The notes beneath the pieces were generated by a model, which saw only the letters and a list, made by a program, of their open reading frames with translations, was not told the origin of the DNA and did not search any database. Positions 1 through 64,000 of a stretch of DNA of 64,000 bases are shown piece after piece. This DNA is from Sphyrna mokarran (Eukaryota). The stretch lies in NCBI GenBank assembly GCA_024679065.1, contig JAGIQG010000040.1, positions 10,850,001 to 10,914,000 on the forward strand, read 5' to 3'. The position numbers and the translations under genes were made by a program. Numbering within the stretch: the first letter of the stretch is position 1; each line of letters starts with the position of its first letter.

Positions 1-14
1 ATAGAGACAATTGT

Positions 15-160
15 TACACAATCAGCCTAATAACCACATTTTTGGGGATGTGGGAGGGAAACGGAGCACCCGGAGGAAACCCACGCAACATGGGGAGGAA
101 CGTCGCAAACTTCCCGCAGACACAGGCCCAAATCCATGTGTCAGCACAGCAACAGCGATA
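15..160 (-). mobile_element. V-SINE (HE1-like) fragment
   Basis: Reverse complement of the V-SINE core (gtttgc..ttcctccccatgttgcgtgggtttcctccgggtgctccgtt). Confidence 0.7.
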
Positions 161-399
161 GTCTCTGAGCTGTCATGTTGCCCATCAGATGGTCCAGTTT
201 AAGCATACACTGACAACATGAAGCACTAGGCAACTCCTGAAGCAACCTCCAAGAGCAGCTCTCGCACGACATGCCGCATGCATGCCCCTTGTTGGTCAAC
301 AAGGTGGACCGAATTGTCTGCGGAAACAAATAAGACTTAATTAAACATGCTAAAAAAAACTAAGACATTCCCGAGACAAAACTAAAAGATAGTCTACTA

Positions 400-668
400 C
401 TATTTGGTCCTCCCGATATTCAAACAGTCCTGCTATATCCCTCTAACTGCAGACCGCTCATGTGGCTGTCCAAGAGACCCTTAAACAACCCTAGCGTGCC
501 TGCTCCCACCACCTTACTCGGCAGTGCATTCCACAGCCCCACTACCCTTTGTGTGAAAAACTGGCCTCTAATATTCGTCTTATACATAGCCCCCCTCACC
601 CTGAGCCCGTGACCCCTCGTTCTATCCATTTCTAATGGTGGAAAAAACTTACCACCATTTACTCTATC
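400..668 (-). mobile_element. CR1 LINE 3' fragment
   Basis: ORF2 C-terminus RTRGHGLRV..FFTQRVVGLWNALP. Confidence 0.85.
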
Positions 669-669
669 G

Positions 670-1862
670 AACGATGTGACGGAAGGTAGAGCTGTAGACA
701 TTGTATACATGGATTTTAGTAATACGTTTGACAAGGTTTCCCATGGTAGGCTCATGAAGAATATACGGAGGTGTTGGATTGAAGGAAATTTGGCCAATTG
801 AATAGGAGACTGGCTGTATCATAGAAGACAGAGGGTGGTGGTGGAGGGTAAAATTTCAAACTGGAGGCCAGTTACCAGTGGTGTAACACAGGGGATATTG
901 CTGGGTCCTCTGTTTTTCTCTGATTTTTATCAATGACTTGGAAGAAGGGGCTCAAGAGTGGGTTAGTAAATTTGCTGACAACACCAAAATTGTGTAGTTG
1001 TGGATGAAATGGAGGGCTCTTGCAGGCTGAAAAGAGGCATTGAGAGGATGCAGAGCTGGGCTGAAAAGTGGCAGATGGAGTTTAAACCTGATAAGTGTGA
1101 GGTGATTCATTTTGGTAGGACAAACTGGAATGCGGATTACAGGTCAACGGCAGGGTTCTATGGAATGTGGAGGAACAGAGAGATCTTGGGACTCTTACCT
1201 ACAGATCATTGAGGGTTGCCACTCAAATGAATAGAGCTATAAAGAAGGCTTACAATGTGTTAGCTTCATTAACGGGGGGTTTGAGTTTAAGAGCCATGGG
1301 GTTGTGCTGCAACTATACCGGACTTTGTTGAGACGACATTTGAGTATTGTGTGCAGTTCTTGTCACCTCATTATAAGAATGATGTGGAAATATTGGAGAG
1401 AGTGCCGCGGAAATGTACCAGGATGCTGCCTGGTTTGGAGGGTAGGTCTTATGAGCAAAGGTTGAGGGAGCTGGGGCTTTTCTCTTTGGAGTGGAGGAGT
1501 TGACTTATTGAAGGTTTATAAGATGATGAGAGGGATTGATAGAGTGGACGTGCAGAGAATACTTCCTCGCGTCAATGAAACGTGTTACTAGAGTGCATAA
1601 ATATAAGGTTCAAATATGGTGGGAGATATAGGAGGGATGTCTGAGGTAGATTCTTTACTCAGAGAATGAATGGAATAGGCTGCCTGCTATGATTGTGCAG
1701 TCGGATACTTTAGGAACTTTCAAGAAGTTATTGGATAGGCACATGGAGCACTCCAGAATTAAAGGGAGGAAACAGCTTGACCTTGGGCTTGGACATAGAA
1801 CGGCACAAGATTGAGGGCCAAAAGGCCTGTACTGTGCTGTAATGTTCTTTGTTTCTATGTTT
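670..1862 (+). mobile_element. 5'-truncated CR1 LINE, degenerate RT
   Basis: VDIVYMDFS, SKFADNTK, WAEKWQMEF motifs; ends in tgttct tail. Confidence 0.9.
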
Positions 1863-1933
1863 GCCAATGGTGCAATGTGGAGATACCAAACAATGAGTGA
1901 ATCTGTTTGTTCACCGGCCTGTAACTAAGGTGC

Positions 1934-2940
1934 ATAGAACATAGAACATAGAACATTACAGCACAGAACAGGCCCTTCGGCCTTCGATGTTGCGCAGACC
2001 AATTATGAAAAAAGCAATGACCCTCCAAACTAAACCATTCCCTTCTCTTCCATAAACTTATCAACTAACCTCTTAAACTCCACCAAACTTGGCGCATCTA
2101 CAACTGCCGCAGGCAGGGCATTCCACTCCCTAACCACCCTCTGGGTAAAGAACCTACCTCTGATATCCGTCATATAACTATCACCCCTTAATTTAAAGCT
2201 GTGTCCCCTCGTGCTAGCTTTCTCCATCCTAGGAAAAAGGCTATCACTGTCCACCCTCTCTAAACCTCTAATCATCTTATATGTTTCGATTAGGTCCCCT
2301 CTTAGCCCCCTCCTTTCTAACGAAAACAACCTCAAATCCCTCAGCCTCTCTTCATAAGACCTGCCCTCCATACCAGGCAACATCCTGGTAAACCTCCTCT
2401 GTACCCTCTCCAATGCCTCCACATCTTTCTTTATAATGTGGGGACCAGAACTGCACACAATACTCCAAGTGCGGCCGCACTAGAGTTTTGTACAGTTGCA
2501 ACATGACGTTGCGGCTCCGAAATTCACTCCCTCTACCAATAAAAGCCAAGACTCCATATGCCTTCCTAACAACCTTCTCGACCTGACTGCCTACTTTCAG
2601 GGATCTATGCACATACACACCAAGATCCCTCTGTTCATCTATACTACTAAGAATCCTACCATTTGCCCTATACTCTACACATTTATTATTTCTGCCCTAG
2701 TGCATTACCTCACACTTTTCCACATTAAACTCCATTTGCCACCTCTCGGCCCAGCTCTGCAACTTGTCCAAGTCTCTCTGCAAACTATAACACCCCTCTT
2801 CCTATCTACCACTCCACCGACTTTAGTGTCATCTGCAAATTTACTAATCCATCCTTCAATACCCTCATCCAGATCATTTATAAAAATTACAAACAGCAGG
2901 TGCCCCAAAACAGACCCCTGAGGTACACCACTTGTCACCA
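1934..2940 (-). mobile_element. 5'-truncated CR1 LINE (young subfamily)
   Basis: [26 protein letters not shown]; (ATAGAAC)n tail at 1934-1955. Confidence 0.92.
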
Positions 2941-2957
2941 CTTGTGCAGGTTCTAAC

Positions 2958-2994
2958 TTAATTATTCCTCTGGAGACGCTCACTCAGAATAAAT
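2958..2994 (+). promoter_or_regulatory. GPCR-1 proximal promoter: homeodomain TAATTA + EBF/O-E-like CCTCTGGAGA + TATA-like ATAAAT
   Basis: ttaattattcctctggagacg matches 18/21 to the same position upstream of GPCR-4 (41916-41936); ATAAAT at 2989-2994. Confidence 0.55.
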
Positions 2995-3057
2995 GTGGGA
3001 CACAATGAAACCACCGTCATGCTCAGATTTAAACTTCATTTCACTTTCTAGGAGAGG

Positions 3058-3127
3058 ATGCATGGACCAGCGAAAGGTATCTTCTTCGCCATTTCTTATC
3101 CCATTCTCGCGGCCATTGGTGTTCCTG
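3058..3127 (+). CDS. GPR139-like GPCR gene 1, coding exon 1
   Basis: MHGPAKGIFFAISYPILAAIGVP then phase-1 donor G|gtaggt; supplies the first part of TM1. Confidence 0.85.
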
Positions 3128-4339
3128 GTAGGTGAAAGATCCCAAATCATTCTCATGATTTGAACTGTATGGCATTGCATAAACATTAACATTTTATTGT
3201 TGAACATTCAATTTTATTCCAATGTAGTAAAATGCGATCCAGTGTTTTCAGTATTGTGCAGAATAAAGTGTATAATGTGGCCTGTATCTCATCCACTAGT
3301 ATGCACAGTCTCAGAAAAATAAGTTATTACAATCTATTAATTCAATTAGATGCATTGACATAGAGCTTACATTCAGTGGTTGCATGAAACGATGTTGCGA
3401 CCTCCAGCAGTTTATAATTGTTGATCTGTAGTGAGGTGGCAATGGGCTGTCCACATTGTTACTGAGGTTTTAAAAATTAAGAATTAATTATTGAAACTTT
3501 TTGAAAAAAGTTGAGGGGGTTATGCATATGCATTTTGTCTTGTGTTAGTAAGACTGGTAAATTTGCAGTAATTATATTTTTAATCACTAGGTGTATGCAT
3601 GTAGATATGGCAAGACGAATATATCTTGTCCATTTCCATCTTTTATTTGAGAAGGCGATGAGGCGTTGTTTCTTCAGACACTCGGATAAGTAGAATGGGG
3701 ACACTTCACAGAGCTTTACAAATTAACTTTATACTGACAGACAGAATGACTTAGAATTTTTCAACGAATTCATTTTCTGAAGATCGCCCTGAAGAGCAAA
3801 GGGAACGTTTAGTCTTTGAAAGAAGGGGTAGCAGAGGTTAGAGTCTTAGCAGGAAAGGCAAATTGAAAATCAGGGGCATTGAAGTCCACACTCGGAGATA
3901 TAGTGTGACCTCAGTTAGTTGTAGCATGTTACCAACATCTGGAACGGCGAGATATTGGAGGGGTTTAAAATTTGAAGGGCGAGATTATAAAAACAGACGC
4001 TGCCTGAAGAAGGGCTGATAGGGCTGATGGATGGATGGGATTAGTACGAAGAAGAATATTGACAGTAAATTTTGGGAGAATCTGAAATTTGATAGTTATC
4101 TGAGGGGATCAACTCAGTGACCAGAGCGCAGAGATAAAATTAGGACTGATTGCCCCTAATCTAAAATAACTTTAATCCAGTTTTGAATTTAGTGCCATTG
4201 CCGAAACTTTGCATTCACTGGAGTCTAGACTTGGCAAAGTGAAGGATGAGGTCGTTCTCAGTAACTGATTGGATAGCGCAGCAGTTGGTGTTTACAGTCC
4301 TCTCAGTAACACATCTCTCTGTCTCTTTCTATCTCACAG

Positions 4340-5229
4340 CCAACTTGGTGACCATCGTAATCTTATCTCGAGGACGGTGCGGACTGTCACGGTGCATGAC
4401 CTACTATCTTATCGCGATAGCATTGACTGATTTCCTTGTCATCATCACTGCCGTAATCCTCAACCGGATTGGCCGCATCTACTTTCAGAACAGCGTCCTG
4501 TCAACCACCCCGGCATGTACATTCAGCAATCTGCTGGTCTATTTTACGCGGGATTCATCTGTCTGGTTGACAGTGGCTTTCACCATCGACCGTTTTGTGG
4601 CCATCTGCTGCCAGAGGCTGAAGACCAGATACTGCACCGAGAAAACAGCATTGCTGGTTATAGGAATAGTTTGCATCCTGAGCTGTGTCAGGAATGTCCC
4701 TTTCTACTTCACTTACGAGCCCTTGTACACCCTGGACGCGGTTCCCTGGTTCTGTGTTTTTAAGTCCAGGTATTACACGCTGCCCGCCTGGCAGGCATTT
4801 GGCTGGCTGGACAATATCTTAACTCCGTTTCTCCCGTTCCTCCTCATCCTGCTTCTTAATGCTCTGACCATAAAACACATCTTAGCGGCCAGCAGAGCTC
4901 GCAGGAGACTCCGGGGCACGGAGAGTCACGGAGATCCAGAGATGGCCAACCGCAAGAGGTCCATCATCCTGCTCTTCGCCATCGCCCTCAGCTTCCTCCT
5001 CCTCTGGGTCACCTATGTCATATACTTCCTCTATGTGTGGATTACAGGTGTGGGCTACCGCACCAGCTTGGATTTCAAAGACCCACGGTACATCTTTCAG
5101 GAAACAGGAAACTTGCTTCAGCTGGTCAGTTCCTGCAACAACGTCTTCATCTACGCAGTCACCCAAACCAAATTCCGAGAGGACCTGAAGAAGGTTCTGC
5201 TATGCCCCTTCACCAGGCTCACTGGGTAA
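4340..5229 (+). CDS. GPR139-like GPCR gene 1, coding exon 2 (spliced protein about 319 aa)
   Basis: Acceptor tctcacag|cc; open frame with TM1-TM7, DRF, ECL2 PWFC, TM7 NNVFIY. Confidence 0.92.
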
Positions 5230-6119
5230 AACACACATCAGTACATGCTTGGGTTTCATCAACTTAGACCAATGTGTATTCCATCTCTCTGGAATCAGAC
5301 ACTATTGGGCTTTAGATACAGGACTTGAGAGATGTGAAGCCCATAATACAGTGCTCACAGCCACTGTTATTGCTCTGAATGAATGCTGAGTTACCACAGT
5401 TGCTAACTTCCTGGAAGAGATAATGTAGAGATGGAGATTTCCAGCATTGATGAGGCCCTTTGGCCACATAACACCTATTTAATCACATCCCATTTCGCAA
5501 TAGTTGATTCGTTTCGTTGCATGCTCTGACGTTTCAAATGTTGATCCAAATGCTTCTTAAATGTGAGGGTTCTTTCTCCTGCCATACTTTCAGGCAGTGA
5601 TTTCTCAGTTACCACCACTTTCTCGATTAACAAATTTTTGTTTTCTTTTTCCGCAAATCCCCTGTCAACATGATGCTCCTATCCTTAGATCTATGCCCCT
5701 GATTATTGACACCTCTACGAAGGAGAATGGTTATTTTCATCTGGTTTATCTATATTCCTCATAGTTTGGTACAATCAGTGAAGTTCCTCCCACCCTTCTC
5801 CACTTTAAGGAAAATAATCCCAGCCCATCCCCATCCAGCCTCTTTCAAACGCCGCAAGCTTCAGCCCAGGCAGCATCCTGTTGAATATCCTCAATATTCT
5901 TTCTAACACAACAACATCTGTATGTGCAGTGAAACGAATCTTCGAATGTGTCGTGAATCGAAACTATTCTCCTTGCTAAAGTAGTTCGGCACCAGTATCA
6001 TCCTAATGAATCTGCACATGGTACACTAACCGTGGCATAATGGAAATTCTATAAGTTCCAGCTGTCGCTTTTCATCAATGCTTCTGTTAATAAAGACAAT
6101 TGCCTTGTTTGGATAGATT

Positions 6120-6520
6120 GTTTTTTTTTCTGGAGTGCTGGCGGCTGAGTGGTTATCTTATAGAGGCCTATAAAGTAATATCGGACACGTGTCAGTTAGA
6201 TAATGGATATCTTTTCCTACTGCATTGGTGTCTAAATCTAGAGGGCAGAGGTTTACCGTGAGAAGGGAAAGATATGAAAGAGTGCAGAGGGACATTTTTT
6301 TCACACAAAAGGTTGTGAACATCTGGGACAAGATGCCAGAGCTTGTGGTACAGTGTGGTATAATTTTGTCTTAAAAAAAAACGCTATGACAGTTACATTA
6401 GTAAGATGGTTATCGAGAGATATGGGCCTAACGCGGGCAAATAGGGACCTTTTTACCAGTTTAAAAAGACGACATAGGTGTGTTGCGCCGAAGGGCATGC
6501 TTCTATGCTGCAAAACTCTG
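6120..6520 (+). mobile_element. Old CR1 3' fragment
   Basis: tctagagggcagaggttt...ttttttcacacaaaaggttgtgaacatctgg; CR1-type 3' UTR. Confidence 0.6.
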
Positions 6521-7993
6521 TGAATAAATGATGCTGTTTCATCTTTCTGATTCCCCCAGATACAGATTACAGATGAGTCAGCCTCAGATTTAAATGGATG
6601 AAGGAGATATCATGATGGTGGGTTATAAAATGCGATTGGCTGAGCAATTTACCAGGAATTATTATTGCTCTTTGTTTACTGAACGTAATTGTTTTTGAAC
6701 TAATATGAGGTGGGAATGATCTGTAAGAAAATCTGTAATTGATTTGTTCGTGATTGTCCACGTTAGATTCATTGGAAAGGACCTGCCGCTGTTTCCCAGG
6801 GATTCTTAACCCTTTTTGTCAACTCCGAACAGCTGCTTGTTGTGTTTAGGTTTTAAATAAATGTTCCGTCCTTACACAGAGATATCTGCCTCGTGAGTTT
6901 TATATTCTCTGTAGTTAAAGACAGTATTGGTCACCTCAAATTATCCCATAACACTAGACATAATTTGGACATTTGTAATCTATTGTGTATTTACATGAAA
7001 TACACCTCAATCTCTTGGTTTCATCTCATGGTTTTCACCTCTGTTCTGTATGTGTTCTCTATCTAGCGTGTGGTATGCCTGCCTTGTAAGTATTTCATCG
7101 GACGATATGCAGAGAATCTTACTCTGTTAACCCACACTGCAGCGACTCTGATAGTGTTTTTGAGGGGCAGGGTAAAGGAAACTATTTCCTGCTGAACACG
7201 ATCCTGTATCGGCCGCTGATGAAGCAGAACCTTTGCTGTTTAGAATTACCTGGTCAGTGACCGACCTGTTTATGAATGAAATTACCGCGGTCTCCTCATT
7301 CTTCACTCATTCTGTCTCTGGATTTTATTATAAAAAGGCAGAGATGAAGGTGTTTTACACAGATTGTCCACTGGGTGGCGCAGTGACTGAATCAACCACA
7401 TCCCGCCCATGACTGGGGGAACATGCCTGTCTGGGAAAGGGGGAGAAAACCCTATAATATGGGAAATGGAGCAGAGGTGATGGGTTTGAAGAACAAAATT
7501 AAGCCAAGCCAGAGATGGTTAAAGTTTTATTCAATATTTATTTTAAAAATTCAGAGAACATTTTACAGCAAAATTATTTTTAAAGTCTCGAAAGTGAACG
7601 TAGCGATCGAGCTTCACGTTGAGAACAGAACACATGCACAGGGAATCCGTCAATATTTATACATCTGTTCCATACACCAGAAAGAGAAAACAGGGCATTC
7701 ATAGAATGAGGCATTAGGAAATATGAATAAGGAATTAGAACAGTTTCTTACTTAGACATGAAATTTAATCTACAAGAAAACTATTAATCACAATTACATT
7801 TATAACAAAAATATCTCATATATTTCACACGAAAAATTGAAATAAGGTCTACGATTCCTTCAGTTTCAGATTCAGAATAATAAACTGTAAGAATTTTACT
7901 GATAAAGTCACCAAGAGGAGATATTGTACATGAACCATACAGACATCTTGCTAATCAACTGAGGCAAATCTGCAGCGTCCAAAATGTAACCCA

Positions 7994-8002
7994 TCATTTG
8001 AT
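7994..8002 (-). CDS. IGHM: IgM heavy chain TM2 exon (IK-stop)
   Basis: ttttacag|ATC AAA TGA; AATAAA on minus strand at 7526-7531 and 7537-7542. Confidence 0.8.
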   Translation of the reverse strand: MK

Positions 8003-8140
8003 CTGTAAAATAATAATACATAATGAAGCAGATGTTTGTGATGCGGGACATTAATGTTATAGTTTTTAATCAGTGAAACATTGAGAGATTTTTAAATCCG
8101 TTCAGCCAGTTTCAAATGTGACCGAATTGAATAATCTCAC

Positions 8141-8268
8141 CTTCACCAGAGTGACTGCAGTGCTATAGAAAATGCTCAGAAAGAACAGGACGATGAATGT
8201 AGAAGCCGTTGTCCAGATGTTGCTGTTCTCATCCTCATTGTCTTCAATCCAGATGCGGTCGGTGGGTT
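8141..8268 (-). CDS. IGHM: IgM heavy chain TM1 exon
   Basis: (E)[42 protein letters not shown]; ag acceptor and gtgag donor; antigen-receptor TM motif. Confidence 0.92.
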
Positions 8269-8929
8269 CTAAGAGGCGGAGACCAGAAATTGAAATTAGA
8301 TTACTTTATTTATCCAGGGAATCTTATTGTTTTTTTTTCTGTTCCTTGTTCTCCTTCATAAGCTGTTAATTTATTCTCTATATAAGTTTCAATGTCTATC
8401 TACTACTAAATTCAGGACACTCAAAAACTGATCTCCGTAACTATTTTCACAGTTGATCTTTATGTACATTCCTTGGACAGTCCATGTCAGGAAGCACTAA
8501 GATGTTGTCTTGCCTATCCGTTCATTTTTGATCAATTTAACACGAACCCTTATTGAAGAATGTTATGGCTGATATGGAGGAACATTCACTGATCAATGAT
8601 TGTTTTCACAGATGGTTGCTGATCTGTAAACTGTGAATGTTGCTGTCTAACAACTGGGATATAATTTCTCATCTTGTCTTATTTATGGTGGCAACAGTTA
8701 GTAGATCACTAGCTTAATTTAGTTTCTCAACTTGTTTTTGGTCGAAAGTACATTGGGCGAGTTGTCGGTAGATACGCCCATTAAAATTCATGTTTAAATT
8801 TTACTTTCATATTTACCTACCATTTTTATTTAAGATTTTGCATTTATGTGCGTTTGCTTGAGCATCTCGTGGTCTGCATTCATCTTTCACTCTGAGTTAA
8901 TATATGTACAAGAGCGCTAATGTACGCAT

Positions 8930-9617
8930 TCATTTGCCTGTGTTTGTTGATTTGTGTAGTTGTGTGTCTGCATCTCTGTGTACATTTTTTTCTTCTGTCA
9001 TTACGTATGTATGACTATTACTGTGTTAATTTTATGTATAGGTGTTAATACTACTCTTAATGGGTGCACATGTGTTTCTATCTATTACTATGTTGTAATT
9101 TCTGTCATTCTATTACTGCTTGTTTCCCTTTCCGTGTGTGTCTGTTTCCCCATGTGTCTGTCTGAGTACCTGTTAACATGTATGTATCTATATACGTGTT
9201 AACAGTTCTTTATAACGATATCTTGACATATGTTTGTGTTTCGACATGTAATAATGTGTGCTACGGTGTTCTGTTCTATATGAGCATGTTAATATTTGTG
9301 TCTATATGTTTGTGTGCAAATGTTTTGCTGTCAATTCATCTATGTGCAGTCTGCTTATTTGTTTACATGCATTTCCATATATGTCTGTTAATGTGTATAA
9401 CATTGTGTATCTCTATATCCATATTCCTGTCAGCGTGAAAGTGTGCTATAAATAAATAAATATATATATTTGAGTAACTTATTTGATTTTTTATGTGTGT
9501 GTGTGTTTGTGCATTTATGTGGGTTGCATGCATGTGCCTGTACTGTGTCTATGCATGTCTATGTTTGTGTTTGGTCTGTGTACCGATTCACGTAAGTATA
9601 TGAACTTGTGTGTTTCA

Positions 9618-9648
<31 letters not shown>

Positions 9649-9790
9649 TTGTATGTATTTGATTATGAACGTTTGTTTTTTTTAGTACCAGTTTGTATAA
9701 GCACGAATCGATATATTCGTGTGTGTGTATGCATACGCCTACACCTGTATTTCTAACTGTGACAGTTTTGTGTATTATTGTCAGTGTGTT
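8930..9790. repeat. Degenerate TG/TA-rich low-complexity tract in the CH4-TM1 intron
   Basis: Decayed (TG)n with a pure run near 9626-9648. Confidence 0.8.
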
Positions 9791-10999
9791 TATTTTTTAA
9801 CTGTTGCTTCAAGTTTCACGAGCAATCATTAATTCTACGTGATCCAAGCAATCCGAGTAATGGAGTATATTTTAGAGTTTTGCTGTTTAAATTTATTTTA
9901 TGTGTTGGACATAATGATATCAGTGTGTCTACATAATCGTTAACTGAACGTGATCCAAACAATCCGAGTAATGCTGTTTAAATGTGAAGGGCACGGTGAT
10001 GTGAAGAGACCGAATGAAATAATTCATTGATGCATCTCAGAAACCTCAGTAACAGAACAGTGAAATCAGGGTAGGATTCAATTATGTGTTTAAATTTGTA
10101 TTATGGGAAATCGATGTCAGCACATGGCTAACAGGAACAAGAGTATTGAAACATTTTTGAATTATGTTGCATATGTATTATATTTATATGTGTGTGTGTG
10201 TGTGTGTGTTAGAAACTTGAAGGATACTTTGGTAATGAAAGTGATACTTCAAAATCTATGGCAAGTAAACAAGAAACTAATTTGTACTGTTGGCAACTGG
10301 GTCTTACCGCAAAGAGTCGTTCCCTTCCAAACACGCTACGTGGAGTGAGGGAGGAGAGTGAGCTCAGTGTTTACCTCTCTCTATCCAGTATGCAATGTCT
10401 CTGATGGTTCTAACCACTCAGGAGGTGAAGGTAGCTGGATTAAATAATGACATTCTTCCTCGTTTCATTGAGGAAGTGGTGGGACATGGGTTAGCTATTG
10501 CCCCTCCCCTCTCTTTGTTGGGTGAGTAGGAAGCCAGTATGTTAACAATTGCTCCTCCCTCTCTGTGATGGGGGGATTGTTGCTCCACGTTTCTGTGTGA
10601 CACTCACTTCAGTTCCCAGTGGGTGTGGTGCAGCGGCTGAAAGCTGTCATCAATGGATAAAGGGATGGACAATGAGAGAAACAGGAACACCGAGATCTAA
10701 ATGTTATGTTTGTCAGAAATGTTGAAATTGTCATATCTCTCCTCAGTGGGAGGAAAGACTGTGAAGATATTTTCCTGAATCCTGTAATGATGTGTTTAAT
10801 TTGTTTTGTATCTGGGTGTATCTGAGCAGGGCGCACAGGTTGAATAAGATTTAGTTCCGAGACATGAAAATATCTGACTCAAACTAAAAATTTATAATGG
10901 AAGTAAAAATGAAAAGCAATCAATTAAATAATTGGGTATTTCATTTGTCACTAGAGGAAAAGATTTTTTATTGAAGTATTTAATGTAAGCGAGTGATTC

Positions 11000-11391
11000 T
11001 CATTGACAGGAATTAACAGTGTCCATCAGTGCAAGGGAAATGTTCACAAAACTGGGTTTACCGCTGGATTTGTCAACTGTTCCGTTGATGATCTTCAAGG
11101 GGATGGCTTCATGTCCCACCACACAGGAGTAAGAAGCGCCGCTGGACCATTCCTCTGCTGCAATGGATAACAGGCTGTACATGAAGAAGGAATTATTGCC
11201 GTTCTCCGCCACCACCTCGGTGTTCCCGTAGTTCCCGGGATTCACCGGCTTGTCGTTGATGGTCCACTTGACGAAGATCTCTCGGGGGGAGAAACGTCTC
11301 ACTAAGCAGCTGAGGGAGACGAATCTCTGAGCGGAGATTTCTTCTGCCGAGGGCAGGAGGACAGAGACGAACGGTTCCCGTGGATTTGGAT
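11000..11391 (-). CDS. IGHM: IgM heavy chain CH4 exon with secretory tailpiece (orphan, probably a truncated pseudogene cluster)
   Basis: [65 protein letters not shown]; internal donor G|GTAAA after 11062; AATAAA 10967-10972. Confidence 0.92.
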
Positions 11392-11491
11392 CTGCAGAAA
11401 ATGTACAATTAATGTCAATAAACTGGAGAATTCTGGAGACAATGAAACTGCCAGTTAGATATCAGGGAAATATGCTGCAATTTCAATTTTA

Positions 11492-11765
11492 GAATATAAG
11501 AACATAAGAAATAGGAGCAGGAGTAGGCCATCTAGACCCCCGAGCCTGCCCCAGCATTCAATAAGATCATGGCTGACCTGAAGTGGTTCAGTTCCACTTT
11601 CTCACTTTCTCCCCTTAACTCTTACTCCCCCTGTGTATCATAAACGTATCTACCCGTGACTTAAATATAATTAGCGAGGAAGCCTATTTCAACAAGCAGA
11701 AAATTTTCGGAGACTCACCAGCCTTTGATTGAAGAAGTTCCTCCTCAACTCCGATCTAACCTGCT
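11492..11765 (-). mobile_element. CR1 3' end
   Basis: taagaacataagaaataggagcaggagtaggcca tail. Confidence 0.75.
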
Positions 11766-13030
11766 TTCTAGGTGAAGCTCGGGTTTACCAACTGTCTGTT
11801 TCTGTATCAAGTAGCTAATTTAACCTTGGAGCTGGACAACCAAAGGCAGCTGGATGAGAGGCAGCGACAGAAACGGGGAGAGAAGCGACAGATGAGTGAG
11901 TGAATGACACAGTCACATGAAAATGGACCCTCTGCCTACTGCGGCTTCCCTGCCTCTCAGCGCTTTGTATTCTTCAGCAAACATCCCCTGGGGCTCATGT
12001 AATGGCGCCAGGAGAGCCATTCGCTACATCGCCTGCAATCACACCCTCCTTTCTGCCTTTTAATATTCGAAATTCTTCGCATTTTCACACCGGCTTTCAG
12101 TGTGACGAAAACAGAGCTGTGATCAGCTGATGTTATTCCCCGGCTTTACTACAATAAGGTTTATCCAGGGGGATGTCAACATTTTTCTTTGAAAGTGGTG
12201 AGCTACAGAGAAATTTAATGCAGTAGAAATTAGTATATTCGATATTACAGGGGGAACCAGCAAGGACACTTTTTAAATTGCTTTTGTAATTGAGGCGATT
12301 GTGGAATGGGACTGATCCAAACTCTCAGAAATATTTCATGATCACTTGTAGGATACCATCACGCATTTGGTTCTGTGGTGTAATGGTGAGCACTCTGGAC
12401 TCTGAATCCAGTAATCCGAGTTCAAATCTCGGCAGAACCTTGCTTTAATTTCTCAATGCAGGTGATTGATTTGCTGAAGAGCATTTCACTTAAATTTTCT
12501 CATCATCAGTATTCACGGGTAAGCAGTTGTGGGTTGGCAATGTGTCCGTGGGTGCCAATGAAAATTAGCTGTTAATTATTCCCGGCTTTATTTTTATCTG
12601 GTGTTACCGACATTATTTAATAATGATTGACTTCAAACATGTTGTATATATACTTATATATGTGTGTGTGTGTATATATATATATAATATATAATATATA
12701 TATACACACATATATATACATACATATATACGCTGCCATTATACCATTAAACGTAAAAAAAATCGAAACATGAACTTATAGCTGAGCGTTTGTTCCAATT
12801 CCATATCCCTGCTTCCATTCATTCCCGGATAGATCATAAATCTGTCTGACCCAAACTGAAATGTATTCAATGATGGAGCATCAGAACCCTCTGGAGTAGA
12901 GAAATCAGAAGATTCATGAGACTGAGTGAAGCAATTTCTCCTCATGGCCTCCCTAAATCATCAGCGCCTTATCCTGAGATTGTGTCCCCGTGTTTTAGAT
13001 TCCCGGATCAGGAAAAAATAATGTTCTCCT
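11760..13030 (+). repeat. Segmental duplicate (tRNA-Gln module), direct copy at about 33510-34765
   Basis: Near-identical over about 1.25 kb. Confidence 0.9.
12369..12440 (+). tRNA. trnaq-cug: tRNA-Gln(CTG)
   Basis: Full cloverleaf; acceptor GGTTCTG/CAGAACC fully paired. Confidence 0.9.
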
Positions 13031-13399
13031 TGTTAAAGTCGTTCCACACCAGTATCATCCTAATGAATCTGTACATGGTATACTAACCGTGGCATCATGG
13101 GAGTTTATACAGCTCCACCATAACTTCTGTGTTTTATTCATCAATGCTTCTGCTAATAAAGGATTATTGGAGAGGATTCTTCGAGAAGGATCTATTCTCA
13201 TATGGAAATAAGTGGACCTATTAGAACATAGAATATAGAACACTACAACACAACAGGCTCTTCGGCCCACAAGTTGTGCCGATCATATTCCTACCTACCA
13301 GGCCTATTTATAACCCCCAATCCCATTAAGCCACATGTACTTATCCATAAGTCTTTTAAAAGTCCTCAATGTGTTCGCTCATCCAGAAGTATCTTAAAA

Positions 13400-14670
13400 G
13401 AGCCCAACGAGTTCGCATTAGTGAAGCAACATGATTTTGTGAAAGGGAGATCGTGTTCCACCAACGTCGTCGAATTTATCGAGGGAGATGATAAATGAGG
13501 GTAAGGTAGTGGATGTTATCTACATGGACTTCTGTAAGGTCTTTGACAGGGTCCTTCACAGCAATCTGGTGCAGGACATGAAGTCACATGGGATCAGAAG
13601 TGAGCTGACAAAGTGGATACAAAACTGGCTCGGTCAAACAAGACAGAGTGTAGCAGTAGGAAAGTGTGTTTTTGAATGAGAGTTATGACAAGTGGCATTC
13701 CTCAGGAATCAGAACTGGGAACTTTGCTCTTTGTAACATTGCGTATGACACAAAGGTTGTAAGTTTGCGGATGATACAAAAATTGATGGATTTGCAGGTA
13801 GTGGTGAGGACTATAAAAGGATTCAGGAAGATATAGATCGATTGGAGACTTGGGTGGAGATGCGGCAAATGGAGTTTAATAGAGACAAATGTAAGGCAAT
13901 GCATTTTGGAAAGCCTAATACAGATAGGTAATGTAGTAAGGGCAGATTCCTCAAGATAGGCAAAGGGACCTGATGTACAGGTGCAGAGGTCACTGAAAGT
14001 GGCAATGCAGGTGGAGAATATAGTCAAAAAGACATTTGGCAATCTTGTCTTCATGGGCCAGGGCATTGAGTTTAAAAATTGGCAAGCAATGTTGCAGCTT
14101 TATAGAGCCTTATTTAGGCTGCACTGAGAACATAATGTTCAATTCTGGTCACCACACTATCAGGAACATGTGGAAACTTTTCAAAAGGTGCAGAAAAGAT
14201 GTACTAGCTTGTTGTCTCGTGGGGAGGGCATCAGATATAAGGAGAGATTGGGAAAACGTAATTTGATCTCACTGGAATGACGGAGGTTGAGGGCTGACCT
14301 GATAGATGTCTATAAGGTTATGAGAGGAATAGACAGAATGGATAGTCAGAAGCTTTTTTCAAGGGCTATAAGAGTCAATTGCTCTGGAGCACAGGTCCAA
14401 GGTGCGAGGTCAAAGTTTAAAGGAAGTGTACGAGGCAGATGTTTTACAAACAGGGTGCTGCGTGCCTGGAACGCGTTGCCAGGGAAAGTAGTGGAACTGG
14501 ATACTATAGTCACTTTCAAGAGGCGTCTTGACAACTACATGAATAGGGTGGAAATGGAGGGATATAGTCCCCAGGAGGGGATGGGTTTTATTTCAGTCGT
14601 GGCAGCATGATCAGTGCAGGCCTGAAGGGCCGAAGGGGCCCGTTCCTGTGCTGAAATTTTCTTTGTTCTT
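13400..14670 (+). mobile_element. 5'-truncated degenerate CR1 LINE (an opposite-strand CR1 tail lies at about 13222-13380)
   Basis: VDVIYMDF, KFADDTK, RVLRAWNALP, CR1 3' UTR. Confidence 0.88.
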
Positions 14671-15268
14671 ACTCTAAAGCCTGTATAAAAAATGGTGAAT
14701 GATTTTAGCGCTTAATTAATAACCTCACGCATTTATTGACGGAGGTGAATGGCAGAAAGTTCAATGAAGAATTGTATCCTTACAGTAATATTTAGGGGCA
14801 TATCCTGATATAAAACAAATAGATTTATTTTAAAGCTTGAAGGAAACTATGTCGAAACCAACAATATTTGTACATTCAGAGGCACATTCAAGTCTCAACA
14901 GTTAAACATTAACATTGATCTTAAAAGAAAAAATATACCATGATAATTCCAATGCAGGTAAGATAGTCTGTTGGTTATTCGGTGCAGATTCAATGGGTCA
15001 TATGACCTTCTTCTGCACTGCCATGTCTGCCTAACCATTATTTCCAACTTTCCATACTTCCTTGAATCTCAACACCCCATCTAGACTGTAAATTTTGGAT
15101 ATAGAAAGTGTTGGATTGAAGGGGGTTAAGTGAAGTTGTTTGTTTAGTGACTGTAATTGATGTGAATCTCCATGGACCCTGTTATTGTGCCTGGAGGGAT
15201 TTCCCTCTTCTATTAATAGAGGATTCCATTCAATTGTCCCATTGAGTGAGCGGGAGAGCAACAGCTCC

Positions 15269-15275
15269 TATATAA
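15269..15275 (+). promoter_or_regulatory. TATA box of GPCR-2
   Basis: TATATAA about 85 nt before ATG 15356; caattg-tcccattgag just upstream. Confidence 0.45.
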
Positions 15276-15316
15276 CAGAGATCAGCGGCTGTGGAGAGAG
15301 AGGGAGGGAGAAGAGA

Positions 15317-15442
15317 GATCAGAATCTGGGAGCAGTGGATTGGAGTCTTCCAACAATGGATCAGGAACTGACAGCAATGCACCAGAAAGTCCCAACAATG
15401 GATCAGAAACTGGGAGCAATCGATTGGAATCTTCCAACCAAG
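15317..15442 (+). repeat. 6 x 21-bp minisatellite spanning the start of GPCR-2
   Basis: gatcagaatctgggagcagtg / gattggagtcttccaacaatg / gatcaggaactgacagcaatg / caccagaaagtcccaacaatg / gatcagaaactgggagcaatc / gattggaatcttccaaccaag. Confidence 0.8.
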
Positions 15443-15578
15443 GACAAAAGTTTATTCCATTGGATTCCTATGTTTACCTCAGATGATTGGAGGATACCAT
15501 CTGCTTATCGGATTGAAGGTCTACTGAAAGCGATTCAGTACGTTTACTATCCCATCCTGGCGATTATTGGCGTTCCGG
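15356..15578 (+). CDS. GPR139-like GPCR gene 2, coding exon 1
   Basis: MDQELTAM..IQYVYYPILAIIGVP, phase-1 donor G|gtaagt; start ATG uncertain (several in frame). Confidence 0.82.
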
Positions 15579-16099
15579 GTAAGTCCTTGGCTGGAATTGG
15601 ACCAGTCGACTGACACTGGAATTGGAGCAGGCAAGGGTCAGAGCATGGGAAGGTCTGTGGTAGGATTTTGCAGATTTCGGAAGAGTGAGGCTGTAAAGTC
15701 CCGTCCCCTGTGTCCAGTTCCTAATTCTAGAAATGCTGCTTAACTGTATTGATTTCCTTGTCATTGACTGTACTAGTTTTCTGCTCTTGTTTCTGTTGAG
15801 TCCCTATATCCAGTTATGAATTCTTTCAGCCACTGACAATTGCCTATGGGCAATGATGTTTTCTGTGTGCTGTGACTATCCATAGATTTGTGACCTAACA
15901 CTAATCCTTCGTGAGACAAAGATTCAGGCAGAATCCTTTTTACCCTCTACATGTAACACCAGTTCACTGCTAATTGCCCACCCAGTCTCCAGGCTGCAGA
16001 ATCCATTTTAATGATCATGTGTGTACAGTAAGATCTCAAAAGAGAACACATTTCGTATTGAAATTTATTCATCAATGCCACAAGTATGCAAACATTAAT

Positions 16100-16355
16100 A
16101 CTGCTGTGAGTTGCGATCAAAATCCCCGAGTCGCCACACTGCGTCACATGTTCAGGTACACTGAGGGAGAATTTAGCACGGCCAATACATCAAATCAGCA
16201 CAACTTTACGATTTTTGGAGAAAACCGGAGCACCTGGAGGAAACCCACACAGACACCGGGAGAACAAATAGACTCTGCACAGACAGTAGCCAAGCCTGAA
16301 ATTGAACCATGGAGCCTAGTGCTATGAGGCAACAATGCTATCCCCTTTACCACCA
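16100..16355 (-). mobile_element. V-SINE (HE1-like)
   Basis: aaaccggagcacctggaggaaacccacacagacac core plus tRNA-derived head. Confidence 0.75.
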
Positions 16356-17249
16356 CAACTTTATCTTAGAGTCACAGAAACACAAACATACATATATTAA
16401 TAGAGACATTGACTGGTAGAAACAATCAGATTTAGACACTTCCTACCACTCACATACAAATTCAAGGACCAAAAGCGTTGTAAGACTCCAGAATAATGCA
16501 CACATAGGAGCACTCATCAGGTACTCTGCTGCTCACACACAACACGCCCTGACACACACCCATGCATATACGCCCACACACACACGCCCATACACACACA
16601 CATTCACACACACACACACTCACACAGATAGATGCATAGGAGTAATGGTGTTAATGGCTAGCTGTCATCGAAAAACACGTATTTTTGGACGTGTTGTGGA
16701 TGTTGATGAACTGTAGTGGATCTAGGCAATCTGGGAAGCTGGAACTGATTCATTCCATGACTAACCTTTTGTTGCATTTCATAATATCGAATGTCGGAGT
16801 CACAGGATGATAGTCATTAGGCAGCCTGCTTGGCTTTTCTTTTGGTGCTGACCTCTGTTTTGAGTTTTTACCTGGTGCACACATTAGCAACCTTCCTGCC
16901 AAGAGAGGATTCATGGAGATGTAAAGATAATAGAGATTTTGTATTTCAAGGCACCAGGATCTCCCTCTAACAACTGTTAGTCTTGTCCAGAGGAAAGGGT
17001 CAAACCAACCCTTTGTTTGGTACCAGCTTTGTTGTGGGAGATGTCAGTGAACTGTCTGAGAGAGAACAGATTACCAACTACAGGACTCCACCCGGATCTT
17101 CTGTTAGGATTTACTGCCTCATCTTTCTTACCCTCCAAATCTTCCACGGGTAGAGAGGTTATTTACCTGTAGCTGAGTAAAGGACAATGTTGAGCACTCC
17201 CTGGAAAGCTCTCTCCCTAATGTATACTTTTGTGTCACTATCGAGGAAC

Positions 17250-17390
17250 AGGGCAATGGCACTGCCCTGCTGACTCACAGCATCAGGGATCTGGGTTCAG
17301 TTCCTGTCTTGGGTCACTGTCTGTGTTGCCTTTGTACATTCTCTTTGTGTCTGTACAGGTTTGCTCCCATTTCCTCTCACACTCCAAAAG
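17250..17390 (+). mobile_element. V-SINE fragment
   Basis: ctcacagcatcagggatctgggttcagttcc..gtcactgtctgtgt. Confidence 0.6.
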
Positions 17391-17517
17391 AGGCACGAGA
17401 TTTTAAAAAATCAAACTGTTTTGTGTGTTTTCTTTATTTCAACCCAAGGTCAGTCTAAATGGTAATTTGTTCCACTGAATCATATCTAATTTTATTCTGT
17501 TTTTCCCTTCCTGACAG

Positions 17518-18416
17518 TGAACATAACCACAATTGTGACACTGACGAGCAGAAACTGTGGGCTGTCCAAATGTGTCACTCGTTACCTGGTGGCCATGTCA
17601 GTGGGGGATCTGCTGGTCGTTATCTTCGACCTGATATTGAGGCACATTCCCATTGTTTATCATGAACAGTTTTATTTCCTGCTGTCTCTCCCCGTGTGTA
17701 ACATCCACGCCGTCCTGCTTTACGCGGCCACTGACTGTTCTGTCTGGTTCACCGTCACTTTCACCTTCGATCGATTTGTGGCCATTTGCTGCCCCAAGCT
17801 GAAAAGTAAATATTGCACTGAGAAATCGGCGGCTGTGGTTCTGGGAACAGTGACGGTGCTGAGCTGTTTAAAGAACATTATCTGGTATTTTATGTTAGTA
17901 AATACATATCGGCTGCAGAACCTCCCCTGGTTTTGTTATTTCACAATCGATGTTTTGGATTCTCTGGTCTGGGGAGCAATCGAGTTCCTCCACTACATTC
18001 TAAACCCATGTGTCCCATTCGTCCTGATTCTTTTGCTCAATGCTCTCACCGTCAGACACATTTTAGTGAGCAGCAGAGCCCGCAGGAGACTCTGGGCTCA
18101 CAGCAGGGGAGAGAATTCCAGAGACCCAGAGATGGAGAATCGAAGGAAATCCATCATTTTACTGTTTGTTATCTCAGTCAATTTCATCCTCTTATGGTCA
18201 ACATTCATGATTTATTCAGTATGGAATCGAATGTATGATATGGGCTATCGTTTAACATTAGATTTTTATGTTATGGAATTGGGCTTCATGCTGCAACTCA
18301 CAAGTTGTTGTACAAATACTGCTATTTATGCTGTGACACAGACTCACTTCAGGCAGCAGCTAAAAAATCTATTGAAATATCCCTTTACTGTAATTTTTCA
18401 TCTCAATAAAGCCTGA
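17518..18416 (+). CDS. GPR139-like GPCR gene 2, coding exon 2
   Basis: Acceptor cctgacag|tg; open frame, DRF, PWFC, CCTNTAIY. Confidence 0.92.
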
Positions 18417-18489
18417 GAGGAAATGACAACAACAAGCCCTCTGATTCTTCCTATTGAGTATTCAAACTGTAAATCACCAAGCAGCCTCA

Positions 18490-19165
18490 CAGAGACAGAA
18501 AGAGTGACAGATAGAGAGAGAGGACAATGTTAGCAATAGTGAGATTGATAGACAGAGAATGGCAGAGGGAGGGAAAGGCAGGGCGACTTAGAGAGCAACA
18601 GAATTTGAAAGGCTTTCTAACAGGTACACGGAAATAAACAGGGAAACAGGAAGAAAGAACACATACAAAGAGAGACTCTCACAGAACAAGAAAGACAGAA
18701 ATAGTGAGGACAGTCACGAGGGAGATATACAGGGAATGAGAAAGGGAGACAGAGGAAGACAGATTGGAGTTTGTAATAAGAGAGGGAGACAAGTGGGGAA
18801 ACGGGAGACAAAAAATGAAGCAGAGCAAAATAGGCAGAGACAGATAGAGACAGAGATATAGAGATAGATAGCAGGAGACTGAAAATGTACAATGGACAAA
18901 GCAAGAGCAAAAATTAGAGTGAGATGGAGGCGGGGGCGGCAGACAGACAAATAAGTAAAAGAGAGACAGGGAGTGGGAGAAGGAGAGTGACACTAAAGGC
19001 GGGGCAGGAGAGACAGAGGAAGAGGGTAGAGAGATGGAGAGTGGCGGAGAGGCTGACAGGCAGCAATAAACAGAGGGAAACATTGAGGGAGACAGAGGCA
19101 CAGAGAGACACGGAGAAAAAGTGCCAAAAGAGAGCCACAAGAAACATAGAAAGAGGAAGAGAAAT
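18490..19165. repeat. GA-rich low-complexity tract
   Basis: Degenerate (GA)n/(GACA)n. Confidence 0.8.
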
Positions 19166-19321
19166 ATATTTAAGGATGTTAACGAAACCATTAGGTGGAG
19201 CTTTGGAATATGAGCTCCCTGATTGAGGCAGTTGGTGCTGTCCAATCCAGGAGCCTTGCAAACGTACATATAGTGCGTCTAGGTTAGTGGAATTCAAGAA
19301 GTGTACACTCAGGGTGTGGAT

Positions 19322-19610
19322 GCGATGGGCTGGTGGTTTTATCACTAGAGCATTAATACAGAAACTCAGCTAATGTTCTGGGCACAACGGTTTCGATCCC
19401 GTCACGGCAGATGGTGGAAAATGAATAAATGTGTCTGGACTTTAGAATTTGCGAGTGACCATAAAAATGTTGTCCATTTTCAGACAGTCCCATGTGGTTT
19501 GCCAAAGTCCCAGGGAAGGAAATCTGTCGTTCATCCGTAGTCAGGTTTAAAGGTGACTCCAGCGTCACAGCAATGTGGTTGACACTTAATTGCCCTCTGA
19601 ATATGGGCAA
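19322..19610 (+). mobile_element. Old tRNA-derived SINE (family not assigned)
   Basis: B-box-like ggtttcgatccc; body agggaaggaaatctg..gtgactccag..gcaatgtggttgacacttaattgccctctg. Confidence 0.55.
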
Positions 19611-19689
19611 CGAGGTGGCAGACTTGCAAAGGAAGATGCCTTGAATTGGCTACAATTAATAGACACTGATCATATCCCCATTGGAATAT

Positions 19690-20050
19690 ACGGTATTAAT
19701 GAATTTTTTCAAAACTTTGCCAGTGGCAGCCAATAATATTCGGCTATGGATACAAATTTACCCAGTCCTGAATAAGCTAAAGGAGCTAGTGCTGATCGGG
19801 GAAACCAAAAGGTTGTTACAGCCTGAATTACAACCTTATTGGAGTGACAGAGAGCAGCTGACTGTGGAAGATGGCACACGCCTGTGGGGCTCAAGAGTGT
19901 CATCCTGAGCCAAGGTTCACCATCCCATCCTCGCTGTACTCATGGCCACCCAGCAGTGACAAACTGAAGATCCTCCAATTTGCCACGTCTGATGGCCAGG
20001 TATGAATACAGGTCTTTGATCGTGGGTCAGTGTTGGCAATATCAACAAGG
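19690..20050 (+). mobile_element. Gypsy/Ty3 LTR-retrotransposon pol relic
   Basis: ELQPYWSDREQLTVEDGTRLWGSRV, typical of the RNaseH-integrase linker. Confidence 0.6.
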
Positions 20051-21767
20051 GATGAATGCCCCGCCCCCACACCCTCCATCTCTCCAAATCATTGATAAAT
20101 GTTACTATTAAATCTAATGATGGTGATTTGGAGAAGTGGAATGTCGATTAATGAATGGTGTTGGTCTGCGGTTTTTTGGGGGTGGGTGTGGGGTTGAGGG
20201 GCATTGAGGCGGAGGGAGTGCGGAGAGCATGGGAAATTATGATGGAAAGTTAGATGATAATGTGCATGAAATACAACCCTAAACTTCCACTGAGTTACAT
20301 TCAGAGTCAGATTGCAGTTCGAACAGAAAATTCGAATGTCTGCGACAATATTTAATAAAATCCTGTGTCAACATTCCACAGTGCGACTGTTATAATGAGC
20401 TAATAACTAAAATCAGTGCACAGTTAGTCAGTTTGCAGTGTGTGTTATTGATCAGAGTGAGTTAGGGCTCGAAGTGTGCTGGAGTCAAAAATTATAACAA
20501 ACAACTACATTTTAAATATACACAAAGCATACAATAGAGGCAGAGTCCGGCTATATTTCTGAAAGGACTAAGAAAAACGAAGAGCACCAAAGAATAGAAA
20601 ATTCAGCGAAAAAGAGATACGTGTCCAATTATAATGAAATATTATTTGATCATGTCTGGACGAGAAAATAGATAAATCTTTAAATCACTAAAAGGTAAAG
20701 TTATCCAATAATTAGCTGGTAATCTAGACGTTCACTAGCGGGAAGAAAAATATGAATGCAACTATTAAATTCGCTGTCCTTCAGCCAGGTTTCCCTGGGA
20801 ATGTTACTGGCAGAGATATCAATGCCATTGCTTTACTGATTGTTCTTTTTCTATTGGATAGAAAAAAATATTTTTCCTCAACTATGTCCTTAAACCTGCT
20901 GCATTTATGATTAAAGTGATACAACACCACCATCTGCTGGCAGCCCAGAGCGACTGCAGGCGCTGCTGTTTGTGAGTCTGCGAACCAGTTGCTGAAATAT
21001 GAATATTGAACGATATTGTCCGAGATTGGAGTGTATAGAAGGATCTCGGCAGGCGTATTCTCCCTTTTTGTAACCAGACGCCGCAGATAACCGTGTCCTT
21101 CATGTGCCTTTGGGAGATAATGTCTGGAGATTGAAGTTGAGATAATTAGAGACTTCAAATTGTACATTCGATGCAGTTATCAGGCGTTAATCACATTCAG
21201 AATCTTTGTGGGTAAACATTCCTGCTCTCTTTAATTCGTTTGTCAGATATTCTCACGGTTTAGTCTTAAAAAAAAGGCACAAAGAATCAGGCATTTACAG
21301 GGATGGACACACACACACACACACACACACAGGTGTTAGGGCCTACAGAGATACACCGATTCAGGGATACAAATACATTCAGGGGCACATATAGATGCAG
21401 ATACACCAATATTCAGGCACAGACATATAGAGATACTGGTAACTCGAAAGATACAAGGGCGAACACAGAATCAGGGACATACAAACAGTGAATCTGGGTA
21501 TTCGCAGATACAAAGGGCACACACAGAATTAGAGGCTTATACAATCTCTCAGTTTGTACCCTGCCAAACTCTCTCTCGTAATTCCAGACTTCAAAATCGA
21601 ACTTTCCTGTCAGTGCGTCAAAAAACGCGTTTCTCATTTCACAGAAAGTATTTGAGGGTGAAGTCAGAGCAATGATAACATGCCTTTAACATCGAGGTTA
21701 GGATAATGTTGAACAACAAACTAAAATCAAACAATTTTCCCTATCCGACATGAGAAAGTTTAATGAA

Positions 21768-21840
21768 TGTTTCTGCCCGGTTTCGGACCGGGGACCTTTC
21801 GCGTGTGAGGCGAATGTGATAACCACTACACTACAGAAAC
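21768..21840 (-). tRNA. trnav-cac: tRNA-Val(CAC), T-loop TTC>TCC variant
   Basis: GTTTCTGTAGTGTAGTGGTTATCACATTCGCCTCACACGCGAAAGGTCCCCGGTCCGAAACCGGGCAGAAACA. Confidence 0.8.
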
Positions 21841-22262
21841 AACCGGAAAAACAGTGGAGCAAATCTGCCTGTCTGCAATGTTCAACTCCGCTGTGTTGCT
21901 GCAGGTTCCGATGGTTAGACTGAGAGCCCATGTCACTGAATTCAGGAAGATAACTGTTACTTTCAATCTGATGGTACCACATATCCCTAACATCAACTTT
22001 GAAAAGGGTTCGTCTTGCAAATATCTAAGGGAGCAATGATTTCTGCCCGTTCATTAATACATCATTTTCATCTTTCTTCCAATAATCATCCGCATTTTGT
22101 ATCATCAGCGCTTTGCAGTCTGTCGTTCGCTTTTTTCTTTGTTCTTTAAATGTGACATTTCCAATTCAGATGCTAAAGAGGAAATCTCCCTGATACTGAT
22201 TCTCACAGAACTGATGCAGACCGGGAAGGAACACAGGATTGTTGTACAGCAATAAATCTACA

Positions 22263-22334
22263 TTCCCTAACCGGGAATCGAACCCGGGCCGCGGCGGTGA
22301 GAGCGCCGAATCCTAACCACTAGACCATCAGGGA
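22263..22334 (-). tRNA. trnae-cuc: tRNA-Glu(CTC)
   Basis: TCCCTGATGGTCTAGTGGTTAGGATTCGGCGCTCTCACCGCCG..GGTTCGATTCCCGGTTAGGGAA. Confidence 0.88.
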
Positions 22335-22728
22335 AGCTGATGTGTGCTTTAGAAAATATTAATTTATCCATGAACCACCTGTCTTTTATTTTCTTTCGGT
22401 CTTTTTCTTCACCAAATTCAAGTTTATCCTTCAAATGGTCATCTTTATTTCACACACAAGTGACTGCTTCAGCCAATGAAAGCAGTGATTCCTGTTCGCT
22501 GGAACATGAAATGGACAGTGAGGGGAAATAGTCCCACAAACTGTTAATGTGACACTTTCAATTTCCAAAACTCACCAATCTCATCGGCATTTCTTATTTC
22601 AGAGAAAGCATTTGAGGGTGAAGTCAGAGCAATGATAACATGACTTTAACATCGAGATTCGGATAATGTTGAGCAACAATCTGAAATCAAGCAATTTTCC
22701 CTTCCAGCAAATGGAAAAGCAGAATGAA

Positions 22729-22801
22729 TATTACTTCCCGGTTTCGAATCGGGGACCTTTCCCATGTTAGGCGAATGTGATAACCACTACACTACAGAAA
22801 C
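22729..22801 (-). pseudogene. tRNA-Val(AAC) pseudogene
   Basis: Mismatches in anticodon stem, T arm and 3' acceptor strand. Confidence 0.8.
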
Positions 22802-23261
22802 AATTGGAAACATACAGCAGCAAATCTGCCTGTGCTCACCATTATACCACAGAACACAACACAGCGAAAGCAGCTTCAAATGGGAACTCAATGCTACTGC
22901 AAATTTGGGAGCAATATCATTCCTATTGGTTCTCTGAATTGTTGATTAGGGATAAAGAAAAAGTCCACGAGCAACTTCCGGAAACGTTTTGATCCACTTG
23001 TTGTATGCCCTGCATTATCAGGTTGTCAAACATGACAATGAAGGGCATATAACCTCTCCAGAGATGCCATCATGCCTGTTGAGAATTTCCAGCATTTTAA
23101 GTTGTCTTTTTAAATTCCTCATCTGCAGTAATTTGCTGCTGGCTGAAGCAGTCATTCCTGTTCTATCTAAACATGAGGGTCTTTTTTCCCAACAAAGCTT
23201 TTCTTGAGAATTTGAAAAACGCTACAATGTATCAGTCAGATTAAGGCAGCTGTTTGTATCT

Positions 23262-23333
23262 TCCCTGGTGGTCTAGTGGTTAGGATTCGGCGCTTTCACC
23301 TTCGCGGTCTGGGTTCGATTCCCAGTCAAGGAA
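23262..23333 (+). tRNA. trnae-uuc: tRNA-Glu(TTC), degenerate (likely pseudogene)
   Basis: Glu body with anticodon-stem and acceptor mismatches. Confidence 0.7.
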
Positions 23334-24464
23334 TGTAGACTTTATCGCTACCGACCAGCAAAAAATTGGAAGGGGCTGAAATTCCTTCCTGGTGTGATCA
23401 TGGTACCAGTTTGAACTACCTGAAAAAACAAAACAATCCCACTGGCCCAATCCCGGCAATTGATATTTACATTCCCCTTGCTGCTTCCTCCTGTTAAAAT
23501 GAATAATAATACATTCTACTCCGCTACATTTCATTGTAGCTCACCACATTCAAAGATCATTCGTAGCCTCTGCCTCTTGTGGGAAATCTGCTGAACAACA
23601 TTAGCTTTTCACATCTCTGCTCTGATATCTGAGATTTGTATCTCATTGATCATCTTTATGGTCTCCATTGCTTCATCCCAGGTCACTGACACTACAGATC
23701 TTGTCACACAGTTATTCTATCGTCTGCAGTAAATGATATACGTTTCCTTCGCTTTCAAATACACTCACCTCCAGAAACCGATTACATGATGAGTAAAATG
23801 TTCTGTTTAGCTGATAGTTCAAGGGAAAAAAAATGAGAGCCGAAGAATGGAAACTCAAGCGAAAAAGAGATATGTGTCCAATTATAATGAAATATTATTT
23901 GATAATGTCTTAATGAGAAAATAGACACATCTTTAAATCACTAAAAGATAAGATTATACAATAATTAGCTGGTAACCGACATGTTCATTAGCGGGAAGAC
24001 AAATATGAATGCAAATATGAAATCCGCTATCCTTCAGCCAGATTCCCCTGTGAATGTTACTGACAGAGGGATCAGTGCCATTGCTTTACGAATTGTTGCC
24101 TTTCTATGGAAACAGGGAAATAAATTTTCCTCAAATATCTCCTCAAACCTGCTGCACTACATTCTGATTAAAGTGATACAACACCACCATCTGCTGGCGG
24201 CCCAGAGTGACTGCAGGCGTTGGTTGTTGTGAATCTGCGAACCAGTTGCTGAAATATGAATATTGAACTACATTGTCCGAGATTGGAGTTTATAGAAGGA
24301 TCTCGGCTGGTGTATTCGCCCTTTTTATAACCAGACGATGCAGTTATCAGACGTTAATCACATTCAGAATCTTAGTGGGTAAAGATTCCTGTTCTTTTTA
24401 ATTCGTTTGTCAGATATTTTCACGGTTTTGTCTTAAAAAAAAGCACAAAGAATCAGACATTTAC

Positions 24465-24512
<48 letters not shown>

Positions 24513-24936
24513 ATTGGGGCCTACAGGCATACAGGGGGTCATACACAGATTCAGGGACACATATAGATGCAGATACACCAAGATTCAGGCACAGACATAT
24601 AGAGATACTGGTAACTCGAAAGATACAAGGGCGAACACAGAATCAGGGGTATACAAAAAGTGAATCTCGGCATTCGCAGATACAAGGGCACACACAGAAT
24701 TAGAGGCTTATACAATCTCTCAGTTTGTACCCTGCCAAACTCTCTCTCACAGCTCCAGTCTTCAAAATCGAACTTTCCTGTTCGCGTCAAAAAACGCGTT
24801 TCTCATTTCACAGAAAGTATTTGAGGGTGAAGTCAGAGCAATGATAACATGCCTTTAACATCGAGGTTAGGATAATGTTGAGCAACAAACTGAAATCAAA
24901 CAATTTCTCCTATGCAACTTAAGAAAGTTGAAAGAA

Positions 24937-25009
24937 TGTTTCTGCCCGGTTTCGGACCGGGGACCTTTCGTGTGTGAGGCGAATGTGATAACCACTACAC
25001 TACAGAAAC
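24937..25009 (-). tRNA. trnav-cac: tRNA-Val(CAC), T-loop TTC>TCC variant, possible pseudogene
   Basis: Duplicate of 21768-21840 with an extra anticodon-stem change. Confidence 0.72.
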
Positions 25010-50214: not shown

Positions 50215-50495
50215 TGCTGTAGCGCACTGGTTCGTACTGCTGCCCCAAAGGGACTTGGTTCAATTCTGGCACCATGCGACTGTGTGGAGTTTGCACGTTT
50301 TCCCCATGTCTGCGTGGGTTTCCCCAGGGTGCTCCGGTTTCCTCCCACTGTTCAAAGATATGCAGGATAGGTCAATTGGTCATGTTTTAGTGACAGGGGA
50401 AGTTGCAGGGTAAATGTGTGGGATACAGGGACAAGGCATGGATGGGATTGTGGTTAGTGCAGACTTGATGGACCCAATGGCCTCTCGCTGTTCTG
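50215..50495 (+). mobile_element. V-SINE (HE1-like)
   Basis: tgtgtggagtttgcacgttttccccatgtctgcgtgggtttccccagggtgctccggtttcctccca. Confidence 0.85.
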
Positions 50496-50514
50496 CAGGG
50501 ACTTTACACACAAA

Positions 50515-50696
50515 CCTAAACATCTTTCAGTTGTTACAATCTGGGTCTTGTATCAGTAATCTCTGCCCTAAACCTCTCTCAGTTATTACAATCTGGGCCT
50601 TGCATCAGTAATTGCTGCCCTAAATCTCTCTCAGTTAGTACAATTTGGGCCTTGTATCAGTTGCCTTTGCCCTAAACCTTTCTCAGTTATTACAAT
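50515..50696. repeat. 52-bp minisatellite, about 3.5 copies
   Basis: cctaaacctctctcagttattacaatctgggccttgcatcagtaattgctgc units. Confidence 0.85.
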
Positions 50697-51453
50697 AGAC
50701 CTTAAGCAGAGGACACAGAGATTTAATATAATTGACAACAGAATTGAAGGGGGTGATAAGGAGATATTTTGTACACAATAATATGATCTCGAATGCACAA
50801 ACTGACAGGTGCTAGAATCAGGTTTAGTAGTAACTCTAAAAGGAAATTGGATAAATATTGACGGAGGTATGGTGAATGGGATTAATTCGATAGTTCACTC
50901 ATCTTTTTGATATTTCAAATGTTTCTCCCCTAAGGTTTTAATATTTGATCTTTTCAGTTCTGTGTCTGAAACTGAAGATTAAACCATTGTGTTTGATGAG
51001 TTATTAGATGTGTTTCCTACGTATCTGTGTAACTTGAGAATGGCAGATAACCATGAGAAGTTACTGATTATTTTCAGTTCCACTGACAGATACACTTCAG
51101 ATATCAGAAATCTCAGGAGATCTTCATGTCCTCATTATTCTCACCACAAATATAATAGCTCTGATTTATGCTGAGTCAGTCACGTGTCTCTATTATGATC
51201 TTTCCGCTTCTATTTTATCACTCACTTTCCAGTGTCATTCACCATAACACAGATATTTTAAAATATCATTGCTCCCTTACATTTTGTCCTCCTATTATAA
51301 TCGATTGTTTGTTGGGCCTCTTGTTTCCCTTAAGGTCAGATTACCTGCAGGTCAAATGACCTCAGTGATACTGAAACCAACCTTTGTGATTATTATTATA
51401 CCAGACTCCAATCAACCCCAGTTGTAAAATACAGGAGCTGCAGCTGTAAAATA

Positions 51454-51610
51454 CAGTAAGAAGTCTCACAACAACAGGTTTAAGTCCAAACAGTTTATTT
51501 GATAGTAAAACTTGTGGGAATACTATCAAATAAACTGGTTGAACTTAAACCTGTGTTGTGAAGACTTCTTACTGTGTTTACCCCAGTCCAATGCTGGCAT
51601 CTCTACGTCA
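51454..51610. mobile_element. Penelope-like inverted-repeat (hairpin) element
   Basis: Arms 51454-51507 and 51521-51574. Confidence 0.65.
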
Positions 51611-52009
51611 TGACTACCATCGACATTGTAAAATACAGCAGAATTGGAGTAACAGAGAGGTTATTGTTTGATAATGACAGTGGCAGAGTAACACACACCG
51701 GAATTTAAAAACATTATTTCAATAGACCATGACTCACTCAACCTATCAAATGAAACCTAAACTTTGGTTATGGTGCACTGGATACTGAGTATATTATCAT
51801 TACATTGGATCTAATGCTGTGCTCACTAACATACTGCAATGTAACTCTTATTATTTGAACAAACACTGTTTTATGTTGCACTCAGAGTGAGTCAGTGTTT
51901 TGCTGTGTTTTCTCTGTGCTCCATCTCCACTCTGATTGTACTACAGCCTGTGTGTATCATTGTTACACTGACACTTATTATTGGACAAGCAGCAAGTCAC
52001 CATCACGAT

Positions 52010-52430
52010 GCCAGGCTGATTGACGGCGGTAATTTCCAATGGAAAGATGGGGTAGTGCTGGAGGACTGAATGGGAGCGTTCGGTCCTCCAACCAATAGGA
52101 GCGAATGAGGGGTGTGTCCGTCTTTGACTGGAGCATGCGCACTATCAGTAATAGCAATGGAAAATGGCTTTCGTTTTGGGTTCGGAAATCTGTTAGAGGT
52201 GATTGACGGTACGGAGAGAGCAATGGGTCGCCCAAGTGGGTGTAAACACTGCGTAAGTATATGGAGTAAGCTTCAAACCGCGGAGCAGAGTTTCCCGGAC
52301 CCAGTTTGTACCGAGCAGGGCCAGAGCTCGTCAGGTTCGTCCGGGGTTAACGTTCGCCATCTTTATTGGGGGCAATGCGCAGCAGTGGGCACGCGCGGCC
52401 GCCCTGTTTGTAGGGGTAATGATGTCATGG
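52010..52430 (+). promoter_or_regulatory. CpG-rich promoter-like region related to the ZNF 5' region
   Basis: CCAAT, gcatgcgca, YY1-like cgccatcttt; 52341-52396 resembles reverse complement of 62311-62365. Confidence 0.5.
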
Positions 52431-53029
52431 AGTGGGAGGAGCTTGTTCCCCATTGTTCAGAATGGAGACAACTTGTCCATCAGACTGCATCAATCCTCTT
52501 GAGTCCCAATGTCTTATTGATGAGGCAGAGCGGTGACAGAGAAGGAAAAATAAAGGGGAAATAAAAGCAGCAAATGCTGGAAAATCTCAGCAGATCTGAT
52601 AGCATCTGTGGAGAGAGAATAGAACACTCTCTCCACTCACATTGTATGTACCTTTAAGACTTGATTACATGTAAAGATTCACATTCCAATCATTATTTTA
52701 TAAATTAAGTTTGTACCTTTATTTGCCTTGTTTGTGAACAGAACTCCCACTCACCTGATGAAGGAGCAGCACTCCGAAAGCTTGAGGATTTTGCTACCAC
52801 ATAAACCTGTTGGACTTCGATCTGATATAGTGAAAACCGTGTTTACCCCAGTCCAACACCGCATTTCCATATCAGAGAGAATAGAACCAATGTTTCGAGC
52901 CTGGATGACCCATAAAGCTCTGTGTAAACAGAGCATGTAAACTTCAACACCTCCAGGTACCTTTGTATACCTTTATCAATCTACTTTGGTCCAAGGAGAA
53001 CAACCCCAATTTATCTAAAAAGATAAAAG

Positions 53030-54692
53030 TGAAGGTAAGAGTTTTATAATTTTTCTTAAATAATTTAATTGGTGCTCGAAATGTCAGTCAGTGGGGTTAA
53101 GTGCTGCACTTGTGTGATGTGGGAAATCTGTGATGCTTCCAGCATCTAGGATGATTATGTCTACAGGAAATGCACCCGATTGCAGCTCCTTATGGATGGC
53201 ACAGATAGGTTGGAGCAGCAGTTGGATGCACTTAGCAGCATGAAAATGGCAGAAAGTGTCATAGACAGGAGCTTTAGAAACTTGGCCATGCCCAAGGTAC
53301 AGGCAGGTAGATGGGTGACTGCTAGAGGGGGCAGGCAGTCAGTGCAGGAATCCCCTGTGGCCATCTCCTTCTCTATCAAGTATACTGTTTTGGATACTGT
53401 TGGATGGGTATAGACTATCAGGGGATAAATACAGCAACCAGAGCCCTGGCACAACGACTGGCTTTGTTGTTAAGCAGGGAGGTACAAAGACCACTAGAGT
53501 AATAGTTATAAGGGGTTCTATCGTTAGGAGTGCAGATAAGTGTTTTGTGGGCATGAACGAGACTCCAGGATGTTATGTTGCCTCCCTGGTGTTAGAGTCC
53601 AGGAAGTCTCTAAAAGGGCAGAAAGCATTCTGAAGTGAGAGGGTGAACAGCCCAGTGGTCATGGTACATATTGGTACAAAGGTAGAGAGTGACGAGGTCT
53701 GCAACAGCAGTTAAGAGTTAGGTAGAAAGTTAAATAGCAGGACCTCTTGGGTTGTAAGCACAGGATTGCTCCCTGTGCCATCTATCCACTGAAATAGAAA
53801 AGAAATGGAACAAGAATGTAGGGTCAGTTAGACTTAGAAAGAACTGGGGGGAGTCTGGTGGATTGAAGTGCATTTGTTTCATTGTGAGAAGTGTAGCAGG
53901 TAAAGCAGATAAACTTATTGGATTAATACTTGGAACTATGAGGTTGTTCCTATTACAAATACTTTGTTAAGGGAAGGGCAGGATTGGCATCTTAATGTTC
54001 CAGGATACAGATGTTGCCAGCAGATGAGGGAGACGTAAAAAGGGATGGAGGAATTGTACTACTCGTTAAGGAGAATATCACAGCTGTACTGCAAGAGGTC
54101 ACCTCTGAAGGGGTCATATAGTGAGGCAAAATGGATAGAGCTCAGGAATAGGGATGGTGTAGTCACAATGATGGGGGTTCAATATAGGCCACCCAACTGC
54201 CAATGGGAGACAGAGGAACAGTTATGTAGATGAATTTTGGTAGGTGTAAAAGTAACAGGGTTGTTGCGGTGGGAGATTTTATCTTCCTCTATATTGACTG
54301 GGACTCACTTAATGCAAGGGGCATAAATGGGGCAGAGTTTGTAAGGAGCATCCAGGAGGGCTTCTTGAAACAGTTTGTAGACAGTCCAACTAGAGAAGGG
54401 GCCATACTGACCTGGTATTGGCAAATGAGCCTGGCAGGTGGTCGACATTTCAGCAGGAGAGCAGTTTGGGAACAGTGACCACAATTCAGTCAGTTTTAAG
54501 ATACTGATGGATAAAAGTGTAGTCCTCAAGTGAAGATACTAAATTAGGAGAATTACAACAATATTAGGCAGGAACTGAAGAATGTAGATTGGGAGCTGAT
54601 GTTTGGGGGCAAATCAACACCTGGTATGTGGGAGGCTTTAAAGTGAGAGTTGATAGGTATTTGGATTGGCACTTTCCAGCAAGGATGAAGGA
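53030..54692 (+). mobile_element. CR1 5' portion: ORF1 (zinc finger/coiled coil/esterase) and ORF2 endonuclease, degenerate
   Basis: DRLEQQLDAL..WVTAR..VIVIRGSIVR; YRPPN, VGDF, FLKQFVDSPTR. Confidence 0.85.
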
Positions 54693-55590
54693 TAGAAGCA
54701 TAGAAGGAGGAGGCCATTTGACCGTTCAAGCCTGCTCTGCCATTCATCACGATCATGGCTGATCATCCAACTCAATAGCCTAATACTGCCTTTTCCCCAT
54801 AACCTTTGATTCCATTCACCCCAAATACTATATCCAGCCATCTCTTCAATACATTCAATGTTTTGGCATTCACTGCTTTTTGGGTGAAGAAATGCCTCTT
54901 CATCTCCATCATAAATAGTCTACCCTGAACTCTTAGACTGTGACCCCTGGTTCTGGACTCCCCCACCATTGGGAATATCCTCCTGCATCCGCCTATGTCT
55001 CGTCCGTTTAGAATTTTATAAGTCTGTATGAGATCCCTCCTCATTTGTCTGAATTGCAGCAAAACAATCCTATCCTAGTCAATCTCTCCTCCTATGTCAG
55101 TTCAGCCATTCCCAGAAGCAACTTGGTAAACCTTTGCTGCACTCCCTCGAGAGCAAGAACATCCTTTCTCAGAAAAGGAGACCAAAATTGCACACAGCAC
55201 TCTAGGTGTGGCCTCACCAAGGCTCGGTATAATTGCAACAACACATCCCTGCTCCTATACTCAACCTCTTGCAATGAAGGCCAACATGCCATTTGCCTTC
55301 TTTACTGCTTGCTGCACCTGCACACTTACCTGCAGTGACTGGTGCACAAGGACAAACCAGATCCCTCTCCCAATTTACAAACATTCAGGTAGTAATTTGC
55401 CTTCTTGTTTTGGCTTCCAAAGTGAATAACCTCACATTTATCCAAATTATCCTGCATCTGCCATTGATTAGCCCACACACCCAACCTGTCCAGATCATTC
55501 TGAAGGATCTCCGCATCACAGTTCACCCTCTCACCCAACTTGGTATCACCTGGAAACTTTGAGATGTTACATTTTGTTGCCTCATCCAAA
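54693..55590 (-). mobile_element. 5'-truncated CR1 LINE
   Basis: ISKFPGDTKLG, LVRPHLECCVQFWSP, RTRGHSLR; tail at 54693. Confidence 0.88.
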
Positions 55591-55914
55591 TAATTAATAG
55601 CAAGAAACTGTTTTTGAGTTGGTACATGTCCTCAGACTTTTGTATCTTTTACTTGCCTGAAGAAGGTAGAAGAGAATATATCTAGTGTGGGGATGGGATG
55701 GAGGGGTACTTAATTATGAGGCTATTTTTCCAAGGCAATAGGAAGTGTAGACAGCGTCAGTGAATGGGAGGCTGGTTTTAGTGATGGACTGGGCTTTGTT
55801 CACGACCTGAATGTGTCTGTGTGCACACTTAGAGGTTGATCTAAGGAATTTTCACAGTAAGGTAATTGTATTGTTGATGTAAGCCTACTTGTGACACAAT
55901 AAACAAGCTTAAAC

Positions 55915-56125
55915 TTATCTACAAACTATCGTTGATGCACCCACTGAGGCATGTGAGAGAATGGGCCCCCGATGAAACATCCGGGAAACAAAGGTTCTCT
56001 CTCAGCCCACTCCTACTTCCATCCCTGACCACATCAAAATCCATGGTGAGCCCCTGGAGAATGTGGATCATTACCCACACTGTGGGAGCCTCTTGTCAGC
56101 ATACGCAGACATCGGCGATGGAGTC
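55915..56125 (+). mobile_element. RTE-type LINE fragment
   Basis: IKIHGEPLENVDHYPHCGSLLS resembles RTE LE.V..F.YLGS. Confidence 0.5.
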
Positions 56126-56171
56126 ACTGCTGGATTTCAATGTTAAATCCAACTGATTTATTTGATAGTAA

Positions 56172-56213
56172 ATTTGCGAGCTTTCGACACTCTTGTGCCT
56201 TCGTCAGGCAAAT
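56172..56213 (-). ncRNA. Minimal type I hammerhead ribozyme (Penelope-associated)
   Basis: ATTTGC-CTGACGA-A-GGCAC-AAGA-GTGTC-GAAA-GC-TC-GCAAAT. Confidence 0.7.
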
Positions 56214-58034
56214 GCAGTGTTCTGGTCTGCAATCGCAAACATATCAACACAGACAGTCACAGATTGCTGATTAGAATGTGAATCCTTACATCTAACCTGC
56301 TATTCAAGTGTTAAAGTGGCTAACAATGTGTGTGAAGGGAATCCTGAACATTGGTTAGAGAATTGTGTATTTTCTCCAGACAGCACAGTAAGTGAGGTTT
56401 TTTGCTAACCCAGGCAAGTTACGGGGGTTACAGATAGTGTGTCATGAAGCCAAGATCCCTATTAATGCTTCATGACACACTATTGAGTTACCGTTACGAC
56501 CTGTAAATTTTTGTTCTTTATCTGAAGTTGAGGTGACAATGAGAGAATTCTCAGTTATTCCAAATTCCTCCAGGTTACATTTAAAATTTCCAGAGTTAAC
56601 TGGTTCGAATAAAGATACAATTATAAACTAAAACAGAGACGCGTTTCCAAGTGACTTAAAAACAAATTGACTGATTGCTGAAAGGGTTAACTTCTCTACA
56701 GAGCCTATAGGAGTGGGGAATGAGCAGAAAAAACTTGCATAATTATAGCATTTTACATAATTTTAAAAAACTTTTCTAACAAAACAGACTTCATTTTAAA
56801 CTTCATCTATTCATTTTTTATTACATTCTTCAACCTAATCGTTGTAATTGATCAGTTATTGTTAGGGATGGGTAACTTCTATGCTTTACTCCATTTTGTT
56901 AATTCTACACAGGCTCAGAGAATCAGAAGCCAGACTTTTTCATTCTTATCCTTTTTTTCCCCTCTCCCATCACTCTCTCTATTTTGGGAGAGGGTCCTGA
57001 GGATTCCAAACCTCATTTTATCATAAAAAAGTGAAATACTGCAGATGCTGGAATCAAACAAAAACACAAAACACAGCTCTGACAGCATCTGTGGAGAGAG
57101 AATAGAGCCAATGTCTCGAGTCTGGATAACCCTTTATCAGAGCTCTTATGAAGTGTCATTCAGACTCGAAATGGCTCTACTCTCAAATCATTTTATCGAT
57201 AGGTTGTGTGTTCTTAGTTTCCAAACGACAGGTAAGAGACCTATCCGGATCCCACTCAAGCTCTGATTTTTCACTGGCCATGATGGGGTAAGATAATAAC
57301 CATTCGGATCTACTCTCAGAGGGTCCGCTTTTCAGTCCGGTGCTACTTGGAGAATACCATCACTTCACTGACTATCAGATCACAAATCAGTCACAGTTTT
57401 TATCACAAGTTTAGGATAAATTAATTTAAACAATGCCTGAGAACACATCTTGATTTCTTAACCAACTACTTCCCACTGTTTGTTGATTTGTCAGACTCCC
57501 CTTTTTACAAATTCAGGAAAAACATCTGCTTAACACCAGCTGGTCCTTGGATAAGTTTAATTCCAACTCATTCCCAGTAAATATTCTCACTGGGTCCTCC
57601 CTGGAGGCCCTGCTAAGCAGCGTTAATGGTCTGTAATTACAGAAACTGAGCAGTCACAGGAATGTGGTCAAGACAGTCCAGTCTCATAATGCCTCACATT
57701 CAATCTGCAGTCCTTCAATTATAACAGAATATGTGGCTGTGTGTAGCTGCCTCGGCCATGGTCAACCCCAACACTGCCTTCCTGTACTACTACAATGCCT
57801 GTAAATACATCCACAGTGCTGTCAGGGAGTGATTTCCAGATACATATTCCAGACTTTCACTAACTGTAGGTGGATACCAGATTGATATATTCCATTCAAC
57901 CATATCCAAACTGCGTTACCCAATTTCATTATTGTCCAGGACAATGTATTCACAATATCTTTAAAACAGAAATTCAACATTCCCATTCAGTTTCAGGTAT
58001 TACAATATTTTGTTAGTTTGTTCTTTATTGTCGA

Positions 58035-58325
58035 TGTCAGGCTGGGATGGTTCCCCTTGGAGCAAAGGAGGTTGAAGGGAGATTTGATAGAGGTGGACAA
58101 GAATCTGACAGGTTTAGATAAGGTGGACAAAGAAAAGCTGTTTCCATTAGCTGATAGGGCAAGGACAAGAGGGGACCCAGTATTAAGATTTGAGTCAGAG
58201 ATACAGGGGGAGGAACATGAGGAAGAATATTTCGCTGCAGCGAATGGTATTGACTTGGAACCTGCTCCCTACGAGGGTGGAGGAAGTGAAAATAATCAAA
58301 GGAAATTGGATAGGCATTTGTGTGT
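58035..58325 (+). mobile_element. CR1 3' fragment
   Basis: LEQRRLKGDLIEV..RTRG..WNLLP. Confidence 0.75.
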
Positions 58326-58598
58326 GTGGCGGGATGGGTGGGCGGAGAGGGGGCAGTGTTTCAGACAGAATATCTCAGACCTTCCTAATCCTCAGTCACC
58401 CTGTGATCCTTATGAAATTTAAAACCAGGTATTCACAACAAGACTCAAAGAGCATCAGCCTACTGGAGGCAAAGTCAAGAGATTGGTCAGTCCAACAGAA
58501 AGAAACCCTTCGCATTGATCAACTGTGAGAATGAACAAAATGCAGTCCCGGATGTAACTGAGAACTGAAACAATAACAGCAGAATCCAACCCTGAATA

Positions 58599-59189
58599 TC
58601 ACTCGTGAACTTGTTGGTGTCTCAGCAGCTGGGGTGAAACTCTGAATCCCTTTCCACACTGAGAGTAGGTGAATGGCCTCTCCCCACTGTGAATTTGCTG
58701 GTGTCTCTGCAGGATGGATGCTTGACTGAATCCCTTTCCATGCTGAAAGCAGGTGAACAGCCTCTCCCCGGTGTGAATTCGCTGGTGTATCTGCAAGTTG
58801 GATGACCAAGTGAATCTCTTCCCACACTGAGAGCAGGTGAACGGTCTCTCCCCAGTGTGAATTCGCTGGTGTATCTGCAAGTTGAATGACCGAGTGAATC
58901 TCTTCCCACACTGAGAGCAGGTGAACAGCCTCTCCCCAGTGTGAATTCGCTGGTGCTTCTGCAGGCTGGATGACCAAATGAATCCCTCCCCACACTGTGA
59001 ACAGGTGAACGGCTTCTCCCCACTGTGAACAAGCTTGTGTAATTGCAGGTGCTGGAACCGAATGAATCCCTTCCCACACTGAGAACAAGTGAATGGCCTT
59101 TCCCCAGTGTGGCTGCGCAGATGAGCATCCAGCAGAGAGGGTATACTGTATCTCTTTCCACAGTCAGCACATTTCCATGGTTTCTCCAT
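58599..59189 (-). CDS. C2H2 zinc-finger protein (gastrula ZF/XlCGF-like), 7 fingers, 5 intact
   Basis: MEKPWKC start, HTGERPF linkers; likely exon acceptor at 59512; no KRAB seen. Confidence 0.85.
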   Translation of the reverse strand: MEKPWKCADCGKRYSIPSLLDAHLRSHTGERPFTCSQCGKGFIRFQHLQLHKLVHSGEKPFTCSQCGEGFIWSSSLQKHQRIHTGERLFTCSQCGKRFTRSFNLQIHQRIHTGERPFTCSQCGKRFTWSSNLQIHQRIHTGERLFTCFQHGKGFSQASILQRHQQIHSGERPFTYSQCGKGFRVSPQLLRHQQVHE

Positions 59190-60737
59190 GGGGCAGGTGT
59201 CCTTGTCTCTCACTTGGGTGGACAATCAGTTGAAGCCTCACCCACACACACAACATGTGTCTAGTCTCTCCCTGCTGTGAATGGTGTGGTATTTATTCAG
59301 TGTAACTGGTCAAAGCTCTTCAGTCAGTGCACTGGAACACTCTCACTTGAGTGTGGCAGAGTGTTGGTGCTTTTCCAGTCACACTGATGTTTAAAATCTT
59401 TTCAAATCTTCCAGATTCAACGGCCAATGATATTCAGGTGCTAAGGAATATGACTCTGCCAGATCTAGATGTGATGGTTGAGATTTCAGCTTGCGATTCC
59501 TCTTTCAATATCCTGTAAAGTAAGTTGACACAAGTCATCAATGTTAGCACAGGATTGAAATTCAGAACAAACAATTGTACTTTGTATGGAATTTTTTTGC
59601 TCTCCCATTCCTCAAAAGCTGTAAATCCCCATCCCACATTCTCACTCCAATCTCACTCTGCTGTATCTAATATTCGCCCTCCCAATTCTCCTGAAGGTGC
59701 TGATTGACAGATCCACGCTCAATGCTTCCTGTCCTGGACAGAGAGCTGAAAATCCCCATGACGCTGCCAGATCGATCTATACACATACGACTGGAATAAA
59801 AATGTGTGGAATGTAAGACTGGATTCACTTTCTTTTTCTTCGGTTGCTGCAAATCCCCAGTTTCCCCCAGAATGAGAAAAGAAGTGGAAAGGGGGAAACA
59901 CTGACTTCCTCCCAGATGTTGCACGGAGGAGCAAATTTCATTCTGAAGCTCACTGGCCAATTTCCGCATTATGATTCTCTCAAAGACATTGACATCCTTT
60001 GGTCCCTCAGCTTGATACATTTATTTGTCTGGCTAAAAGGATGGTCTCTTTCCTAATGTTCACAATTAAAGAGCTGGTTTCCCTCAGAGATGGCTGACAT
60101 TTAAATTATTAAAATAATAAATTATTATAGGACAGAGATATGCCAAGTGTTGTTATACTATGGATCTGACATTATTTATGGTTCTGTAACAAAGTCCATT
60201 TATTCTTTCTTGTCTTGTAATGAGGCAATGTAGTTCTGTAATATATTTCCATTCAGAGTCATTACAGCACAGAAGGAATCCATTCAGTAACTCAAGTCCA
60301 TGCTGACTTCTGTCGAACAATCCAGTCAATCCCATTCCCCTTCTTCGTTCCCTTTCCCCTGCAAGTTTATTTCCTACGTGTGCCCATCTCATTTCTGAAA
60401 TATATTAAAGGGGACAGTATACTAATATAGAACAGCGACATGTCTGATATTGTTATATGGTAGAGATTAGAGATATTATTTATGGCTCGGTATTAAAATG
60501 CACTTATCTTGTTCTGTAACACTGGATTGGAACTAATTATATATTTGCACAAATCCCTTCCCTCAGACAATTGTTAATATCTGGCTTTGTCTGCCATGGA
60601 GCATTGAATATCTTCAAGGATAACTTAAGACTGTTTTTGAATGACAAGGGAGTCAAGACTTATTGGAACAGGCTGGAAAATGGAGACAAAGCTCAGATGA
60701 GGAAGGATTTCTTCACTCAAGGATGTGATGAAGTTTT

Positions 60738-61912
60738 AGAACATAGAACATTACAGCGCAGTACAGGCCCTTCGGCCCTCAATGCTGTGCCGACCAATGG
60801 AGAAAAAGCAATAACCCTCTAACATAAACCATTCCATTTTCATCCATAAACCTATCCAGTGACCACTTAAACACCCCCAAACTTGGCGCATCTACAACTG
60901 CTGCAGGCAGGGCATTCCATGCCCTCACCACCTCTGGGTAAAGAACCTATCTCTGACATCCGTCCTATAACTACCACCCCTTAATTTAAAGCTATGTCCC
61001 CTTGTGCTAATCTTCTCCATCCGAGGAAAAAGGCGATCACTGTCCACCCTGTCTAATCCTCTGATCATCTTATATACCACAATAAGGTCACCGCTTAGCC
61101 ACCTTCTCTCCAATGAAAATAACCTCAAATCCCTCAGCCGTTCCTCATAAGACCTTCCCTCCATACCAGGCAACATCCTGGTAAACCTCCTCTGCACCCT
61201 CTCCAATGCTTCCACAATGTACACAATACTCCAAGTGTGGCCACACCAGAGTTTTGTACAGTTGCAACTCTGAAATTCAATCCCCCTACCAATAAAAGCC
61301 AAGACTCCGTATGCCTTCTTAACAACCTTATCAACTTGATTGCCAACTTTCAGGGATCTATGCACATGTACACCAAGATCCCTCTGTTCATCAACACTAT
61401 TAAGAGTCCTACCATTAGCCCTATACTCTACACATTTGTTATTCCTGCCAAAGTGAATTACATCACACTTTTCCACATTAAACTCCATTTGCCACCTCTC
61501 GGCCCAGCTCTGCAACTTGTCCAAGTCTCTCTGCAAAATATAACACCCCTCTTCACTATCTACCACTCCACCGACTTTAGTGTCATCTGCAAATTTACTA
61601 ATCCATCCTTCAATACCCTCATCCAGATCATTTATAAAAATTACAAACAGCAGGGGCCCCAAAACAGATCCCTGAGGTACACCACTTGTCACCGAACTCC
61701 ATGATGAATAATTCCCATCAACCACCACCCTCTGTCTTCTATCAGCTAGCCAATTCCTATTCCAATTGGCTAAATCACCCTCAATCCCATACATCTGCAT
61801 TTTCTGCAGAAGCCTTCCATGGGGAACCTTATCGAACACCTTATTAAAGTCCATATATACCATGTCAACTGCCTTACCCTTATCCATCTCTTTGGTCACC
61901 TTTTCAAAAAAC
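60738..61912 (-). mobile_element. 5'-truncated young CR1 LINE
   Basis: 324-aa RT ORF ([29 protein letters not shown]); AGAACAT tail; same subfamily as 1934-2940. Confidence 0.93.
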
Positions 61913-62304
61913 TCCTTTTGGATTTTTTATTTTTGCAAATTGCATCCCTTTTTTTGCAAATCCTTCCATGACATTATTGTTTCCTACTTCCACTCACACA
62001 AGTGTTTGGATCTTTTTTCTACAGACACACTTACATTCAGGTTCTGATGAATGGAATGGACTCTGTCAGGTTTTGATCTGATGTCTGGTTTGAGTTTCCC
62101 TTCAAATTTTGTCATCAAATTTCCTGTAAAAAAGATCATCACCGTCAGTCAAGAATAAAAATTAAGCGAGAAACATTTCTCTTGGGTTGGGTTTTGTGTG
62201 TGTAAATCCTCCCCCCTCTAACTCCCTGTAAAAGGAGTTTCCAAACTCCATCACTGTCAGTCCAGGATAGAAATTCACAACATTCTCTCCTCCTGCTGGA
62301 AGGG

Positions 62305-62605
62305 AGCACCGCGCATGCGCACTGCTGCCCACCTCCCCGTAAAGATGGCGGCCGTTAATTCGGGGCCTCCAACTCAGGAATCTGTGGTCGCCGCCCCGAA
62401 TGGTACGAACGCGGCACCGAACAGTTATTATTCGGGTTTTCCTGTCTGTATTGGGAGCTTATGAAGTCTCTCCATCCGCCCCGCCGCCTCCATTACCCTC
62501 CACAATAAGCCGTTTCCTTGGAAACCCGGGGCCGATAAACCGCCTCGCTGCAGCAGCAAAACTCACTGCGCATGCGCCTTAGATCTACAGTGCGCATGCG
62601 CAAAG
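62305..62605 (-). promoter_or_regulatory. CpG-island promoter / first non-coding exon of the ZNF gene
   Basis: Three NRF1-type GCGCATGCGC (62311, 62568, 62592), YY1 AAGATGGCGGC (62342), minus-strand gtgagt donor 62561-62566. Confidence 0.65.
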
Positions 62606-63096
62606 TCTGTTAAGCGGATAGACCATATTCTCATTCGCTGTGAATGCTGGGTAAGATAGCCACCATTGGAGTGAGTTATTGCATAAAAATAATCATGTTT
62701 TGTGATTCAATTACGACCGAAGCCAAACCACCAGGTATACAATTTGAATAACTAAATAAATAGCTAAATATCAGTAAGCACTACAGCTCTGTCCTGACTA
62801 ATTAATTGCAAAACAATGTCAACACCTGAAGATGAACTCCTTAAGGTGTCAATTGGTGTAATGAACTCCCCTCTCCACACACACACAGACTTGACAACAA
62901 GAGTGAACTCATGGTTGATCAAATCCTTTGAACTTTTAAATATGTTACAGAAGGGCAAAATGAATAAATCTATTTACACACATATCTGAATGGTTTCTTT
63001 CTGGTATGGCTCTGCTGCTGTAAATAGGATAACTGACCACTGACATTCCAGAACTGATTGGGTCAGCACTGCCTTATTTTCAAAAACAATGTTGAG

Positions 63097-63360
63097 GGAC
63101 AGCACAGTGGTTAGCACTGATGTCGCACAGCACCAGGGACCAAGGTTCTATTCACAGCTCGAGTCACTATTTGTGTGGACTTTGGGTTTCCCCTAGGCAC
63201 TCTGGTTTCCTCCCATTGTCCAAAGATATACTGGTTAGGTGGATTGGATATGCTAAAAATTGTTAGGGGGACCAGCTAGAGTTAATGCATGGGTTATGAA
63301 GATAGGCCATGGGTGGGATTGTGGTTGGTCCCGACTTGATGGGCTGAATGGCATTCTTAA
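63097..63360 (+). mobile_element. V-SINE (HE1-like)
   Basis: gcacagtggttagcactgatgtcgcacagcaccagggac head plus core. Confidence 0.8.
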
Positions 63361-63504
63361 CTGCAAATAGTTTTATTTCTAAAACTGTATGAAAATTCCC
63401 ACCTGACACTATTCAGTCAAGGAAACTTTGTTCAGTTTAAGAATGTCCATGAATACTGCAGACGCACTTCCAACTCTTCCAATGCTATTTTTTGTTAACT
63501 CAGG

Positions 63505-63610
63505 TTTTTTCAATGCAGACACGGGACGAACATGCAGACTCCACACAGTCACACTAGATGAGAATCAAACCTGGGTCCCTGGCACTGAGGAAGCAGTACT
63601 AAACACTGTG
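63505..63610 (-). mobile_element. V-SINE 5' fragment
   Basis: gcagacacgggacgaacatgcagactccacacag. Confidence 0.65.
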
Positions 63611-64000
63611 TAACCTGAGACGCCATGAGCTCCTCACACTTGTTGGAGCTGAGGATGGAGATAACAGACAGAATCCTTTGTGACAGAGCTATTAAAAAAG
63701 ACTTGATACACCTTGTTGAATACAAAGCTGATTTAGTTGACTTTTATCTAGAATGCCAACTCCTGTAACTAAGCTGGAGTTTATTTAATGTTAAGGACAC
63801 AGATTTTGCTCAATGTTGTGCTGTCTACAGTTGGAGAGGATGCAGAGACGGGAATAATTCAAGAGGTCCATACAAGATTGAATAAAAACAGTAAACAGGT
63901 TTGTTTTTGGTTTGCACTCGACAACTTCAATTCCGCAACTACTGGCAGCCTGCAGAGAGCTGATGATGTCACAGAGTGATTACGTGACTGTCGTTTTAAA

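Follow-up and report, generated by a model that had tools for sequence, protein, structure and literature searches.

Four genes for G-protein-coupled receptors (GPCRs) of class A in the window, by which we mean the whole 64,000-nt stretch of Sphyrna mokarran DNA analysed here, share an ordered upstream element of three blocks, A-B-C, lying 64-220 bp before the ATG. Sequence comparison makes it very probable that this element is a conserved promoter of the receptor family. The element is larger and older than the sequence-only reading of the same DNA had it, and its three blocks have outlasted all other non-coding similarity between the genes.

Receptor genes and upstream blocks

The four genes (G1 to G4, Table 1) each have two exons and lie within 41 kb. 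All frames are open, and the phase-1 intron interrupts G1, G2, G3 and G4 at an identical place. G3 and G4 are part of one recent inverted duplication (4,580 columns, 86.6%; exon 2 95.8% identical); as recent twins they were counted once, so that the number of independent upstream regions is three (G1, G2 and G3/G4). No further receptor gene or relic was found in the window by tblastn. The predicted structure of G4 is a 7TM model with a mean pLDDT of 84.7. A protein of Mustelus asterias shares 88% identity with exon 2 of G1, and the G1 N-terminus finds matches in many named homologues. In G2, a 42-bp tandem repeat (15317-15438, + strand) gives rise to a 14-residue N-terminal repeat; one to five units of this type, with N-glycosylation sequons, occur in many Heptranchias and Heterodontus homologues.

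Table 1. Receptor genes, upstream blocks and the inserted LINE (positions within the window)
Feature	Position	Strand	Remarks
G1 receptor gene	3058..5229	+	coding exon 1 3058-3127, phase-1 intron, exon 2 4340-5229; frame open
G2 receptor gene	15356..18416	+	exon 1 15356-15578, exon 2 17518-18416
G3 receptor gene	27521..29250	-	exon 1 29250-29160, exon 2 28422-27521; recent inverted twin of G4
G4 receptor gene	42042..43791	+	exon 1 42042-42138, exon 2 42890-43791
G1 block A	1904..1931	+	about 1 kb from the other G1 blocks; 21/27 bases match the G4 block, one gap
G1 block B	2958..2978	+	homeodomain-like hexamer 2959-2964, 2 bp, O/E-like 10-mer 2967-2976
G1 block C	2988..2995	+	ATAAAT (2989-2994), TATA-like, 1 mismatch to TATAWAWR
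G2 block A	15136..15163	+	score 21 against G4; 0/1000 shuffles
G2 block B	15182..15199	+	degenerate; homologue of the motif, placed by alignment
G2 block C	15211..15219	+	AT-rich
G3 block A	29392..29419	-	aligned with G2 and G4
G3 blocks B and C	29338..29376	-	B 29356-29376, C 29338-29345
G4 block A	41873..41900	+	aligned with G2 and G3
G4 blocks B and C	41916..41954	+	B 41916-41936, C 41947-41954
LINE splitting the G1 promoter	1935..2943	-	young, 5'-truncated; 97.5% over 240 bp to its twin at 61454-61693

Block A is followed after 13-18 bp by block B, and block B after 12-13 bp by block C (the 13 bp of G1 presumes the LINE removed). Block A, the best-conserved piece of the element, is found in G1, G2, G3 and G4 and combines an invariant Forkhead-like TGTTTGTT core with a homeodomain-like second half. 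Block B stands 100-175 bp before the ATG, and the genes are not odorant receptors (ORs). Homeodomain-like and O/E-like sites precede the ATG in 4/4 genes, the O/E-like site being good only in G3/G4: against TCCCNNGGGA, which we take to be the EBF consensus, the O/E halves have 1 mismatch in G3/G4 and 3 mismatches each in G1 and G2. Block C was scored against TATAWAWR, our assumed TATA consensus, and the factor names used for the blocks all rest on such presumed consensus sequences. The GC content of the 300-bp upstream regions is 0.42 (mostly LINE), 0.44 and 0.35, with blocks of the window ranging over 0.35-0.47.

The motif at 2958-2978 with ATAAAT at 2989-2994, as well as its copies at 41916-41953 (+ strand) and 29356-29376 (- strand), are present where the sequence-only reading had placed them, and the 18/21 identity it had given for the copies is correct. 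The site which it had named for G2 (15231-15246) is not homologous; alignment gives block B and then the AT-rich block C further upstream (Table 1). Its observation that nothing visibly aligns outside the motif holds for the introns, but not for the flanks, which share block A, nor for the N-terminal exons, which are weakly homologous. It had called the motif a conserved homeodomain plus O/E composite; a conserved cis-regulatory element is well supported, and the two halves are a fair reading, with the mismatches in the O/E halves of G1 and G2 counting against it. A further, better TATA-like site stands in G2 at 15269-15275 (+ strand), about 57 bp downstream of block C, and may be a newer start site.

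G1 at first sight is without block A, because a LINE intervenes between A and B. The edge of the LINE falls 19 bp ahead of block B, and block A lies directly at the opposite LINE end. A 5-bp direct repeat (1930-1934 and 2944-2948) probably represents the target-site duplication of this LINE, and the ORF of the twin copy carries RVT_1. When the region was scanned, the score of the G1 block with the G4 block was reached by 1/2826 tiles, and that with the G2 block by 3/2826; an ungapped scan of positions 1-3000 misses 1904-1931 owing to the 1-bp gap. The segment 1862-1935 appears as a native island of the G1 promoter, about 70 bp long, caught between two LINEs of opposite orientation whose tails adjoin it. 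Since its block A has been displaced by the LINE, a weakened or silent G1 is predicted.

Several other features were observed in the window. A single immunoglobulin (Ig) heavy-chain constant exon with an open frame and a secretory tailpiece lies at 11000-11461 (- strand). No other Ig exon motif was found in the window and only one weak RSS-like site (20377), so the exon is probably an orphan. Each of two programs found 17 tRNA genes with many anticodons (12369-47600) among the receptor genes, several of them in local duplications, and a C2H2 zinc-finger array of 84-bp repeats, some fingers degenerate, is located at 58599-59225 (- strand). Such a neighbourhood of tRNA, GPCR and zinc-finger genes may resemble the mammalian extended MHC region.

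Conservation and age of the element

When the 300 bp upstream of the genes were scanned without bias, block B came out as the top ungapped match between G1 and G4, with a score of 15. This score was reached in 11/2000 and 4/1000 local shuffles, and in 1/4000 when the downstream 6-mer was also demanded, while homologous intron and 3'-flank controls gave scores of 8-12. By themselves these statistics are modest. With up to 3 mismatches allowed, a pattern built from the three copies of block B has just 3 matches in the window, the very sites from which it was made, so this uniqueness is circular by construction. The promoters were also left out one at a time. The four-part matrix made from two of them gave the one left out 50.0, 42.3 and 57.6 bits, where the maxima over the window were 25.6, 21.3 and 23.9 bits; 0/125,492 positions reached the scores of the held-out promoters, and 0/125,818 did so with blocks B and C alone, figures that are somewhat inflated because the block edges were set with all three copies in view. 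In addition, of the 5 occurrences of TGTTTGTTYA in the window, 4 belong to the receptor promoters; the fifth (51865, - strand) has, by eye, no B or C blocks after it.

Comparing 300 bp upstream of G1 and G2 directly, nothing shared was detected (score 8, reached by 986/1000 shuffles), and block B of G2 is weak, being joint 6th and listed 15th in the consensus scan. Generic patterns show no enrichment in the window, either for homeodomain plus O/E sites (7 against 10.2 expected) or for O/E sites (15 against 12.2 expected). Introns and 3' flanks of the genes show no alignment between the lineages. At fourfold sites the lineages are 45-60% different, and saturation is incomplete. The evidence base comprises three independent promoters at one locus. 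As for the nature of the blocks, a structured-RNA origin was rejected, since Rfam gives only tRNAs and none at the blocks, and a repeat origin was rejected, as no tandem repeat covers them. Further promoter copies were sought as translated traces in the N-terminal extensions of 388 proteins; a single match was found, inside a transmembrane helix, so that this yielded no additional copy.

A quick tree built from 52 chosen rows, none of them a true GPR139, placed G1 among genes of sharks and rays (SH-aLRT 99) and G2, G3 and G4 in a clade apart (100). By this tree the G1 and G2/G3/G4 lineages parted before sharks and rays did, so the element would be older than the shark-ray split, which is calibrated at 245-343 Mya in the available text of PMC12361510.

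The receptor family

In the profile scan, all 12 aligned members match 7tm_1 and 6 match Srx weakly. The OR, V1R and V2R models gave no match for these 12 members at E up to 0.1; TAARs, which have no model of their own in the scan, are absent from the 60 best solved matches. The nearest solved relative is GPR139 (1.4e-30, the next being 1e-18), and G1 alone matches it with an E of 5e-8. GPR139 is also first by fold, barely ahead of others, with about 20% identity to the human protein in the structure alignment, so the window genes are not GPR139 orthologues. Judged by profile and database comparison, the genes are a GPR139-related family that has expanded in cartilaginous fishes. The family amounts to at least 1,826 database clusters at 90% identity, the count of a second search after 1,452 in a first. 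Shark or ray names were seen by eye on 116 of the best 120 matches in the first search, the other 4 carrying no name, and about 58 of the best 120 in the second come from one species. All named members of the clade to which the window genes belong are cartilaginous fish. In many database models of the family the first exon is wrong or LINE-derived, a hint that the tissues behind the annotation supplied few transcripts in their support.

A sister receptor at about 30% identity (P0362, P0354, P0463, P0474), also automatically named GPR139, was found in teleosts, sturgeon, coelacanth, amphibians, turtles and sharks, apparently at low copy number; no mammal or bird occurs among its best 120 matches. 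One shark model of it is labelled TMEM183A, hinting at adjacency. From its taxon range we guess that it may be the GPR210 described in Rinne 2019 (PMC6504862, in the portion available).

The members are diversifying on their outer face. Between G3 and G4, the 105 outer-face codons show 21 replacement and 0 silent differences, against 7.5 and 9.5 in the other 194 codons (Fisher p 0.01, for segments drawn at standard helix landmarks after the G3/G4 differences were in view); the intron differs by 3.1%. Column entropy over 111 sequences (proteins under 420 residues from the second family search, and G4) is 1.36 bits on the outer face vs 0.57 bits elsewhere. An expanded and clustered family with a variable ligand face is what was found here; an olfactory receptor family in the functional sense would also be expressed sparsely in olfactory sensory neurons and respond to odorants.

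Our literature search, which left most subscription papers outside its range, found no paper on a GPR139-related shark or ray family or on its promoter, and the family is apparently uncharacterised. For GPR139/142, the part of a whale-shark paper's supplement available to us holds one orthogroup label, and the corresponding part of the supplement of a paper on the sole olfactory rosette, where gene naming may differ, nothing informative.

Possible function of the element

Block B is probably the middle block of an ancient proximal promoter of the GPR139-related family. A Forkhead factor and a homeodomain factor would sit on block A, a homeodomain factor of the Lhx2/Emx2 type and an EBF dimer would be bound side by side on block B, and TBP would occupy block C. 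The A-B-C set would then open every paralogue in one cell type, presumably a chemosensory neuron, of the olfactory epithelium in the first place, and paralogues with different outer faces would make up a ligand-detecting repertoire, coupling like class A GPCRs. The whole chain, from the ancient family promoter through to chemosensory neurons, comes close to being probable but falls short of it; it is argued from sequence and from analogy. Chemosensory neurons were judged the likeliest cell type on two grounds: homeodomain, O/E and TBP sites are in use at mouse OR promoters, and in its behaviour the family resembles a ligand-detecting repertoire. Olfactory expression of the family, taken for itself, is by this analogy plausible but tentative, and we infer it from the size of the family and the diversification of its outer face, not from the motif alone. 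According to the available parts of PMC10116579, nearly all catshark olfactory neurons are microvillous TRPC2/Go cells without OR expression, so an OR-type programme may not apply to them. As far as the accessible material of PMC11979771 goes, the 50 top genes of a catshark 'brain and olfactory epithelium' library include no GPCR, though sparse expression would hide such genes.

Unlikely in our view, even taken jointly, is that the same promoter serves the family in chemosensing or secretory epithelia outside the nose, such as taste or solitary chemosensory cells, enteroendocrine cells of the gut, gill or skin cells and ampullary organs, driven mainly by its Forkhead and homeodomain sites. An EBF-like site next to a homeodomain site, as in the element, is typical of neurons and speaks against such epithelia. 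On the other side, block A is the best-conserved piece, and a Forkhead site is not among the OR-promoter motifs in the available text of PMC12547500; moreover, several catshark OR, TAAR and ORA genes are reported to peak outside the nose (PMC11979771, accessible parts). No family member marks goblet or kidney cells in the portion of a bamboo-shark sheet available, which again disfavours this explanation. The possibility that these are immune receptors, run by an EBF1/FOXO B-cell or other leukocyte programme and diversifying against pathogen ligands, seems to us improbable, though several observations fit it. The pairing of Forkhead-like with EBF-like sites, present in the element, fits a B-cell programme; the Ig constant exon lies between G1 and G2; and diversification of the outer face is equally typical of immune receptors. 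However, the Ig exon is without partner exons in the window, and the only perfect octamers (24009 and 31131) lie outside the promoters. In the bamboo-shark immune-organ sheet of PMC11372145, in its available portion, ebf1a is a B-cell marker, but the 11 'coupled receptor' rows listed include no 'receptor 139/142' row, a weak negative in that low-level or sparse genes would escape such a marker sheet.

That the blocks are simply a core-promoter or 5'-UTR element, or partly neutral relics, with an accidental likeness to homeodomain and EBF sites, is quite improbable. The motifs are short and degenerate, the window has no more O/E-like 10-mers than chance would give, fourfold sites stop short of full saturation and block B of G2 is weak, all of which would suit an accident; but order and spacing are kept across three lineages, one split being older than sharks and rays, and nothing comparable has been kept in introns and flanks. 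Expression in the central nervous system, inherited from a GPR139-like ancestor, we consider very improbable. LIM-homeodomain and EBF factors are at work in habenula-type neurons. GPR139, the closest relative to have been characterised, is a highly conserved habenular brain receptor (PMC12208981, in the text available). Against this, neuromodulatory receptors of the brain are few and conserved, whereas the shark and ray family is large and fast-changing at its outer face, and sharks and bony fish also have the separate sister gene, which seems to be low-copy.

To return to the chemosensory reading, we put forward tentatively, as a possibility that would go further, that an olfactory receptor family of sharks and rays, their fifth, has been overlooked. 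It would consist of dozens to hundreds of GPR139-related genes in each genome, automatically labelled 'probable GPR139', and would have replaced a shrunken OR repertoire under a homeodomain/EBF promoter code, independently recruited and retained for over 245 million years. The catshark has 2 canonical ORs and about 34 V2Rs according to the accessible parts of PMC11979771 and PMC10116579, and one genome paper, in the part available, remarks on the paucity of GPCRs in cartilaginous fishes. Shark chemoreceptor repertoires have been reported as small despite large olfactory organs, and a diversifying family with an OR-like promoter would change that count. If true, it would be a second, independent use of the homeodomain/EBF code for a receptor repertoire. 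Should the tissue be other than the nose, the element would still be a compact handle on an uncharacterised gene family; should the family be expressed broadly and at a low level, the finding would be that of an ordinary conserved promoter.

Comparison with known systems

Among GPR139, GPR142 and the fish orphan GPR210, the characterised protein nearest by profile and fold is GPR139, and the window genes form a separate, much larger clade. With the OR, TAAR, V1R/ORA and V2R/OlfC families they have in common lineage-specific expansion, tandem clustering and a variable outer face, but they are of other origin within class A.

As to regulation, the sequence-only reading had started from the premise that adjacent homeodomain and O/E sites typify OR promoters and enhancers alike. 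This is overstated: in the available texts of PMC5608512, PMC12547500 and PMC11643329 the juxtaposed Lhx2/Ebf composite of the mouse is enriched in OR enhancers, not promoters; it is depleted from the latter, and its spacer is 1 bp (PMC5608512, PMC11643329). We took the composite pattern from the methods of PMC11643329, as far as they were available, reading the final '[4]' as four repeats. It has 64 exact matches in the window, with 0/4 shark sites among them; all four shark sites miss it by 2 positions, and 4,449/127,960 window positions do as well. The Greek-island composite (Monahan 2017; Iwata 2021) and the shark element have the same succession of TAATTR hexamer, pyrimidine run, one base and purine run, and the pyrimidine/purine register of the Greek-island Sfaktiria probe agrees by eye with the shark sites. 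They differ in that shark position 7 is T or G-flanked where a purine is required, and in that the shark O/E 10-mer stands 2 bp, not 1, from the homeodomain hexamer. Furthermore, the Greek-island composite belongs to intergenic enhancers of OR clusters, while the shark element is promoter-proximal, at non-OR genes. The shark element falls outside the composite class of the mouse, and its genes are no ORs.

Among the closest known systems are the mouse OR promoters, named for their homeodomain, O/E and TBP/MEF2A motifs. According to the available text of PMC12547500, homeodomain, O/E and TBP motifs occur in these promoters and are required at M71. There, as in the shark, homeodomain-like, O/E-like and TATA-like sites are found a short way upstream of compact, clustered GPCR genes of an expanded family. 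In contrast, the mouse promoters are without the fixed-spacing juxtaposition of homeodomain and O/E sites that the shark element has, and the latter carries an extra Forkhead-like block, at genes that are not ORs. An OR-type promoter would have a strongly AT-rich upstream region; the shark upstream regions (GC 35-44%) are not clearly AT-rich relative to the window. By analogy with these promoters, the shark element may work like an OR-type promoter.
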